Assembly: GCA_036676395.1 (NCBI GenBank)
Contig: JAKFCY010000002.1
Span: 896,001-960,000 of the forward strand
Direction: 5' to 3'
DNA: 64,000 nt
Source of the DNA: Bdellovibrio sp.
GTDB lineage: Bacteria > Bdellovibrionota > Bdellovibrionia > Bdellovibrionales > Bdellovibrionaceae
Below the pieces are notes generated by a model. It was given only the letters and a program-made list of their open reading frames with translations, was not told the origin of the DNA and ran no database searches. This document shows, piece by piece, positions 1 through 64,000 of the stretch. The stretch's first letter is position 1. Every line of letters begins with the position of its first letter. The position numbers were made by a program, and so were the translations under genes.

Positions 1-8
1 CCAGTAAA

Positions 9-968
9 TTGAACAATAAGTTAAATAAAAAAATTGGCTCTGGCTCGCGTACTAAAAGTAAGCAGATAAAAATTAAAGTCAAAGCGGGCGCACAAAAAAA
101 GAAATCTGCAAAAAAAGTGAAAGCCCAAGCCCATAAAGCTTCGAAAAAAATTCAAGATAAAGAGCTTATTGTTATCGATGAAACACAAGGTCTTATTTTT
201 GAAAATGACAAAACCCTTTTTGGTTATTTTTCTGAACAAATCAAAGCGATGGAAGAGCGTTACGCAAAACACTATGCGCCTTCGCGTGATTTTACTGAAT
301 CAGAGATCGATGCTAAAGAAAATTACCTTGAATCAACTTTAGATGATCCAGATGAAATCTGGATCGATGCTGAAACTTTTCCGGATGTTCCGTTATATGC
401 ATTAATTAAAACAGTTGATGATCCAACCGAACCTTTTATTTATGTTGCCGTCGTGTATTTAAACACCGAAGACAAATATCCTAGTTTTGTATTTATCCAC
501 TTTGCCACAAAAGACACTCAGTTAGCTGAAATGTTCCGAACCAAAGAAATCATCTATCACAGAAAACTTGAAGCCATTCAATTTGCTTCGATTGAAGGAG
601 ATTCTCTTTTAGAAGGCGATCACTTAGCCATCGGGCTTTTAGAATCGATGATGATTTTGCGCAATGAAAAAGATGTGCCGCCTGATCAATTTCAGGCTTT
701 TGCTGAACAGCGCGATGAGACGATTAATAGCCCCGATGAAATTTGGCGTAAAGTCGATTCTGAAGGCCACACCTTAGTGACATTTATTCGTGATATCTCT
801 GATTTTAAAGCCGACCATTTTTATATCGTGGTGACAGAAGAAGATCCCAATACCGAAGTGCACTCATTATTATTTTCGTTTCCGACAAATGATTCAACAT
901 TAGTTGATCGTTATCGTCAGGGCGAAAATTTAGAAGCTGAAGAAGTATCTCAGGAAAGTTCTCACTAA
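9..968 (+). CDS. Protein with Lys-rich N-terminus and two tandem PBECR2-like (RelE/barnase-fold) domains
   Basis: ORF 319 aa. Internal duplication 'STLDDPDEIW...FATKD' / 'ETINSPDEIW...FPTND'. The start (TTG) is uncertain near the window edge. Confidence 0.55.
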   Translation: MNNKLNKKIGSGSRTKSKQIKIKVKAGAQKKKSAKKVKAQAHKASKKIQDKELIVIDETQGLIFENDKTLFGYFSEQIKAMEERYAKHYAPSRDFTESEIDAKENYLESTLDDPDEIWIDAETFPDVPLYALIKTVDDPTEPFIYVAVVYLNTEDKYPSFVFIHFATKDTQLAEMFRTKEIIYHRKLEAIQFASIEGDSLLEGDHLAIGLLESMMILRNEKDVPPDQFQAFAEQRDETINSPDEIWRKVDSEGHTLVTFIRDISDFKADHFYIVVTEEDPNTEVHSLLFSFPTNDSTLVDRYRQGENLEAEEVSQESSH

Positions 969-970
969 AA

Positions 971-1015
971 GGGGGAAAACCCAACTGCGGGGGGACACAG
1001 TTGGGCTTTGGGGGA
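971..1015. repeat. Three GGGGGA motifs around an 8-bp hairpin between convergent genes
   Basis: GGGGGA at 971, 990 and 1010. Stem cccaactg (980-987) pairs with cagttggg (998-1005). Confidence 0.7.
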
Positions 1016-1047
1016 TTACTTTATTTTTCGTGAGCTATTAAGGACTC

Positions 1048-1737
1048 TTAGAAGCAAGTCGCTTGGTAGTAGCTTGTGTAGTTTGCTGATGTCCAACCAG
1101 TCACATCAGTTGTAGCTAATGGGTGTAAGTCTCTTAAAATTTGTGCTCTGGCAGAACCATCTGAGTTGTAAGCGTAATCTGCTGCAACACCTAAGAATTG
1201 TGGAATTAAAATATTTTGTTGAGCCACGATGCTTCCAGTTGAGCTGTACACTACAGCTTTTAATACTTGGTATTCACCAGCGGCGTCGTTCAGATCGATG
1301 TAATAACCTTGTGAAGTGGTTACTGTGCTTGCAGTAATAGATGATGCTGCAGCTTGATCAACAGTACCTGATGATAATACATAGCGAGTTGAGTTTAATT
1401 GTGTTGGCTCTAAGAAAGCTTGTGAGCCTGTAACTTTCCATTTAAAGAAACGAATGGTGTTACCAGCAGCAGTTGCTGCTGCTGATAAACGATTAAATTT
1501 AATTTTTACTAAGCTGTTATTAATTGTGCCTGATGAGTTTTTAACTGCAGAGATATTAACTGACATATCGGCGCCAACTGATTTTTGGCATGAAGTTACA
1601 ACTTTAGTTCCAGCATTTGTAACAGTAGATGATTGTACTGTTGTTGTTGTTGCTGATTGTGAAGACTTTGATGTTCCACAAGAGCTTAATGTTAAAAGTG
1701 CTGTTGCTGTTAAGAAGAGTGTAGTTGTTAATTTCAT
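1048..1737 (-). CDS. Ser/Thr-rich lipoprotein, hypothetical
   Basis: Lipobox LSSC after a hydrophobic signal peptide; GGGGGA RBS upstream. Confidence 0.75.
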   Translation of the reverse strand: MKLTTTLFLTATALLTLSSCGTSKSSQSATTTTVQSSTVTNAGTKVVTSCQKSVGADMSVNISAVKNSSGTINNSLVKIKFNRLSAAATAAGNTIRFFKWKVTGSQAFLEPTQLNSTRYVLSSGTVDQAAASSITASTVTTSQGYYIDLNDAAGEYQVLKAVVYSSTGSIVAQQNILIPQFLGVAADYAYNSDGSARAQILRDLHPLATTDVTGWTSANYTSYYQATCF

Positions 1738-1779
1738 ATATCCCCCGATATGTGTTTGTTAGTTGTTACAATGGTATAA

Positions 1780-1795
1780 AGCAACAGACGGGCCA
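1780..1795 (-). promoter_or_regulatory. Sigma54-type -24/-12 promoter for the lipoprotein gene
   Basis: Minus strand reads TGGCCCGTCTGTTGCT (GG-N10-GC). Confidence 0.6.
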
Positions 1796-1797
1796 TA

Positions 1798-1867
1798 TCT
1801 CATTCTGAGAGTGTTATTTTAAATAGTATAATTTTGATCTAAAAACGAAATTCTCACTCTGAGAATT
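1798..1867. promoter_or_regulatory. Two TCTCA-N3-TGAGA palindromes, putative transcription-factor sites
   Basis: tctca-ttc-tgaga at 1798-1810; aattctca-ctc-tgagaatt at 1849-1867. Confidence 0.55.
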
Positions 1868-1937
1868 GAAGTTTGAGTCGTATTGAAACACACGGTGATT
1901 TGCGGCACTAGCTGTCGACGATATTTACAACGGTGAT

Positions 1938-4262
1938 CTACAGCCCGAGCTCAACCCAAGTGATGCCATCGCCACCAGAGTCTTGGTTTCCGGCTTTCCA
2001 TTTTTTCACATACACCGAACGTGAAAGATAAGTGCGAATCGCTTTTTTAAGTGACTCTGTGCCGTGGCCATGAACGACTTTAAGACGATCTTCTTTTTGT
2101 ACCGAAGCTTTGTCTAAAGCGAATTCTAGTTCTGAAAGTGCTGTTTCTACAGTTTTACCGCGCAGGTCAACCACGCGGTCTTCATCGTGAAATGAAACCT
2201 GTGTGCTAGAACGTTGCACGAGTTGGTTTGTCGGATTTGCAAACTTGTGCGCCGGTTTTAGATCTTGCCAGTGCAATTGCAATCTGATCGATTGCGATAA
2301 AATCATCACTTCACCTTTTGAGTTCGGAAGTGATTGCACGATACCATCTTGATTTAATGAAGAAACAAATACTTTACTGCCTGGCGGAAATTTTTTTCCG
2401 AACTCTGCAGCAGTTTGTATGCTTTGTGTTGTAATGGTTTGATTGCCTTTTACGATTTCAGGCAAGTTGTATTTAATATCTTGCAGTTCGCGATGTTTAT
2501 TTAAAAGGGCTGCAGCTTTGGCTGTCGTGATAGCATCTTCGACTTTAGCAGAAGCTTTTTTTAAAGTTTTTTCTAATTCGTTTTCTTTTTGACGTTCAAA
2601 CTGTTGAATTTGTGATTCAAGTGATAGGCGTTTTTTCTCAACGTCTTTAAGTTCTTTTTTTAATTTATCCTGAAGATTGCCGATGTCTCTTTTTAAATTT
2701 TCAATTTCTTCAAGCTGCGATAATTTTTTTTGCGCCAGTGGCGATAAATTATCCGTAGCTTTAGCAATAATAGCTGGGTCAACACCAACACGTTTTGCAG
2801 TGAGTAACGCTAACGAATCACCCGGAATTCCAGGCAAGAAATGATACGTAGGTTTTCCGCTGCGTGAATCGTATTCTAAGCTTCCGTTAATAACGACATC
2901 TTCTGGTTTCCAGCCAGTTTTAAGCGGGCTTAAATGCGAAGTGATAATCGCAAAAACGCCATTGTCTGCGTAAGCTTCAATGAATGAACGTGCTAAGGCG
3001 CTGCCTTCTTCAGGGTCAGTAGAGCCGCAGATCTCATCGACTAAAATTAAATTTTCTGTGCCTTTAAGTTTCAGGGCTTGGTCTAAAGTTTTTAAGTGAG
3101 CTGCAAAAGTACTAAGATCTTCATCCACACTTTGCGAATCGCCAATGCCCGTACAAATATCTTTAAAGAAAGGTAAACTTGAGGCGCGATCAGCACAGAT
3201 CGGTAACCCACAACGAGCCATTTGGGCGGCTAAGCCGATGGATTTAAGCAGAACAGTCTTACCGCCGGCATTCGGGCCAGATAACATCAAAATTGATTTT
3301 TCAGGAGTCAGAGTTACGCTGTTGGCAATAACTGGTCTGCCGGTCATTTTTAAAAGCGGGTGAAACAGATCGCGCAGATCAACTTTGTCATTACTGAATT
3401 TACAAGGTCTTGCGCCTAGCTGAATTGTTAATTGAGCTTTGGCTAGTAAGACATCAGCTAATAACATTTCTTTTTCAGTTTTTTCAAAGCCGACTTTTTG
3501 TGTAGCTAAATAATTTGAAATCTCGACTAATAATCTTTCGATTTCTTCATCAATTTCAACTTCAACATGACGAAGACGGTTATTGATCGGAATAATCGCT
3601 TCAGGTTCGATGTAAACAGTTTGTTTGGACTGCGATGAAGCATGAATCACGCCCGGAACAAAGTGCTGCATGCCACCTTTAACCGGAATAACCCAACGGC
3701 CTTCACGGGTCGTAACAAATCGTTCTTGCAACATGTGTTCGATATCGTGATCTTTAACCAAACGATCCATTTGGTTTTGAATCTGGCGGCTTAGAGAATC
3801 TTTTTCTTTAGATAAGCTGTATAATTTTTCAGAAGCATCCATGCGGATATCGCATGAGGGTGTGATCAAATTATCAATCGCAGACAATGGTTCTTCAGCG
3901 TTCATTAATTTTTCGTGAAGATCTAAAGCCCAAGCTGTCGATTGTTCTTTTAAAGCTTCTTTAAGAGCAATCACTTCTAGGCAAAAATGTCTGACGTCTT
4001 TTAATTCTAAAGGTTTTAAGACGGCACTTTTGCGAACACGGGTAATCCATGTGGCAAAAAGGTCTAAACTTTCCATATGTGGTCTTATGCCACCGGCTAA
4101 AATGCCTAAAGCACTTTCGATTTCGTAGAAACTTTTTTCAGCAGCTTCGGAAGACACTAAAGGCTGAATGCCTTCGACAATAGTTTTGCCTTGGTCAGAC
4201 GTCGCGTAGGCTGCGGTCTTTTCTAAAATTTCAGACCAATCAAGATTTTTTATTGCGAGCAC
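1938..4262 (-). CDS. mutS2: Endonuclease MutS2
   Basis: Walker A GPNAGGKT, DEICGSTDPEEG motif, C-terminal Smr domain (DLRG...VHGHGT). Likely GTG start at 4262 with a GAGGGGG RBS. Confidence 0.93.
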   Translation of the reverse strand: MLAIKNLDWSEILEKTAAYATSDQGKTIVEGIQPLVSSEAAEKSFYEIESALGILAGGIRPHMESLDLFATWITRVRKSAVLKPLELKDVRHFCLEVIALKEALKEQSTAWALDLHEKLMNAEEPLSAIDNLITPSCDIRMDASEKLYSLSKEKDSLSRQIQNQMDRLVKDHDIEHMLQERFVTTREGRWVIPVKGGMQHFVPGVIHASSQSKQTVYIEPEAIIPINNRLRHVEVEIDEEIERLLVEISNYLATQKVGFEKTEKEMLLADVLLAKAQLTIQLGARPCKFSNDKVDLRDLFHPLLKMTGRPVIANSVTLTPEKSILMLSGPNAGGKTVLLKSIGLAAQMARCGLPICADRASSLPFFKDICTGIGDSQSVDEDLSTFAAHLKTLDQALKLKGTENLILVDEICGSTDPEEGSALARSFIEAYADNGVFAIITSHLSPLKTGWKPEDVVINGSLEYDSRSGKPTYHFLPGIPGDSLALLTAKRVGVDPAIIAKATDNLSPLAQKKLSQLEEIENLKRDIGNLQDKLKKELKDVEKKRLSLESQIQQFERQKENELEKTLKKASAKVEDAITTAKAAALLNKHRELQDIKYNLPEIVKGNQTITTQSIQTAAEFGKKFPPGSKVFVSSLNQDGIVQSLPNSKGEVMILSQSIRLQLHWQDLKPAHKFANPTNQLVQRSSTQVSFHDEDRVVDLRGKTVETALSELEFALDKASVQKEDRLKVVHGHGTESLKKAIRTYLSRSVYVKKWKAGNQDSGGDGITWVELGL

Positions 4263-5874
4263 GATGCCCCCTCTCAAGAATTGAAAGCAAAATCAGAACC
4301 CATAATGCCCAATCCCAATATCCATATTTGCTGTAGAAAGTTAATTTCGGATTTTTAGTGTACGGCACAGTGTAAGTGTGCGCCCATTTTTTATAAACTG
4401 GAGACTGTTCTAAAATTTCTCCGTTGGCTAAAATAATGGTGCTAATGCCGGTATTTGTTGATCTGATCAGAGGCCGGCGATTTTCTAAACCGCGCGCTAA
4501 AGTCATGATCATGTGCTGGTAAGGTTCAGCCCAATCGCCAAACCATGAGTCGTTTGTTAAATTAAAAAATATTTCTGCACCGATTTTTGATAAGCCGCGC
4601 GAGAATCCTGGGTTTAAAGATTCATAACAAATTTGCGGACCCAAAGTTAATTCTTGGTTTGCCAGTGGGATGGCTTTTTGCACTGGGCCTGGTCCGCGTT
4701 CGTAAACTCCGACAAACGGAAAAAGTTTATATAAAAACGGAGCCTCTTGGCCAAATGGCATGTACTCGCCAAAAACTAACAGATCAGTTTTGTAGTAAGG
4801 TGCTGCCACTTCACCATCGGGGTTTATGAAAAACACTGAATTGCGAATGATCAGATTTCCCATATGGTCGCGTTTGTAAGTGTCTTGTGAATAGGCGCCA
4901 GTGACTAATGTTTTTTGCCAGGTTTTTACTTTTGCTAAAATACTCTGTTGGCTGGGTTTGTAGTGATAAACTTTGTCTAAGGCCACAGGTAAAGCGGTTT
5001 CTGGCCAGATGATCAAATCGGTTTCGTTATTCACGCGCGCTAGTTCTTGTTCAGTGGCATCGAAGTATGAATTAAAAACAAACGGTTGGTAGTCATAACC
5101 TTTTTCAGCCTGCAGTTTTTCTTCGTTAGAAATATTGGCCTGAACGATGGTAACTTTAACGTGGCTATCGGTTTTGCTGAACTCTTGTTTTTTGTTTTGG
5201 CCAATGAGAGCAAGACCGATCACGCAAGTAAAAGTCGCAGCAAGAACTGATAGCGCTTTTACCTTGTGGGTTTTAAACGTCATTGCGGCATATAGAAGCA
5301 TCGCCTGAAAAATAAAAATCAATGCTGAGATTCCCCAAAAGCCGATAGTGTCAGCCCATTGTGCTAGGGGGGATTTGATCCATAAAAGGGTGTAACCTAA
5401 ATTCCATTCGAAAATGCTCGGCCAAGTGCGCTCTAGCAGAATATGAACTAAGGCGATCGTAAAAATAAAAGCTGTCGTTTGTAGATTGAATTTTCGTTTA
5501 AGGTAAGTGGCGGCAACTAACGAAAATGGAATGTAGAGGTGAATAAATGAGGCAAATAGCACCAAGGCAGCAAGACTCAGGGGAGCATTGAGATGCCCAA
5601 ATTCACGTGCGGTAAAGTAGATCCAGTTGAAGCCCAAAAGGGTTAATGTAAATTGCGAAAGCCAGCCTAAAAAGAAAATATATTTATAGTTTTTACTCTG
5701 TGAAGCTGCCAAAACCGCCCACCAAAGTGGGAGGTAGCAAAAGCCAATTGCCCATGGCGGATAGGGAATGTAAGAAGTTCCAATCAGTACGCCGCTAAGC
5801 AAAGCTAAAAAGCTTAAAAAAATAATGCTTGGATTATTATAATTCCTCTTGAAAACTTCGCTGATTTTAGTCAT
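4240..5874 (-). CDS. lnt: Apolipoprotein N-acyltransferase
   Basis: Multiple TM segments; WPETA, K..L..FGEYMP, ICYE and NLTNDSWFG motifs. Start is 5874 or 5892. Confidence 0.93.
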   Translation of the reverse strand: MTKISEVFKRNYNNPSIIFLSFLALLSGVLIGTSYIPYPPWAIGFCYLPLWWAVLAASQSKNYKYIFFLGWLSQFTLTLLGFNWIYFTAREFGHLNAPLSLAALVLFASFIHLYIPFSLVAATYLKRKFNLQTTAFIFTIALVHILLERTWPSIFEWNLGYTLLWIKSPLAQWADTIGFWGISALIFIFQAMLLYAAMTFKTHKVKALSVLAATFTCVIGLALIGQNKKQEFSKTDSHVKVTIVQANISNEEKLQAEKGYDYQPFVFNSYFDATEQELARVNNETDLIIWPETALPVALDKVYHYKPSQQSILAKVKTWQKTLVTGAYSQDTYKRDHMGNLIIRNSVFFINPDGEVAAPYYKTDLLVFGEYMPFGQEAPFLYKLFPFVGVYERGPGPVQKAIPLANQELTLGPQICYESLNPGFSRGLSKIGAEIFFNLTNDSWFGDWAEPYQHMIMTLARGLENRRPLIRSTNTGISTIILANGEILEQSPVYKKWAHTYTVPYTKNPKLTFYSKYGYWDWALWVLILLSILERGHRARNKKS

Positions 5875-5892
5875 CCTTATAACAGGTAGCAT

Positions 5893-6642
5893 ATGAATGT
5901 AGAATTAGCAGCTGAAATTCGATTCCGTTGTCCTCACTGTCAAAAGTTATTTTGCACAGATCAGACAGCCTTTGAAGGCTTGACAGCTCACGCCCATGGC
6001 GCTGACTTTCAATGCACAGACTGCCAAAAAGATTTCATTTTAAGCCGTGAAGTTTTAAGCTCTGGTCTTTACGAAACCTCAGAACTTCGTAAAACTCAAT
6101 TTGCAAATTGCCCGAAGTGTTCAGGGCTAAAACCCATAGGCCAAGATGAATGCCCAAATTGCGGTGTGCTTGAATCAAAGTTCACTGAAATCCAAAAAGT
6201 TGAAAACCCACGTTTGTTTCAACTGAACAAAGCTTGGCAAGTTATTCTGAAAGACATTACTTCAGATCAGTCGCACCAGTACTTTTTAGATCAGGCCCAA
6301 AAACAATCAGCACTTAATTTTGCAGCCCAAAAATACACTGATCTTAAAAAAATCATGGGTGAAGATCCCTTGATCGAAAAGTATTTAAAACAAATTGAAC
6401 ACCGCTTAGATGCGCATGTTAAATCACAGTTCAACCAATCACGTGGTGAAAACCCCGAAGCGCAGCAGTCATTACTTGCAAGTGGCCGCTTGTTTATCTT
6501 TGTCGCTTTGTTTGGAACTTTTATTTTGATTCTCAATAAGATTAAGCCACTATTTCCGAATTTGACGGGCTTGGTAGTGGCTGTGACAGTTCTATCTTAC
6601 GGGCTGTGGTTTTTAACTCGTCCCACAGTCAAAAAGAATTAA
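5893..6642 (+). CDS. Zinc-ribbon membrane protein
   Basis: Four CxxC pairs and two C-terminal TM helices. Confidence 0.6.
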   Translation: MNVELAAEIRFRCPHCQKLFCTDQTAFEGLTAHAHGADFQCTDCQKDFILSREVLSSGLYETSELRKTQFANCPKCSGLKPIGQDECPNCGVLESKFTEIQKVENPRLFQLNKAWQVILKDITSDQSHQYFLDQAQKQSALNFAAQKYTDLKKIMGEDPLIEKYLKQIEHRLDAHVKSQFNQSRGENPEAQQSLLASGRLFIFVALFGTFILILNKIKPLFPNLTGLVVAVTVLSYGLWFLTRPTVKKN

Positions 6643-6652
6643 TTGCGAACGG

Positions 6653-8065
6653 CTAGTTTTCGTTAGTTTCGGTTTTTGTACCTAAACGTTCAGGTGCTTT
6701 GATGATAGCTTTCTTAGCTGGCTTTTGCCCCATGGCTTTTAAGATATCATTACCAAAAGCAGCCATTTGATCGACTTGCTTGCGATTACCCACATTTGGA
6801 TCAACGCCTGCGGCTTTACCCGAAGAAAAAAAGCTGCGATCCATAGTATCTAAAAATTTAGTTCCGGCAAATCCAGTGCTTTTTTCTAAAATCGTTAACG
6901 ACTTAAATAAATTTAACTGGCGAGCCGTACGCGTCTTATTAGCTAAGGATAGCGAAGAATCGCCTGTAGCTAAGATAAATCTTTTTACATCATCGGCTTG
7001 GCCGTAAAGTTCTTTATCGGCGATAACTAAAACGGCCGCACCGGTCACAAAGGCCGTGGCTTGTGAAGTACCAGTCATTAAACCGTAAGAGTTATTCGGT
7101 AAGCATGATAAAATCGTTTGCCCCGGTGCTGCGATATCCACAGTCTCTGTGCCATAATTTGAAGAGGATAAAACTTCGGTTGTTGGATCAATCGCCGTGA
7201 CTGAAATAATATTTTTTAATTTGTAATCAGCCGGGTAGTAGTGATGTTCATCAGAATTTGAACGTTCATTGCCGGCAGCAGCGACAAACAGAATTCCTTG
7301 TTTTTCAGCGGCAGCCACAGCGTCGTGTTCTTCCTGAGAAAACTCAGTGCCACCACCTGAATAATTGATGACATGCGCACCCATTTTAACAGCGTAGTTG
7401 ATCGATTGAATTGTATTTTTTAAATTGTCTGTATTTGGAACTTTCGGATCGTAATATTTTAAAATCATTAAACTTACATCGGGTGAAATGCCGCTAATAC
7501 CTTTACGGTTTCCAGCTTCTGCGCCGATGATGCCGGCAATATGAGTGCCGTGCCCATGGTTATCATCAAGTTTTGCATTCTGTGATACAAAGTTCCAACC
7601 ATAAATGTCATCGGCAAAACCATTGCCATCATCATCAATCCCATTTGAGGCTTTATTGCGGCCTTTGGCATCAAGACCAGTTTCGCCTGGGTTTTTCCAA
7701 AGATTATTTTTTAAGTCTTCATGATGAATATCAATGCCGGTATCAATGACCGCCACGATCACTTTTTTGCTGCCTCGGGTGATTGACCACGCGCGGGCAG
7801 CATCAGATTTTTTTAAACCCCAAGCTTGTTTAATCGCCGGATCATTGAATAAAGCAGAAGGCTCGTTTGGAACTGTCGTTGACGAGTCGACAACGGTTCC
7901 AAGTTCTAATGTTCTATTATCAACTTTTTTAATTTTTGCTTTTTGTGATTGCGCTGTACGTTCAGGAGACAGGTCACGATTTTTCTTGTATAACAAGAAT
8001 CCGCCCATTGAAAAACAGAACACAGCAAAAGTACCAATAACAGCATTTAGAAGTTTATTATTCAT
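6653..8065 (-). CDS. S8 (subtilisin-like) serine protease, N-terminally anchored or secreted
   Basis: VAVIDTG, HGTHIAG and GTSQAT catalytic motifs; AAAGN. Confidence 0.93.
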   Translation of the reverse strand: MNNKLLNAVIGTFAVFCFSMGGFLLYKKNRDLSPERTAQSQKAKIKKVDNRTLELGTVVDSSTTVPNEPSALFNDPAIKQAWGLKKSDAARAWSITRGSKKVIVAVIDTGIDIHHEDLKNNLWKNPGETGLDAKGRNKASNGIDDDGNGFADDIYGWNFVSQNAKLDDNHGHGTHIAGIIGAEAGNRKGISGISPDVSLMILKYYDPKVPNTDNLKNTIQSINYAVKMGAHVINYSGGGTEFSQEEHDAVAAAEKQGILFVAAAGNERSNSDEHHYYPADYKLKNIISVTAIDPTTEVLSSSNYGTETVDIAAPGQTILSCLPNNSYGLMTGTSQATAFVTGAAVLVIADKELYGQADDVKRFILATGDSSLSLANKTRTARQLNLFKSLTILEKSTGFAGTKFLDTMDRSFFSSGKAAGVDPNVGNRKQVDQMAAFGNDILKAMGQKPAKKAIIKAPERLGTKTETNEN

Positions 8066-8072
8066 AATGTGT

Positions 8073-8100
8073 TTATCGGTACTTTAAGACGCAAATCTTA
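8073..8100 (-). promoter_or_regulatory. Sigma28 (FliA)-like promoter, near-leaderless
   Basis: Minus strand TAAG-N16-ACCGATAA, then 7 nt to the ATG. Confidence 0.45.
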
Positions 8101-8114
8101 AGACTTAAGATGGC

Positions 8115-9962
8115 TTATTTTGATACAGTTGGGGCATTCATCACAAGATCAGTATTCTTGATAAAATTCTCTGGAAAACCAAATTCTTTACTTGGGTTCT
8201 CTAGACGATCATAAAAAAGAAGATTACGGGCGATGATTTTTACATAAAGTCTAGTTTCGTCATAAGGAATCTCTTCGATGAAATCAACAATATCGAATTT
8301 AGGGCGAAAACGGGTTTTTAACCAACGCGATACAGCCCCGGGTCCAGCATTGTACGCGGCAGCGACAAGGGCGTATTGGTCTTTTTGCTTTTTAACTTGC
8401 GCCGATAATTCATAACTGCCGATTTTAATATTGATTTGCGGATTAAATAAATCTTCAGCTTTTTTATATTCGACTTTGTGTTTGCGGGCTAATTGTTTGG
8501 CTAATGGTGGAATCACCTGCATCAGGCCATAAGCATTGGCGGGGCTGCGTGAATTCATATTAAACGCAGACTCTTGGCGCATGATCGAAAATATTAAACT
8601 TGAAGGCAAGCCTGTTACCGAGGCCATTTCTTTAACTTCAGTTTGGTATAATCTTGGAAACAAAAGATCATATTTTTGCACTAGAATATCTTGTTTTTGT
8701 TCGATTGGAAGTTTAGAAAATGCGATGAATAAGGGTAAAAAACGTTGCCCGCGGTGAGCCAACTCTAATCCCAGTACAGTTAATTGTTCTGGGTTGTCAG
8801 TTAACGCTAAAGTCGTGCGCTCGGCTAAATCAACTTCGTCATGCTGTAATAATGCATTAAATAAATCTTTTTGTTTTGGTGTTAGAAAAGATAACGATTT
8901 ATCAAAATTAAATTTTTCAGTGGCCTTTAGTGAATTAAAAGCCGGAACTTTTTGTCCGAGTTCATCGTAAGCTAAAAGCGAATAATAACTGTAAAAGTCT
9001 TCTTGGGTCATTTGTGTCCAGATTTTCACAGCATCATCTTTTTTATCGATACGAACAAGGCTGCGCGCCAGAAAAAAATTAGCGCGTGATTTTTCAGCCA
9101 CATCCATTGTTTCAGTGACTAAAACTTTAAATGCTTCAGAAGCTTGTGCCCACTGTTCGTCTTTGTAAAGAACCCAAGCTTTTGTCCACAATAGTTTTTC
9201 ACGGGTTAGAAGTGCATTTTTCGAAGGCCCTTTTTTGAGGTCTTCTAAAACACTATCATAAAGGGCTAATGCATCTTTAAATTTTTCTTCATCTTCTTTA
9301 ACTTTGCCAAGCAAATATGAAATGTCAGATAGATTTTGCTGTTCGATTTTTTTAAAGGCTGTGATAGTTGCATTTAATAGGCTATCAGCTTTTTTAAATT
9401 CGTTATCTGAATAATAAATGCGGCCTAAATTCACCGAAGCTTCTAAATACAGGTCTTGATGTTTAATGTTTTTAGAATCTTTTTTAAATGTTTTTAAAGA
9501 TAGAACGTGAAAATCTTTAAGAACCTTAAGGGCGTCAGTCTTTTTGTTATTGTTGCGGTATTTAATGCGCAACTGTTTTAACAAAGCCATTTTTTCGATG
9601 GGCTTTTTTTCTTTGCTGATTTGTTTACGTAAACTAGCAATAGATTCGGTTTCAGCCATGGCCACCTGAGCCGTAGCTGAAACAGGTGTTGGCAATAATA
9701 AAATATTAGCTTCAGCTATTTCTTGGATAAAGATTCGCCGTTCAAAATCAGTTACAGATTTCATATCATAATTAAAGCCGGGGCATTTTTTAATACCGCG
9801 AATTCCGGCTAAAGAACTTAAGGCAAAGTTTTTGTCTTGTGAAGCTTTAGTCAGTTGTTCGCAAGACATGTCTTTAATTTTTGTATAGCCCAAAAGCTGC
9901 GCATGAGAGCAGGCAAAAAAGAAGGGTATTACAAAACAGAACTTTTTTAAAATTGAAATCAT
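8115..9962 (-). CDS. slt: Soluble lytic murein transglycosylase with TPR-like region
   Basis: IMRQESAF, GLMQ, AAYNAGPG and IPYDETRLYVK motifs; signal peptide. Confidence 0.9.
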   Translation of the reverse strand: MISILKKFCFVIPFFFACSHAQLLGYTKIKDMSCEQLTKASQDKNFALSSLAGIRGIKKCPGFNYDMKSVTDFERRIFIQEIAEANILLLPTPVSATAQVAMAETESIASLRKQISKEKKPIEKMALLKQLRIKYRNNNKKTDALKVLKDFHVLSLKTFKKDSKNIKHQDLYLEASVNLGRIYYSDNEFKKADSLLNATITAFKKIEQQNLSDISYLLGKVKEDEEKFKDALALYDSVLEDLKKGPSKNALLTREKLLWTKAWVLYKDEQWAQASEAFKVLVTETMDVAEKSRANFFLARSLVRIDKKDDAVKIWTQMTQEDFYSYYSLLAYDELGQKVPAFNSLKATEKFNFDKSLSFLTPKQKDLFNALLQHDEVDLAERTTLALTDNPEQLTVLGLELAHRGQRFLPLFIAFSKLPIEQKQDILVQKYDLLFPRLYQTEVKEMASVTGLPSSLIFSIMRQESAFNMNSRSPANAYGLMQVIPPLAKQLARKHKVEYKKAEDLFNPQINIKIGSYELSAQVKKQKDQYALVAAAYNAGPGAVSRWLKTRFRPKFDIVDFIEEIPYDETRLYVKIIARNLLFYDRLENPSKEFGFPENFIKNTDLVMNAPTVSK

Positions 9963-9973
9963 TGTGGTGTATC

Positions 9974-12235
9974 CTAGCTGTAATGAAATTCTAACATCTT
10001 GTTTGTTTGCGAAAAAGTAACATTAATCTTTCCGCCATTTTTTAATTTACCGAATAATAACTCATCGATGATACGGGCTTTCACCAGCTCATCAATTTTA
10101 CGGTGCAGCGGTCGAGCGCCATACACCGGGTCATAGCCAGATTCAGCAATAAAAGTAACTGCTGAATCGTCATACATAAAATCAACTTTTTTAGCTGCCA
10201 GGGTGTGTTTTAGCTCGGTTAAAAATTTATCGACGATATTTTTGATTAAATCTAATGTTAAACCGTTAAAATAAATAATTTTATCTAAACGATTAATAAA
10301 TTCTGGGGCAAAAGTTTTTTTGATGGCTTCGGCGCTGACTTGACCGGGCATACTTTTTCCTAGACCAATGCTTCCGCGGGCAACATCGGCAGCTCCTGCA
10401 TTTGAAGTCATCACTAAAATAGAATTTTTAAAATCCACAGTTCGTCCGTTACCATCTGTTAAGCGGCCGCCATCCATAATTTGTAATAAAATATTGTAAA
10501 TATCTGAATGCGCTTTTTCAATTTCATCTAATAAAATTAAAGAGTACGGCGCTTTTGAAACAGCCTCGGTAAGTTGTCCGCCTTGTTCAAAGCCCACATA
10601 TCCCGGAGGCGCCCCGACAAGGCGCGAGATCGAGTGTTTTTCCATGTACTCACTCATATCAAAGCGTTGGTAATTAACGCCAAGAATTCGCGCCAGTTGT
10701 TTACAGACTTCGGTTTTACCAACACCGGTTGGGCCTGCAAATAAAAAGCTTCCCCACGGTTTTTCTTTGGTTTCTAAACCACTTCTGGCAAATTTAATCG
10801 CCTGAGTTAAGGCCGAGATCGCATCATCTTGGCCAAAGATTAAAGATTTAAGTTTGATATCTAAATCTTTAAGCTGGCTTAAATCATCTGATGATAATTG
10901 TGTTGTCGGTACACCTGAAATTTTTGAAATGATCGCTGCTACGTCTTCAACATCGACTGTTTTTTGTTTTTTTAGCTTAGTGGTTGAACCCACTTCATCT
11001 AAGATATCAATCGCTTTATCCGGAAGTTTTGCTGAAGTTAAATATTTTACTGATAATTCAACACAGGCACGAATCGCAGCTTTTGTGTAAGTCACATCAT
11101 GAAATTTTTCATATTGAGCTTTTAGGGCTTCTAAAATCTGTACGGTATCTTCGATGGTTGGCTCTTTGATGTCGATGCGCTGAAAACGGCGATTAAGACC
11201 GCGGTCTTTTTCAAAGTGCTGGCGATACTCTTGAAAAGTTGTGGCGCCAATACAAGAAATTTCACCTTTAGAAAGGGCAGGCTTTAATAAGTTTGCCGCA
11301 TCCATTGAAGAGCCAGAGGTTGATCCAGCGCCTACGATATTATGAATTTCATCAATGAATAAAATAATATTCGGGTCGGCTTTGGCTTCTTTTAAAATAT
11401 TTTTTAAGCGGCCTTCAAAATCACCACGGTATTTTGCACCAGCTAAAAGCGAACCCACATCGACAGAATAAATGACTTTATTTAATAAAAATTCAGGAAC
11501 TTGGCCCTGGTTAATTTTTTCAGCTAAACCTTCAACGATGGCTGTCTTACCAACACCGCTGTCACCAATAATTAAAGGGTTGTTTTTTTGGCGACGACCT
11601 AAAGTTTGAATCATTTTTTCAATGATATCTTCGCGCCCTACTAAGGGATCTTTTTTGCCACTGCGTGCGTAATCATTTAGATTAATCGCAAAATCTTCTA
11701 ATGCTGTTGATTTTTTATCAGCAGCATTAGAAGCGCGCGTATCATCAGTCGTTGATTCAGTTCCTGACGGAGAGCTGGCTGATAACTCGTGGCTTACGAC
11801 CGAGATCACATCAAATTGGCTTAGACCCATTTTTTGTAAAACAAAAGCAGCTTTCGATTTTTTTTCATCAAAGACAGAAATGAAAACTGAAAGCTCATTG
11901 ATTTCAGATCTTCCAGAGTTTTGCATTTGCAAGGCCGCGCGTTCAAAAGCACGATGAACTGAAACGGTGAGTTGAGCTTTCCATTCGTTCAGATCGCCTT
12001 CTGGACTTAAAACTTTTTTCTCGTCGTCAGAAAGCGTTTCGTTTTTATTAATATGTTTTTGTAATTCTTTTTTAACTTCGGCGACATTCACATTTAGTTT
12101 ATCGCAAACTTCAATCACCTGCGGCGCTTCTAGCAGAGTAAATGTGAAATGCTCAAGCGTAACAAATTCATGCGATTTTTTGGTCGCAAGATCGATGGCT
12201 TTACCTAATCTTTTATCAAGTTCTTTAGATATCAT
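9974..12235 (-). CDS. clpA: ATP-dependent Clp protease ATP-binding subunit ClpA
   Basis: Two AAA+ modules ([16 protein letters not shown]), no ClpB middle domain, adjacent to clpS. Confidence 0.95.
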
Positions 12236-12246
12236 AAGTTCCGCCT

Positions 12247-12660
12247 TTACTTGTCTTCTTCAACAATACATTTTAACGGGTATTTATTGCTTTTAGCAAA
12301 CTGGTTCACTTGTAAGGCTTTGGTTTCAGCCACTTCAAAAGTATACACCCCCGCGACACCAGAACCTAGTTTATGGACGTCTAGCATGATCTTTTCTGCG
12401 CTTTTGTCGTCATGTTTAAAAAAAGTTTTTAAAACATAAACAACAAAATCCATCGGTGTGTAATCATCATTTAAAAGTAAAACTTTATAAAGACTAGGCT
12501 CTTCAGTTTCGACTTCATCCAATAAATCAATACCGGTTGCAGAATCGTTCTTGCCGCCACTATCATTTTGTCCAGATAACTGGATTTTGTAGAATGAAGA
12601 AACATGTGTTTTGCCTTTGGCAAAGTCGTTCTCAGGTTGATACGTGTTTGTTTGATACAT
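12247..12660 (-). CDS. clpS: Clp protease adaptor ClpS
   Basis: YKVLLLNDDYTPMDFVV...YPLKC. ATG at 12660 is the likely start. Confidence 0.95.
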   Translation of the reverse strand: MYQTNTYQPENDFAKGKTHVSSFYKIQLSGQNDSGGKNDSATGIDLLDEVETEEPSLYKVLLLNDDYTPMDFVVYVLKTFFKHDDKSAEKIMLDVHKLGSGVAGVYTFEVAETKALQVNQFAKSNKYPLKCIVEEDK

Positions 12661-12793
12661 AATTATTATTCTAGTCAAGGTACGGTTAAAATCAACGAAC
12701 AAAATTCATTTCAATACTTGTCAACGCCGATGAATGTTATAATATTTAGGTGTGTGTCGTTACTTATTAAATATAAAAGGGGATAAAGTTATT

Positions 12794-13393
12794 ATGAAAA
12801 ACACTGGGACGTTAAACAATAAAGGTTTCTCGCTAGTTGAGCTTATGATCGTTGTCGCGATCATCGGTTTATTAGCCGCTGTGGGTGTACCACAGTATCA
12901 AAAATTCCAAGCACGTGCTCGCCAAGGTGAAGCTAAATCTTCATTAAGCGCATTGTATGCAGCTGAGCAAAGTTTCTACGGTGAATGGAATCAATATTCA
13001 GTAGATTTAAAAAACATTGGTTTCGGGGTAACTGGAACTGGTTTAAGATATGTTACTGGATTCTCTGGGACTGCAGCATGTGCACCTTATACTACAGCTA
13101 ACGGTGCTCCGACAGAATTAACAACTATTGAAAACCGATGGAGTGACGGTACGGCTATTTGTACGACGCAATCGCCCGCAACTTGGGGAACAGGTACTAA
13201 CTGTACAAAGTATTTCACAACTAAACCAGCTCAGCCTGCGACAACTACAGCTTGCGCAAACACTGCTGGAGCTCAGGCTTTTACAGGCGTAGCCGGTGGT
13301 AATCCAAATAATAAGTTATCAACTACAACAACTGATATTTGGAGTATTAATCAACTTAAAAAAATCGCTAACAACACGCCAGGTATTCAATAA
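12794..13393 (+). CDS. pilA: Type IVa major pilin
   Basis: Prepilin cleavage motif KG|FSLVELMIVVAIIGLLAA; GGGGA RBS; four Cys in the C-terminal domain; followed by a strong terminator. Confidence 0.85.
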   Translation: MKNTGTLNNKGFSLVELMIVVAIIGLLAAVGVPQYQKFQARARQGEAKSSLSALYAAEQSFYGEWNQYSVDLKNIGFGVTGTGLRYVTGFSGTAACAPYTTANGAPTELTTIENRWSDGTAICTTQSPATWGTGTNCTKYFTTKPAQPATTTACANTAGAQAFTGVAGGNPNNKLSTTTTDIWSINQLKKIANNTPGIQ

Positions 13394-13397
13394 GCTA

Positions 13398-14060
13398 ATG
13401 CTTAACTTAGTACTAGGTCTATCAGTTTTAATAACGTGGCTTTCGAGCCACGTTTTTTTTTCTAAAAGCTATGATCGCTTTGAAGAGCCTTATCTTGCGC
13501 CACCAAAATCAATCCAACATTTTACGGCGGGTTTTAAAATTCAAGTGGCCGATTCATTATGGATGCGTGCCGTTCAAGATTTCGATCACTGTTCAAATCG
13601 TTTAGCTGAAAATGTCTGCGAAGGTAATTCGTGGTTGTATTCAGTTTTAGATTTAGCTAGTACGCTTGATTCAAGACTAGAGCCGGTGATGTATCAAACC
13701 GGCGGATTAGCCCTTTCAATTTTAGTCGGTGATGTTGAAGGTGGGGCAAAAATACTTGAGCGTGGCAGCCGAGTTTATCCTGACAATTGGCAAATTTCTT
13801 ATGCTGCTGGTTATCATGCCTTATACGAAGAAAAAAACAAAGCCAAGGCCGCCAGATATTATTTGCGGGCTTCAGAAAAAGGCGCACCTGATTGGACACG
13901 TTTGCTTGCGGGCCGTTTAGCCAGTGAAGGCGGCGATATTGAGTATGCCGATAAGATCTTAGAAGACATGATTGCTCAAAACCAAGACGAAAAGCTCGTA
14001 AAACGCCTAAAACTTAAACTAGAAGAAGCTAAGTCAGAAAATAAGACGCTGACGAAGTAA
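13398..14060 (+). CDS. Pilin-associated TPR-like membrane-anchored protein
   Basis: ATG 4 nt after the pilin stop; N-terminal TM; helical repeats (PDNWQISYAAGY). Confidence 0.65.
   Translation: MLNLVLGLSVLITWLSSHVFFSKSYDRFEEPYLAPPKSIQHFTAGFKIQVADSLWMRAVQDFDHCSNRLAENVCEGNSWLYSVLDLASTLDSRLEPVMYQTGGLALSILVGDVEGGAKILERGSRVYPDNWQISYAAGYHALYEEKNKAKAARYYLRASEKGAPDWTRLLAGRLASEGGDIEYADKILEDMIAQNQDEKLVKRLKLKLEEAKSENKTLTK
13433..13461 (+). terminator. Intrinsic terminator after the pilin, located inside the next CDS
   Basis: aacgtggct-TTCG-agccacgtt, with a T9 run at 13453-13461 that includes the last two stem bases. Confidence 0.8.
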
Positions 14061-14078
14061 AAAACTCTCTTTTCCATT

Positions 14079-14108
14079 CTTGACCTTTGCGATGAAGACC
14101 TCCTATTT
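14079..14108 (+). promoter_or_regulatory. Sigma32 (RpoH)-like promoter of dnaJ
   Basis: CTTGAC-N15-CTCCTATTT; same architecture as the site upstream of dnaK. Confidence 0.55.
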
Positions 14109-14117
14109 TAGTCTGCT

Positions 14118-15248
14118 ATGTCTACAAAGCGCGATTACTATGAAATTCTGAGTGTTGAACGTAACGCTGATGGCGATACGATTAAAAAAGCTTACCGAAA
14201 GCTGGCGATGCAGTATCATCCGGATCGTAATCCCGGCGATAAAGCAGCCGAAGATAAATTTAAAGAAGCAGCCGAAGCTTACGAAGTTTTAAGTTCACCA
14301 GAAAAAAAAGAAAAGTACGATCGTTTTGGTCACCAAGCCTTTCAGCAGGGCGCTGGTGGTGGCGGTGGCTTCCATGACATGAACGATATTTTTTCGCAAT
14401 TTGGCGATGTGTTCGGTGATTTTTTCGGCGGCGGCGGAAGCCCTTTTGGCCAATCGCGCGGTGGTCAGTCGCGTCCACGCGGTCCACGTAAAGGATCAGA
14501 TCTGCGCTACATCACTGAAGTTGAATTAGCTTCGGTTTTATCTGATGGTGAAAAACAAGTTGAATTTGAAACTGAAGAGCACTGCTCTGATTGTAATGGT
14601 TCAGGCGCCGCTAAAGGGTCGCAAGCTGTAACTTGCAAAGTGTGTAAAGGCCAAGGCCAAGTGATTCGTCAACAGGGCTTTTTTACCATGGCGACAACTT
14701 GCTCAGCGTGCGAAGGCACGGGCGAAACGATCGAAAATCCATGCAAAACTTGTCATGGCAAAGGCCGCGCAAAAGTAAAACGTAAAATTAAAGTAAACCT
14801 TCCAGCCGGTGTTGATAACGGCACACGCCTTCGTATTCAAGGCGAAGGTGAAGGCGGCTACAAAGGTGGCCCTGCCGGAGATTTATTTGTCGAAATCAGA
14901 GTGAAAGATCACGATGTGTATGAGCGCGAAGGTGATCATTTATTTGCTGATCTTGATATTGCCTTTGAGCAATTTATGTTAGGCGGCGAAATTAAAGTCG
15001 ATGGCCTGGATGGCGAAATCGAAGTTGATGTGCCACGCGGTGCTCAACCTGGCGATAAAATCAAAATCTCAGGACGAGGCGTTCCGTCTTTACGAGGCTC
15101 ACGCCGAGGCGATTTGCTCTTCACATTACACCCAGAATTCCCTAAAAAAGTGACTCCTGAAGAGGAGGCTTTGCTGAGACAGTTAGCAGAGCTGCGTAAG
15201 ATCAAGGTCGGTAACGAGAAAAAGGGCTTTTTTGGACGTAAAAAATAG
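14118..15248 (+). CDS. dnaJ: Chaperone DnaJ
   Basis: J domain with HPD, G/F region, four CxxCxGxG repeats. Confidence 0.97.
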
Positions 15249-15270
15249 CCAAAAAGTAGGGTTTCGAGAC

Positions 15271-15300
15271 CTTGACGAGGTCAGAATGCGACCCACATTA
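15271..15300 (+). promoter_or_regulatory. Sigma32 (RpoH)-like promoter of dnaK
   Basis: CTTGAC-N15-CCCACATTA. Confidence 0.6.
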
Positions 15301-15369
15301 ATAGTAATTAAAAATAAGAATTTATATAATTAAAGATTAAGTAAAAAGAATAATTGGAGATAAAAGAAC

Positions 15370-17292
15370 ATGGGAAAAATTATCGGTATTGACTTAGGAA
15401 CTACAAATTCATGCGTAGCTATTATGGAGGGCGGAGAGCCTAAAGTATTAGTTAACGAAGAAGGCGCACGCACAACCCCTTCAGTTGTAGCTTTCACTAA
15501 AGATGGCGATCGTTTAGTTGGTCAAATTGCTAAACGCCAAGCTGTAACAAATCCAGAAAACACAATCTTTTCTGCGAAACGTTTTATCGGTCGCAGATAT
15601 GAAGAAGTTCAAAGTGAATTAAAATTAATTCCGTACACTGTTGAATCAAAAAATAACGGTGCAGATACGGCCTTTAAAATTCAAGGTGGCAAATCAGCTT
15701 CACCAGAAGAAATCGGCGCAGCCGTTTTAGGTAAATTAAAAAAAGTTGCTGAAGATTATTTAGGTGCTGAAGTTACGGATGCAGTTATTACTGTTCCTGC
15801 GTATTTTAACGATGCGCAAAGACAAGCAACTAAAGATGCAGGCCGTATTGCTGGCTTAAATGTTCGTCGTATTATCAACGAACCAACAGCAGCAGCATTA
15901 GCTTACGGTTTAGATAAAAAGAAAGATCAAAAAATTGTAATCTACGATTTCGGTGGTGGTACATTTGATATCTCTATTTTAGAAGTTGGTGACGGCGTTG
16001 TTGAAGTTAAATCAACAAACGGTGACACTCACTTAGGTGGTGATAACTTTGACGTGATCATCTTAGAATGGTTAATCACTGAATTCAAAAAAGACCAAGG
16101 TATCGATCTTAAGAATGATAAAATGGCTTTACAACGTCTTAAAGAGGCAGCTGAAAAAGCTAAGATCGAATTATCTTCGGCGCAAGAATCAGACATTAAT
16201 TTACCGTTCATCACGGCAGATCAATCTGGCCCTAAACATTTACAAATTAAATTAACACGTTCTAAATTCGATCAAATGACTGAAGATTTAGTGAAACGCT
16301 CTATCGAGCCATGCAAAAAAGCTTTAGCTGATGCGGGCATTTCGACAGCACAAATCGACGAAGTGGTTTTAGTGGGTGGTTCGACGCGTATTCCTTCTAT
16401 CCAAAAAGCTGTGAAAGACTTTTTCGGTAAAGAACCAAATAGAACTGTGAACCCAGATGAAGTTGTAGCTTTAGGGGCTGCGGTTCAAGGTGGGGTATTA
16501 GCGGGTGATGTTAAAGACGTTTTATTATTAGACGTAACGCCGTTATCACTTGGTATTGAAACTATGGGTGGCGTAATGACGACTCTTATCGAGCGTAATA
16601 CGACAATTCCATCGAAAAAATCTCAGGTGTTCTCAACTGCTGCAGATAATCAACCAGGCGTTGATATTCACGTGTTACAAGGCGAACGTAAAATGGCTAC
16701 TGATAATAAATCTTTAGGCCGCTTCGAGTTGTCTGGAATTGCTCCAGCTCCTCGTGGTATGCCGCAAATCGAAGTGGTTTTTGATATCGATGCGAATGGT
16801 ATCTTACATGTATCTGCATTAGATAAAGCGACGAACAAATCGCAACAAATCAAAATCACGGCGCAATCTGGTTTATCTGAAGATGAAATTAAAAAAGCAG
16901 TTAAAGAAGCTGAAATGCAAGCCGACTCTGATAAAGAAAAAGCGGAAGCAGCTCAGACACGTAATAATTTAGATAACTTGATTTACCAAACTGAAAAGTT
17001 GGTCACTGAAAACGCAGAAAAACTTGGCGCGGATGCAGAACCTGTGAAAACAGCAGTAGCAGATGCTAAAAAAGTTTTTGAAAATAAAGCAGCAACTACG
17101 GCTGAATTAAAAGCGGCGTTTGAAGCCTTACAAACTTCATCACACAAAGTGACTGAGGCTTTATATAAAGCTGGCGGCGCACAAGGTGGTGGTGATGGTT
17201 CTGGCGGCGGTAACGGCGCTGGTGGCGCACCTAAAGACGAGAAAAAAGAAGGCGACGATGTCATCGACGCTGACTTTAAAGACGTTAACTAA
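15370..17292 (+). CDS. dnaK: Chaperone DnaK
   Basis: [19 protein letters not shown] and DFGGGTFD motifs. Confidence 0.98.
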
Positions 17293-17319
17293 TTCGTTTT
17301 AGTGTAAAATTAGCTAAAA

Positions 17320-17345
17320 GGCCGATCAATAGATCGGCTTTTTTT
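17320..17345 (+). terminator. Intrinsic terminator after dnaK
   Basis: gccgatc-aata-gatcggc followed by T7. Confidence 0.85.
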
Positions 17346-17411
17346 ATGCAAAATGGACTATCGAAAAGGTTTCATATTGCCAATTTCAGGGTCATTGGCC
17401 ATACTTTGGAT

Positions 17412-17975
17412 ATGAAAAAAATCACTGCTGAAAACTTCACTTTTACCGCTTTATTAGTCATCGCTGCTGGTTCTCGTTTAATCCAACATAGTTGGAACTT
17501 CACCGCTGTTATGGCTTGTGCTTACGTTTTTGCAATCCTTTTTCAAGGTTCAAAAACCAAAGCTATCTTGCTTCCAGTATTAGCAATGCTTGTGTCAGAT
17601 TTTTTTATCGGTTTAAATTCGCCAAAGTTTTTTCACTCAGCGATGGCGTTTGTTTATTTAGGAATTGGCCTTGCTTTAGTGCCGTTTTTCTTAAATCGTA
17701 AAGTAACAGACAAATCATTAGTTCGTATCGCGGCTATTCTTGGTGGTAGTTCGATCTTTTTCTTAGTTTCAAATTTTGGTGTTTGGGTGATGGATGGCAT
17801 GTACCCAATGACAACGGCTGGCTTAATTCAGTGTTACACAATGGCGATCCCATTTTTTCAAAACCAAATCGCTGCAGATATTATCTTAACTCCGCTTTTA
17901 TTGTTCGCGGCTAAACGCGTGTTAGCTCTTGATTTTTTTCAGGTCGAAGTCGGCCAAAGCAATAAGCGAGCGTAA
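17412..17975 (+). CDS. DUF6580-like putative transport membrane protein
   Basis: Hydrophobic; HSWNFTAV, FFLVSNFGVW and GLIQCYTMAIPFF motifs. Confidence 0.7.
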   Translation: MKKITAENFTFTALLVIAAGSRLIQHSWNFTAVMACAYVFAILFQGSKTKAILLPVLAMLVSDFFIGLNSPKFFHSAMAFVYLGIGLALVPFFLNRKVTDKSLVRIAAILGGSSIFFLVSNFGVWVMDGMYPMTTAGLIQCYTMAIPFFQNQIAADIILTPLLLFAAKRVLALDFFQVEVGQSNKRA

Positions 17976-19040
17976 AGAATTACCGAAGTAATTAATATGG
18001 CCTAATTTCTTTTTAGGTCTATTTTCTTTTTTATCATACCAATGAAGTTTACCTTGCAGGCCGACTAGAATAGTGGGTTTTCTGTACGAAGTGCCCACGA
18101 TATTTTGCATTAAAAAATGTTTTGTCGATTGCACTTCAAGCGGAAACTTTTGATCAGCCACAGCACGTAAATGCATTTCGAACTGATCAAAAGAAAAAGC
18201 ATCTTGCGTGATATGACCTGAATTATGCACGCGAGGCGTGATTTCATTCACTAATAATTTAGAACCGACATCAAATAATTCAAAGTTAATCAGGCCCACA
18301 TAGTTAATGCGATTTAAAAGCGATGTGATTTTTTTAGTAAGTTCATTGCTTGCCGGATGAGTGTCGGGGCCCCATACGCGAAAACACTGTTGATTTTTTT
18401 GCAGCGAATTTAAAAGCGGGTACATAAAAATATCGCCGGCTTTATTGCGGCAGACGATTAATGATTTTTCACTTTTAAAATGCACGAATTTTTCGGCGAT
18501 AAACTGAGTTTCCTGGTTTTTATGGGTGCGTTTAAATAATTCAAACTGCGCTTTAGTTTTAATAATAAAAGTGCCGTGGCCATCGTGGCCGCCTAAGCGT
18601 TTTTTTAAAACCAATTCGCCATCAAAAACTTTATAGGCTGCTTCTAAATCATCTTTGCCGGTGATCTTAATAAAATCGCTGGTCGGAATTTGATAATCCC
18701 ATAAAAGCTCTTTTTGCGGCCAGCGATCTTGTAAAATCGCCAAATGTTCAAGATCAGGAATACAACGTGTTTTTGTTTTTTGTAAACCACGGGCAATCGT
18801 GCGCGCGGGAATAAATTCAGTCTCTAGGGTAATGACTTCAACGGCGCGAGCCAATTTTAAGATATCGTCTTCGTTATAGATTTTACCTTTGATCCAGGCA
18901 TTGGCATAACCAACAGCAGGATCGTCTTTATCCTCTGATAAAACCGTGACGTGAAAACCCATTTGGCGTGCCCGCTGAGTCATCATTTGAGCGAGTTGCC
19001 CGCCACCTAAAATCCCTATCTTTTTTCCGATAATCGCCAT
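17922..19040 (-). CDS. purK: N5-carboxyaminoimidazole ribonucleotide synthase (ATP-grasp)
   Basis: IGILGGGQLAQM and NEITPRVHNSGH motifs. Start is 19040 or 19046. Confidence 0.85.
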   Translation of the reverse strand: MAIIGKKIGILGGGQLAQMMTQRARQMGFHVTVLSEDKDDPAVGYANAWIKGKIYNEDDILKLARAVEVITLETEFIPARTIARGLQKTKTRCIPDLEHLAILQDRWPQKELLWDYQIPTSDFIKITGKDDLEAAYKVFDGELVLKKRLGGHDGHGTFIIKTKAQFELFKRTHKNQETQFIAEKFVHFKSEKSLIVCRNKAGDIFMYPLLNSLQKNQQCFRVWGPDTHPASNELTKKITSLLNRINYVGLINFELFDVGSKLLVNEITPRVHNSGHITQDAFSFDQFEMHLRAVADQKFPLEVQSTKHFLMQNIVGTSYRKPTILVGLQGKLHWYDKKENRPKKKLGHINYFGNSLRSLIALADFDLKKIKS

Positions 19041-19051
19041 ACACATACATT

Positions 19052-20092
19052 ATGCAATTTAGTTTTCCGTTATGTCTAGCCCCAATGGTGGGATTATCTC
19101 ACGTAGTTTTGCGAAAAATCGTTTTCGATTATATGCCGCAAGGACATGAGACTATTTGGCCAACCGAGATGCTAAATTCGCGCAGGGTACCGCAAGAAAA
19201 ATTAGGCGAAACCGCAGAAACTTTATTATTTGAAGGTGAACGCAACTTGGTTCCGCAAATTTTAGGTAACGAAAAAGCCGACATTCAAAAAACAATTCAC
19301 AAAATGATTTATGAATGGGGAGACGTCGGCACAGTTTCTGGCATCGACATCAACATGGGGTGCCCCGTGCAAAAAGCCTTAAAACACAATTACGGCGTCG
19401 CACTTATGGGAGACTTAAATTACGCAGCCCAAGTTGTGGAATTCGCAGCCACAGCCAGTGATAAACCAGTATCGGTCAAACTTCGTGCCGTCGGCAGTGA
19501 TAAATCAATTCCAGAATTAATTCATTTTGTAAAAACATTGCGTGATGCCGGCGCTCAGTGGATCACTTTACATCCACGAACTGCGGCACAAAAACGCCGT
19601 GGCCAAGCCGACTGGAATCAAATCACCGAATTAAAAAAAGCCTTAGATATTCCAATCATCGGTAACGGTGACATTCAAACAGCTGATGATGTTTTTTCGA
19701 TGTTAGAAACCACAGGCTGTGATCTGGTCATGTCGGGCCGTGGTTTGGCGGCGCGCCCATGGATGATGTGGCAAGTGGCCTATCGTAAGGGTTTAACTCA
19801 TGAAATTCCGCCGCTGACTGAATATGAAGAAGGCGCTGAGTACGGAAAAATGCTTTTAAAATTTATCCATTTAAGCCGTCATTTTTTCTGTGAAAAACTT
19901 GGCTATAAACCTGAATACGCCTTTCGTAAAATTCAATTTTTCGTGCGCACTACGCATGTCTGGCTTGAATGGGGTCACCCACTGACTTCAGAAGTAAACC
20001 GTTCAAAAACGTTTGAAGAGATGCTTGAGCGCGTAGAAAAGTTCTTCGCTCAGCCGCAAAGAATGTTGCCTTACACTGAATTACGCCAGTAA
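19052..20092 (+). CDS. tRNA-dihydrouridine synthase family protein
   Basis: LAPMVG, DINMGCP, HPRT, GNGDI and MSGRG motifs. Confidence 0.9.
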   Translation: MQFSFPLCLAPMVGLSHVVLRKIVFDYMPQGHETIWPTEMLNSRRVPQEKLGETAETLLFEGERNLVPQILGNEKADIQKTIHKMIYEWGDVGTVSGIDINMGCPVQKALKHNYGVALMGDLNYAAQVVEFAATASDKPVSVKLRAVGSDKSIPELIHFVKTLRDAGAQWITLHPRTAAQKRRGQADWNQITELKKALDIPIIGNGDIQTADDVFSMLETTGCDLVMSGRGLAARPWMMWQVAYRKGLTHEIPPLTEYEEGAEYGKMLLKFIHLSRHFFCEKLGYKPEYAFRKIQFFVRTTHVWLEWGHPLTSEVNRSKTFEEMLERVEKFFAQPQRMLPYTELRQ

Positions 20093-20102
20093 GCTTTCAA
20101 GT

Positions 20103-20618
20103 ATGCCTTTAGTCATACGCCAATTATCCCCGCAAGATGAAGCTGCCTTTTTTGAAGGAATGAAGCTGTGGTCAGAAAAAGACCTCGGTTGGTATACATT
20201 TTCATGGAAGCCAGGAATGTCATATCAAGATATGCTTAAGATTCTAGAAGATGAATGCGCTGGTCGTAATATAGCTGCAGGACGAGTGGCGCACACAATG
20301 CTCTATGCATTTTTAGATGGTAAAATCATTGGCCGCGTAAGTATTCGTCATGAATTAAATGATTTTTTACTTCGTCGCGGCGGCAACATCGGTTATTCAG
20401 TGGCTGAAAGCTATCGCCGCAAAGGCTTTGCTACCGAGCTTATGAAAGCAGGGATGGATTACTGCAAAACTTTAGGTTTAGCGAAGATCTTGGTCACTTG
20501 TGATGATGAAAATGTGCCATCATGGAAAATCATCGAAAAATTCGATGCCACTTTAGAAAACAAATTTATCGACGAAATCGAGAATAAAACCATTCGCCGC
20601 TATTGGGTAAAATTATAA
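20103..20618 (+). CDS. GNAT N-acetyltransferase
   Basis: GGNIGYSV..SYRRKGFAT and VTCDDEN motifs. Confidence 0.85.
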   Translation: MPLVIRQLSPQDEAAFFEGMKLWSEKDLGWYTFSWKPGMSYQDMLKILEDECAGRNIAAGRVAHTMLYAFLDGKIIGRVSIRHELNDFLLRRGGNIGYSVAESYRRKGFATELMKAGMDYCKTLGLAKILVTCDDENVPSWKIIEKFDATLENKFIDEIENKTIRRYWVKL

Positions 20619-20630
20619 CGCATTAAATTT

Positions 20631-20671
20631 GCTCGGGGTTTAGGTCAACAATGTTGACTGAAGCCCTGAGT
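20631..20671. terminator. Long imperfect hairpin between convergent genes
   Basis: gctcggggtttaggtcaaca pairs with tgttgactgaagccctgagt (~20 bp including G-U); no U-tract. Confidence 0.5.
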
Positions 20672-20708
20672 GCCGAAAACGCGTTATTTTTCTAGAGTTG
20701 ATAACTGA

Positions 20709-22277
20709 TTACGATAAATGAGCGACTTGGCGTGAATTCAATGAAGATGTTTTCTTCACTGAAGAAGCTGTCACAGACTGTGTGCCAAGGCCTTTGGCGA
20801 TAGCTTGGGCTTTCATGAATGGTGGAATATCACGTTTTTTTACGCCTTCGCAGAAATCGGCTTTGATGATTTCGAAAGCTTTTTCGCTATCATCGGTGCG
20901 CATGATAATATAGTCGTAAGCTTTTTCGGCGAGATTCATCAATGAGATAGAATGAGTTTCTGAGTATTTCTCAGATAAATAATCTACGAATTTCATGTAG
21001 TTCCAGAAGAATGAGCCTTCGAAAGTACTGATCCATTTCATAAACTGCGGAAAATCACCGCTATTAGCATATAGATCCCAGAACTTCGCAAAGCGGTTCA
21101 TGGTCTGCAAAGTGTTATAGTCCATCGTCGAAGTTGATAGAATTTGGTACGGCGAAAAATCTTGGTAGCGCATTTTGAATGTCGTCTCGTGGCGCACGAT
21201 CGGAGTTCCCTTAAGGCGCTTAAGGATTCCCACTTGAATCTCGTGGGGGCCCAGCTGAGCTAGGCGGTCAAAGCCTTCAGCGAAAGATTCTAAAGTCTCG
21301 CCGGGTAAACCTACGATAAGATCGGCGTGCGTGTGCACATGTGTATTCTCGTTGATGAACTTGAAATTTTCTGCAACTTTAACAAGATCATTTTTTCTTG
21401 AGACATTTGTTGCAACTACTGGATTTAACGTTTGAATACCGACTTCGAATTGTAAACTTCCGGCAGGAAATTGTTTAATCAGCTCGCGAATTTCAACTGG
21501 CAAACGATCGGGCACCATTTCAAAATGCAGAAATAAACCTTTATCCAGATGCTGCATAAAGAAGTTTAAAATCTTAGTAGAAGTCGTTGGGCTTAAATTA
21601 AAAGTGCGATCGACGAACTTAAAACAGCGGGCGCCCCTGTTAATAAGTATTTCGATATCAGCTAAGAATTGATCTAAATTAAAGCTGCGTACCGATTTAT
21701 CAAGAGACGATAGGCAGTATTCGCATTTGTACGGGCAGCCGCGCGAGGCTTCAACATAGATCACACGGTTTGCAATATCATTATCACTATATAGATAGTA
21801 CGGCAGTTTTAAATCGGGCAGTAAGGGAAGAACTCCGCGGATGATTTTGTCTTGGCTATCGTGGCCAGACAGGTGTTCACGGCAGAACTGTGGAAAAAGA
21901 AGATCGGCTTCGCCGCAGATAATATGATCAGCTAATTGATAAAGTCTTTGGCCTTCGGTTTCGTAAGAGACTTCTGGGCCGCCAAGTACAAGTTCTATAT
22001 CTGGCGCTACTTTCTTAAGAATTGAGCAAACTTCAAAGACCTGTTCGTTATTCCAGATGTAGACGCCGAAGCCGACGATCTTTGGATTTAGGTTTAAGAT
22101 CTTTTCAACGATGTTGCGCGGGTTTTCTTTGATGGTCCATTCGATAAGTTCAGTTTTATCAGTCATCTCTGCCATTTGGGCATAGATATAACGTAAGCCG
22201 AATGAGCTGTGCTGGTAGGTGGAATTCAATGTGCAGATCAGGATGTCTTTTTGGATCTCGGTTTTTGGGTGGCTCAT
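20709..22277 (-). CDS. B12-binding radical SAM protein
   Basis: N-terminal cobalamin-binding-type region (VGFGVYIWN, LGGPEVS); CxxxCxxC in RGCPYKCEYC. Confidence 0.9.
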   Translation of the reverse strand: MSHPKTEIQKDILICTLNSTYQHSSFGLRYIYAQMAEMTDKTELIEWTIKENPRNIVEKILNLNPKIVGFGVYIWNNEQVFEVCSILKKVAPDIELVLGGPEVSYETEGQRLYQLADHIICGEADLLFPQFCREHLSGHDSQDKIIRGVLPLLPDLKLPYYLYSDNDIANRVIYVEASRGCPYKCEYCLSSLDKSVRSFNLDQFLADIEILINRGARCFKFVDRTFNLSPTTSTKILNFFMQHLDKGLFLHFEMVPDRLPVEIRELIKQFPAGSLQFEVGIQTLNPVVATNVSRKNDLVKVAENFKFINENTHVHTHADLIVGLPGETLESFAEGFDRLAQLGPHEIQVGILKRLKGTPIVRHETTFKMRYQDFSPYQILSTSTMDYNTLQTMNRFAKFWDLYANSGDFPQFMKWISTFEGSFFWNYMKFVDYLSEKYSETHSISLMNLAEKAYDYIIMRTDDSEKAFEIIKADFCEGVKKRDIPPFMKAQAIAKGLGTQSVTASSVKKTSSLNSRQVAHLS

Positions 22278-22765
22278 GCAGCCGTTGTTTTAGCGAATCC
22301 CTCTAGAATGTCATAGCATTTTCTGATTTCTAAAAAACTTTCATGGCATCCGCCACTATCTGGGTGGTTTTTCAACGCGGCAAGTTTATAAGCTTTTTTT
22401 AACTGCAAAAGTGTGAATCCCTCGGGAAACAGACGGTGGGCTACAAGGATCGGAAGTTCCATGGCGTACAATAAAGATTCGTAGGCTTTGAATTGTGTCT
22501 CGGTCATGCCTTGAGATTTCAATTTAAATTCACGAGCAGTCACTGTTCTGTCTGTAAAGTTTTGTCTGTAGGAATACGATGAAACTGAATGATTTTGCAC
22601 TCTTACGTTAGGCATATCATTTTGCAAACTACCCATTAAATGAGAGAGAAAAGCAGGTTCTAAGGTGCCGGAAATCTCTTGCGAATGTTCAATGTTTATC
22701 GCTGTTTCAGTCTCGTTTTCAGAGTTAAGATTTTCTAAAATTTCAGCGAAAGAAGTGTCTCTCAT
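22274..22765 (-). CDS. C-terminal J-domain protein
   Basis: LKKAYKLAALKNHPDSGG; ATGA overlap with the radical SAM gene. Confidence 0.75.
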   Translation of the reverse strand: MRDTSFAEILENLNSENETETAINIEHSQEISGTLEPAFLSHLMGSLQNDMPNVRVQNHSVSSYSYRQNFTDRTVTAREFKLKSQGMTETQFKAYESLLYAMELPILVAHRLFPEGFTLLQLKKAYKLAALKNHPDSGGCHESFLEIRKCYDILEGFAKTTAA

Positions 22766-22772
22766 AGAGACT

Positions 22773-22779
22773 TTATCGG
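22773..22779 (-). promoter_or_regulatory. Sigma28-like -10 element, near-leaderless
   Basis: CCGATAA exactly 7 nt before the ATG, as for the subtilase gene. Confidence 0.4.
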
Positions 22780-22984
22780 GATAAATTCCCCGCTACCAGA
22801 GTAGAGAAGTTGCGATCCCCCTCTAAAAAAAGTGAAAATAATTGTTTTTTTCTCTCGACAAAGGGTTTTTCCTAGACTTATGCTTAGATTCACTAAGACT
22901 TTTATATTAAGACGATCGTCAATGATGATGACCGTCATGAGATTGAAAACAATGCCTTAACAACCCTTAACGGAGGAATTAACC

Positions 22985-23365
22985 ATGGCAAAGAAAACAG
23001 CAAAAAAAGCAGCTCCTAAAAAAGCTACAGCAAAAAAAGCAGCTCCTAAAAAAGCCGCTCCTGCAAAAAAAGCAGCTCCTGCGAAAAAAGCAGCTCCTAA
23101 AAAAGCCGCTGCTAAACGTCAACCAAACGCAGCTTTCATGAAAGCTTTAACTCCATCTACTACTTTAGCAGCTATCGTTGGTGCTTCTGCATTACCTCGC
23201 ACTGAAGTTGTTAAAAAATTATGGGCTTACATCAAAAAGAACGGTTTACAAGATTCTAAAAATCGTCGCAACATCAACGCTGACGACAAATTAAAACCAA
23301 TCTTCGGAAAAAACCAAGTTTCTATGTTCGAAATGACAAAACTTGTTTCTAAGCACTTAAAATAG
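22985..23365 (+). CDS. SWIB/MDM2 domain protein with histone-like KKAAP repeats
   Basis: PRTEVVKKLWAYIKKNGLQD...VSMFEMTKLVSKHL; GGAGG RBS. Confidence 0.9.
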   Translation: MAKKTAKKAAPKKATAKKAAPKKAAPAKKAAPAKKAAPKKAAAKRQPNAAFMKALTPSTTLAAIVGASALPRTEVVKKLWAYIKKNGLQDSKNRRNINADDKLKPIFGKNQVSMFEMTKLVSKHLK

Positions 23366-23406
23366 GTTTTAGTTTTCTTAGCTCGTCGCAAGACGGTAAG
23401 AAAGAT

Positions 23407-23437
23407 AAGGTCAACCTTCGGGTTGGCCTTTTTTTTT
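23407..23437 (+). terminator. Intrinsic terminator
   Basis: aaggtcaacc-TTCG-ggttggcctt followed by a T-run. Confidence 0.88.
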
Positions 23438-23471
23438 GCTATTATGCCCCCTCGAGAGTATACTCTTGGGC

Positions 23472-24245
23472 ATGTCAAACTCCCGCGCCCCAGTTCCTTT
23501 CAACAAGGACGAAATTCAAAAAATGCGTACTGTCTGCAAAATGGCCGCAAAAGTTCTTAACTACACAGCCAGCAAGGTTAAGCCGGGTATTACTACTTTA
23601 GAATTAGATAAAATTGCTGATGATTACACAAAATCAATCGGCGGAATTTCAGCCTGCATTGGTTATCACGGGTATCCGTTTGCGACCTGCATTTCGGTGA
23701 ACGAAGTGGTTTGTCACGGGACTCCGTCAGACTACGTGATCAAAGAGGGCGATATTTTAAATATTGATGTCACCGTTAAAAAAGATGGCTTCTTCGGAGA
23801 CACGTCTAAAACCGTGATGGTGGGTAAAGTTTCAAAAACTGCGGCAGATATTGTCGATGCAGCTTATAACGCCATGATGACCGGCATAGAAGCCATCAAG
23901 CCTAATGGATACACAGGTGATATCGGTTTTGAAACTAACAAATATGTCACTCGTCGCGGCTACACCACAGTTAAAGAAATCGGTGGTCATGGCATTGGTA
24001 GAATCTTTCATATGGATCCCTTTGTGCCGGCTTTCGGTAAACGCGGTAAAGGCGAAAAGATCATACCTTGGACATGTTTCACGGTTGAACCCATGGTGAA
24101 TGAGGGCGAAGAAGACTTCGAAGAGTTTTCTATTCCCAATTCAGATATTAAGTATTACATAACTACGGATAAGAAACTTTCTGCCCAGTTCGAGCACACG
24201 ATATTGATTACAGACACAGGATATGAAATTTTAACCCTTGAATAA
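23472..24245 (+). CDS. map: Type I methionine aminopeptidase
   Basis: SVNEVVCHG, DVT, GDTS, GHGIG, EPM and AQFEHT motifs. Confidence 0.96.
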   Translation: MSNSRAPVPFNKDEIQKMRTVCKMAAKVLNYTASKVKPGITTLELDKIADDYTKSIGGISACIGYHGYPFATCISVNEVVCHGTPSDYVIKEGDILNIDVTVKKDGFFGDTSKTVMVGKVSKTAADIVDAAYNAMMTGIEAIKPNGYTGDIGFETNKYVTRRGYTTVKEIGGHGIGRIFHMDPFVPAFGKRGKGEKIIPWTCFTVEPMVNEGEEDFEEFSIPNSDIKYYITTDKKLSAQFEHTILITDTGYEILTLE

Positions 24246-24254
24246 GGAACACAC

Positions 24255-25691
24255 ATGAGAACACAAGCATCTAATAACGCAAAAAAAACAGCCGCTTCTA
24301 AAGCGATCGCTGCCGCCGTATCAAAAAGCAAAACAGCAGTAAAAAGCAAGTCAGCAAAAAATGCGACGGCTAATGATTACCGCGTTTGCAAAGAAGCTAT
24401 GGAAAATCCTAAAGTATTCGCTGAATTAGCTCGTTGGGGCCGCGAAGAAATTAAAATTGCTGAAAAAGAAATGCCAGGTTTAATGGCTATCAGAAAAGAG
24501 TTCGGTAAATCGCAACCGTTAAAAGGTGCGAAAATCGCTGGTTGCTTACACATGACAATTCAAACTGCAGTGCTAATTGAGACTTTAACTCACCTTGGAG
24601 CTGAAGTTCGTTGGTCATCTTGCAATATCTTCTCTACGCAAGATCAAGCAGCAGTAGCCATTGCTGCAACTGGTGTTCCGGTTTTTGCTTGGAAGGGTTT
24701 AACTGAAGACGAATTCAACTGGTGTATTGAACAAACAATCACTGGCTGGGGTAAAGAAGGCTACAACATCATTCTTGATGATGGCGGCGACTTAACAAAT
24801 ATGATGCATACTCCTAAGTTTGCACACATGCTTAAAAAAATCGTTGGTGTTTCTGAAGAAACAACAACTGGCGTACATAACTTAGAAGTTATGTTAAAAA
24901 ATAAAAAATTAAAAATTCCTGCAATCAACGTAAATGATTCAGTAACTAAATCTAAATTCGACAACTTATACGGTTGCCGTGAATCATTAACTGACGCTTT
25001 AAAACGCGCTACAGATGTAATGATGGCTGGTAAAACTTGTGTTGTTGCCGGTTACGGAGACGTAGGTAAAGGTTCTGCTTTCTCTATGAAAGGTTTAGGC
25101 GCTCGCGTTCTTATCACTGAAATCGATCCTATCTGCGCATTACAAGCAGCTATGGAAGGTTTTCAAGTAGTAACTATGGAAGAAGCAGCTCCAATCGCTG
25201 ATATTTTCGTAACAGCTACTGGTTGCTGCGATATCATCACTGAAAAACATTTCAATAAAATGAAAGACAACGCGATTGTTTGTAACATCGGTCACTTCGA
25301 TATCGAAATCGATATGGCTTGGTTAAACAAAAATTCAAAACAACGCGAAATCAAACCGCAAGTTGATGTTCACACATTGAAAAACGGAAACGAAATCGTT
25401 GTTCTTGCTAAAGGCCGCTTAGTGAACTTAGGTTGCGCTACAGGGCATCCATCTTTCGTAATGTCTAATTCGTTCACTAACCAAGTGTTAGCGCAAATCG
25501 AATTATTTAAAAACGGCGCAAAATACAAAGAAATCGCGATCTACCGTTTACCTAAACACTTAGACGAAAAAGTAGCGGCATTACACTTAGGTCAAATCGG
25601 CGTTAAATTATCTAAACTTACTTCTAAACAAGCTAAGTATTTACATTTAAATGAAGAAGGACCATTCAAACCTGAGCACTACCGTTACTAA
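24255..25691 (+). CDS. ahcY: Adenosylhomocysteinase
   Basis: [37 protein letters not shown] and GHPSFVMS motifs. Confidence 0.98.
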
Positions 25692-25717
25692 ACGGTAGCT
25701 CCTCAAAAAGAGGGACT

Positions 25718-26506
25718 ATGATAACATTCATGTTTATCAGTTTATCGATTCTTCCTATTTGCGCGCTGGTTTCCGGCGCGCTTTTTTTGCGCGTAAAAAA
25801 TCAACCTTTACATGTGCCATCGTTTTTACTTTTTGGCTTTTTAACGATGTATGTAGATTTTCATTATTATTACCGCGCGTATGAAGTTACGTTTTCGAAA
25901 GAGCAGTGGGGGCCAGCGGCTACCACGATGGGTATGTTTTCAATTGTCACAACATTGAATGCGGTTTGTTTTGGTTTATTGGGCGCGGGGATTTATTCGC
26001 TTTTCAGCCGATTGACTAAAAAACAAGACGCTTACGCAAAACTATCAACCACAAAAATCGCAGCAGTTTTAATTTTGGCGATGTCGACAGCGACGTTTCA
26101 GATTATGAATCATCACAGTCAATCAGCCAGTCAAAAAATCATTGCTAAAGCGTCTGGTGATTTAACGCCTGAGCTTGTGAGTGAACTATTACAGATTAAT
26201 CAGAACATAAAAGATAAAACAATGATTACAACATTGTTAATGAATCCGAACTGTCCTGAAGCTGTTTTAAATGAGTATTCACAAAAAGACGCTGTTTTAT
26301 ACCGCGCTTCGGTTTTAAAAAACCCGAATGTAACCCAGGAAATTGTGACCAAGTTGGCAACGGATGAAAACGAAGTTGTCAGATATCATGTAGTTATTAA
26401 TAAAAAAGTCACGAATGAGCTGTTGGCGCAACTCTCTCAAGACCCAGCCAAAGATGTGCGTAAGAAAGCACAGGCTATGTTAGAAAATCGTACCGAGAAA
26501 AAGTAA
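25718..26506 (+). CDS. Membrane protein with C-terminal leucine-rich-variant (LRV/HEAT-like) repeats
   Basis: Four TM segments, then NPNCP/NPNVT...DENEVVR repeats. Confidence 0.6.
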   Translation: MITFMFISLSILPICALVSGALFLRVKNQPLHVPSFLLFGFLTMYVDFHYYYRAYEVTFSKEQWGPAATTMGMFSIVTTLNAVCFGLLGAGIYSLFSRLTKKQDAYAKLSTTKIAAVLILAMSTATFQIMNHHSQSASQKIIAKASGDLTPELVSELLQINQNIKDKTMITTLLMNPNCPEAVLNEYSQKDAVLYRASVLKNPNVTQEIVTKLATDENEVVRYHVVINKKVTNELLAQLSQDPAKDVRKKAQAMLENRTEKK

Positions 26507-26535
26507 AAAAAAGCGGAGTAGATCTCCGCTTTTTT
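26507..26535. terminator. Bidirectional intrinsic terminator
   Basis: aaaaaagcggag-tagat-ctccgctttttt between convergent genes. Confidence 0.88.
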
Positions 26536-26544
26536 ATTTCTAAT

Positions 26545-27093
26545 CTAATTTGTTTTGATCTGATCGATATAGTATCTTAATTCGCCGATACTTTCGCGAA
26601 TATCACCTAAAGCGCGATGCGCATTCTGCTTACGATACATTTTATCAAATTTATTATTAAAAATAATCTTCCAAGAGCTTACGTCTAACATTCTGTAATG
26701 TAGGCGCTCGGCGATTTTTGGAAAATACTTATCTACAAATAAACGATCTTGCGTGATCGAGTTACCGGCCATGATCGGGCGAAATTTTTTGTCTTCTTTC
26801 CATTGTGGCCAGTGACGGTCAATCATCGAAGTCACATGAAATTCAACCGTATCTGGCTCCATACCGTTCGGCACAGCCGCCGTTAAGCCCGAAGCGCCGT
26901 GATGTTCGGTATTCCAGGCATCCATCGCGTCTAGGTACTTTTGCGGCTGTTTAACGATGGCTTCAAAGCTATCTAGCTCTTTGAAATCTAAGTCTGTGAT
27001 AATGCAGGCGCATTCGATCACGACTTCTTTGTTTACATCAAGGCCTGTCATTTCCATATCAAGCCAAAGAAGTTTTGAGATTTTATCTAACAT
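26545..27093 (-). CDS. orn: Oligoribonuclease
   Basis: WLDMEMTGL, GNSITQDR, HYRMLDVSS and HRALGDIRESI motifs. Confidence 0.96.
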   Translation of the reverse strand: MLDKISKLLWLDMEMTGLDVNKEVVIECACIITDLDFKELDSFEAIVKQPQKYLDAMDAWNTEHHGASGLTAAVPNGMEPDTVEFHVTSMIDRHWPQWKEDKKFRPIMAGNSITQDRLFVDKYFPKIAERLHYRMLDVSSWKIIFNNKFDKMYRKQNAHRALGDIRESIGELRYYIDQIKTN

Positions 27094-27104
27094 GTTTTTA
27101 AAAC

Positions 27105-27434
27105 CTATTTCTTAGTTTCAGTTTTTGCTTCAGGTAATTGAACTTTGTAGTTATCGCCTGCAGATTTAACGGCTGCATCTAATGCTACTGTATCTAAAGT
27201 TTTACCTTCTTTTAAGCGTAAAGAGATTTTGCCAAGTTGTTTTTTGCTATCAATAACAGTTACGCCGCAAGATTCAAAATTTTCAGACAATTTAGCATCA
27301 GCACATACTTTTTTACTGATCATTTTAGTGCAAGCTGCGCAGTGAACGCCTTCTACGATCAGGTCGGTTGTAGCATCAGCAGCAGGCGATAAAGTCGCAG
27401 TCAAAGTAATAAGCGCAATAATAAGCGTTTTCAT
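27105..27434 (-). CDS. Secreted heavy-metal-associated (HMA) domain protein
   Basis: Signal peptide followed by VEGVHCAAC. Confidence 0.7.
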   Translation of the reverse strand: MKTLIIALITLTATLSPAADATTDLIVEGVHCAACTKMISKKVCADAKLSENFESCGVTVIDSKKQLGKISLRLKEGKTLDTVALDAAVKSAGDNYKVQLPEAKTETKK

Positions 27435-27612
27435 AGGGGGCTCCTTCAGGATTTTGTCGAAAACCTAGTATGAACCAAAGTCGGCACACTGGGAATCGGG
27501 AAATTATCCCCAAATAAGTTTTTATTGCTATTTTATTACGCAGTGTAAAAAAAGTAGTTGAAAACAAACCGTCTTTCCCAATATATTGGTCCCACTGCAA
27601 ATATTACTTAAC

Positions 27613-27689
27613 GGAGTTGTAGTTAAGTTGGTTATAACGTCCGCCTGTCACGCGGAAGGCCGCGGGTTCGAGTCCCGTCAACTCCGCCA
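27613..27689 (+). tRNA. tRNA-Asp (GTC)
   Basis: Acceptor stem ggagttg/caactcc, anticodon arm tccgc-ctGTCac-gcgga, T-loop GTTCGAG, encoded CCA; 77 nt. Confidence 0.97.
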
Positions 27690-27796
27690 TTTTTCTCATG
27701 AATAATTTCAAATACTTAGATACGATTTTTCCTAAGAAGCCGAACGGGTTTCGAACTTTTTTATAATAAAATAATTTTAACGATTGGAAGGCGCTT

Positions 27797-28477
27797 ATGG
27801 AAATCGGAATTATAGGTTCAGGAAATATTGGGAGCATTCTTGCGAGTCATCTTACGAAGCTTGGTCATAAAGTATTTATCGCGAACTCGCGTGGCCCAGC
27901 CACTTTAGAAAAAGTAGCTGCCGAAACAGGAGCCTCGCCAGTAACTGTTGAAGATGCAGCAAAGGCGAAAGATATTGTGATCATAACAGTTCCTGAAAAG
28001 GCCATACCTAATCTGCCAATTGAGATCATTTCAAAAAGTTCTGCGATTATAGTTGATACGGGCAATTACTATCCAGCACGCGATGGACAGATTCAAGACA
28101 TTGACGGTGGTTTATCGGAATCAGAATGGGTAGAGCGTATGTTAAAGCGCTCAGTCGTTAAAGCATTTAACAATATTGTAGCGCCAAGTTTAGCTTCAAA
28201 GGCATCACCTGCAAAATCAGCCAGTCGTGTGGCTTTGGCTATATCTGGTGACAATTTACAAGCTAAGCAAAAAGTTTCGGAATTAATTAACGCCATTGGA
28301 TTTGATGTTGTTGATGCTGGTAAGCTTTCAGAATCGTGGAGACAGCAGCCCGGCACACCAGCATATTGTCGCGATTTAACTGCCAGCGAACTCAGATCAG
28401 CGTTGATGCAAGCAGAAGTGAAAAAAATTGATGATTATAGACATGAGGCCAATGAACAAGCACGTCCATATTTTTAG
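27797..28477 (+). CDS. NADP oxidoreductase (F420-dependent family)
   Basis: IGIIGSGNIG, ANSRGP, DTGNYYPARDG, VVKAFNN and SWRQQPGTP motifs. Confidence 0.88.
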   Translation: MEIGIIGSGNIGSILASHLTKLGHKVFIANSRGPATLEKVAAETGASPVTVEDAAKAKDIVIITVPEKAIPNLPIEIISKSSAIIVDTGNYYPARDGQIQDIDGGLSESEWVERMLKRSVVKAFNNIVAPSLASKASPAKSASRVALAISGDNLQAKQKVSELINAIGFDVVDAGKLSESWRQQPGTPAYCRDLTASELRSALMQAEVKKIDDYRHEANEQARPYF

Positions 28478-28511
28478 GGAGCTAAATGGCTCGCAAATAA
28501 GTTCTAAACTC

Positions 28512-28535
28512 GTCCCATTGAGTCCGCCATTTTTT
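28512..28535 (+). repeat. Degenerate copy of the tRNA-Asp 3' end (relict att site)
   Basis: gtcccATTGAGtccgccattttt versus gtcccGTCAACtccgccattttt at 27672-27694. Confidence 0.7.
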
Positions 28536-28547
28536 GATGGGTTAAAG

Positions 28548-28737
28548 TTAAGTACTTAATAAATCTATCGGATCTAAAATCATAAAAATTTTAAGAATCA
28601 GCAAGGGCCAAATAAGGGCCATCGGTGATTTTGGCTTATCTTCAATAGCAAAATCTACGACTCTAACGGCTTGCTTTAAATGAACATGGTTAAGATGCGC
28701 GTAATCCATTGCCTGATCTGAGTAGGAGTTTGCTTAT
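28548..28737 (-). pseudogene. Tyrosine recombinase/integrase C-terminal remnant
   Basis: Minus strand reads SD-QAMDYAHLNHVHLKQAVRVVDF (Tyr codon at 28701-28703). An out-of-frame ISKLL at 28723-28737 precedes it. Together these match the integrase 'xxLLGHS...YAHL...L..AV' signature. Confidence 0.7.
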
Positions 28738-29557
28738 GGGCCCATTGGACGAAAATGAACTTGGAGATAAATTAAAAAGCAATTTATGGGAGCCAGATCC
28801 CAGATCTTTATGCTTTGGCATGATAACGCCAACCATTGATCGCTACATTGAATGGATGTCAAAAGCTAAGCTAAATAAGGAAGTGCCTTTAAGTGTGAGA
28901 CAGTATTTTGCCAGCGCTCGAAATACATTTATTTATTCATTTTACGATTATGGAATGAGTATGCCCGCGCAACTTTACGCTTTTTCAATCTTAGAGAATA
29001 CAATCAAGCGGCGATTTAAAGAGTTGAATATTCAATTTGACGATTCATGCGGCTTGGGAGTGATGTTTAAGTTAGCGAAGAAAGATAATTTTTTTTCCTT
29101 AGAAAGCTTTAATAATGATATTAATATACATGACCAGTTTCATAGATATATACATTATTGGGCGGATCACGGAAGCTCTACATTCATCTATAAAGAACCG
29201 AAGTGCTTCCCAGTAGCGTTTAAGTTTATCGATTATATAAGAATGCGGACCAATAAGTTGATAGCAACTACCCTTAGGCAAATAAAAATAACGGGTAGAA
29301 TTAATGAGTGTATGCATTCTATCGTTAACCGTTTTGCCCAACAAATAAAGTCGATGCTTAGATCAATTTCAAAATATATGTACAAAATTAGACAAAGCAA
29401 ACATCCCGAAAGTTTGCCTAAATTTTCAGGAAAGAGAAATCTTTTGGCTCATGGTCAAGAGATGATGGACTTGCCGTGGGAGGCATCTCATACAATATCG
29501 CTCTGTGCAAAAGGAATAAATAGTCTGTACCATCCAAGTGTTGAGAGCAGATTTTAG
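28736..29557 (+). CDS. HEPN-like domain protein
   Basis: AGGAG RBS before ATG 28736; N-terminal helix ending in ILE and C-terminal RxxxxH (RNLLAHG). Confidence 0.55.
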   Translation: MGPLDENELGDKLKSNLWEPDPRSLCFGMITPTIDRYIEWMSKAKLNKEVPLSVRQYFASARNTFIYSFYDYGMSMPAQLYAFSILENTIKRRFKELNIQFDDSCGLGVMFKLAKKDNFFSLESFNNDINIHDQFHRYIHYWADHGSSTFIYKEPKCFPVAFKFIDYIRMRTNKLIATTLRQIKITGRINECMHSIVNRFAQQIKSMLRSISKYMYKIRQSKHPESLPKFSGKRNLLAHGQEMMDLPWEASHTISLCAKGINSLYHPSVESRF

Positions 29558-29562
29558 CTGTT

Positions 29563-30471
29563 TTAAATGGGTTTGATTTTAGTAATTTCCTCATTAATCC
29601 AGGCTCCAATGTGTGGGAGAAACTTATCTATCATTGCTAAGTGGTACTTAATTCTAATTCCAACAACTGCTTTAATGAGTGAAGTTTTTGTTCGGTGCTC
29701 AATTAAAATAGCGGTTAGCTTAGCAGAGCGTAGGGACTCATTATTTGTGGATAATTTTATATCTTGGGGAATTCCATAAATTATATAAATGCCGCAACCA
29801 CTCATGCCTTTCAAGGAAGGAGCTGTTTGCCAAGTGTCATTAATCACAATTTGAGTGTCGCCAGAAAGAGCTACATGTTCTGATTCATTCAATTTAAGTT
29901 TTGAATACTCATTAGAGTCGAGTTCGAAGAAGCTGCATACATCAATAGGGTTTCGATCAGATCTTTGATAAAATTTCGATCTGCTTGCTATAAATCCAGT
30001 AGCTATATGTAAATGAACACCAGTAGGTTGTGTTAAATCGAGGTGCTCTAAATTTAAAGCACAGCTTTTTATATCATCAGTTACTTGGTCTTTTTGTATA
30101 TGGAAAACTGCTGCATCGAGAGGGTCGTCTTGGTGCGTTCCAGAAGCTCCTTTCCCAGTGCTGAATCGATCTCCATTTAAAAAATGAAATTTGCCCTCGC
30201 AGCCTATGATTACTGGGTAATCTTTGTATTCCTCAATGGCGTGAGATGCTGTGAAAATAAAGTGCTCCGTTGAGAGCTTTATAAGGACCCCAGATGCAAT
30301 TTGTATAGGAGGATTTGATATACCTGGAGGTTTAGATAAATTTAATACGTAAAGTGGAACAGAGGCTTGAGGCATTTTTTTAAGTATATCTCTTGCGGCA
30401 CTAGCTCGGTTTTCAAGTTCTCCAAACATTTTTTTCAGTAAAGGGTGTTTTGGATTAAATTTAGACTTCAT
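29563..30471 (-). CDS. Cytoplasmic trypsin-like serine protease
   Basis: ASGVLI...FTASH (His), LDAAVF (Asp), GMSGCG (Ser); no signal peptide; likely start MKSKF at 30471. Confidence 0.7.
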   Translation of the reverse strand: MKSKFNPKHPLLKKMFGELENRASAARDILKKMPQASVPLYVLNLSKPPGISNPPIQIASGVLIKLSTEHFIFTASHAIEEYKDYPVIIGCEGKFHFLNGDRFSTGKGASGTHQDDPLDAAVFHIQKDQVTDDIKSCALNLEHLDLTQPTGVHLHIATGFIASRSKFYQRSDRNPIDVCSFFELDSNEYSKLKLNESEHVALSGDTQIVINDTWQTAPSLKGMSGCGIYIIYGIPQDIKLSTNNESLRSAKLTAILIEHRTKTSLIKAVVGIRIKYHLAMIDKFLPHIGAWINEEITKIKPI

Positions 30472-30612
30472 TTTAACATTATAACTTCGGAGTGAATAAT
30501 TGCGAGAGTACTTTAAATTGGGGCAGTGTGTTTGAGTGTTTTGTGTAACAGCTTGCATTTTAAGCAACACCTTCGTTGTCAGTTTAATTATTAAGTGATT
30601 GAATACTCGAAG

Positions 30613-31653
30613 ATGAGTGGGCCAACGACTAAAAATATATTAATTGATCCCAAGGATGTTAGCGTACCTCCAGAAATTAAAGAGGCCGCGATAATGGGGA
30701 ATTTAACCATCTTTGTTGGCAACGGAGTGTCTCGCCTATATGGCCTCCCATCTTGGAATGGTCTTGCTGATGCAATGCTAAAATCTTTAGTTAATAATAA
30801 GCAAATAAATCACAACACTCACGAATTATTATTAAAGTATCCAATAAAAACTAAAATTTCGATTGCCGATCGTTTTTTTAAGCAGAATTTAGCAACTGGT
30901 GCATATTCTGATATGTATTATGGTTCAATGTTGAAAGTCGATGAAGCCGTTAAAAAAAAGATTTTTACGTATAGTTTGATTGCGAAATGTGGCTGCAAAT
31001 TTATAACGACTAATTATGATTTATTATTCGCCGAAGCATTGAATGGAAACCTTGTCGAAACGGGAGATATTAACCGTGCCGACGTTGAAAATCAGGGATC
31101 GCAAGAAAAAATAGCTGTAAAGAAATCTCAAAGTTATGAAGTAATTAGTAGTCTTAACGATTTTTCCAAAACTAATGTTTTAGAAAAAAACTTTTTAGTT
31201 CATTTGCATGGTTCACTTAGTGATGAAAGTAAAATCGTTGCATCGACAGCTGATTATTTAAATTTATATAGTAATGAAGATAACAGAGATAAACTCACGC
31301 AGATTTTTGATAAGCAAACAGTAGTGTTTATTGGTTATGGGCTTGATGAGTTGGAGATCTTGGAATTCATTTTTAAAGCTGCTAACAGAGAAAGTGGTAG
31401 TCAGTTTTATTTACTGCTCTCACTATTATCTCATGAACTAGAAGTAATACAGCATTTAGAGCAGTACTATAAAGAACAGTTAAATGTCACATTGCTAACA
31501 TATTGCCGAGATCAAGAAGGTTATCTTGCATTGAATCAAGTCGTTGAGAACTGGGCAAAAGAGTTAGAAGGTTTGGTTCAATCTCCGAATCAACCTTTCA
31601 AATTTAGAGTACTGGAAGGTTTGATGAAAGACCATGAGAAGGCGGACTTGTGA
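30613..31653 (+). CDS. SIR2-like (SIR2_2) NADase-domain protein
   Basis: IFVGNGVS...LPSW, ITTNYD, HLHGS and VFIGYGLDE motifs. Start is 30613 (ATG) or 30595 (GTG). Confidence 0.88.
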   Translation: MSGPTTKNILIDPKDVSVPPEIKEAAIMGNLTIFVGNGVSRLYGLPSWNGLADAMLKSLVNNKQINHNTHELLLKYPIKTKISIADRFFKQNLATGAYSDMYYGSMLKVDEAVKKKIFTYSLIAKCGCKFITTNYDLLFAEALNGNLVETGDINRADVENQGSQEKIAVKKSQSYEVISSLNDFSKTNVLEKNFLVHLHGSLSDESKIVASTADYLNLYSNEDNRDKLTQIFDKQTVVFIGYGLDELEILEFIFKAANRESGSQFYLLLSLLSHELEVIQHLEQYYKEQLNVTLLTYCRDQEGYLALNQVVENWAKELEGLVQSPNQPFKFRVLEGLMKDHEKADL

Positions 31654-34472
31654 AAAAAAGCCAGCTAGCAACGCAAATTATTGAAGTAATTTCCAAAGAT
31701 GAAAGTAGCTCGACTTATTTCTTTGGTAATTCAAAAGATCCAGATTTGTTTATTCCGTTAAAAGAAGCAGGTTTCTTTGATATCTCCAAAGTGCCGCCAA
31801 TTATTCGTATTGACGAGTCCAAATATAGATATCCTCAGTGGCCACAAAATCATTATTTAAAAATGGTCGCTCAAGCACTTCGAAAAAATGAAGAGGTGCG
31901 TAGCAAAAACATTACTAAGTTCTTAGAAACACTTCGAAATCTATACCCAATTGGAGACAATCAAATAATAGCGGATTTCGTGTTCGAGTGTGTCACTTTG
32001 TTGCCTTTGGAACACTTGGAAATTTCTGATGTTCAATCTATTTTCAAGCTGTTTGTGCCGTCTAAACACAGAAACACCTTAGCTGAGATGGTTGTATTTG
32101 ATGGATTTGAAAACATTCTTGGATCAGTGAAAAATGATGAAAAATCTAAGACCATATTGTCTGAATACGTTAAAAATATGTTTGACGCCAAATTGGCTGG
32201 AGAATCATCACGAGAAGAATTAATGTTTTTCGGCTATAGAGGTCTTGAGTATTTCATACCTAAACATTTCGATTTGGAAAAAACTTACTCTGAAAAATCT
32301 TTTGTATTTGAAGTTATAATTGAAGTTTTATCGGGGCTTTTGGAAAGAGAAGTTGATGATGATGGGACCGAGAAAAGTTCTCAAATTTGGAGACCTGCGA
32401 TAGAACCCCATTCACAAAATAATTATCGTACAACTCCCCCAGCTATATATGTAGAAGTGCTTTTCATGTTATCTACATTTATGCTTGGAAAAAATCATAG
32501 CTTGCCGATTGTAGATAAATGGAAAAGGAAAAAATCTGAAATCTTTACGAGAATAAGTATTGCTCTTGCGACTGACTTTCCACAGCTTGTGACGATTGAT
32601 GTTAAGGGTACAATAATTGACAATTTGGATTTTTACACAGTCGCTAGACATGAAATTTTTCGATATTTGAAGACCCATTTTGGGATGTTTGATACCTCTT
32701 TGAAGAAGGCGCTATTAGAAAAAATCAAGAGTTTAAAATATGTAGATAAAAACTCTGTATATACAGAAAGCGACATAGAACAGATAAGTGCAAATGAACA
32801 AATGAGATGGTTGTTAGCTATAAATCATACGGGGGACAAAGATGTTCAATCTCTGTATAATGCCGTATTTGCCATAACTAATCGAGAAGTTGAGCATCCA
32901 GATTTTTCTACGTACATGAGCTCAGGATGGTATGGTCCGAAGTCTCCTTGGGCAATTGAAGATTTTGCTAAGGCAAAATCTGATGAAATTTTTGATAAAC
33001 TTATTAATTTTAAAGATTCTGATTCATTTCGTGGACCCACCAAAGACGGATTGGCGCGAGTTTTTGAAGAGTATATCCTACAGGATCCACTAAAGTGTTC
33101 AGCTCTTTTAAGCAGACTGCTTGAGTTGGATTATGACTATTGTACTGGTGTTTATAATTCCTATACCAAAAGTTGGAGTGAAAAAAAGTATGTTCCTGTA
33201 GATAAATTGTTAAGTTTAGCGCTTCAATTCTTTAATGATTCAAAGTTTGTAGCTGAATTAACTAACAAGCGTTCAAGATCTCAATGGTTAGCTGCTTCAA
33301 TTTTTAAATTTGTCGATGTTGGTACGAGGGATGACAAAAATGCTTTCGATCCAAAGCATAATCCTGAATGTTGGAAAATTCTATGTAAAGCTGAACAGGT
33401 TACTGTATCTGATTCAGATTATGTGGGTTCGTCTGATGCGTTTACTAGAGCGCTTAATGAGCCACGTGGAAAGTTATTTGAAGCAGCGATAGTTTTAGCC
33501 TTGAGAGATGCTCGGCTTGCTTCGAAAGATGCAGCTATCGTGGCTACTGTATGGAAAAAATTATATGAACTATTGAAACCTTCTCTTGAAAGAACAGAAG
33601 TAACGGAAATTTCATTACATGCTCAGATCGGCGCGCACTATAGACAGTTAATGTTCTTAAATGAAAAATGGATTTTTGAAAACTTAGAGTTAATTGCTCC
33701 GCTTGATAAATCTCGTGAAATGCTATGGTTAGCATTTATGGAAGGTTTTTCGTATGTCTCCGCTTATGTTAAGGAAATGTTTTTGACTCTTGAAAACAGG
33801 GGGGATTTAAAAAGATTTCTGCGGTTCAAATTAGACTCTGGTGAAAACAATAGCCGATTGGACAGACTTCAAGACAGAGTTATTGAATTGTCTATAGTTG
33901 CTTTAGTCATGGAGGATGTAACTACAGATTCAACGGTGTTTCAGGCAATTGTTTCTGGGCGTGATGAGGATGAATGGCGTAAGCTAATTTGGTCATTTTA
34001 TGGTGTAGTAGTTGGAAGTAAAAAGCAGGAATACTTTGAAAAAGCCAAAAAGACAGTCTTTGATTTAATTACTAATTTTGAAAATACAGAAAAAGATTTA
34101 AATTGGATGAAACTATTTAAAGGAATAGATCAAATGTTGGCTCTTGTTGCTGATCCTAATGAAGCTATTGTTGATAAAATAGTAGAAATAGATGCGCGAA
34201 ATAGCGAAGGCGGCTGGGATATGAATGATGTTATAGGGTTTCTTCATAAATTTAAAAACTCGCATACTAATCGTATAGGCGAGCTTTTTCTCAAAATTAT
34301 AAACTTGGCACCAGCTCCTCCGTCTTGGCCTGATGATAAAATATATGAAATTGGAATAGCATTGCAGTCAGAACGGCCTTTACTTGTGACTATTTGCAGA
34401 GCTTATACTGACAAGTCATTTTCTCAGGACTCGCCGATATATAAAGCTTGTAAAGACTGCGGCATAATTTAA
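31650..34472 (+). CDS. Large, probably alpha-helical hypothetical protein, partner of SIR2
   Basis: 940-aa ORF; GTGA overlap with the SIR2 stop; no signal peptide or P-loop seen. Confidence 0.8.
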   Translation: MKKSQLATQIIEVISKDESSSTYFFGNSKDPDLFIPLKEAGFFDISKVPPIIRIDESKYRYPQWPQNHYLKMVAQALRKNEEVRSKNITKFLETLRNLYPIGDNQIIADFVFECVTLLPLEHLEISDVQSIFKLFVPSKHRNTLAEMVVFDGFENILGSVKNDEKSKTILSEYVKNMFDAKLAGESSREELMFFGYRGLEYFIPKHFDLEKTYSEKSFVFEVIIEVLSGLLEREVDDDGTEKSSQIWRPAIEPHSQNNYRTTPPAIYVEVLFMLSTFMLGKNHSLPIVDKWKRKKSEIFTRISIALATDFPQLVTIDVKGTIIDNLDFYTVARHEIFRYLKTHFGMFDTSLKKALLEKIKSLKYVDKNSVYTESDIEQISANEQMRWLLAINHTGDKDVQSLYNAVFAITNREVEHPDFSTYMSSGWYGPKSPWAIEDFAKAKSDEIFDKLINFKDSDSFRGPTKDGLARVFEEYILQDPLKCSALLSRLLELDYDYCTGVYNSYTKSWSEKKYVPVDKLLSLALQFFNDSKFVAELTNKRSRSQWLAASIFKFVDVGTRDDKNAFDPKHNPECWKILCKAEQVTVSDSDYVGSSDAFTRALNEPRGKLFEAAIVLALRDARLASKDAAIVATVWKKLYELLKPSLERTEVTEISLHAQIGAHYRQLMFLNEKWIFENLELIAPLDKSREMLWLAFMEGFSYVSAYVKEMFLTLENRGDLKRFLRFKLDSGENNSRLDRLQDRVIELSIVALVMEDVTTDSTVFQAIVSGRDEDEWRKLIWSFYGVVVGSKKQEYFEKAKKTVFDLITNFENTEKDLNWMKLFKGIDQMLALVADPNEAIVDKIVEIDARNSEGGWDMNDVIGFLHKFKNSHTNRIGELFLKIINLAPAPPSWPDDKIYEIGIALQSERPLLVTICRAYTDKSFSQDSPIYKACKDCGII

Positions 34473-34618
34473 CAAAATATTCTGTGCTTGTTGCTGATAT
34501 TCGTCGCAGGATGAAATGTAATGAACTTCGAACTTTTCAGAGGGAAAGGTTATTTTTTTACTCGGCGTATCGAACGGAAGCGGGCTATTTTTAGCGGAAC
34601 TAACTAAAAAGGAATTTT

Positions 34619-35650
34619 ATGTCTAAAAAGAAGATCGTAGTAGATAAAAGCAACCAAGATACGAGAAGAATACAGGTTGATATTAGCAAGTACAATTCGA
34701 GCCAGAATCAGTTATTGGGTCTGATGAAAAATCCCTTATACAATCAGATGGAATTATTTAAAAACCCTATCAAGGATATGTTTAAAGTTAACCAACCGTG
34801 GCTAGGTGTAGAGAATCCATTTCTAAATCGTACAGAACAGCTGAACAGGCAATTGAATTCATTCTCAATTCCACAACCAGCCTTAATTGCCTTGGAGGTT
34901 TTAGAACGTCAGAATTCTCTTTTCGAGCAATTTAAATCGATAGCAATTCCAGAATGGAGTATTATTGGGAAAGGCATCTTTGAGCGGTTGTTCGAGGTTG
35001 AAAAAGAATTGGAGCCGATTCTAAAAGAGGATATGGTGTTTGTTCCCCCTTTTCTGATGAAGCTAACTGCATCAGAAATTCAAAAGCTCTTTTCACAACC
35101 AGGTAAAAAGCCTGTTGAAATTTATGAAGAGATTTTTGAAGATGAAAATAATTTATACAGTCTGATTGAAGAGTGGAGTGAACATGAATACTTAGGGGAA
35201 AGAATAGTTCACCTTAAGTCAGCAATTGCAGCTCATCAGAGAAGAGATTACGCAGCATCTATTCCATTATTTCTAATTCACATAGAAGGAGTGTTGACTG
35301 ATGTTCTAGCAGTTAAGAATCACTCACAATTTGAATCAAAATTAAAGAAATTATTGCCAAAAACTGAAGTTGCCTATCCCGATATTTCGGGTGCCGATAC
35401 GCTCGCTGATATTGTTTGTCGTGAAATTTTTGAATCTAGCTACAATCTTGAAAGAAAGCCAGAAAAGAATAAATACCCGAATCGTCATGAAATTTTACAT
35501 GGTAAGGACCTAAATTATCACAAGGTCCCTTTTGCATCGACCAGATGTATTTTAGTATTAGACTTGCTTAGAATTAGCGAGCTAAATCCAAAACTTGTTG
35601 AGACGAAGGTTTTCAAATCCGGACATGTGGCTCTCCATTATGCGAAGTAA
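34619..35650 (+). CDS. HEPN-like domain protein
   Basis: AIAAHQRRDYAASIPLFLIHIEG and NRHEILHG (RxxxxH) motifs; AAGGA RBS. Confidence 0.6.
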   Translation: MSKKKIVVDKSNQDTRRIQVDISKYNSSQNQLLGLMKNPLYNQMELFKNPIKDMFKVNQPWLGVENPFLNRTEQLNRQLNSFSIPQPALIALEVLERQNSLFEQFKSIAIPEWSIIGKGIFERLFEVEKELEPILKEDMVFVPPFLMKLTASEIQKLFSQPGKKPVEIYEEIFEDENNLYSLIEEWSEHEYLGERIVHLKSAIAAHQRRDYAASIPLFLIHIEGVLTDVLAVKNHSQFESKLKKLLPKTEVAYPDISGADTLADIVCREIFESSYNLERKPEKNKYPNRHEILHGKDLNYHKVPFASTRCILVLDLLRISELNPKLVETKVFKSGHVALHYAK

Positions 35651-35662
35651 TTCAGGTTCAAA

Positions 35663-36061
35663 ATGAAAACAGTTATTTTTGCCTGCGTACACAGTGCAGG
35701 TAGATCGCAAATGTCAGCAGCATTTTTTAGAAAACATACAAATCCTTCATTATTCACGGCCATCGCTGCTGGCACTGAGCCCGCGACTAGAGTTCATCCC
35801 GAAGTAGTCACGGTTATGCAAGAGGGTGGCATTGATCTGTCTAATGCAAAGCCCACATTGTTAACTCAAGAGTTAGCTCAAAGTGCAAGTTTGCTTGTAA
35901 CTATGGGATGCGGTGAGAAGTGTCCGTTTGTTCCAGGTCTTAAAGTTGTAGATTGGTCTTTAAAAGACCCCAAAGGCCAAGGATTGGATAGCGTTAGAAT
36001 TATTCGTGACGAGATTGAACAGCTTGTTTTGCAGCTAATTGAGGCAAATGGATGGGCTTAA
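35663..36061 (+). CDS. arsC: Arsenate reductase, LMW-PTP family
   Basis: P-loop CVHSAGRSQM, TMGCGEKCP and DPKG motifs. Confidence 0.85.
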   Translation: MKTVIFACVHSAGRSQMSAAFFRKHTNPSLFTAIAAGTEPATRVHPEVVTVMQEGGIDLSNAKPTLLTQELAQSASLLVTMGCGEKCPFVPGLKVVDWSLKDPKGQGLDSVRIIRDEIEQLVLQLIEANGWA

Positions 36062-36132
36062 TTTACATAAAAAATATCAAATTTTCAAACATCCTTGATT
36101 CAGCGCTAAAGCGACTGCTATTTAGTCTCTAC

Positions 36133-36549
36133 ATGAAAAAATCAGTCTTTGCTTTAGTTTCTATTCTTGTTCTATTTACGCAGTCGTATGCAGATAACTG
36201 CAGCTCTCAAAATTTGATCGGGGAGTGGACAAGTAAAACTGAATTAGCCTCAGCACCACATGCGGTTTGCGGTAAGACTGTAAAAAATGAAAAGACAGTC
36301 TTCACGTTTGTGAAAAAGGCTGGAAAATTTTCTGGGTCTGGTGTGAACGTGACTGTAACCACTTTTCAAAATCAGAAGTCTTGTTCGCCGGTGACTAAGA
36401 CATTAAAGTACCCGTTTGTTGAATTATATTCTGACGGCAGCCTTAGTATCATGTCAGAAAATGGCGCCCAGGTCGCTTCTGATTGTGCTGTAAGTTCTGA
36501 CCGCTCTAAGTTGAAGCTTGGTAACCATCTGTATCTGCGAACTAAATAA
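36133..36549 (+). CDS. Secreted hypothetical protein
   Basis: Signal peptide MKKSVFALVSILVLFTQSYA; four Cys. Confidence 0.7.
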   Translation: MKKSVFALVSILVLFTQSYADNCSSQNLIGEWTSKTELASAPHAVCGKTVKNEKTVFTFVKKAGKFSGSGVNVTVTTFQNQKSCSPVTKTLKYPFVELYSDGSLSIMSENGAQVASDCAVSSDRSKLKLGNHLYLRTK

Positions 36550-36550
36550 T

Positions 36551-36934
36551 TTAACCCATCATTACGAAAAATAGCGAAAGCAACGTTGTTCCAAAATAAA
36601 CAAACATGTTTGCCGAACCCTGAAAATCGTAAGTGATTCTTAATCCGAACAATAAAAATCCAAACAAAAAAAGCGAACCTAAAAGTGCGAATGGCAGTAC
36701 CGCAATATTAAAGATCGAAATAATAAAGGCTATAGTTAGTACAGCTTCAAAAGCGGCAATGAACCAGTAGCCTACTGAAGCTCCGCCAGGAAGTCGTTTG
36801 ATGAACGTGTTCTCGAATTGTTTGCCGAACCAGTCAGGCATTGAAAGAGTTTTCCATTTGTCGTAAGCGGCAGTTCCAAAGAGTACAGCATAAATAAAGA
36901 TAATTGCGAAGTTGCGGATAAGCTGAAATGTCAT
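36551..36934 (-). CDS. DoxX-like small membrane protein
   Basis: Four TM segments; PDWFGKQFENT; likely start MTFQ at 36934. Confidence 0.6.
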   Translation of the reverse strand: MTFQLIRNFAIIFIYAVLFGTAAYDKWKTLSMPDWFGKQFENTFIKRLPGGASVGYWFIAAFEAVLTIAFIISIFNIAVLPFALLGSLFLFGFLLFGLRITYDFQGSANMFVYFGTTLLSLFFVMMG

Positions 36935-37070
36935 AGATTTTCCCCTAATAGAAAAGATTCTACGCAAGTGTCGTTGTAAGTCTATATAGACGCCTACACG
37001 GCGCACAAATTTGTTGATCCGAGTTAAGCGATGATGTTTAATCCCCCAAACTGACTTTGGGGGCGAAGTT

Positions 37071-38246
37071 ATGATTAAAAAGTATATGGCTTGGTTTTGT
37101 CTAAGTCTTCTTGTTGCGGTCGCAGCTGGCGCAGATATCATCAAAAATAAAACTTATTTTTCGACTGTTGGCGAAGTGAATAGCTTTCTTTGGGCTCCGC
37201 TAAGATATCAAAACGATTTTAGATACGATATTTTCTATTATATTCCTAAATCCTTAGAAACAAACTCCAACGCAAGTGCCGTGATATTCATGCACGGCGG
37301 TGGTTCTTCGACAATGGATCGTGAAGGCTCGATCAAGACAGTTCTTCTTTATATGAAAGACTTAAAAAAAATCGCTGACGAATTAGGTATTATCGTTGTT
37401 CTGCCGTCTGCAAACGGTCTTAATTGGGGCGGGCACACGCGTGGCTTATTGCGTGAACTTGGCTGGTTGATTAAAAAAGATCTGAATATTGATGTGAACC
37501 GTTTAGGTGTTTCAGGCCATTCGATGGGCGGCATGGGCATTACCCGCAGTTATAGTTGGACAGCCGATGAATTTGCTTTTTATTTACCAATGGCCGCCGG
37601 AATGGATGTGACTTGGCAAACCGAGTCTTATCTGAATAAAGTTTTTAATGTTCCGTATGTGCACTTACAAGGGCTGCAAGATAGTTTCGATATTTTTGTT
37701 CCCCGTTGTGAAGAACAACTAAAAAGAACAAAAGAATTAGAATCACTTTACGGCGTAAGTTCAAAGCTTGAGATCGTTTTTTACAATGGCGGCCATAATT
37801 ACGACTATGATTTATTTAAAAGTCATTTAAGTCGACTTGTGACTGCAGCCCCGCGTAATCTGTATCAGAAAGAACTTTGGGGAACTCTGCATACCGTAAA
37901 AGGTGTGCGCACTGAAAACAATATTACTTTCGATTATGATTCAGAATCTAGATACTTCTGGATCGAACTTAGAAAGACCGATCTTTCAGTAGCAGAGGTC
38001 GTTAATTTTCATGCAAAGATTGATCAAAACATCATTCGCATTGATATGCCAGTGCTGCCAAAACAAAGTAAAGAGCTGCGAATTTATTTGCACTCAAAGA
38101 TGATTAACTTAAGCAAAACAATAACTGTACAACTTAACGGAAAAGCCGTTTATGTTCGTAAAGGCATGTACGGCAGACTTCGCAATATGGATACCCGTGA
38201 TAAAGGTTTTAAGTTCGAAGATGTTATTAAAGTAAAATTAAATTAG
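37071..38246 (+). CDS. Secreted alpha/beta hydrolase
   Basis: Signal peptide, HGGG oxyanion motif, GHSMGG nucleophile, GGH. Confidence 0.8.
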   Translation: MIKKYMAWFCLSLLVAVAAGADIIKNKTYFSTVGEVNSFLWAPLRYQNDFRYDIFYYIPKSLETNSNASAVIFMHGGGSSTMDREGSIKTVLLYMKDLKKIADELGIIVVLPSANGLNWGGHTRGLLRELGWLIKKDLNIDVNRLGVSGHSMGGMGITRSYSWTADEFAFYLPMAAGMDVTWQTESYLNKVFNVPYVHLQGLQDSFDIFVPRCEEQLKRTKELESLYGVSSKLEIVFYNGGHNYDYDLFKSHLSRLVTAAPRNLYQKELWGTLHTVKGVRTENNITFDYDSESRYFWIELRKTDLSVAEVVNFHAKIDQNIIRIDMPVLPKQSKELRIYLHSKMINLSKTITVQLNGKAVYVRKGMYGRLRNMDTRDKGFKFEDVIKVKLN

Positions 38247-38253
38247 GTAAAAA

Positions 38254-38874
38254 ATGTTAAGTATTTTTATTCAAGGTTTTTTTCTTCAAGCCAGTTTGAT
38301 TCTAGCGCTTGGTGCTCAAAATATTTTTGTTCTTAATTCGGGGCTTCGTAAACAACGACACCTGCTGGTCGCCTTCGTTTCATCGGTTTGCGACACGATT
38401 CTTATATTTGTGGGCGTTCTTGGCGTGGCTACGTTTTTTATTCAGTTTCCTTTATTAAAGATTGGTCTTGGTGTTGTCGGTGTCGCTTTTTTGCTATTCT
38501 ATGGAATTCTAAAACTTAAAGAAGCAGTGAATGGCGTTGAGATTTCTCAATTAGCAAAACCGGCAACGACAATGAAGCAAACAATTCTAGCAAGCCTTGG
38601 TTTCAGTTTACTAAACCCCCACGTGTATCTTGATACCGTCGTCTTAATCGGTGGCTATTCTTCTAAATTCAGTCTTATCAACGATAGATTCGCTTTTGGC
38701 GCGGGAGCTTCTGTATTTTCGATAGTTTGGTTTTATGGGTTAGCCCTGCTTGCTTCAATCGCTAGTCGTTTTTTAAACAATTCAAAAGCTATGCGGACCG
38801 TGTCGTTAATTTCTGGTCTTATTTTAGTTTTACTTGCGTTGAAATTAGGAAATGATGTTATCGGTTGGATCTAA
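38254..38874 (+). CDS. LysE/ArgO amino-acid exporter
   Basis: LILALGAQNIFVL and LLNPHVYLDT motifs. Confidence 0.9.
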   Translation: MLSIFIQGFFLQASLILALGAQNIFVLNSGLRKQRHLLVAFVSSVCDTILIFVGVLGVATFFIQFPLLKIGLGVVGVAFLLFYGILKLKEAVNGVEISQLAKPATTMKQTILASLGFSLLNPHVYLDTVVLIGGYSSKFSLINDRFAFGAGASVFSIVWFYGLALLASIASRFLNNSKAMRTVSLISGLILVLLALKLGNDVIGWI

Positions 38875-38880
38875 GTGGAT

Positions 38881-39828
38881 ATGAAAATAACGATTTACAC
38901 TTTCTTTTTGGTTTTTTTGATATCGTCGCTTGGTTTTGCCAAAGACCTAAGTTGTTATATCGATTTCACCTGCACAAGCGGGGCCCGCACCGGCAGCACC
39001 GGAAACCCATCTACCGGCAACCAGATTCGCCTTAACCCATCGGCAGTGCCTACACAAAAAGGCTTCGGCCTTGAAGGTATTTATTTTAACTCTGAAACCG
39101 ATTTTTCAATCGTGCAAGGTATCGGTCGCATAGGTGCCGCAGTTTCGCCTTCGAACAGTGATGAAACTTTTTTTGGTACGCCAGGCTTAGAAATTACCGA
39201 AAATCTGTTAGATCGAAAAATAAACGATAAAAAATATCCGAATCAGAAAATCAATTTAGCTACGGCTATGGTACTGACTGAAAAGAATCGCTCTTTATTT
39301 AAAAGTTATGCACTTAAATTAGGTGTCATGGCTAAGTATAACCGCCTGACTAAGAATGTTAATTTAGGAGCTGGTTTAAGCGGTATGCTTGGGCCACTTA
39401 CTTTTGGCTATTCGAATTATAACGACGAATCGCTATTGGACTACGGTCTTGAAGGCAGTGACCCCACAGAAATTGCGAAATACCGGGTGCAGACTTACAG
39501 TGTGGGTGTGTCGGTGAATTCGTTCTTGCTGGATGTGTCGCAACTTCGCTACGTTGACCCGCAGTATGATTTTGCAGAAGAGTCTTCGGTTAGAATTATT
39601 ACATTAAGTTTTAATTATAAAAAATTTATTTTCACGGTTTCAGACCGGGTCGAAAATTCTCATAGGCCTATTTATAATTACGAGACAATGATGCTGGAAG
39701 AGCAATTTACGAAGAAAGATAGCTTTCAGGCGGTTCAGTATATAGCTTCGAAACATGTGATGGTTGGGCTTTTGCATAATTACTATTTGCTGCGTGAACT
39801 TGCGGTTACGGCTACGGTGTTTTTTTAA
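38881..39828 (+). CDS. Secreted hypothetical protein, possible outer-membrane beta-barrel
   Basis: Signal peptide, alternating beta-strand pattern, C-terminal Phe. Confidence 0.55.
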   Translation: MKITIYTFFLVFLISSLGFAKDLSCYIDFTCTSGARTGSTGNPSTGNQIRLNPSAVPTQKGFGLEGIYFNSETDFSIVQGIGRIGAAVSPSNSDETFFGTPGLEITENLLDRKINDKKYPNQKINLATAMVLTEKNRSLFKSYALKLGVMAKYNRLTKNVNLGAGLSGMLGPLTFGYSNYNDESLLDYGLEGSDPTEIAKYRVQTYSVGVSVNSFLLDVSQLRYVDPQYDFAEESSVRIITLSFNYKKFIFTVSDRVENSHRPIYNYETMMLEEQFTKKDSFQAVQYIASKHVMVGLLHNYYLLRELAVTATVFF

Positions 39829-40910
39829 CGTTTATGTAAAGTCATTACAAAACGGGTGTTCTCAGCTGATTCGTCTAGCTTTAATTGCCCCTTATGCATT
39901 TCAACTACTCCTTTTGAGACGCTCAAGCCAAGGCCGGTTCCCTGACCAATAGGTTTGGTGGTAAAAAAGGGCTCCATGATACGGCTGCGAATGTCTGACG
40001 GGACCCCGTGCCCATTGTCGCTCACCGAGAGTTCAATCATATTGCCTAAATCCTTAGATTCAACTTTGATCCAAGGATTTAGAGTGGTTTCTGTCGCGTC
40101 GTGGGCGTTGCTTAAAAGATTAAAAATGACCTGTGAAATCTCGACTTCTCGACCCATAAAAAATAAAGGATGAGGCCCTAATTCTACTTGAAGATCAATC
40201 TTTTTACTTTTGAGTTTTTCAGAGCATAGTGCCAAAGCATTTTCAGCCACCTGAGCAAGACTAAGTTCTGAAACGGCGTCTTGGCTGCCGTCGCGCGAGA
40301 ACACGCGTAAACCCTGAATAATTTTTGCAATTCGGTCAACTGTAGTGCTAATAGAAACTAAAGATTTTTTTAATTGTAAAGGCTCTAGTGAATCGTCTTC
40401 TAGCTGCTCTAAGAGTTGGTAACTCAATAAGCTAATCACACATAGGGGTGTATTGATCTCATGGGCTATGCCACCAGCCATCTGTCCAAGCCCTGCCAAG
40501 CGAGTACTTGCAGTTAGCTTTTGTTCAAGAAGAATCCGCTCAGTCATATCGCGCCCAAAGGCGATAACCCCGACAATATCATTACTCGAATTTCTTTCAG
40601 CGACAAAGCGAATATGATGATACTCAAGTTGTCCGTTAAAGTCAGGAACAGTGAGATCTAAATAATCTGGATTACCAGAAGCCGCACATTGAGTAATTTT
40701 TTTAGTATAGACTTCATAACGACCATCTGGCCACAACTCAGTATTGAGAAAACCTTCAGCTTGTTCCATGGTTACGCCGAGAGCGAGTCTGAGTTGTTTG
40801 TTCAGGTAGCGAATGCGGCCTTCTGAATCGTACCGACCAATAAAATCGGGCAGTAAATCTGCTAGTGTTCTAAAGTCTTGATCATCAATCGTGCCTGTTT
40901 TTTCTTTCAT
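39825..40910 (-). CDS. PAS-domain sensor histidine kinase (NtrB-like)
   Basis: PAS region, H-box GIAHEINTPL, N box, DNGHG and PFFTTK..GTGLGL. Confidence 0.92.
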   Translation of the reverse strand: MKEKTGTIDDQDFRTLADLLPDFIGRYDSEGRIRYLNKQLRLALGVTMEQAEGFLNTELWPDGRYEVYTKKITQCAASGNPDYLDLTVPDFNGQLEYHHIRFVAERNSSNDIVGVIAFGRDMTERILLEQKLTASTRLAGLGQMAGGIAHEINTPLCVISLLSYQLLEQLEDDSLEPLQLKKSLVSISTTVDRIAKIIQGLRVFSRDGSQDAVSELSLAQVAENALALCSEKLKSKKIDLQVELGPHPLFFMGREVEISQVIFNLLSNAHDATETTLNPWIKVESKDLGNMIELSVSDNGHGVPSDIRSRIMEPFFTTKPIGQGTGLGLSVSKGVVEMHKGQLKLDESAENTRFVMTLHKR

Positions 40911-41069
40911 ACTTCATAAATAATACAGTGTTTAGAATTTTTCGTCGACTGGAATATCAAAAATAAATTGTGTCTCATATCGAGTTCGTGGATAGCGATG
41001 AAAATACTGTAGGGTTTCTCAGGGGATCAATCTGATACAGGATTTCGATGAAAGTAGTTCCCATTGTTT

Positions 41070-41969
41070 CTAGATCTCAGGCTCAACAGCATTCAAAATA
41101 TCCGAAGCTTCCCAGTGCGGAAGATCTTCTTTTAATCCCGCAAGGAGTGTTTCAAGATAAGCTTCAGCTTCATCGCGGCGTTTTGGGTCAGTAATGCCAT
41201 TTGCAGTTTCACGCCATTCTGGTGAAAGCGCTAAGCGGCTTCGTAAAGCGGTCGTAAATAAATCAATCCAAGTGGGTGCAGTGAAAGTAAAGTTTAAAGC
41301 CAAGGCTTCACCTTGCGCTTCTGTTGAATGCCAGTAACCGCGCGGAACAAAAAGCATTGAGCCAGGTTTAAGTTCAATTGTTTGCGCTGATTTTGGCATT
41401 TTAGTCGGAAGCTCTTCTTCTAAGTAACCAGCCATTTCATTATCGGGTTTTGTTCCCATAGTATGACGGGTAAGAGGATTGGGCACATGCTCATTCGGAG
41501 CGAGCTTCCAAATTTTTGTGCCGTGAATTTGTAAAACGAAATTAATATTCTGATCAAAGTGCGGGGCGGTGCCTTTGCCATCAGGAGTGGCGTAAATTAA
41601 ACAGCGCGAATACGTCTGCGACGATAACCCTAAGTCAGCACGAATTTTTTCTAGCCAGGTTTGTAATAATGGCGAAATACGGTGCGCTTCATTAAAAAGT
41701 AAACCCATGCCGTTTTGAAATAATTTTTTCGCATCTTTCGGGTTTGTATCAATCGAACTTGATTCATCACGTAGATCAGGTAAGTGCGCTTGAATCGAAT
41801 GCGGCCACATGTTTAAAAGATTTTCTAACGACGCTAAAAAATCTAAACTGCGTAAGGCGGTTAGAACGTCTTTAGGGTGATGCACGACGAACAGTTCATT
41901 CGCATCGTACTTTGTGAAAAAATCTTCTGTCGTTTTGGGGTGAACTAGCGCTGCTAAACCTGATTTCAT
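41070..41969 (-). CDS. JmjC/cupin 2-oxoglutarate oxygenase
   Basis: HFD...K.W...PRGYWH (HxD...H). Confidence 0.85.
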   Translation of the reverse strand: MKSGLAALVHPKTTEDFFTKYDANELFVVHHPKDVLTALRSLDFLASLENLLNMWPHSIQAHLPDLRDESSSIDTNPKDAKKLFQNGMGLLFNEAHRISPLLQTWLEKIRADLGLSSQTYSRCLIYATPDGKGTAPHFDQNINFVLQIHGTKIWKLAPNEHVPNPLTRHTMGTKPDNEMAGYLEEELPTKMPKSAQTIELKPGSMLFVPRGYWHSTEAQGEALALNFTFTAPTWIDLFTTALRSRLALSPEWRETANGITDPKRRDEAEAYLETLLAGLKEDLPHWEASDILNAVEPEI

Positions 41970-42082
41970 ACATATTCCTATAGTTAGAGTATCTATTTTT
42001 CATTTCTTTCTGGCTCTAAGTCAACTTGGTAGCCTTCAAAGATTAGGGGTTGTATTAGCTAGGTATAAGCCTACCGTTGGTC

Positions 42083-42445
42083 ATGACTAATCTTTCGACT
42101 CCGCATCCTTGTTTGTCGTGCGGCGCCTGTTGCGCGTTTTTTCGCGTGTCTTTTCATTGGACTGAAACCGCAAGCGAAAGTCATGCAGTGCCGATTGCTA
42201 TGACTAAGCAGATTTCTCAGTACGTGAATGCGATGAATGGCACAGATCAGGCAAAACCAAGTTGTGTAGCTTTGGTTGGTGTTGTCGGAAAATCCACTTC
42301 TTGTAGCATCTATGAAAATCGCCCTGATTGTTGTCGTATTTTTAAAGCCAGTTTCGAAGATGGCTCTAGAAATGAAGACTGTGAAAAAGCCAGGTTAAGT
42401 AAAGGTTTAAAAGTACTGCAGACATCTGATTGGGCTGCAGTGTAA
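42083..42445 (+). CDS. YkgJ-family cysteine cluster protein
   Basis: CLSCGACC...CVAL...CSIYENRPDCC. Confidence 0.88.
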   Translation: MTNLSTPHPCLSCGACCAFFRVSFHWTETASESHAVPIAMTKQISQYVNAMNGTDQAKPSCVALVGVVGKSTSCSIYENRPDCCRIFKASFEDGSRNEDCEKARLSKGLKVLQTSDWAAV

Positions 42446-42513
42446 AAAACTTTGACGAAAACGCCCGAACAAAAATCTCACATTTTATAAAACACTGCTA
42501 AAATTAAAGGTGT

Positions 42514-43359
42514 ATGTTGCAAGAAACATGGAATACGTTTTCTAGCCAAATTGTACAGAAGATCAATGGATTGCTTGATCAGGCCCAGCCTACGTCACTG
42601 AAGGCCTTTCATATTTATAAAATGTGTCAGGCTGAAAATCTATGGGATAAATCTTATTCTGAATTTTCATTTTTACTTGAAGGTTTTTTTCACACCCACC
42701 CCGCAGAGCGCAGCAAAAGCCAAATGGATCAGTTTTTAAACCGGCCTATGGATTGGCGCAGTTTTGAATCTATACATCTGACATTTCGTACGGCTGAAAT
42801 TAATCCGAATGAAATTCGTGATATCGCCAGTTGGGCGCATCATATGTTGCGTCTGCATTACGAAAAAACATCGCCGGTTTCTAGTGTCGACACCTTAAGT
42901 AAAACTATTTTTGATCTGACTCATCCGCAATTGGGTGAAAAAGATCAAAATATTGATTTCGAAGATTTTTGCGATGCATGGAAGGCTGCCGTCGATAAAC
43001 TTTACGGCAAAAAATATGAAGCCGAACATCAGTCAGTGCTTTCTGATTTGCGAAATTTAAACCACCTGCTAGAAACGCAAGCCTTGGAGTTGCCAAGGTT
43101 AAACCGAATATATCTTACCCAAACCGAGATCACCTGGGTTGAACGTTCGCTTGAAGCCGTCGTAGAACGACGCAAAATGCCTCGCTATCCGCTAACGAAA
43201 GGGCCCGAAAAATCGCGCCTTGTGGATTTATTAAAATGGCTAACGCTATGGGAAATATCTAAAGACGTCAAAGCGCCTGCTGTACAGGATAAGGTTGAAA
43301 AGCTACGCATTTATATTCAAAAAGAATGCGACGATCTGCTAGCCACTTGCCGAAGATAG
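42514..43359 (+). CDS. Hypothetical protein
   Basis: 281-aa ORF with no recognised motif. Confidence 0.6.
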   Translation: MLQETWNTFSSQIVQKINGLLDQAQPTSLKAFHIYKMCQAENLWDKSYSEFSFLLEGFFHTHPAERSKSQMDQFLNRPMDWRSFESIHLTFRTAEINPNEIRDIASWAHHMLRLHYEKTSPVSSVDTLSKTIFDLTHPQLGEKDQNIDFEDFCDAWKAAVDKLYGKKYEAEHQSVLSDLRNLNHLLETQALELPRLNRIYLTQTEITWVERSLEAVVERRKMPRYPLTKGPEKSRLVDLLKWLTLWEISKDVKAPAVQDKVEKLRIYIQKECDDLLATCRR

Positions 43360-43390
43360 TGCTATCACAGCTCCATCATTAGGGGGCTAT

Positions 43391-44143
43391 ATGATGGTGT
43401 TACTTCTTGTTTCAATATTAGCGCTAGCGGCGTGTTCACCGGCAAATAATTTTAATACATCAAATGCAGTGTCTGAATCAGCAACTATCGTCAACGGTAA
43501 AGCTGTGGCCGCGACAGATTTATATACGCGCCATACGGTAGCGATTGCACCCGAAAATAATACTCCATGTACCGGAGTCATCATTGCGCCTCATTTTATT
43601 TTATCGGCGGCTCACTGCGGTGATTATTTTTCGAAAGGTCATATTTATTTCGGACTGGTTTCTAAGGTTGGTAAGGCCATTGTCTACAAAGTTAAAAACG
43701 TAACGCCGCACCCGAAATACTGCGGCTCATGTTTTTTTGGGGATACTGAGCCTGCAGACTTTAAAGATTATGCAATCGTGGAATTTGAAGAAGACCTGCC
43801 GCCAGGATTTAAAGCAGTTCAGATGGCTACGTTAAAACAAATTAAAAAAGGCACAACCATTCATCTTGCAGGTTTTGGTCTAGATGAAAAATATGAATAC
43901 GATGGCATCTTAAAAGCGACGCGTGTGCCGGTAACAGCTGTTGGTAAATATGAATTTATGACCGACGAAACAAAAAATGGTTCGTGCCGAGGAGACTCAG
44001 GTGGGCCAGCCTATGTTATGGAAGACGGTAAAATCTATTTAGCCGGTATCACAAGCCGTGGCGATGCACTTTGCCGCAATTACGGTATGTATGGCATTGC
44101 TGCAGTAGAAATGGACTGGATTAATTCAGTCATTAATAAGTAA
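43391..44143 (+). CDS. S1 trypsin-like serine protease, lipoprotein
   Basis: LAAC lipobox, IVNG, LSAAHC, DYAI and GDSGGP motifs. Confidence 0.92.
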   Translation: MMVLLLVSILALAACSPANNFNTSNAVSESATIVNGKAVAATDLYTRHTVAIAPENNTPCTGVIIAPHFILSAAHCGDYFSKGHIYFGLVSKVGKAIVYKVKNVTPHPKYCGSCFFGDTEPADFKDYAIVEFEEDLPPGFKAVQMATLKQIKKGTTIHLAGFGLDEKYEYDGILKATRVPVTAVGKYEFMTDETKNGSCRGDSGGPAYVMEDGKIYLAGITSRGDALCRNYGMYGIAAVEMDWINSVINK

Positions 44144-44156
44144 TGCATAAATCTGC

Positions 44157-45044
44157 TTAACGCAGAAAAAATGTATTCATCAGTTTTGCCGCTACGGGAT
44201 TTTCAATTTTTCTTTGTGCCGAGCTCAGCCAAACTTCTTCGTAAACACCTTTAAGCCGCCCCAGGCGAATCAGATTTTCTTCGTGTGCAGCGCCCACTTC
44301 TGAAAAGGGGGCAAGGCCAATGCCATCAGAGGCCAGTAATTTTTGAAGGCTAGTGTCTTGAGTTTCTGCGACCGGAATCACGTGAATATTCTGCAGTTTA
44401 AAGTAGTGATTCAGATCATGACGAAGTTTGCTATGCGCCGTCGGCAGTACAAAAGGTTTTCCTTTTAAAGACTGCGGAAATGATTTTTTGACCGACTTAA
44501 ATTTTTTTGATCCGAAAATTGAAACCGGAAGCTGGGCAACGGATTTTGAAAAGACCTGACGTTGTTCGAGTGCTGGCGGGTAGTTGGATAAAATAAGATC
44601 AATTCTGTGTGCGTACAGTTCGCGAAACAGTTCATCGCCCTTGCCCTCAAGAATGGAGACGGTACATGTCGGCGAGATCTGATAACATTCTTTGACTAAA
44701 GAAAGAATAACGCTTTTCGGTACGCTATCAAGTGCGCCAATTTGAATATGTGTTTGGTTATTTAAATTTTTATCCTGCAGAACTTCAAGCATTTCATCAC
44801 CCAGGCGAAATATTTCATTGGCATAATCTAACGCCGATTTGCCAGCTTCTGTTAAAATCATTTTGCGATTTCTGCGTTCAAATAAAGGTTTACCCACCAT
44901 TTCTTCAAGTTGTTTTAATTGCGAACTTAAAGTCGGCTGTCCTAAACGAAGTTTTTCGGCGGCCTTGGCGATTCCGCCTTCGGTGGCGATTGTGCGAAAA
45001 TAATTAAGGTGGTGATAGTTAAGCCAATGCGTTGGAAGATCCAT
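44157..45044 (-). CDS. LysR family regulator, NhaR-like
   Basis: WLNYHHLNYF...QPTLSSQLKQLE HTH; divergent from the terC operon. Confidence 0.9.
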   Translation of the reverse strand: MDLPTHWLNYHHLNYFRTIATEGGIAKAAEKLRLGQPTLSSQLKQLEEMVGKPLFERRNRKMILTEAGKSALDYANEIFRLGDEMLEVLQDKNLNNQTHIQIGALDSVPKSVILSLVKECYQISPTCTVSILEGKGDELFRELYAHRIDLILSNYPPALEQRQVFSKSVAQLPVSIFGSKKFKSVKKSFPQSLKGKPFVLPTAHSKLRHDLNHYFKLQNIHVIPVAETQDTSLQKLLASDGIGLAPFSEVGAAHEENLIRLGRLKGVYEEVWLSSAQRKIENPVAAKLMNTFFLR

Positions 45045-45156
45045 TTAAAGCCTTTAATATAATTTGTTTAAAGCGAATGATTTGATTGTATTTATCGTAT
45101 TTTAGAAAGTATGCGTCAAGGCTATACTTAAAAAATAATTCACCCAGGAGGAATAA

Positions 45157-45393
45157 ATGAAATGTCCAACTTGCCCAGATGCAACTTTACTGATGAGCAC
45201 TCGCCAAGAAATTGAAATCGACTATTGCCCGCAGTGTCGTGGCGTATGGCTTGATCGCGGAGAACTTGATAAGATCATCGAACGCTCGGCAGCGCCATCA
45301 ACAAATAATCATTATAAGCACTCCGACGATGATCACAAAAAAGATCAGTACTATAAAAGAAAAAAATCATTTCTTTCAGAAATTTTTGATTAA
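45157..45393 (+). CDS. zf-TFIIB zinc-ribbon protein
   Basis: CPTC...EIDYCPQCRGVWLDRGELDKII...KKSFLSEIFD. Confidence 0.88.
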   Translation: MKCPTCPDATLLMSTRQEIEIDYCPQCRGVWLDRGELDKIIERSAAPSTNNHYKHSDDDHKKDQYYKRKKSFLSEIFD

Positions 45394-45395
45394 TT

Positions 45396-46352
45396 ATGGG
45401 CGATTTAGCTTCAAGTATCTCAATAGCCCCTCCCTGGTTATGGATTAGCTTCTGTGTGGGTATTTTTGTTCTGCTGTTAATCGATTTAAGTCTTTTCGGT
45501 AAAGCCGGGCATAAAGTTTCACGTAAATCCGCTCTGATCGAAAGCGGCTTATGGATCAGTGTGGCGCTGCTTTTTAACCTTTGGTTCGGCGATGCTTTCG
45601 GTAAAGAACTGGGTTTAGAGTTTCTGACGGGTTACTTGGTCGAAAAAAGTCTGAGTGTAGACAACCTGTTTGTTATTATTTTGATTTTCAGTGCTTTTAA
45701 AATACCCGAGCAACACCAGCATCGCGTTCTTTTCTACGGTGTATTAGGTGCAATAGTTTTGCGAGCTTTTTTTATTATCATAGGCGCACAGCTTCTTCAT
45801 CATTTTCACTGGATTCTATATGTTTTCGGAGCCGTTTTAATTTTTACAGCCATCAAGATTTTGCGCGAAGTCGAAGAAACACAGAATGTTAAAGATAATT
45901 GGGTCATTCGTTTTATTAAACGTTTTATCCCAACAACGACAACTTATGCTGGAAATCATTTTTTTCTTTTAGAAAATGGAGTTCGCAAGGCGACGCCATT
46001 GTTTCTTGCACTGGTGGTGATTGAAGTCACAGATCTGGTTTTTGCCGTGGATTCGATTCCGGCCGTGTTTGCTGTGACCCAAGATGCCTTTGTTGCTTTC
46101 GCGTCAAATATTTTGGCTATCTTGGGATTACGCGCACTTTACTTTGTTCTGGCTGATTGGGTCGGAAAGCTGCGCTATCTAAAGCCAGGCCTAGCTGCGG
46201 TTTTGGGGTTTATCGGCGTGAAGATGCTTTTACTTGATGTGTACAAAATTCCAAGTTCGGTTTCGTTACTGGTTATTTTTTCGATTCTTCTGACAGCGGC
46301 ATTAAGCTCTTGGTACGTTGCCAGACTAGAAAAACGAAAATTGAAGAATTAA
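45396..46352 (+). CDS. TerC/Alx family membrane protein
   Basis: EKSLSVDNLFV, DLVFAVDSIPA and SNILAILGLR motifs. Confidence 0.93.
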   Translation: MGDLASSISIAPPWLWISFCVGIFVLLLIDLSLFGKAGHKVSRKSALIESGLWISVALLFNLWFGDAFGKELGLEFLTGYLVEKSLSVDNLFVIILIFSAFKIPEQHQHRVLFYGVLGAIVLRAFFIIIGAQLLHHFHWILYVFGAVLIFTAIKILREVEETQNVKDNWVIRFIKRFIPTTTTYAGNHFFLLENGVRKATPLFLALVVIEVTDLVFAVDSIPAVFAVTQDAFVAFASNILAILGLRALYFVLADWVGKLRYLKPGLAAVLGFIGVKMLLLDVYKIPSSVSLLVIFSILLTAALSSWYVARLEKRKLKN

Positions 46353-47605
46353 ACATCACCGAATTTTCGGGTTAAAAATTCTGATAAAAATAAAGCGTAG
46401 ATGGCATATCCCATAAACAGATAAAATCCAGGTTGCAGGGATGTGCCATTCGTCGTTAGTAGAACGATTTCTTGATCTGCAGCATGCAGTTTACCTAATT
46501 GGCTAGAGATTACGCCGCTAAAGCCGATATAGGCCATAAAAATCGCGATGATCATAACATCGGTCATCGACCATTTTCCCGATTTGTGAACAAAAAAGTG
46601 AATGATTTTGTTTTTACGAAAGCCCCAGCTATTATAGTAAAAAAGCAGTGATGACACGAGCTTAAACGCCGGAAAAATAATACTAAAAAGCACCATCAGT
46701 AAACCCACGATTTGCATTTCTAGTTTAGCATGGGTGATCATCAACCAGAAAACATCAATCACACTTTTAGACTGAAAATATAAAACCTGATTTAAAAACT
46801 TAACCGGATGGTCCATCAGCACGAAACTCATCTCTGAAATTTTAGCTTCAAGATCGATCATCGGCGTTGTCACGCCACAACTGAGTAACACAAATAAAGC
46901 CACGACTAAAATGATATAATGCAGACTTGGAATCGGGCCTTTACCCAGGGCCGATAATAAAAACAACAGACCGACTAAGCCTAGTAATGTCCAAGACTGC
47001 GCCGAGACCAATTTATGTGTGTCTTTGATTTCCTGATCTAATTTTTCGCGGGCTGCTACAATATCGGCTGCGTTCAATTTTAAGATAATGGCATCAATGG
47101 CTGAACGATCCTGCTGCTCATAGGTTCTTTCAAAGTAGTCTTCAACTTTATCCAGCATCAGTTCTTTAATATTTTTTTTAGACTTGGGGCGATTCATGAT
47201 TTTAATCACTTCATCAGCGTAACGCGGAACCCCGGCTTTAATGTCTTTCACATCAACAAAGGTATTTATAAAAGCTTGTTTTACGCGGCCCTTAAAGGTG
47301 TCTTTATTCTTTTTTTGGATATGGTCTTGCACGCTATCAATAAGTTTGTGCAGCTGTGCTTCAACCAGCGGCTTGAGCTGTTCTTTATTTTTTCGAAGAT
47401 CTAAATCTGTAATTTCACTTTCGATGATTTCGTTAAGTTGGTGCTTCCATTCGTTGATGCTGAACAGACCATACTTAATATGATTAATTTCGGCGTAGTC
47501 TTTTTTACGTTCTTGATTGGCGATAGAATTCACGATGATGTGGTAGGCGAACCCAAAACATACGCAAAGAATAAGAATAAATAGGCCGGATTTCCAATTT
47601 TTCAC
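46349..47605 (-). CDS. Paraquat-inducible protein A (PqiA-like) domain membrane protein
   Basis: FSIIFP..K and GKWSMTDV motifs. Confidence 0.75.
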   Translation of the reverse strand: MKNWKSGLFILILCVCFGFAYHIIVNSIANQERKKDYAEINHIKYGLFSINEWKHQLNEIIESEITDLDLRKNKEQLKPLVEAQLHKLIDSVQDHIQKKNKDTFKGRVKQAFINTFVDVKDIKAGVPRYADEVIKIMNRPKSKKNIKELMLDKVEDYFERTYEQQDRSAIDAIILKLNAADIVAAREKLDQEIKDTHKLVSAQSWTLLGLVGLLFLLSALGKGPIPSLHYIILVVALFVLLSCGVTTPMIDLEAKISEMSFVLMDHPVKFLNQVLYFQSKSVIDVFWLMITHAKLEMQIVGLLMVLFSIIFPAFKLVSSLLFYYNSWGFRKNKIIHFFVHKSGKWSMTDVMIIAIFMAYIGFSGVISSQLGKLHAADQEIVLLTTNGTSLQPGFYLFMGYAIYALFLSEFLTRKFGDV

Positions 47606-47750
47606 AAGTTAGAATTTACGATCAGCGATGTAAAGACAAGCAAATACTCATTTTTTGGTCGCAGGCCGTCTAAATTGATGGTCTTGGGTTGTCTTAGTCT
47701 TAAATTGCTTGTTAGGCTTTATGAGTTAGAACTTTAGAAAAGGATGTCTT

Positions 47751-48029
47751 ATGAAAAATATTTTATTAACTGCCGTGTTAATTTTAATTTCTTCGGTTGC
47801 AATGGCGACTCAGGTGCGTGCTACAGCAGAATATTACACAAATCCAAACAGTAAAACGGTTAAGTCAGCTTGCCTTATGGCTTCAGAAGCCGCAACACGT
47901 TCATTAAAAGCAAAGTGCGAACTTTTAGATGAAACTGTTGGCGCATACGCTAACGTAACAGTAGAGCCTGTGCTTATTGACGAACAAAATGGTTTTTGCG
48001 TAGCTGTTGCTGAAACAAACTGTAAGTAG
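47751..48029 (+). CDS. Small secreted protein
   Basis: Signal peptide; four Cys. Confidence 0.65.
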   Translation: MKNILLTAVLILISSVAMATQVRATAEYYTNPNSKTVKSACLMASEAATRSLKAKCELLDETVGAYANVTVEPVLIDEQNGFCVAVAETNCK

Positions 48030-48032
48030 GAG

Positions 48033-48281
48033 ATGACAATGTCTGAAGATATGAAAGCCGAATTAGAAAGACTAAGAGCCGAAAACGAAGCTCTTAAAAA
48101 TAAAAAATCTGGTGGAGCACTTTCTATGAAAGTCAGCGAAAAGGGCGCCTTGTCAGTTTATGGTATGGGACGTTTTCCGGTAACGCTTTATAAAGAACAA
48201 TGGTTAAAACTATTAGGCATTGCTGAAGAGCTTAAAGCTTTTATTGCTGAAAATGACAGCCGTTTAAAAAACAAAGAATAG
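48033..48281 (+). CDS. Small conserved hypothetical protein (coiled coil + GRFPVTLY motif)
   Basis: KVSEKGALSVYGMGRFPVTLYKEQW; AGGAG RBS. Confidence 0.75.
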   Translation: MTMSEDMKAELERLRAENEALKNKKSGGALSMKVSEKGALSVYGMGRFPVTLYKEQWLKLLGIAEELKAFIAENDSRLKNKE

Positions 48282-48302
48282 CAGTAAATACAAAAACTGT
48301 GA

Positions 48303-51017
48303 TCAGAAATTCGTGTAATGCGAAATCGTGCGCAACAAGATGCTGCGGTCGATAGGTTTGGTCACATGATCGTTAAAACCGTATTGTTGGGTTTTTTCAC
48401 GCTCTTCTTTCATCGCATGTGCAGTCAGGGCGATGATCGGCACAGAATATTTTTTTTCGCGTAATATTTTAGTGGCTTCGTAACCATCCATGACCGGCAT
48501 TTGTAAATCCATAAGAACAATGTCGTATTTATTTTCTAAGGCTTTTTTTACGCCCTCTTGGCCATTCTTAGCCAGGTCTGCTGTAACACCGGCTAAATTT
48601 AGAATGTGTTGAATCAGTTCAAGGTTGTCATCGCTATCATCAACTAATAAAGCACGAACTCCGGTCAGATCAGAAATTTGATCTTTTAATCGTTCTGACA
48701 TCGCAACGGCTGCTTTTGGTGCAAGTTGATCTGAAGCTTTCATTGTGGTTTCACCTTGATTGATGGTAATCACAAAGGTGCTGCCAAAACCGAGGGTGCT
48801 TGATTCTAAAACCACATCGCCACCTAAGGCTTTAGCCAGTTTTTTTGACAACACTAAACCTAGACCCGTGCCGCCGAATTTTCGGGTTGTTGTGGCGTCA
48901 GCTTGGGTGAACGGCGAAAATAATTTGTTGGCTTGTGCCTGTGAAATTCCGGTTCCGGTGTCTTGAACAGAAAATAAAATTTGCTGTGCATTTTCAGGAT
49001 TTTTTTTAACTTTAATTTTAATAAAACCTTTGTCGGTAAACTTAATCGCATTGCCGACAATATTAAAAAGAATCTGGCGCAGACGTGTAGGATCAGTTTT
49101 AATTGCCACAGGTAAGTCTTTTTCGGGTTCCAGATAAAGTTCTAAACCTTTACCGGTGGCTTCTAAATTTAAAAACTGTGATACATCATTTAAAAGATCA
49201 TTTAAACGCACATCGATTTTTTCGATTTGTAATTTACCGGCTTCAACTTTTGAAAGATCTAAAATGTCATTAATGATGGTCGATAAAAGTTTGCCGTTTC
49301 TTTTAATAATGCCGATCATGTTTTCTTTTTCAGAGGCTTTGGTTTTTGGGTCGGTCAGAAGTTCAGAAAACCCGATGATAGCGCCTAAGGGTGTGCGGAT
49401 TTCGTGACTCATATTTGCAAGAAAGGCACTTTTAGTTTCGTTGGCTACTTCGGCTTCTTGTTTTGCGCTCTTAAGCTCTACTTCGATTTCTTTATATTTT
49501 TTGATATCAGTGGCAACTAAGATAAATCCTTTTACTTCTTCGCTGTCATCAAATTCAGGAAGAAAGTTAATGTTTAGAATCGTGTCTATATCTGGATCTG
49601 CTTTAGATCTGGATTTTCGTTCATAGGCCAGAGTTTCACCTTTTAAAACTCGATCAATAAAAAATTTATTTGCAGGATACCGTTCTGGACCAAGCACTTC
49701 GGCGAACGAATATTTTTTGATGTCTTCCTGGTTAATGCCGAACCACTGGCAAAAAGAGCTGTTGGCAAATAGAATATTTTCGTCTTTATCAAATCGTGCC
49801 AGCAGTTGTGGTACTGCATTGGTGATAATTTTTAATTGTTTTTCGCTGTGGAGTACGGCCAGTGTGCGTTCTCGTACTCTTAGCTCAAGCTCTTCGCTTA
49901 AATTTTTCATGCGTGTAACATCGCGCACGACTTTTGAAAATCCGGTGATTTTATTGTTATGATCAAATAGAGGATCAATGACAATATTAGCCCAAAAATG
50001 CACGCCATCTTTACGCCGACGAATAGTTTCAGCCTCGAAGTGCCCTGTTTCGCTGGCCATTGCTAGCTCTAGCTCGAGTGTATCTTCGGGTAAATTGGCT
50101 GGATATATAATTGAAATGTGTTTTCCGATAGCTTCTTTATCGGTGTAACCGGTAATCTTTTGCGCGCCTGAATTCCACGTCGTGATAAAACCCGTTTCGT
50201 CGATAATAAAAATGGCATAATCTTTAACAGCTTCTACAAGAAAGCGGTACTTTTCTTCGCTGCGCAGTTCACGATCGCGAATTATACGTTGAGTAATGGT
50301 GCCGACTAAGGCTAAACCTAAAATAAAAAATGTGGCCACAACTGTTGTGAAGATGAGTTCATGAGTCACCAAGATATGCGCATCTTGAAAGCTATAGGCA
50401 GAGTCAACATGAACAAAAGTTGCGGCAAGCATCCCAACATAATGCATTCCTGCGATAGCACCACCCATAAGAACACTTGCCAGCAACAATAATTTATAAC
50501 GATATTGTTGTTCGCGCAGCTGAATCGAAACTGTTAAGGCAGAGTATGATGCGACTATGGCAATGATAAAAGATATTAAAACTAATAATTTGTTCCATTC
50601 AATATGCGCCTGCATTCGCATCGAAAACATGCCGATGTAGTGCATGCCACAAATAGCCACGGCCATAGCAAAGCCACCATAGAGTATTGAAAACTTGGTC
50701 ACGCGTGGCCTGCTTATAACAATTAAAGCTAAAAGACTTCCGCCGATGGCGACCAACACTGACAGAATCATTAATGGCACATTGTAGCCCATGTCCATTC
50801 CGGGCATTTTAAAAGCGAGCATGCCGATAAAGTGCATGCTCCAGATACCAAAGCCCATGGCTAATGAGCCAAAGCCAAGCCATAAAATTTTGTTTTTTCC
50901 CTCAGCCTGAGTGACCGGATAGGCTAAGCTTAAGGCGACGTAAGCAGCAAAGATGGCTACTAATACAGATAATAAAATTAGCCCGGGATCGTAGGCTACT
51001 TGAATTACGTGATTCAT
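48303..51017 (-). CDS. Hybrid sensor kinase MHYT-PAS-PAS-HisKA-HATPase-REC
   Basis: MHFIGM/MHYIGM/MHYVGM repeats, FLANMSHEIRTPL, GGTGLGL and MDLQMP motifs. Confidence 0.93.
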   Translation of the reverse strand: MNHVIQVAYDPGLILLSVLVAIFAAYVALSLAYPVTQAEGKNKILWLGFGSLAMGFGIWSMHFIGMLAFKMPGMDMGYNVPLMILSVLVAIGGSLLALIVISRPRVTKFSILYGGFAMAVAICGMHYIGMFSMRMQAHIEWNKLLVLISFIIAIVASYSALTVSIQLREQQYRYKLLLLASVLMGGAIAGMHYVGMLAATFVHVDSAYSFQDAHILVTHELIFTTVVATFFILGLALVGTITQRIIRDRELRSEEKYRFLVEAVKDYAIFIIDETGFITTWNSGAQKITGYTDKEAIGKHISIIYPANLPEDTLELELAMASETGHFEAETIRRRKDGVHFWANIVIDPLFDHNNKITGFSKVVRDVTRMKNLSEELELRVRERTLAVLHSEKQLKIITNAVPQLLARFDKDENILFANSSFCQWFGINQEDIKKYSFAEVLGPERYPANKFFIDRVLKGETLAYERKSRSKADPDIDTILNINFLPEFDDSEEVKGFILVATDIKKYKEIEVELKSAKQEAEVANETKSAFLANMSHEIRTPLGAIIGFSELLTDPKTKASEKENMIGIIKRNGKLLSTIINDILDLSKVEAGKLQIEKIDVRLNDLLNDVSQFLNLEATGKGLELYLEPEKDLPVAIKTDPTRLRQILFNIVGNAIKFTDKGFIKIKVKKNPENAQQILFSVQDTGTGISQAQANKLFSPFTQADATTTRKFGGTGLGLVLSKKLAKALGGDVVLESSTLGFGSTFVITINQGETTMKASDQLAPKAAVAMSERLKDQISDLTGVRALLVDDSDDNLELIQHILNLAGVTADLAKNGQEGVKKALENKYDIVLMDLQMPVMDGYEATKILREKKYSVPIIALTAHAMKEEREKTQQYGFNDHVTKPIDRSILLRTISHYTNF

Positions 51018-51159
51018 AGTTAAAAAATATCATGAAATTTTGTAAAGGTTTCGCAAAAAAGCATCATGGGGTAATTTGGTATATTTATAGACGCAGCTTG
51101 TTCGTATCGTTTTTGCTTTTCCACTGATTAGAGCTGCTATCGCTGCCATCGGAGGAAAT

Positions 51160-51750
51160 ATGTCCAATATTCATATTCCAATAAAGGAAAAGTTAAAATC
51201 AATTCCTGAAATGCTGGGGATCAGGCTCAATGAAGAACCGCCGTACGAAAGCGTTGAAAAAGAGGGTGATTTTGAAATCCGCGTTTATCAAAAACAGCTT
51301 CGAGCTTCGGTGACCATTGAAAATAGGCCCTTTGATGAATTCAGAGAAAAAGCATTTGATACTTTGACCGAGTATGTTTATGGCGAAAACTCAGAAATAA
51401 TCGATATGACTTCTCCGGCATTGCTCAGTCAAACCAGTGACAACAGCTGGACGATGAGTATTGTTCTTCCAGAAAAGTTTTCGCTGAAGGATATGCCTAA
51501 ACCGTTAAATCCAGACATTCAAATTTCTGAAGTTAAAGCTACGGATGTCGCTGTATATTGTTATCACGGAAACAATTCACTGGAAAAAATTGAGACTCAT
51601 AAAAAAGAATTACTTGATTGGCTTGATAAACATCCAAAATATGAAGCGGCAGGTGAAGCATCGGCTGCGCAATATGATGCGCCTTTTGTAATTCCATTCA
51701 TGAAAAAAAATGAAATTCATGTGCCGATCAGATCAATTGCTTTTGTTTAA
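51160..51750 (+). CDS. SOUL heme-binding family protein
   Basis: EEPPY...FEIRVY...IDMTSP...AQYDAPF...NEI. Confidence 0.82.
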   Translation: MSNIHIPIKEKLKSIPEMLGIRLNEEPPYESVEKEGDFEIRVYQKQLRASVTIENRPFDEFREKAFDTLTEYVYGENSEIIDMTSPALLSQTSDNSWTMSIVLPEKFSLKDMPKPLNPDIQISEVKATDVAVYCYHGNNSLEKIETHKKELLDWLDKHPKYEAAGEASAAQYDAPFVIPFMKKNEIHVPIRSIAFV

Positions 51751-52211
51751 GTCGTGTAATAGCGGTAGAGGTAATTTGTTCGTTGTCCGGTGAAATAGCC
51801 AGACAGAATGCCGCTTAAGACAAGTTCCCAATCGAAGTAGCGTATATACGCTACAGGATCAGTTGCCTGAAGATAGCCGAAGAAGTATTTCATGACGAAT
51901 ATTCCAAGAAGAATAATAATTAACGAAGAGCTTCCGGGAATCTGAATAGACTTTATATCTTTTAAAACCTTGATAGGAGAGTTTCGCACTTTAACAAAGC
52001 CTGCGAAAAGTCCTGCAGATAAGCCGACAAGATAGATCCATGCATCCGGCGAAAGAAAGACTCTAAATTTTAAGGCGATTAAGGCCAATGGCAAGAAAAT
52101 CAATTTATCGAGTGTAACGATGCGGGGTTTTAAGGCCTGTATGCCAACATACAAAAGATAACCTAAAATTCCCCAAACCCAAAGAGGCGTGTTTCTGATG
52201 ATATCAACCAT
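51747..52211 (-). CDS. Membrane protein (DUF6622/CcdC-like)
   Basis: TPLWVW...; IPGS; five hydrophobic segments. Confidence 0.6.
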   Translation of the reverse strand: MVDIIRNTPLWVWGILGYLLYVGIQALKPRIVTLDKLIFLPLALIALKFRVFLSPDAWIYLVGLSAGLFAGFVKVRNSPIKVLKDIKSIQIPGSSSLIIILLGIFVMKYFFGYLQATDPVAYIRYFDWELVLSGILSGYFTGQRTNYLYRYYTT

Positions 52212-52249
52212 GACCTAAGGTTAATGTTGATTAATTCTTAGCGCAAGAT

Positions 52250-53053
52250 TTAAGTCCGACGTTTTGGCGTAGTCGCTTTTTTACGAACAACTTCTTCTTC
52301 GCCATCTAAATCCACATCGGCATCGTCATTAATCGTTTTATCTTCGATCACTTTGCCGGTTGTTAAAGCTTTTGCAGCTAAATCTTTATGGTAAGCAAAG
52401 ATGACTCCGCCATCTTTAAATAAGTTATTCATTTTTTTAATTAGAGTAGTTGAAACGGCCGGGCAGCCCCAGCTTCTTCCAAGACGGCCTGTTTGATTCA
52501 AGAATTTTTCAGAAACATAAGTTGCACCATGCATAACGATATAACGATTAATCGCATTTTTATTAGAAAGATCGATTCCATGTAAATTTAATGAAGCGCC
52601 GTGGCCGCCATTATAAAGACTGCCGCCAACGTATAACCCTAGCGAAGACATTTTTGACTTATCGACATTTGAAAATTTCGTCGCAAAACGAACGCCTGAA
52701 CCTTTGCCGTGCGCCACGTGATGTTTCGTTAAATCACCAGTTTTGATATTCATAATATATAAACGGCGCACATCTGACGGCAGTGTAAAATCGATAACCG
52801 CAAGCCATTCAGTTTTAACATTGATTTGTCTTGAGCCTGCCGGCTCAGTGCTAGTTCTTTTAGTTGTTACTTTAATGGGTTTTCCGCCATGTTCATTTAA
52901 AAAATCAAACGTGCGTTTTAAGGCTGCAGCCGGTACACCTTTTTTAACAAATAAGTTAAAAACTGGTTCATCTTTGATTTTAAGGCTGTAAAAATCAGTC
53001 GCAAAGCAATTGAAGCTAAAAAGTATAACTGCGATAAAACTTAGTCTTTGCAT
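52250..53053 (-). CDS. Murein L,D-transpeptidase catalytic-domain family protein
   Basis: VAHGKGS, SSLG, IVMHGATY and GRSWGCPAV motifs; signal peptide. Confidence 0.88.
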   Translation of the reverse strand: MQRLSFIAVILFSFNCFATDFYSLKIKDEPVFNLFVKKGVPAAALKRTFDFLNEHGGKPIKVTTKRTSTEPAGSRQINVKTEWLAVIDFTLPSDVRRLYIMNIKTGDLTKHHVAHGKGSGVRFATKFSNVDKSKMSSLGLYVGGSLYNGGHGASLNLHGIDLSNKNAINRYIVMHGATYVSEKFLNQTGRLGRSWGCPAVSTTLIKKMNNLFKDGGVIFAYHKDLAAKALTTGKVIEDKTINDDADVDLDGEEEVVRKKATTPKRRT

Positions 53054-53092
53054 AAACGTTCCTTTGACTTAAAAGATTTCAAACAGGTTAGT

Positions 53093-53108
53093 AGCTAGAA
53101 GTGTACCT
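53093..53108 (-). promoter_or_regulatory. Possible sigma54 promoter for the L,D-transpeptidase gene
   Basis: Minus strand AGGTACACTTCTAGCT (GG-N10-GC); TGTC-N9-GACA at 53147-53163 lies upstream. Confidence 0.35.
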
Positions 53109-53351
53109 AGCTGAAGAGTTGTTTAATTCGAGTAGCCCACTAAAACTGTCCAGTTCGTAGACACTTAAGCGCTCTTAGGCGCACCAAAAATGGCACTTAA
53201 GTGTTCAGATTTAGACGTTTTTTTGCTTAGATTACTTGCATTAAAATAGCCCTAAGCTCTCCTAATTAGCACAGTATAGAAAAGTCATTATTAGCTGGCA
53301 ATTAGTGCGGTCTTTAAGCATTATGAGCGCTTATTAAATAAAGAGGCACAT

Positions 53352-53789
53352 ATGAAATCAATTACTGAATTCCAACCAACTACATTACAAAAAGTTTTAG
53401 CAGCTAAAAATACTTTAACTGCTGAAGGCAAAACTGCTGAAGAAATTTCTGCAGCTATTGGCGAAACTTTTAAATATGAAGGTGATAAAATTAAATACGC
53501 TCTAGCGGCTGCTGAATTAGCAAAAGATCAAACTTCTATTCGCCGTGTATTAGTAGCTACTTTTGGTGAAGGTGAAAAACCAGCTCCACAATACCAACAA
53601 GTTGAAGACACTTATTACAAAGTTGAAACTTTCAATGCTGCACCAGTTGCTCGCGCTGAAAAAGTTGATCCACGCAATGCTCGTCGCGGTGGTGGCGGTA
53701 AAAAAGAAGGCGGCCCTAAAGGTTCTCCGTGGGGTATGACTCCTGAAGAAAAAGCAGCTAAAAATAAACCAGCTGCTCCAAAAGCTTAA
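53352..53789 (+). CDS. Hypothetical protein, probably highly expressed
   Basis: Strongly biased codons, its own terminator and a basic Gly-rich C-terminal tail. Confidence 0.75.
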   Translation: MKSITEFQPTTLQKVLAAKNTLTAEGKTAEEISAAIGETFKYEGDKIKYALAAAELAKDQTSIRRVLVATFGEGEKPAPQYQQVEDTYYKVETFNAAPVARAEKVDPRNARRGGGGKKEGGPKGSPWGMTPEEKAAKNKPAAPKA

Positions 53790-53813
53790 TTTTAAAAAAC
53801 AGTTTTTTAATCG

Positions 53814-53839
53814 AAATGAGTGTGAAAGCACTCATTTTT
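53814..53839 (+). terminator. Intrinsic terminator
   Basis: aaatgagtgt-GAAA-gcactcattt followed by T's. Confidence 0.85.
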
Positions 53840-53859
53840 GTTTTTGTGGATAACTACTT

Positions 53860-54414
53860 ATGGATACTCCTGCAGAAAAACCAGTATTTAATTTTCTATC
53901 TTTTCCTGGAACAATTCATTTAATCGCGAATGATCAACAGTTGCAGGCTGTCGCTACTGACTTAGTCGCGGCCAAAGAACTTGGTTTTGATACCGAGACC
54001 AGACCCAGCTTCAAAAAGGGTGAAGTGCATAATGTAGCGATGCTACAGCTATCAACTGACACCGACGCTTACATCATTCGCTTCGGCCACATCTCGAATT
54101 TTCAGGTGCTTATCAATATTTTTGAAAACCCGGCCGTTGTTAAAGTCGGTGTGGCTATTCGTGATGACTTAAAGCAATTGCAAAAAAGATTTCAGTTTGT
54201 ACCCCAAAATTTTATCGAGCTGCAAAATGTAGCGAAGATTAAAGGTCTAAAAAATATGGGCTTGAAGGGTATGACTGAAGAAGTCTTGCACGCCACTATT
54301 TCAAAAGGGCCAAAAACCACAAACTGGGAATTGCCGATCTTATCAGAACGACAAATCAAATACGCGGCTACTGATGCCTGGATCGGGCTTACACTTTTTC
54401 AGAAACTAAAATAG
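53860..54414 (+). CDS. 3'-5' exonuclease (DEDDy, WRN/RNase D-like)
   Basis: GFDTETRP, LQLS and YAATDAW motifs. Confidence 0.9.
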   Translation: MDTPAEKPVFNFLSFPGTIHLIANDQQLQAVATDLVAAKELGFDTETRPSFKKGEVHNVAMLQLSTDTDAYIIRFGHISNFQVLINIFENPAVVKVGVAIRDDLKQLQKRFQFVPQNFIELQNVAKIKGLKNMGLKGMTEEVLHATISKGPKTTNWELPILSERQIKYAATDAWIGLTLFQKLK

Positions 54415-54418
54415 TTTA

Positions 54419-55942
54419 ATGAACTTTTTAAGATTATCAGACATTTTACTTTCAGTTTTATTCGAAGACGAAGATATTCTGGCGATTGATAAAGCTTACG
54501 GTTTTAATGCCCACACCAACGATTCAAAAATTGAGCATTCTGATTTTATTCAAGATGGCCTGATCGAGATCTATGAAAAACAATTAGGTCGTAAATTACA
54601 TATCATTCACAGACTTGACCAAACTACGACCGGTGTCATGATTTTTGGAAAATCTGTCGAGTCCGCAAAAAAATACGCCGAATATTTTTTTAATCGTGCA
54701 GTTAAAAAAACTTACCTGTTTGTGACTAAAAATAAATCTGAAAAAAAATCTTTTGCGATTAACCAGCAGATTATTCACAAAGCAAAAGAACTAGATGCAG
54801 AAACTGATTTGAAATTTGTAAAAAAATCGGCCAACTTTGAATTATGGCAAGCCAATCCTCATACAGGGCGCAATCATCAGATTCGCATTCATGCAAAAGC
54901 CGCAGGGTTGTCTATCTTAGGTGATAGTAAATATGACGGTCATAATTATTCTTTTTTATGTTTGCACAACTGTCGTATCGAATTTCCAAACGGGATTGTG
55001 ATCTTATCTAAGATGCCAGCGTACTTCGAAGATTTATCTATATTAGATGATGTTGTGCTTGCGCGGGCGTACTTTGAAGCTGATCGAAGGCTTCGTTTAT
55101 TTGCTAAAGCGGGTAATGATCAGTGTTATCGTCTAAGTCATGGTGATTCAGATTTTACGATTGATCAGTTCGGTGAAACGGTCGTATTGACGTGGTTAAA
55201 AGAACGCTGGACAAGTGCTGACTCAGAAAAATTCACAAAGTTTGCCCATACATTGGGTAAGCAGCTGATCGTGCAAAAGGTGCATTCAGAAACTAAAACG
55301 GCAACCTGGGTTGCGGCTGAAGGTGCAGTTAACTATGAATTGCGTAGTGATGCTGGCCAAGTCAGTGGTTTATTTTTAAATCAACGACTTCAGCGCAACT
55401 GGATCGTGAATAATTCTGAAAACAAATCAGTCTTAAATCTTTTTTCACAAACTGCCACTGGCAGCGTAGCAGCAGCAGTGGGTAAAGCAATTCAGGTAAC
55501 CTCGGTAGAGACCAGTAAAAAATATTTAGAGTGGGCTAAGAAAAATTTTGAATTAAATCAATTAACGGGTGAAGCCTATAAATTTTTATATCGAGATAGC
55601 TTAACCTTTCTGGATCAGTGCAAGACTAAAGGTCATACTTTTGATTTAATTATTTGTGATGCCCCGGGATTTTTTCGCCGCGAAAAAGGTGTTTTTAAAA
55701 TTGAAAACAATCTTGAAGATTTAATTAAAAGCAGTCTGCGATGCCTATCAGGCAAGGGACAAATTCTTTTTTCAACTAGTTTTGATGCGTTATTTATCGA
55801 TGATATTCGTAAAACGATCGTCAAAGTTCAAAAAGAGTTAAAAATAGATAAACTTGAAATTAATTGTATTTTGCCTTCGTTAGATTATGAGTTGCCTGAT
55901 GAAAAAGTTGGGTTAAAATCATTCTTAATATGCAAAAACTAA
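54419..55942 (+). CDS. RluA-family pseudouridine synthase fused to an RlmI/RlmK-like SAM methyltransferase
   Basis: IHRLDQTTTG and TGRNHQIRIH, then GLFLNQR, VLNLFS and FDLIICDAP. Confidence 0.85.
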   Translation: MNFLRLSDILLSVLFEDEDILAIDKAYGFNAHTNDSKIEHSDFIQDGLIEIYEKQLGRKLHIIHRLDQTTTGVMIFGKSVESAKKYAEYFFNRAVKKTYLFVTKNKSEKKSFAINQQIIHKAKELDAETDLKFVKKSANFELWQANPHTGRNHQIRIHAKAAGLSILGDSKYDGHNYSFLCLHNCRIEFPNGIVILSKMPAYFEDLSILDDVVLARAYFEADRRLRLFAKAGNDQCYRLSHGDSDFTIDQFGETVVLTWLKERWTSADSEKFTKFAHTLGKQLIVQKVHSETKTATWVAAEGAVNYELRSDAGQVSGLFLNQRLQRNWIVNNSENKSVLNLFSQTATGSVAAAVGKAIQVTSVETSKKYLEWAKKNFELNQLTGEAYKFLYRDSLTFLDQCKTKGHTFDLIICDAPGFFRREKGVFKIENNLEDLIKSSLRCLSGKGQILFSTSFDALFIDDIRKTIVKVQKELKIDKLEINCILPSLDYELPDEKVGLKSFLICKN

Positions 55943-56349
55943 TATTAGCTACGATTTTATTATTTAACATGCCCTTATTCGCACAATCTTTTGAAGCAGG
56001 GCTTTGGAAGTCTAAAGAAAGTCTTGAATTGAATGGTATACCACTTCCATCATCAAGCGATGAAGAGTGTATCACAAAGGCTCAGGCAAAAGACGCTAAG
56101 GCAACCATAGCCAAAGAATTAAAGAAAAAAGGCTGTGCATTAACCAAATGGGTTTTAAAAAATAAAAAATTAGACGCCAGCATTAGATGTAATAATGACG
56201 ACATGGATGCGACAGGAAGCCTGAGTGGTCCATTCACCAGTACAAGTTATGAACTGACTGGTGAAGCTAAAGGCACCTACAAACAGTTGCTTCCTGCTGT
56301 CGCTGCGTTAAAATTATCTGGGCAGCGTGTTTCTGGCTGTGCGAAGTAA
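55930..56349 (+). CDS. Secreted DUF3617-like protein
   Basis: Signal peptide; AGLW...CIT...C...C...GQRVSGC pattern. Confidence 0.7.
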   Translation: MQKLILATILLFNMPLFAQSFEAGLWKSKESLELNGIPLPSSSDEECITKAQAKDAKATIAKELKKKGCALTKWVLKNKKLDASIRCNNDDMDATGSLSGPFTSTSYELTGEAKGTYKQLLPAVAALKLSGQRVSGCAK

Positions 56350-57156
56350 ATACTGCAGGTTTGTGCGGGCTTCGAGTGAAGCGGGATAAAGTTTGATGGC
56401 TGTTTGTAAAGTGCGAACGGCCGACGAATGATCGCCTAAGTTGTAATACACATTGGCTAAACCAATCAATGCGATTAAACTATTTGGCCAATTGCCTAAT
56501 ATTCCTAAATAAGCCCGTTTTGCGGCTTCAAGATTTTCCATGTTTTCTAAGGCGACAGCAGCGCGCAGATGAGTGATTTCATCGCTACTAGCTGAAACTT
56601 CTCCGGGTGGCAGCACTACGAGCGCCCAATAGTTTGTTAACTTCCATGATAGTTCAAATTCAGCCATATCCATAAATTGATTTGGCTGTGGGCCCGAGTG
56701 CATGACTAAGGTTTTATTTTGTAAATCGTAACCTATGACTAAAGCGTAATGCCATTGCGGTATCCAACTGATACCTAAATTTTCGAAAACAATCACGACA
56801 TGACCAGCATCAAGTTCTTTAAGGATGGCCGCAAAACCTGTAATAGGAATTGCCAGATAACCTTGGCGTCTAGCTGCTGAAATCATACTTTCTTGTAAAC
56901 TGCCCTTGGCCTTCGGCGAATAAACTTGCGAGGTGATTTCGTCGGTGTTGTAGGAATTGCCGGTGGCCGCAATAGCCATAGCCAGAGTCGCCGGGCCACA
57001 GTGACCAACGTTTTGTTCGATGTATGGCGCGATGTTGTTTACACTGAGCTTTAAGCTTGTTGTAGAGCGAGATAAAGCATCTGTTTGAACCGTTGAAGAT
57101 GCGCAGCCCGCAAGGCAAGCTGCGCACCATAAAAGAATTAACTTAAAATTAATCAT
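56314..57156 (-). CDS. PA2778-family C39-like cysteine peptidase with TPR, lipoprotein
   Basis: LAGC lipobox, Q..HCGPATLAM, WHYALVIGYD; C-terminal TPR. Confidence 0.87.
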   Translation of the reverse strand: MINFKLILLWCAACLAGCASSTVQTDALSRSTTSLKLSVNNIAPYIEQNVGHCGPATLAMAIAATGNSYNTDEITSQVYSPKAKGSLQESMISAARRQGYLAIPITGFAAILKELDAGHVVIVFENLGISWIPQWHYALVIGYDLQNKTLVMHSGPQPNQFMDMAEFELSWKLTNYWALVVLPPGEVSASSDEITHLRAAVALENMENLEAAKRAYLGILGNWPNSLIALIGLANVYYNLGDHSSAVRTLQTAIKLYPASLEARTNLQYLLRTARNTLPR

Positions 57157-57524
57157 ATGCGTTTTACTAAATAAATAATCAGAACAATTAACAAGACAGT
57201 GACTAAAATGTCTCCCCCGTATTGGGCCTTGTCTATTTGCCCAGATAGATTTTGCAATTCGATATCTGATAACGAAGCAATTCTGGCTTTAGCTTCAGCT
57301 AAACTAACACCTTGCTCGATCAGTTTTTGTTCGATCTGTTGTTGATTTAGGTATGAGGCTACTTTTTCTTGTGTAGCTTTGCGGTCATAATTGGCAAGCA
57401 CATCGGCTGTCGAAATCATTTTTCTGGCTTGCACAGTTTCAGCAAAAACCACTTGCGGTAAATGCGAAAGCGACAGTGATAGAAAACCGGCTGTGAAAAA
57501 GCGAACGCGATTGTTGAATTGCAT
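57153..57524 (-). CDS. PA2779-family protein
   Basis: L..QGV...EAKARIASLSD.EL...GG plus a C-terminal TM; directly upstream of the PA2778-like gene. Confidence 0.85.
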   Translation of the reverse strand: MQFNNRVRFFTAGFLSLSLSHLPQVVFAETVQARKMISTADVLANYDRKATQEKVASYLNQQQIEQKLIEQGVSLAEAKARIASLSDIELQNLSGQIDKAQYGGDILVTVLLIVLIIYLVKRI

Positions 57525-57656
57525 AAGGACTCCTTTATACGTCTTAAATTATGCGAGCAATAGTTGATGTTTAGATCAAGCGGGTTTGAAGAAACTGCAA
57601 TATGGTATTTTTGATGAAGCTATGGTTAAATAATACTGTTTTAAAAGGAGATTTTT

Positions 57657-58178
57657 ATGAGCATGGATAGATTTACGCTTTGTCTTTGGTTTAACAATGA
57701 GGCTGTCGATGCCGCAAAATTTTACACCTCGATTTTTAAAGACGGTAAAATCGGTAAGACTCGCTATTACGGTAAAGAAGGTTTTGAATTTCACCAACAG
57801 CCTGAAGGTGCCGTGATGACCGTAGACTTTTTTTGCAATGGTTTGCATTTTCAGGCCTTAAATGGCGGTCCACTTTTTAAATTCAACGAAGCCATGTCTT
57901 TAGTGATTACCTGCGATTCGCAGAAAGAAATCGATTATTACTGGGAAAAGCTTACGGGTAATGGCGGTAATGAAGTTCAGTGTGGCTGGCTTAAAGATAA
58001 ATTTGGCCTTTCTTGGCAAGTTGTACCTAAGCAATTCGAAGAAATGATGGATAGTGAAAATAAAGCCGGAGCAGAGCGCGCCATGAATGCGATGTTCACA
58101 ATGAAAAAATTTGACATTGAAAAGCTTGAAGGTGCTTTTAACGATCACGAATCAACGATCAAAACAGGCGAGCAATAA
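57657..58178 (+). CDS. VOC/PhnB-like (3-demethylubiquinone methyltransferase-like) protein
   Basis: CLWFN, ALNGGP.FKFNEA and CGWLKDKFGLSWQVVP motifs. Confidence 0.9.
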   Translation: MSMDRFTLCLWFNNEAVDAAKFYTSIFKDGKIGKTRYYGKEGFEFHQQPEGAVMTVDFFCNGLHFQALNGGPLFKFNEAMSLVITCDSQKEIDYYWEKLTGNGGNEVQCGWLKDKFGLSWQVVPKQFEEMMDSENKAGAERAMNAMFTMKKFDIEKLEGAFNDHESTIKTGEQ

Positions 58179-58233
58179 AAATGCAAAACGTGATCCAAAG
58201 AAACATATGGGTAAAGATTCTGGTTTCAACCTG

Positions 58234-58881
58234 ATGAAGAAGTCAGGATTTATTTTTTTTATGGTAGCCCTTCAGTTGCACGCGGGCCCTTCACGGTCTG
58301 AATGCCCTGATGGTTATAGTGATGTCTCACTAAAAAAAAACAACTGGATAAATCAATACCCCAACTCGGGTAAAGTCAGTTTTAAAGAAAAGAAAAACAT
58401 AATTTCGATGGTGCCAAAAGTGGCTCTCGCTTCTGCAGCCACACACGCAAGTCTTGTGCTTTCAAAGTTTGATATTAAGTCAGAAAATTTCGATATTATT
58501 GTCGATTATAAAAACGATCGCGCCTTAAGAGGAAAAGATCCCAATCCTTGGGAGGTGTTTTGGCTGTTTTTTAATTATGTGCCGGGGCTACATCATACTA
58601 AGACTACAAATTACGTCATAGCCAAACCGAACGGTCTTGAAGTAGGCCGAGCCGCGAAAGAAATTGATCAAGTCTATGTGAAAACCAGCGAACTAGTGTC
58701 GGCCAAATTTAATCAATGGCACCGCTTACGCGTGCAAAAGCAGAGTGGAATCGTTAAATTTTACTTTGATGAGATTTATATTTTTGAAGTAGCGACTGCG
58801 GTGCTTTTCACAGCCCCTGGGCGAATTGGTCTCTATTCTGAAGATGCCGCTGTAACTGTCAAAAGAGTTTGCCTAAAATAA
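58234..58881 (+). CDS. Secreted concanavalin-like (DUF1080-like) beta-sandwich protein
   Basis: Likely start MKKSG with a signal peptide; QWHRLRV...GRIGLYSED. Confidence 0.55.
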   Translation: MKKSGFIFFMVALQLHAGPSRSECPDGYSDVSLKKNNWINQYPNSGKVSFKEKKNIISMVPKVALASAATHASLVLSKFDIKSENFDIIVDYKNDRALRGKDPNPWEVFWLFFNYVPGLHHTKTTNYVIAKPNGLEVGRAAKEIDQVYVKTSELVSAKFNQWHRLRVQKQSGIVKFYFDEIYIFEVATAVLFTAPGRIGLYSEDAAVTVKRVCLK

Positions 58882-58903
58882 AAACTGCCAATATGCTTTA
58901 ATT

Positions 58904-60223
58904 ATGACATCAAATAATTCTGAACAATTAGTGCGTCGTATTACACTCATTTCTCTGGTTTTTTACGGCATCGGAGATATTTTAGGGGCTGGAATTTATG
59001 GTCTGGTTGGAAAAGCCGCGGGCATCATGGGCAATGGTGTTTGGTTAGCATTTTTAATCAGTGCGGCGGCCGCGATCTTTACTGGATTAACTTACGCATC
59101 TCTTGGTTCACGGTATCCACGCGCGGCGGGGATTGCTTATATTCTTAAAAAATCTTTTGGTTCAAATTTTTTAGCCTATGTTTTTGGAATCGTGGTTTTA
59201 TGTTCAGGTCTGGTTTCAATGGCCACGGCAAGCCGGGCATTTTCTGGATACCTATCAGGAATGCTGCCATTTCTTTCGTTGAATATGGGCATTTTAGTTT
59301 TTATGGCCCTGTTAACTTTAATTGTGCTTAAAGGAATTAAAGAATCCATGTGGGCCAATATTGTTTGTACGGTCATTGAACTTTCAGGCTTATTACTGGT
59401 TATCGTTGTCGGTATTTCTTTTATTGGTGATGTTCCGCTTATGGATTTTACTTCTGAAAAAAATCCGACACCGCAATTGCAAATGCCCTTGATGCTAACC
59501 GGGGCTATTTTAACTTTTTATTCTTTCATGGGTTTTGAAGATATTATGAATGTGGCTGAAGAAGTTGAAAATCCACAGCGCAATTTGCCGATCGGGATCA
59601 TTGTCGCAGTTCTTGTGTCTTCTGTAATATATATGCTTATTAGTGTTATTGCAGTCTCTGTGATTCCGGCACACGAGTTAGCAAAAAGTACGCAACCGCT
59701 CGTGGATGTTGTTGCTAAAGCAGCGCCTTGGTTTCCAACTAAGTTATTCAGTATTATTTCAATGTTTGCCATTGCTAATACGGCTTTACTTAATTTTATT
59801 ATGGGTTCACGTTTAGTTTACGGCATGTCGCGCGAAAAACTTTTGCCCAAAGTACTAGGTTATGTCTCAGCAAAAACCCACACGCCGGTCATAGCGATTT
59901 TTTTGTGTATTTTTATTGTGTTATTTATGGCGTTCACTGGTGAAATTGCAATTCTTGCTAAATCTTCAAGCCTGTTGTTATTAACCGGTTTTTTTATGAT
60001 GAACATCAGTTTGATTATTCTTAAAAAAAGAAAGTCAGAAGAAAAAGGCCGCTTTGAAATTCCGTATTTTATACCAGTGCTTGGAGCTATTTTAGCGATT
60101 ACACTCATTTTTTCTGCAACCTTTGAAGAAGCGAAGCGGGCCATGGGCGTGTTTGCAGTCTCTTGTATTTTATATTTCGTTGTTCGGCCTAAGGCTGAAG
60201 CCATTGATAAAATGCAGGGTTAG
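58904..60223 (+). CDS. APC family amino-acid permease
   Basis: GDILGAGIY, YPRAAG, FMGFED..NVAEEVENP motifs; about 12 TM segments. Confidence 0.92.
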   Translation: MTSNNSEQLVRRITLISLVFYGIGDILGAGIYGLVGKAAGIMGNGVWLAFLISAAAAIFTGLTYASLGSRYPRAAGIAYILKKSFGSNFLAYVFGIVVLCSGLVSMATASRAFSGYLSGMLPFLSLNMGILVFMALLTLIVLKGIKESMWANIVCTVIELSGLLLVIVVGISFIGDVPLMDFTSEKNPTPQLQMPLMLTGAILTFYSFMGFEDIMNVAEEVENPQRNLPIGIIVAVLVSSVIYMLISVIAVSVIPAHELAKSTQPLVDVVAKAAPWFPTKLFSIISMFAIANTALLNFIMGSRLVYGMSREKLLPKVLGYVSAKTHTPVIAIFLCIFIVLFMAFTGEIAILAKSSSLLLLTGFFMMNISLIILKKRKSEEKGRFEIPYFIPVLGAILAITLIFSATFEEAKRAMGVFAVSCILYFVVRPKAEAIDKMQG

Positions 60224-60251
60224 CCTGGCCGGCCGCACCTGGCCGGTCGCA
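60224..60251. repeat. GC-rich 14-bp tandem repeat
   Basis: cctggccggccgca then cctggccggtcgca; the pair fills the whole intergenic gap. Confidence 0.8.
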
Positions 60252-60599
60252 CTAGTTACAGATAAATTCAACAAAGTTATACATCGTGGTGCGTGGGCCT
60301 GCGCCACCCACTAAGATCGCACTATGGCCAACGCCAAAGCCTGTGGCAACGCCTGCTGACGAATTACTTTCATCACGAGCCTGATATTCTTTGATGATGG
60401 TGTAATCGCCACCACAGAAATTTGTAGCTTTGTTTTTTAAATCTTGGCGGTATTTGGCTTCGTGTTCTGGCTTGTCGGTCGGGTAGTAGCGAACCACCGC
60501 TTGTTTTTGCGGACTTGTATCGCGACGAACAAATTCAACCGTGTGCGAACAACCGCAAAGAATTAAAAGCGCTGGGGTGATAAAGCTTAAACTTTTCAT
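60252..60599 (-). CDS. Small lipoprotein
   Basis: LCGC lipobox. Confidence 0.7.
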   Translation of the reverse strand: MKSLSFITPALLILCGCSHTVEFVRRDTSPQKQAVVRYYPTDKPEHEAKYRQDLKNKATNFCGGDYTIIKEYQARDESNSSAGVATGFGVGHSAILVGGAGPRTTMYNFVEFICN

Positions 60600-60611
60600 A
60601 CCAAAAGATCG

Positions 60612-60627
60612 AGCAAGATATATTCCA
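60612..60627 (-). promoter_or_regulatory. Sigma54-type promoter
   Basis: Minus strand TGGAATATATCTTGCT (GG-N10-GC), 12 nt before the ATG. Confidence 0.5.
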
Positions 60628-60660
60628 AGCCTGACTTTACCTATTTTGCCCCGTTATCCA

Positions 60661-61635
60661 TTAATCTTGTACGCAGTAGTATGAATAACCATCTTCTGGG
60701 TTATTCACTTGCGATTTGTGACGAACAGGCGTTGGATTACGTAAGTGCGGCGCATACACGTAGTCACTTTCTAAAGCCCAGATGGCATCGTTAATACTAA
60801 CGCCGCCGTTCCAGTCACCGTAGGCATCAATCATCTCAAGCTCTGTACCTGTTGGTAAACGGCCACCTAAAGTATCACATGCGCGCTCTGCATTTTTAGG
60901 TGAAAATGTTTTTTCGACAGAACCGTTCATAGCACCTAAAAGAGTTAAAGTTTTTTTGCCAATTTTTAAAGTTGACGGAAATTTCGTGCGTTGAAAATCT
61001 TCAAACATACGTGAAGCAATTTGGCTCATCACTGTAGCTGGAGGGCCATGGCCGATGTATGAAGTTTCTGCGCCATCACGGCCAATCATATGTAAAGTTA
61101 CTTGAATATCACCTTGGCAATTTGGCGCTAAGGCATAGGTGCCGTAAGCGATATAATCTAATTTATCCACTAAGCTTTGATCTAAATAACCATCACGTTG
61201 ACCGTTAGCTGCGGCACGCACCACGCTTAAAATATCATTTACGCGGGTAAAACTTAAACGTTGAACGCGCGGGCGAAGATTACGGTAGTAATCGCTAACA
61301 TAAGATTTCAAAGTCGATTCTAAAGTCACTTCCATATATTTGTATTGATTAGCTGCTGCGATATTTTGGTCGTAAAGATTATTAAAGCCTACAAGCATAG
61401 GTAAAACTTCTTTACCTTTGGCGCCAGCACCCATTAAGTCTTTTGCAAGGCCTGTCATTTTATCCATGTAACCAGATCGAGTGGTGCTGTAAGCATCTTT
61501 ATAAACGCAAAGATCGGCACCACGAATAAATGGAATCGTTGGCCAAACGCCGACTTGTTCTTTGGTTTCAGCGGCAAAGCCTGAAAGAGCTGAAAAGGTT
61601 AGGGCAAAAGATAAAGCTAGTGATAGTTTTTTCAT
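60661..61635 (-). CDS. Secreted protein with a C-terminal C-type-lectin-like/DUF1566-like motif
   Basis: Signal peptide; ACDTLGGRLPTGTEL...W...YCV. Confidence 0.6.
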   Translation of the reverse strand: MKKLSLALSFALTFSALSGFAAETKEQVGVWPTIPFIRGADLCVYKDAYSTTRSGYMDKMTGLAKDLMGAGAKGKEVLPMLVGFNNLYDQNIAAANQYKYMEVTLESTLKSYVSDYYRNLRPRVQRLSFTRVNDILSVVRAAANGQRDGYLDQSLVDKLDYIAYGTYALAPNCQGDIQVTLHMIGRDGAETSYIGHGPPATVMSQIASRMFEDFQRTKFPSTLKIGKKTLTLLGAMNGSVEKTFSPKNAERACDTLGGRLPTGTELEMIDAYGDWNGGVSINDAIWALESDYVYAPHLRNPTPVRHKSQVNNPEDGYSYYCVQD

Positions 61636-61803
61636 GAATCCTCTTACTGCAATTTTTGGTTACTTATAAGCTGAATTTTATTAGGACTACAAGTGGAATT
61701 ACTGTTAAAGATTTAACATCCTGCCGAATAAGGGCCGAGAATCTTAACAAATCTTAAAATAAGGCATTGTTTTGTAGTTAGAGTCAAAATAACCTGTTTG
61801 GGT

Positions 61804-62283
61804 ATGTCGCAAAAAAAACATCTGAAATTTGATCCCGCAGTTGAAGTGGCAAAGCCTTACCCAGGTGATAGCCAAGGGGCATTTTTACTGGCTTCTTCGC
61901 AGCTTGAAATGGTCTTGTTAAAAACTTCAGCGCATCATGAGCTGAATGCCGAAGTATGGTTTAGCTCTGCGACTGCCGGCCCTCCAGGGCATGTGCATGG
62001 CGGTTGTCAGGCCGCCGTGCTTGATGAAGTTATGGGTTCAACAGGTTGGCATCATGGTTATGGTGTGGTGGCTGCTAAAATTGAAGTTGAATTTTTAGAG
62101 ATGATTCCGGTGCTGCGCCAATATTCAATGCGCGGCCGAATTGTTAACATAGATAAACGAAAAATTTTTATTGAAGCTGAACTGTTTGATCAAGAAAAAA
62201 CTTATGCCAAATCAACAGGCCTGTTTATTGTCTTAACTAAAGAGCAAATTGATTCTTTAGGACTTAAAAAAAAGGAAGCCTAA
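61804..62283 (+). CDS. PaaI family hot-dog thioesterase
   Basis: GPPGHVHGG...LDEVMG. Confidence 0.88.
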   Translation: MSQKKHLKFDPAVEVAKPYPGDSQGAFLLASSQLEMVLLKTSAHHELNAEVWFSSATAGPPGHVHGGCQAAVLDEVMGSTGWHHGYGVVAAKIEVEFLEMIPVLRQYSMRGRIVNIDKRKIFIEAELFDQEKTYAKSTGLFIVLTKEQIDSLGLKKKEA

Positions 62284-62295
62284 GCTTCCTTTTTT
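62268..62295. terminator. Bidirectional intrinsic terminator
   Basis: aaaaaaggaagc-ctaa-gcttcctttttt. Confidence 0.85.
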
Positions 62296-62297
62296 AA

Positions 62298-63890
62298 TTA
62301 CATCAATTTTCTTTTTACTAAATATTCATCGTAAGTGGTGCTGTCAGCAAAAACCACTTGCTCATCGATTTCGACAATTTTATTTGCCACTGTCTGCATT
62401 AACTGATGATCGTGTGAAGTGAACAACATGGCCCCCTTGAAGCGCTCCATACCTTCATTCACGGCCGTAATGCTTTCTAAGTCTAAGTGATTTGTAGGGC
62501 CATCGATAATTAACACGTTGGCACCTGATAACATCATTTTAGAAAACATGCAGCGCGCTTTTTCTCCGCCTGATAAAACACTTGGTTTTTTCAAAGCATC
62601 ATTACCGCCGAACAACATTTTACCTAAGTAACCACGTAAGAACGATTCGTCTTTATCAGTTGAGTATTGACGTAACCAGTTAACTAAAGTGTCTTCATCG
62701 CCCTGAAAGTATTTAGCATTATCAACCGGGAAGTAACTGACTTCAGTCGTAATACCCCAAGTGATTTTGCCAGAGTCAGCTTTGCGTTCGCCAGATAAAA
62801 TGTCGAATAAAATAGTTTTCGTTAAATCATTACGACCTACGAACGCAATTTTATCACCTTTGTTTACACGAAAGCTGATGTTGTTAAGAACTTTTTTACC
62901 TTCAAGTGTGTAATTCAGATTTTCAACAGTTAAAACGTCATTTCCAAGTTCGCGTTTCATTTCAAAACCGATGTAAGGAACTTTACGGGTTGAAACCGGG
63001 ATGTCGTTGAATTCAAGTTTGTCTAATTGTTTCGCGCGTGACGAAGCTTGGCTAGATTTCGAAGCATTGGCACTGAAGCGGGCGATAAAGGCCTTGAGTT
63101 CTTCAGCTTTAACAGAAGCTTTTTTATTCTGATCAGACAATAAACGCTGTTTTAATTCGCTCGACTCGCGCCAGAAATCATAGTTTCCCGTGTAAGTCGT
63201 GATTTTACCGAAATCGATGTCAGCCATGTGTGTACAAACTTTATTTAAAAAGTGACGATCATGCGAAATCACAATAACTGTGTTTTCAAAATTTAATAAA
63301 AAGTTTTCTAACCAGTTAATCGCTAAGATATCTAAGTGATTCGTCGGCTCATCCAGTAATAAAATATCTGGTTTACCTAAAAGTGCCTGCGCAAGTAATA
63401 CTTTTACTTTTTCGCCGCCGCTAAGGTCTTGCATTAAGCGGTGGTGATATGATTCATTTAAATTTAGACCAGCTAATAGAACACCGGCTTCTGATTCAGC
63501 TTCCCAGCCATTAAGTTCGCCAAATTCTGATTCTAATTCAGAAGCGCGCACACCGTCGGCATCAGAAAAATCAGGCTTATTATAAAGCTCTTCTTTTTCT
63601 TTCATGATTTTATACAGACGAGAATTTCCCATAAGGACTGTGTTCATCACTGTATGTTCATCATAAGCAAAGTGATCTTGTTTTAAAACCGAAAGACGGG
63701 CTTTTGGTGGAACAATCACTTCGCCAGTGTTTGGTTCTAATTCTTTAGATAAGATTTTTAAGAACGTAGTTTTGCCAGCGCCATTCGCGCCGATTAAACC
63801 GTAGCAATTGCCCGGAGTAAATTTAACGTTCACGTCTTCGAATAATTTTTTGCCGCCAAAACGGAGGCTGATGTTGCTTGTAGAAATCAT
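62298..63890 (-). CDS. ABC-F family ATPase (YbiT-like)
   Basis: Two ABC cassettes (GANGAGKT, LSGGEK, LDEPTNHLD; the second is degenerate); no TM segments. Confidence 0.93.
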   Translation of the reverse strand: MISTSNISLRFGGKKLFEDVNVKFTPGNCYGLIGANGAGKTTFLKILSKELEPNTGEVIVPPKARLSVLKQDHFAYDEHTVMNTVLMGNSRLYKIMKEKEELYNKPDFSDADGVRASELESEFGELNGWEAESEAGVLLAGLNLNESYHHRLMQDLSGGEKVKVLLAQALLGKPDILLLDEPTNHLDILAINWLENFLLNFENTVIVISHDRHFLNKVCTHMADIDFGKITTYTGNYDFWRESSELKQRLLSDQNKKASVKAEELKAFIARFSANASKSSQASSRAKQLDKLEFNDIPVSTRKVPYIGFEMKRELGNDVLTVENLNYTLEGKKVLNNISFRVNKGDKIAFVGRNDLTKTILFDILSGERKADSGKITWGITTEVSYFPVDNAKYFQGDEDTLVNWLRQYSTDKDESFLRGYLGKMLFGGNDALKKPSVLSGGEKARCMFSKMMLSGANVLIIDGPTNHLDLESITAVNEGMERFKGAMLFTSHDHQLMQTVANKIVEIDEQVVFADSTTYDEYLVKRKLM

Positions 63891-64000
63891 TTTTGTTTAA
63901 ACCCCAAAATATCAACGTAAGTTATGCCTTTTGCTAAGCCTGAAGAAGGTCTGGCATTTTGTCCTTTGATTTGGATTTTGCCAGAATTAAATAATTCTTT

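Follow-up and report, generated by a model that had tools for sequence, protein, structure and literature searches.

A probable natural split of the anti-phage system DSR1 into two genes, in a variable island of Bdellovibrio

DSR2 of Bacillus subtilis, a single-chain protein, recognises the tail tube protein of phage. The related DSR1 (defence-associated sirtuin 1) was reportedly described, in its single-chain form, by Gao et al. in 2020. The preprint by Garb et al. (10.1101/2021.12.14.472415) reports phage protection by DSR1 together with a depletion of NAD+, which is only transient and is not accompanied by growth arrest. In two further papers, the trigger of the sensor of E. coli Dsr1 (EcDsr1) is given as the major capsid protein (PMC12803255; PMC13581612), and the second of these, a study of the Dsr1/Avs7 sensor family (Lee et al., Nature 2026, PMC13581612), describes a bilobed TPR sensor common to Avs7 and Dsr1, by which the major capsid protein, of HK97 fold, is enveloped. 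A full-text search of the literature, which did not extend to possible split entries in Supplementary Table 8 of PMC13581612, returned no paper in which a split form of DSR1 is described or tested.

Here we analyse two overlapping genes in a 64,000-nucleotide stretch of DNA from Bdellovibrio sp. (contig JAKFCY010000002.1), referred to below as the window, which we read, with a probability of about 0.85, as the anti-phage system DSR1 in a form that is naturally encoded by two genes. The features of the locus are collected in Table 1.

Table 1. Features of the locus, in positions of the window
Feature	Position	Strand	Basis or remark
SIR2 (SIR2_2) effector gene, putative NADase	30613..31653	+	ORF, ATG start, TGA stop, 346 aa
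Purine-rich, Shine-Dalgarno-like GAGAAGG	31636..31642	+	read directly; 7 nt 5' of the sensor GTG, within the SIR2 3' end
GTGA overlap of start and stop codons, at which the genes are split	31650..31653	+	read directly; shared by the sensor start and the SIR2 stop
DSR1-type sensor gene, all-alpha solenoid	31650..34472	+	ORF, GTG start, 940 aa
Low-GC variable island, about 7.9 kb, with the pair and four other ORFs	27719..35650		missing from the congeneric genome G421

The two proteins and their homology to DSR1

The first gene, for which a GTG at 30595 offers a second possible start (giving 352 aa), encodes a stand-alone SIR2 protein that matches the Pfam family SIR2_2 (E 4.3e-19), and the closest solved SIR2 domain is that of DSR2 (PDB 8k98, 8wyb and others; E 1.8e-18). 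An earlier note on this DNA had pointed to intact TTNYD and HLHGS motifs in a stand-alone SIR2 protein, and both are read in the sequence, at residues 132-136 and 197-201, respectively. Residues N134 and H199 align with N133 and H171 of DSR2, H171A being a DSR2 mutant named in PDB entries, and both are invariant in 26 homologues. The catalytic Asn134 and His199 are intact, and the protein would be expected to act as an NADase.

The product of the second gene, the sensor, matches no Pfam family, and its AF2 model (mean pLDDT 85.2) consists of helices throughout. Neither this protein nor the SIR2 protein contains the Walker A pattern [AG]x4GK[ST] or a hydrophobic segment (top 19-aa Kyte-Doolittle mean 1.31), in agreement with the earlier description of the partner as devoid of a Walker A motif and of a signal peptide. 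When the sensor model was compared by fold, using Foldseek on the PDB and VIA-align wide, only generic HEAT/ARM solenoids and no specific relative were returned, with scores usual for helical repeats (TM 0.2-0.3, Z up to 14) and with Avs4 (8dgf) at rank 17, while the best match of the sensor profile among PDB sequences was Spo0A (E 0.19), which was taken as chance. Homologues of the same length are numerous for both the SIR2 and the sensor protein, and both ORFs are therefore real and not chance.

The identity of the sensor emerges from profile comparisons. One PADLOC Dsr1 model of 1227 positions (PDLC04166) is matched by both proteins, by SIR2 over model positions 11-304 (E 2.7e-45) and by the sensor over positions 309-1221 (E 2.5e-71), and a search of the source genome gave the same picture, with both halves in order. 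When the sensor profile was compared by hhalign with canonical Dsr1, represented by four full-length rows of which three lie over the cut-off of NF041818 and one (L045) below it, the match was 98.7% (E 2.9e-16) over 600 columns, sensor residues 237-908 corresponding to canonical Dsr1 606-1238 and sensor residues 1-236 being left out of this alignment. The sensor carries the motifs WRPAIEPHSQN, EHPDF and ALNEPRG, at residues 247, 415 and 601, which the earlier note had likened to the C-terminal regions of long SIR2 proteins; the first and the last of them do have counterparts in canonical Dsr1, QPSISEHPQN and AINHPVG, with which they align. The fused relative P0132 (1280 aa, metagenomic; PDLC04166 E 9.2e-126) is collinear with both proteins of the window, its residues 7-350 matching SIR2 10-345 at 44% identity and its residues 355-1277 matching sensor 3-935 at 36% identity, and the two alignments are separated by only about 4 residues, but P0132 is encoded by a single ORF.

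The NCBIfam Dsr1 equivalog model NF041818, with a cut-off of 1400 bits, assigns only 25.2 bits to the SIR2 protein and has no match to the sensor at E <= 0.1; the fused relatives of the window's clade likewise reach only 15-79 bits. This failure sets the pair apart in a sister clade distant from the proteins that have been tested, whose trigger therefore cannot be carried over to it. The view that a DSR-type protein is split here into effector and sensor is borne out by the single PADLOC Dsr1 model spanning both proteins in order. The companion idea of an undescribed system finds no support, since PADLOC Dsr1 is matched by both halves, the sensor shares homology with that of canonical Dsr1 and the two-gene form is widespread among public sequences.

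The junction, its conservation and the genomic setting

The GTGA overlap and the TGA at 31635-31637 in the frame of the sensor were read directly, as had been noted before. The junction, confirmation of which had been proposed at that stage, is genuine: it is identical in contigs of four runs from two studies, with 0 differences and no indels, these being assembled contigs and not raw reads, and three of the four runs possibly representing the source sample. A programmed frameshift yielding a fused protein was considered and rejected, as the junction lacks a slippery site and relatives show all three frame relations, among them an in-frame TAA-TGA-ATG. Scanning of positions 30300-34800 gave 15 promoter-like matches against 15.4 expected, which is the chance level, and no terminator.

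The same arrangement is found well beyond this genome. An SIR2 gene with an adjoining stand-alone sensor gene is present in 13 of 36 genome loci, in taxa that include Bdellovibrionota, Arenicellales, Planctomycetales, Bathyarchaeia and Methanobacterium oryzae. The pair is also present in 60 of 80 metagenome loci, and the sensor has a stand-alone length (890-1000 aa) in 111 of the top 150 representatives, both samples having been drawn with split-form profiles, so that their ratios of split to fused forms are biased. Judging from these sequences, the split form is common in nature. The expectation that homologues of the two genes would occur together is upheld by the genome and metagenome loci, but the association is not absolute: locus L006 holds a close SIR2 homologue (41% identity) without a large partner, and at L022 and L024 no sensor-HMM match was found beside the SIR2 gene, which at L022 is followed by a 1029-aa ORF. 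In the 14 split loci compared (the 13 genome loci and the window) the junctions are tight but varied, and each of the three possible frame relations occurs, with a 4-nt ATGA/GTGA overlap in six, an 8-nt overlap in four and an in-frame TAA-TGA-ATG junction in one. On the sensor tree, split and fused forms are interleaved in a nearly random manner, with 29 observed changes where shuffling gave a mean of 34.2, which argues that the two are functionally interchangeable. The nearest sensor relatives of the window form a clade of six (support 0.985), all of stand-alone length, to which the fused P0132 is sister (support 0.894). Members of the sensor family are paired as well with TIR or pP_pnuc_1-type nuclease effectors, either fused to the sensor or encoded by a separate upstream gene.

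The pair lies in a variable island. In the congeneric genome G421 the flanks of the island are 35 bp apart and 90-93% identical, and the GC content is 0.34-0.37 across about 28.5-35.5 kb of the window, compared with about 0.40-0.43 outside. The distribution of the pair is patchy: a search of 60 relatives, of which 36 belong to the same genus, found the sensor in none. No convincing repeats or att sites were detected flanking the island. Elsewhere, the neighbouring ORFs accompany the pair in one weak match only (orf28709, in L023), so that the pair is self-contained, and the ESM Atlas placed two of the neighbour proteins in unnamed clusters only, with a 10% Trypsin_2 lead.

Proposed mechanism and alternative explanations

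The SIR2 protein and the sensor would be expected to assemble as a non-covalent complex equivalent to the fused protein, and the GTGA overlap, together with the purine-rich site upstream, which could function as a Shine-Dalgarno element, may couple the translation of both genes. By analogy with characterised DSR1, the sensor would bind a phage protein, upon which SIR2 would hydrolyse NAD+ and the replication of the phage would be blocked. Complex formation, NADase activity, the trigger and defence itself are what we infer, and the outcome for the cell is uncertain because the NAD+ loss of DSR1 is transient and without growth arrest. The predicted complex of SIR2 with sensor residues 1-650 weakly suggests an association, having an ipSAE of 0.48 against 0.00 for the best control, a contact agreement between runs of at least 93% and a partner pLDDT of at least 79; in the band of ipSAE <= 0.60, only 18 of 157 solved complexes passed, and of 215 mismatched pairs two passed at all, both at ipSAE <= 0.60.

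Before this reading is adopted, it has to be asked whether two genes exist at all. A single fused DSR1 gene could have been broken by a frameshift, as a recent pseudogene or through an assembly or sequencing error near 31638-31650, and a 1-nt deletion between the stop of the sensor frame and the GTG would indeed join the frames; fused relatives of the pair exist, and an A7 run follows the junction. However, this run is located 3' of the SIR2 stop codon and so cannot rescue the frame, the contigs of all four runs agree at the junction without an indel, and the clade of nearest relatives is uniformly of stand-alone length. Moreover, the split recurs in the genome and metagenome loci counted above at one and the same point of the protein, with proper start codons and with each of the three frame relations represented. 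A frameshift-broken gene is already largely refuted and very improbable. Even less credence is due to the idea of a sirtuin with a housekeeping or regulatory role, such as a deacylase, combined with a HEAT-repeat scaffold and bearing no link to phage defence. SIR2 domains do include protein deacylases, and the fold searches with the sensor model gave generic HEAT/ARM scaffolds only, but the SIR2 protein falls in the SIR2_2/DSR branch, none of the 60 searched relatives has the pair, and the low-GC island around it is lacking in a congener. In addition, family members with a DSR1-type sensor are defensive by experiment.

A subtler alternative accepts the defence function and changes the activation, the sensor holding SIR2 inactive until it binds a phage protein and then releasing or exchanging it, upon which free SIR2 would oligomerise and become active, or else serving other effectors in trans. 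Separate polypeptides would permit SIR2 to dissociate from the sensor, the sensor family occurs with SIR2, TIR and pP_pnuc_1-type nuclease effectors, fused or separate upstream, and an SIR2 homologue without sensor (L006) exists. The release model is further favoured by filament formation of some antiphage-type SIR2 proteins, reported in a paper on FAM118B (PMC12700824). On the other hand, the interleaving of split and fused forms on the tree argues for functional interchangeability, and overlaps of 4-8 nt suggest a fixed stoichiometry, and we consider different activation of the split pair unlikely. A more speculative proposal, which we hold to be rather doubtful, treats the DSR1-type junction as an evolutionary toggle: because the overlaps measure 4-8 nt, single-base changes could flip the one-gene into the two-gene form or back, the free-standing sensor would be a portable module re-paired with SIR2, TIR or nuclease effectors, and the split form would be activated by effector release or exchange instead of an intrachain change.

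Significance and comparison with known systems

As a natural two-gene version of DSR1, the pair would be a variant of a known system and opens no new class of immunity. Its interest lies partly in annotation, given that NF041818 misses both halves and that a single-gene definition of Dsr1 could miss or mislabel a common split form. It may also be regarded as a natural experiment, whose separable halves, which can be purified, mixed and swapped, lend themselves to studying how an SIR2 NADase is switched on by a solenoid sensor, a search of PDB sequences having found no solved DSR1 structure. Finally, the interleaved split and fused forms, together with the TIR and nuclease pairings, illustrate the modularity of defence systems and the shuffling of their parts.

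Several systems resemble the locus in having an SIR2 NADase beside a partner gene, namely Thoeris, SIR2-HerA and SIR2-APAZ/pAgo, and each was rejected. ThsA of Thoeris, which has a SLOG/STALD domain, matches the SIR2 core only (E 3.9e-7), and the neighbours have no Pfam or PADLOC match to TIR or ThsB. For SIR2-HerA, the partner lacks Walker A and any HerA family match, and its model is all-alpha. As to the short pAgo system SIR2-APAZ (SPARSA), no Pfam or PADLOC match to pAgo or APAZ was found on the partner or the neighbours. The earlier note was thus right that the partner is not TIR/ThsB, HerA or pAgo; instead of any of these families in Pfam and PADLOC, it matches the Dsr1 sensor model along its full length. 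Avs7 is a STAND NTPase with a Dsr1-type sensor, and the likeness, by description, runs via Dsr1; the pair has neither an NTPase nor a Walker A motif, and its effector is SIR2, on a protein of its own. No STAND NTPase lies between effector and sensor: SIR2 ends at residue 346 and the sensor starts at the point equivalent to position 309 of the Dsr1 model.

DSR2 follows the same general logic, that of SIR2 joined to an alpha-solenoid sensing a phage structural protein, but in a single chain there and in two proteins here. The sensor profile matched no DSR2 chain among PDB sequences, and DSR2 is absent among the listed fold matches of the sensor model, although its solenoid may be similar. The pair also stays far below the 1400 bits of the DSR1 equivalog (25 bits for SIR2, no match for the sensor). 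With DSR1 in the wider sense, the locus shares the whole layout, an SIR2_2 NADase domain and, C-terminal to it, some 900 aa of helical sensor, which is one polypeptide in DSR1 and the product of two overlapping genes here.

Gene pair and kinship with DSR1

Two adjacent genes encode a 346-aa SIR2 NADase-type protein (here SIR2) and a 940-aa partner (the sensor), and the earlier note's description of their sequence proved correct in every point when reading frames, overlap and motifs were read again. The tetranucleotide GTGA at 31650-31653 is common to the end of the SIR2 gene and the start of the sensor gene, a TGA at 31635-31637 closes the sensor frame upstream, and a purine-rich GAGAAGG lies 7 nt upstream of the sensor GTG. 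SIR2 carries TTNYD (residues 132-136) and HLHGS (197-201), and the sensor carries WRPAIEPHSQN, EHPDF and ALNEPRG; scans of both proteins found neither a Walker A pattern nor a hydrophobic segment.

Features of the variable island, in window coordinates
Feature	Position	Strand	Remarks
Variable island	27719-35650		~7.9 kb, 6 ORFs; missing from the corresponding site of congeneric genome G421
282-aa ORF	28709-29557	+	No known family
335-aa ORF	29563-30570	-	Divergent from SIR2 gene; PADLOC LmuA PDLC03855, E 6.5e-10, positions 17-168 of 425
SIR2 ORF	30613-31653	+	ATG to TGA, 346 aa; 352 aa if begun at the upstream GTG, 30595
Sensor ORF	31650-34472	+	GTG start, 940 aa; same strand as SIR2
343-aa ORF	34619-35650	+	Directly after sensor; weak PADLOC REase_II match, E 0.0077

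Pfam assigns SIR2 to SIR2_2 (E 4.3e-19) and finds no family for the sensor. The PADLOC Dsr1 model PDLC04166 (1227 positions) matches SIR2 over positions 11-304 (E 2.7e-45) and the sensor over positions 309-1221 (E 2.5e-71), a result repeated in a search of the pair's own genome. Because one Dsr1 model spans SIR2 and then the sensor, the pair is, as judged from sequence, one DSR1-type protein divided between effector and sensor. Both proteins are also collinear with P0132, a fused metagenomic relative of 1280 aa: its residues 7-350 align with SIR2 10-345 (44% identity) and 355-1277 with sensor 3-935 (36%). The domain identities of the two proteins and their homology to DSR1 are established. The best solved relative of the SIR2 profile is the DSR2 SIR2 domain (E 1.8e-18), in which N133 corresponds to N134 of SIR2 and H171, the residue changed in the PDB 'DSR2 H171A' entries, to H199; in this alignment the catalytic residues are intact.

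The NCBIfam Dsr1 equivalog NF041818 (cut-off 1400 bits) gives SIR2 25 bits and has no match to the sensor, and 16 of 21 fused relatives scanned match it at 15-79 bits, the other five having no match. The window pair is best described as a distant sister clade, not an NF041818 equivalog. Canonical, single-chain Dsr1 was taken from 401 gammaproteobacterial genomes, five of them above the cut-off, and profiled from four full-length genes, three above the cut-off and one below (L045, 916 bits). Against this profile the sensor profile aligns over 600 columns (hhalign, 98.7% probability, E 2.9e-16), pairing sensor 237-908 with Dsr1 606-1238 and leaving the sensor's first 236 residues outside; WRPAIEPHSQN faces QPSISEHPQN, and ALNEPRG faces AINHPVG. 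In one gammaproteobacterial genome two Dsr1-like genes lie in tandem (G064:C1:20503-32957; 1201- and 1244-aa open frames); both score under the cut-off, and a TAG interrupts the match of the first. Canonical copies in two others (G151 and G179) are broken by stops inside the match.

Reality of the split

The junction is spanned, without mismatch or indel, by assembled Logan contigs of four runs that come from two studies; three of these runs may represent the source sample. The comparative evidence for a true split is stronger. In a word-based protein search all eight sensor homologues were 728-959 aa long, and the locus tag of the nearest named one (A2504_16965) adjoins that of a SIR2 homologue (A2504_16960). 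A scan of species genomes, in line with the earlier note's advice to look for adjacent or fused homologues, returned 36 loci. Thirteen have a SIR2 ORF (286-395 aa) with a stand-alone sensor ORF (903-1071 aa) directly after it, three carry a single fused gene (1224-1231 aa), L032 is in pieces, and the other 19 either run into a contig end or have SIR2 with no sensor-model match. The 13 hosts belong to Bdellovibrionota, Arenicellales, Planctomycetales, Ignavibacteriaceae, Neomarinimicrobiota, Bathyarchaeia and Methanobacterium oryzae. Among 80 metagenome loci, a sample biased towards split forms because the search patterns came from them, SIR2 lies directly upstream of a stand-alone sensor in 60; seven have a non-SIR2 ORF there and one no upstream ORF in view, and the remainder are fused (5), truncated (4) or cut by a contig end (3). 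The fused-type PADLOC model matched in six of 401 genomes of the window's phylum, namely three clear two-gene pairs (window included), one fused gene, one sensor alone and one match with internal stops.

Across 14 split loci, window included, the sensor takes all three frames relative to SIR2 (offset 0, 1 or 2), and the junctions include six 4-nt ATGA/GTGA overlaps, four 8-nt overlaps and one in-frame TAA-TGA-ATG, a variety that neither an artefact common to the loci nor a programmed frameshift can account for. The junction is genuine, and the tight coupling of the two genes is conserved. There are counter-examples: a Bdellovibrionales locus (L006:4971-6152) holds a 393-aa SIR2, 41% identical, as an orphan effector with no large downstream partner, and the sensor model matches nothing next to the SIR2 genes of L022 and L024. 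At L022:4956-9048 the 339-aa SIR2 gene overlaps the 1029-aa ORF that comes after it, which may be another kind of partner or a highly divergent one. SIR2 is consistently better kept than the sensor (47% vs 32% identity in L004, 33% vs 20% in L010), a gap that fits a fast-evolving sensor and proves nothing. Decay of sensor-clade and canonical Dsr1 genes is common.

Sensor family and genomic setting

Against 1.84 billion representatives the sensor profile retrieves 7270 proteins at E <= 0.001, of which 3390 reach E <= 1e-30. Among the best 150 of the 7270, 111 of 890-1000 aa are stand-alone sensors with no Pfam N-terminal domain, 17 of 1201-1350 aa all carry SIR2_2, and 17 of 1061-1150 aa include eight with TIR; four are under 890 aa, and in one of 1036 aa no Pfam N-terminal domain was found. 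Non-SIR2 effectors in the metagenome loci, fused or separate, are TIR or weakly pP_pnuc_1-like nucleases: TIR is fused in L079, L080 and L093, pP_pnuc_1 ('pPIWI-associating nuclease'-like) in L100 and L107, and weak pP_pnuc_1 matches occur as separate ORFs upstream of the sensor in L114, L118, L123, L124 and L126. Such an effector set is familiar from short pAgo systems.

On a tree of 166 sensor regions (FastTree, canonical Dsr1 as root), the window sensor groups with five other stand-alone sensors (support 0.985), and the sister of this clade of six is the fused P0132 (0.894). Split and fused states, taken from protein length alone on this one approximate-likelihood tree, are mixed over its 162 in-group leaves (29 parsimony changes; label shuffling, mean 34.2, minimum 28), with nine mixed sister pairs at support of at least 0.95; some apparent switches could be sequencing indels. 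Broken or truncated sensor copies occur in the distant sister clade of Dsr1 to which the pair belongs (L032, L065, L078, L120, L125).

The pair is located in a variable, mobile island. In G421 the flanks, 90-93% identical to the window, lie 35 bp apart, and GC is 0.34-0.37 across ~28.5-35.5 kb, most of the island, vs ~0.40-0.43 in the flanks. Neither flanking repeats nor an integrase-like ORF was found, and the sensor was not found in the 60 relatives searched, 36 of the same genus. Other island ORFs do not accompany the pair in the other loci compared. The LmuA-like 335-aa ORF, with no LmuB or LmuC near it in the window, is possibly a stand-alone trypsin-like defence protease; an Atlas lead points to Peptidase S1/Trypsin_2 clusters (10% share). 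The 343-aa ORF has no Pfam or NCBIfam family, its Atlas clusters are unnamed, and it is not kept beside the pair elsewhere. In L023 one weak tblastn match of the 282-aa ORF (29% over 96 aa, E 7e-7) sits downstream of the SIR2-sensor pair, ~1.7 kb away.

Predicted complex and standing among DSR systems

Modelled by AlphaFold2 on an alignment of 20 rows, the sensor is wholly helical, and the model is confident (mean pLDDT 85.2, pTM 0.62); Foldseek and VIA-align with this model recover only generic HEAT/ARM solenoids, and the sensor profile has no match among PDB sequences. Prediction of SIR2 with sensor residues 1-650 gives ipSAE 0.48 vs 0.00 for the best control; runs shared at least 93% of their contacts, and partner pLDDT was 79 or more. 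At 0.60 or below, only 18 of 157 solved complexes passed, as did both of the only mismatched pairs to pass at all (2/215), and the prediction leans only weakly towards association.

The two proteins would assemble in the same way as the fused protein folds, the sensor would bind a phage protein, and SIR2 would then degrade NAD+. For DSR1 itself, Garb et al. (preprint 10.1101/2021.12.14.472415) report a transient loss of NAD+ and protection from phi29, with no arrest of growth. According to Lee et al. (Nature 2026, PMC13581612; preprint PMC12803255), EcDsr1 and Avs7 have in common a bilobed sensor that responds to the HK97-fold major capsid protein, a trigger not carried over to the window pair because of its distance from EcDsr1. 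The methods of Lee et al. mention the handling of 'split proteins' (PMC13581612), and full-text literature searching, with their Supplementary Table 8 outside its scope, turned up neither an account of the split form nor an experiment on it. The earlier note had proposed an undescribed split DSR-like system; the window pair is indeed DSR1 in two-gene form, but it is a variant on a known system, frequent in public data and of modest interest.
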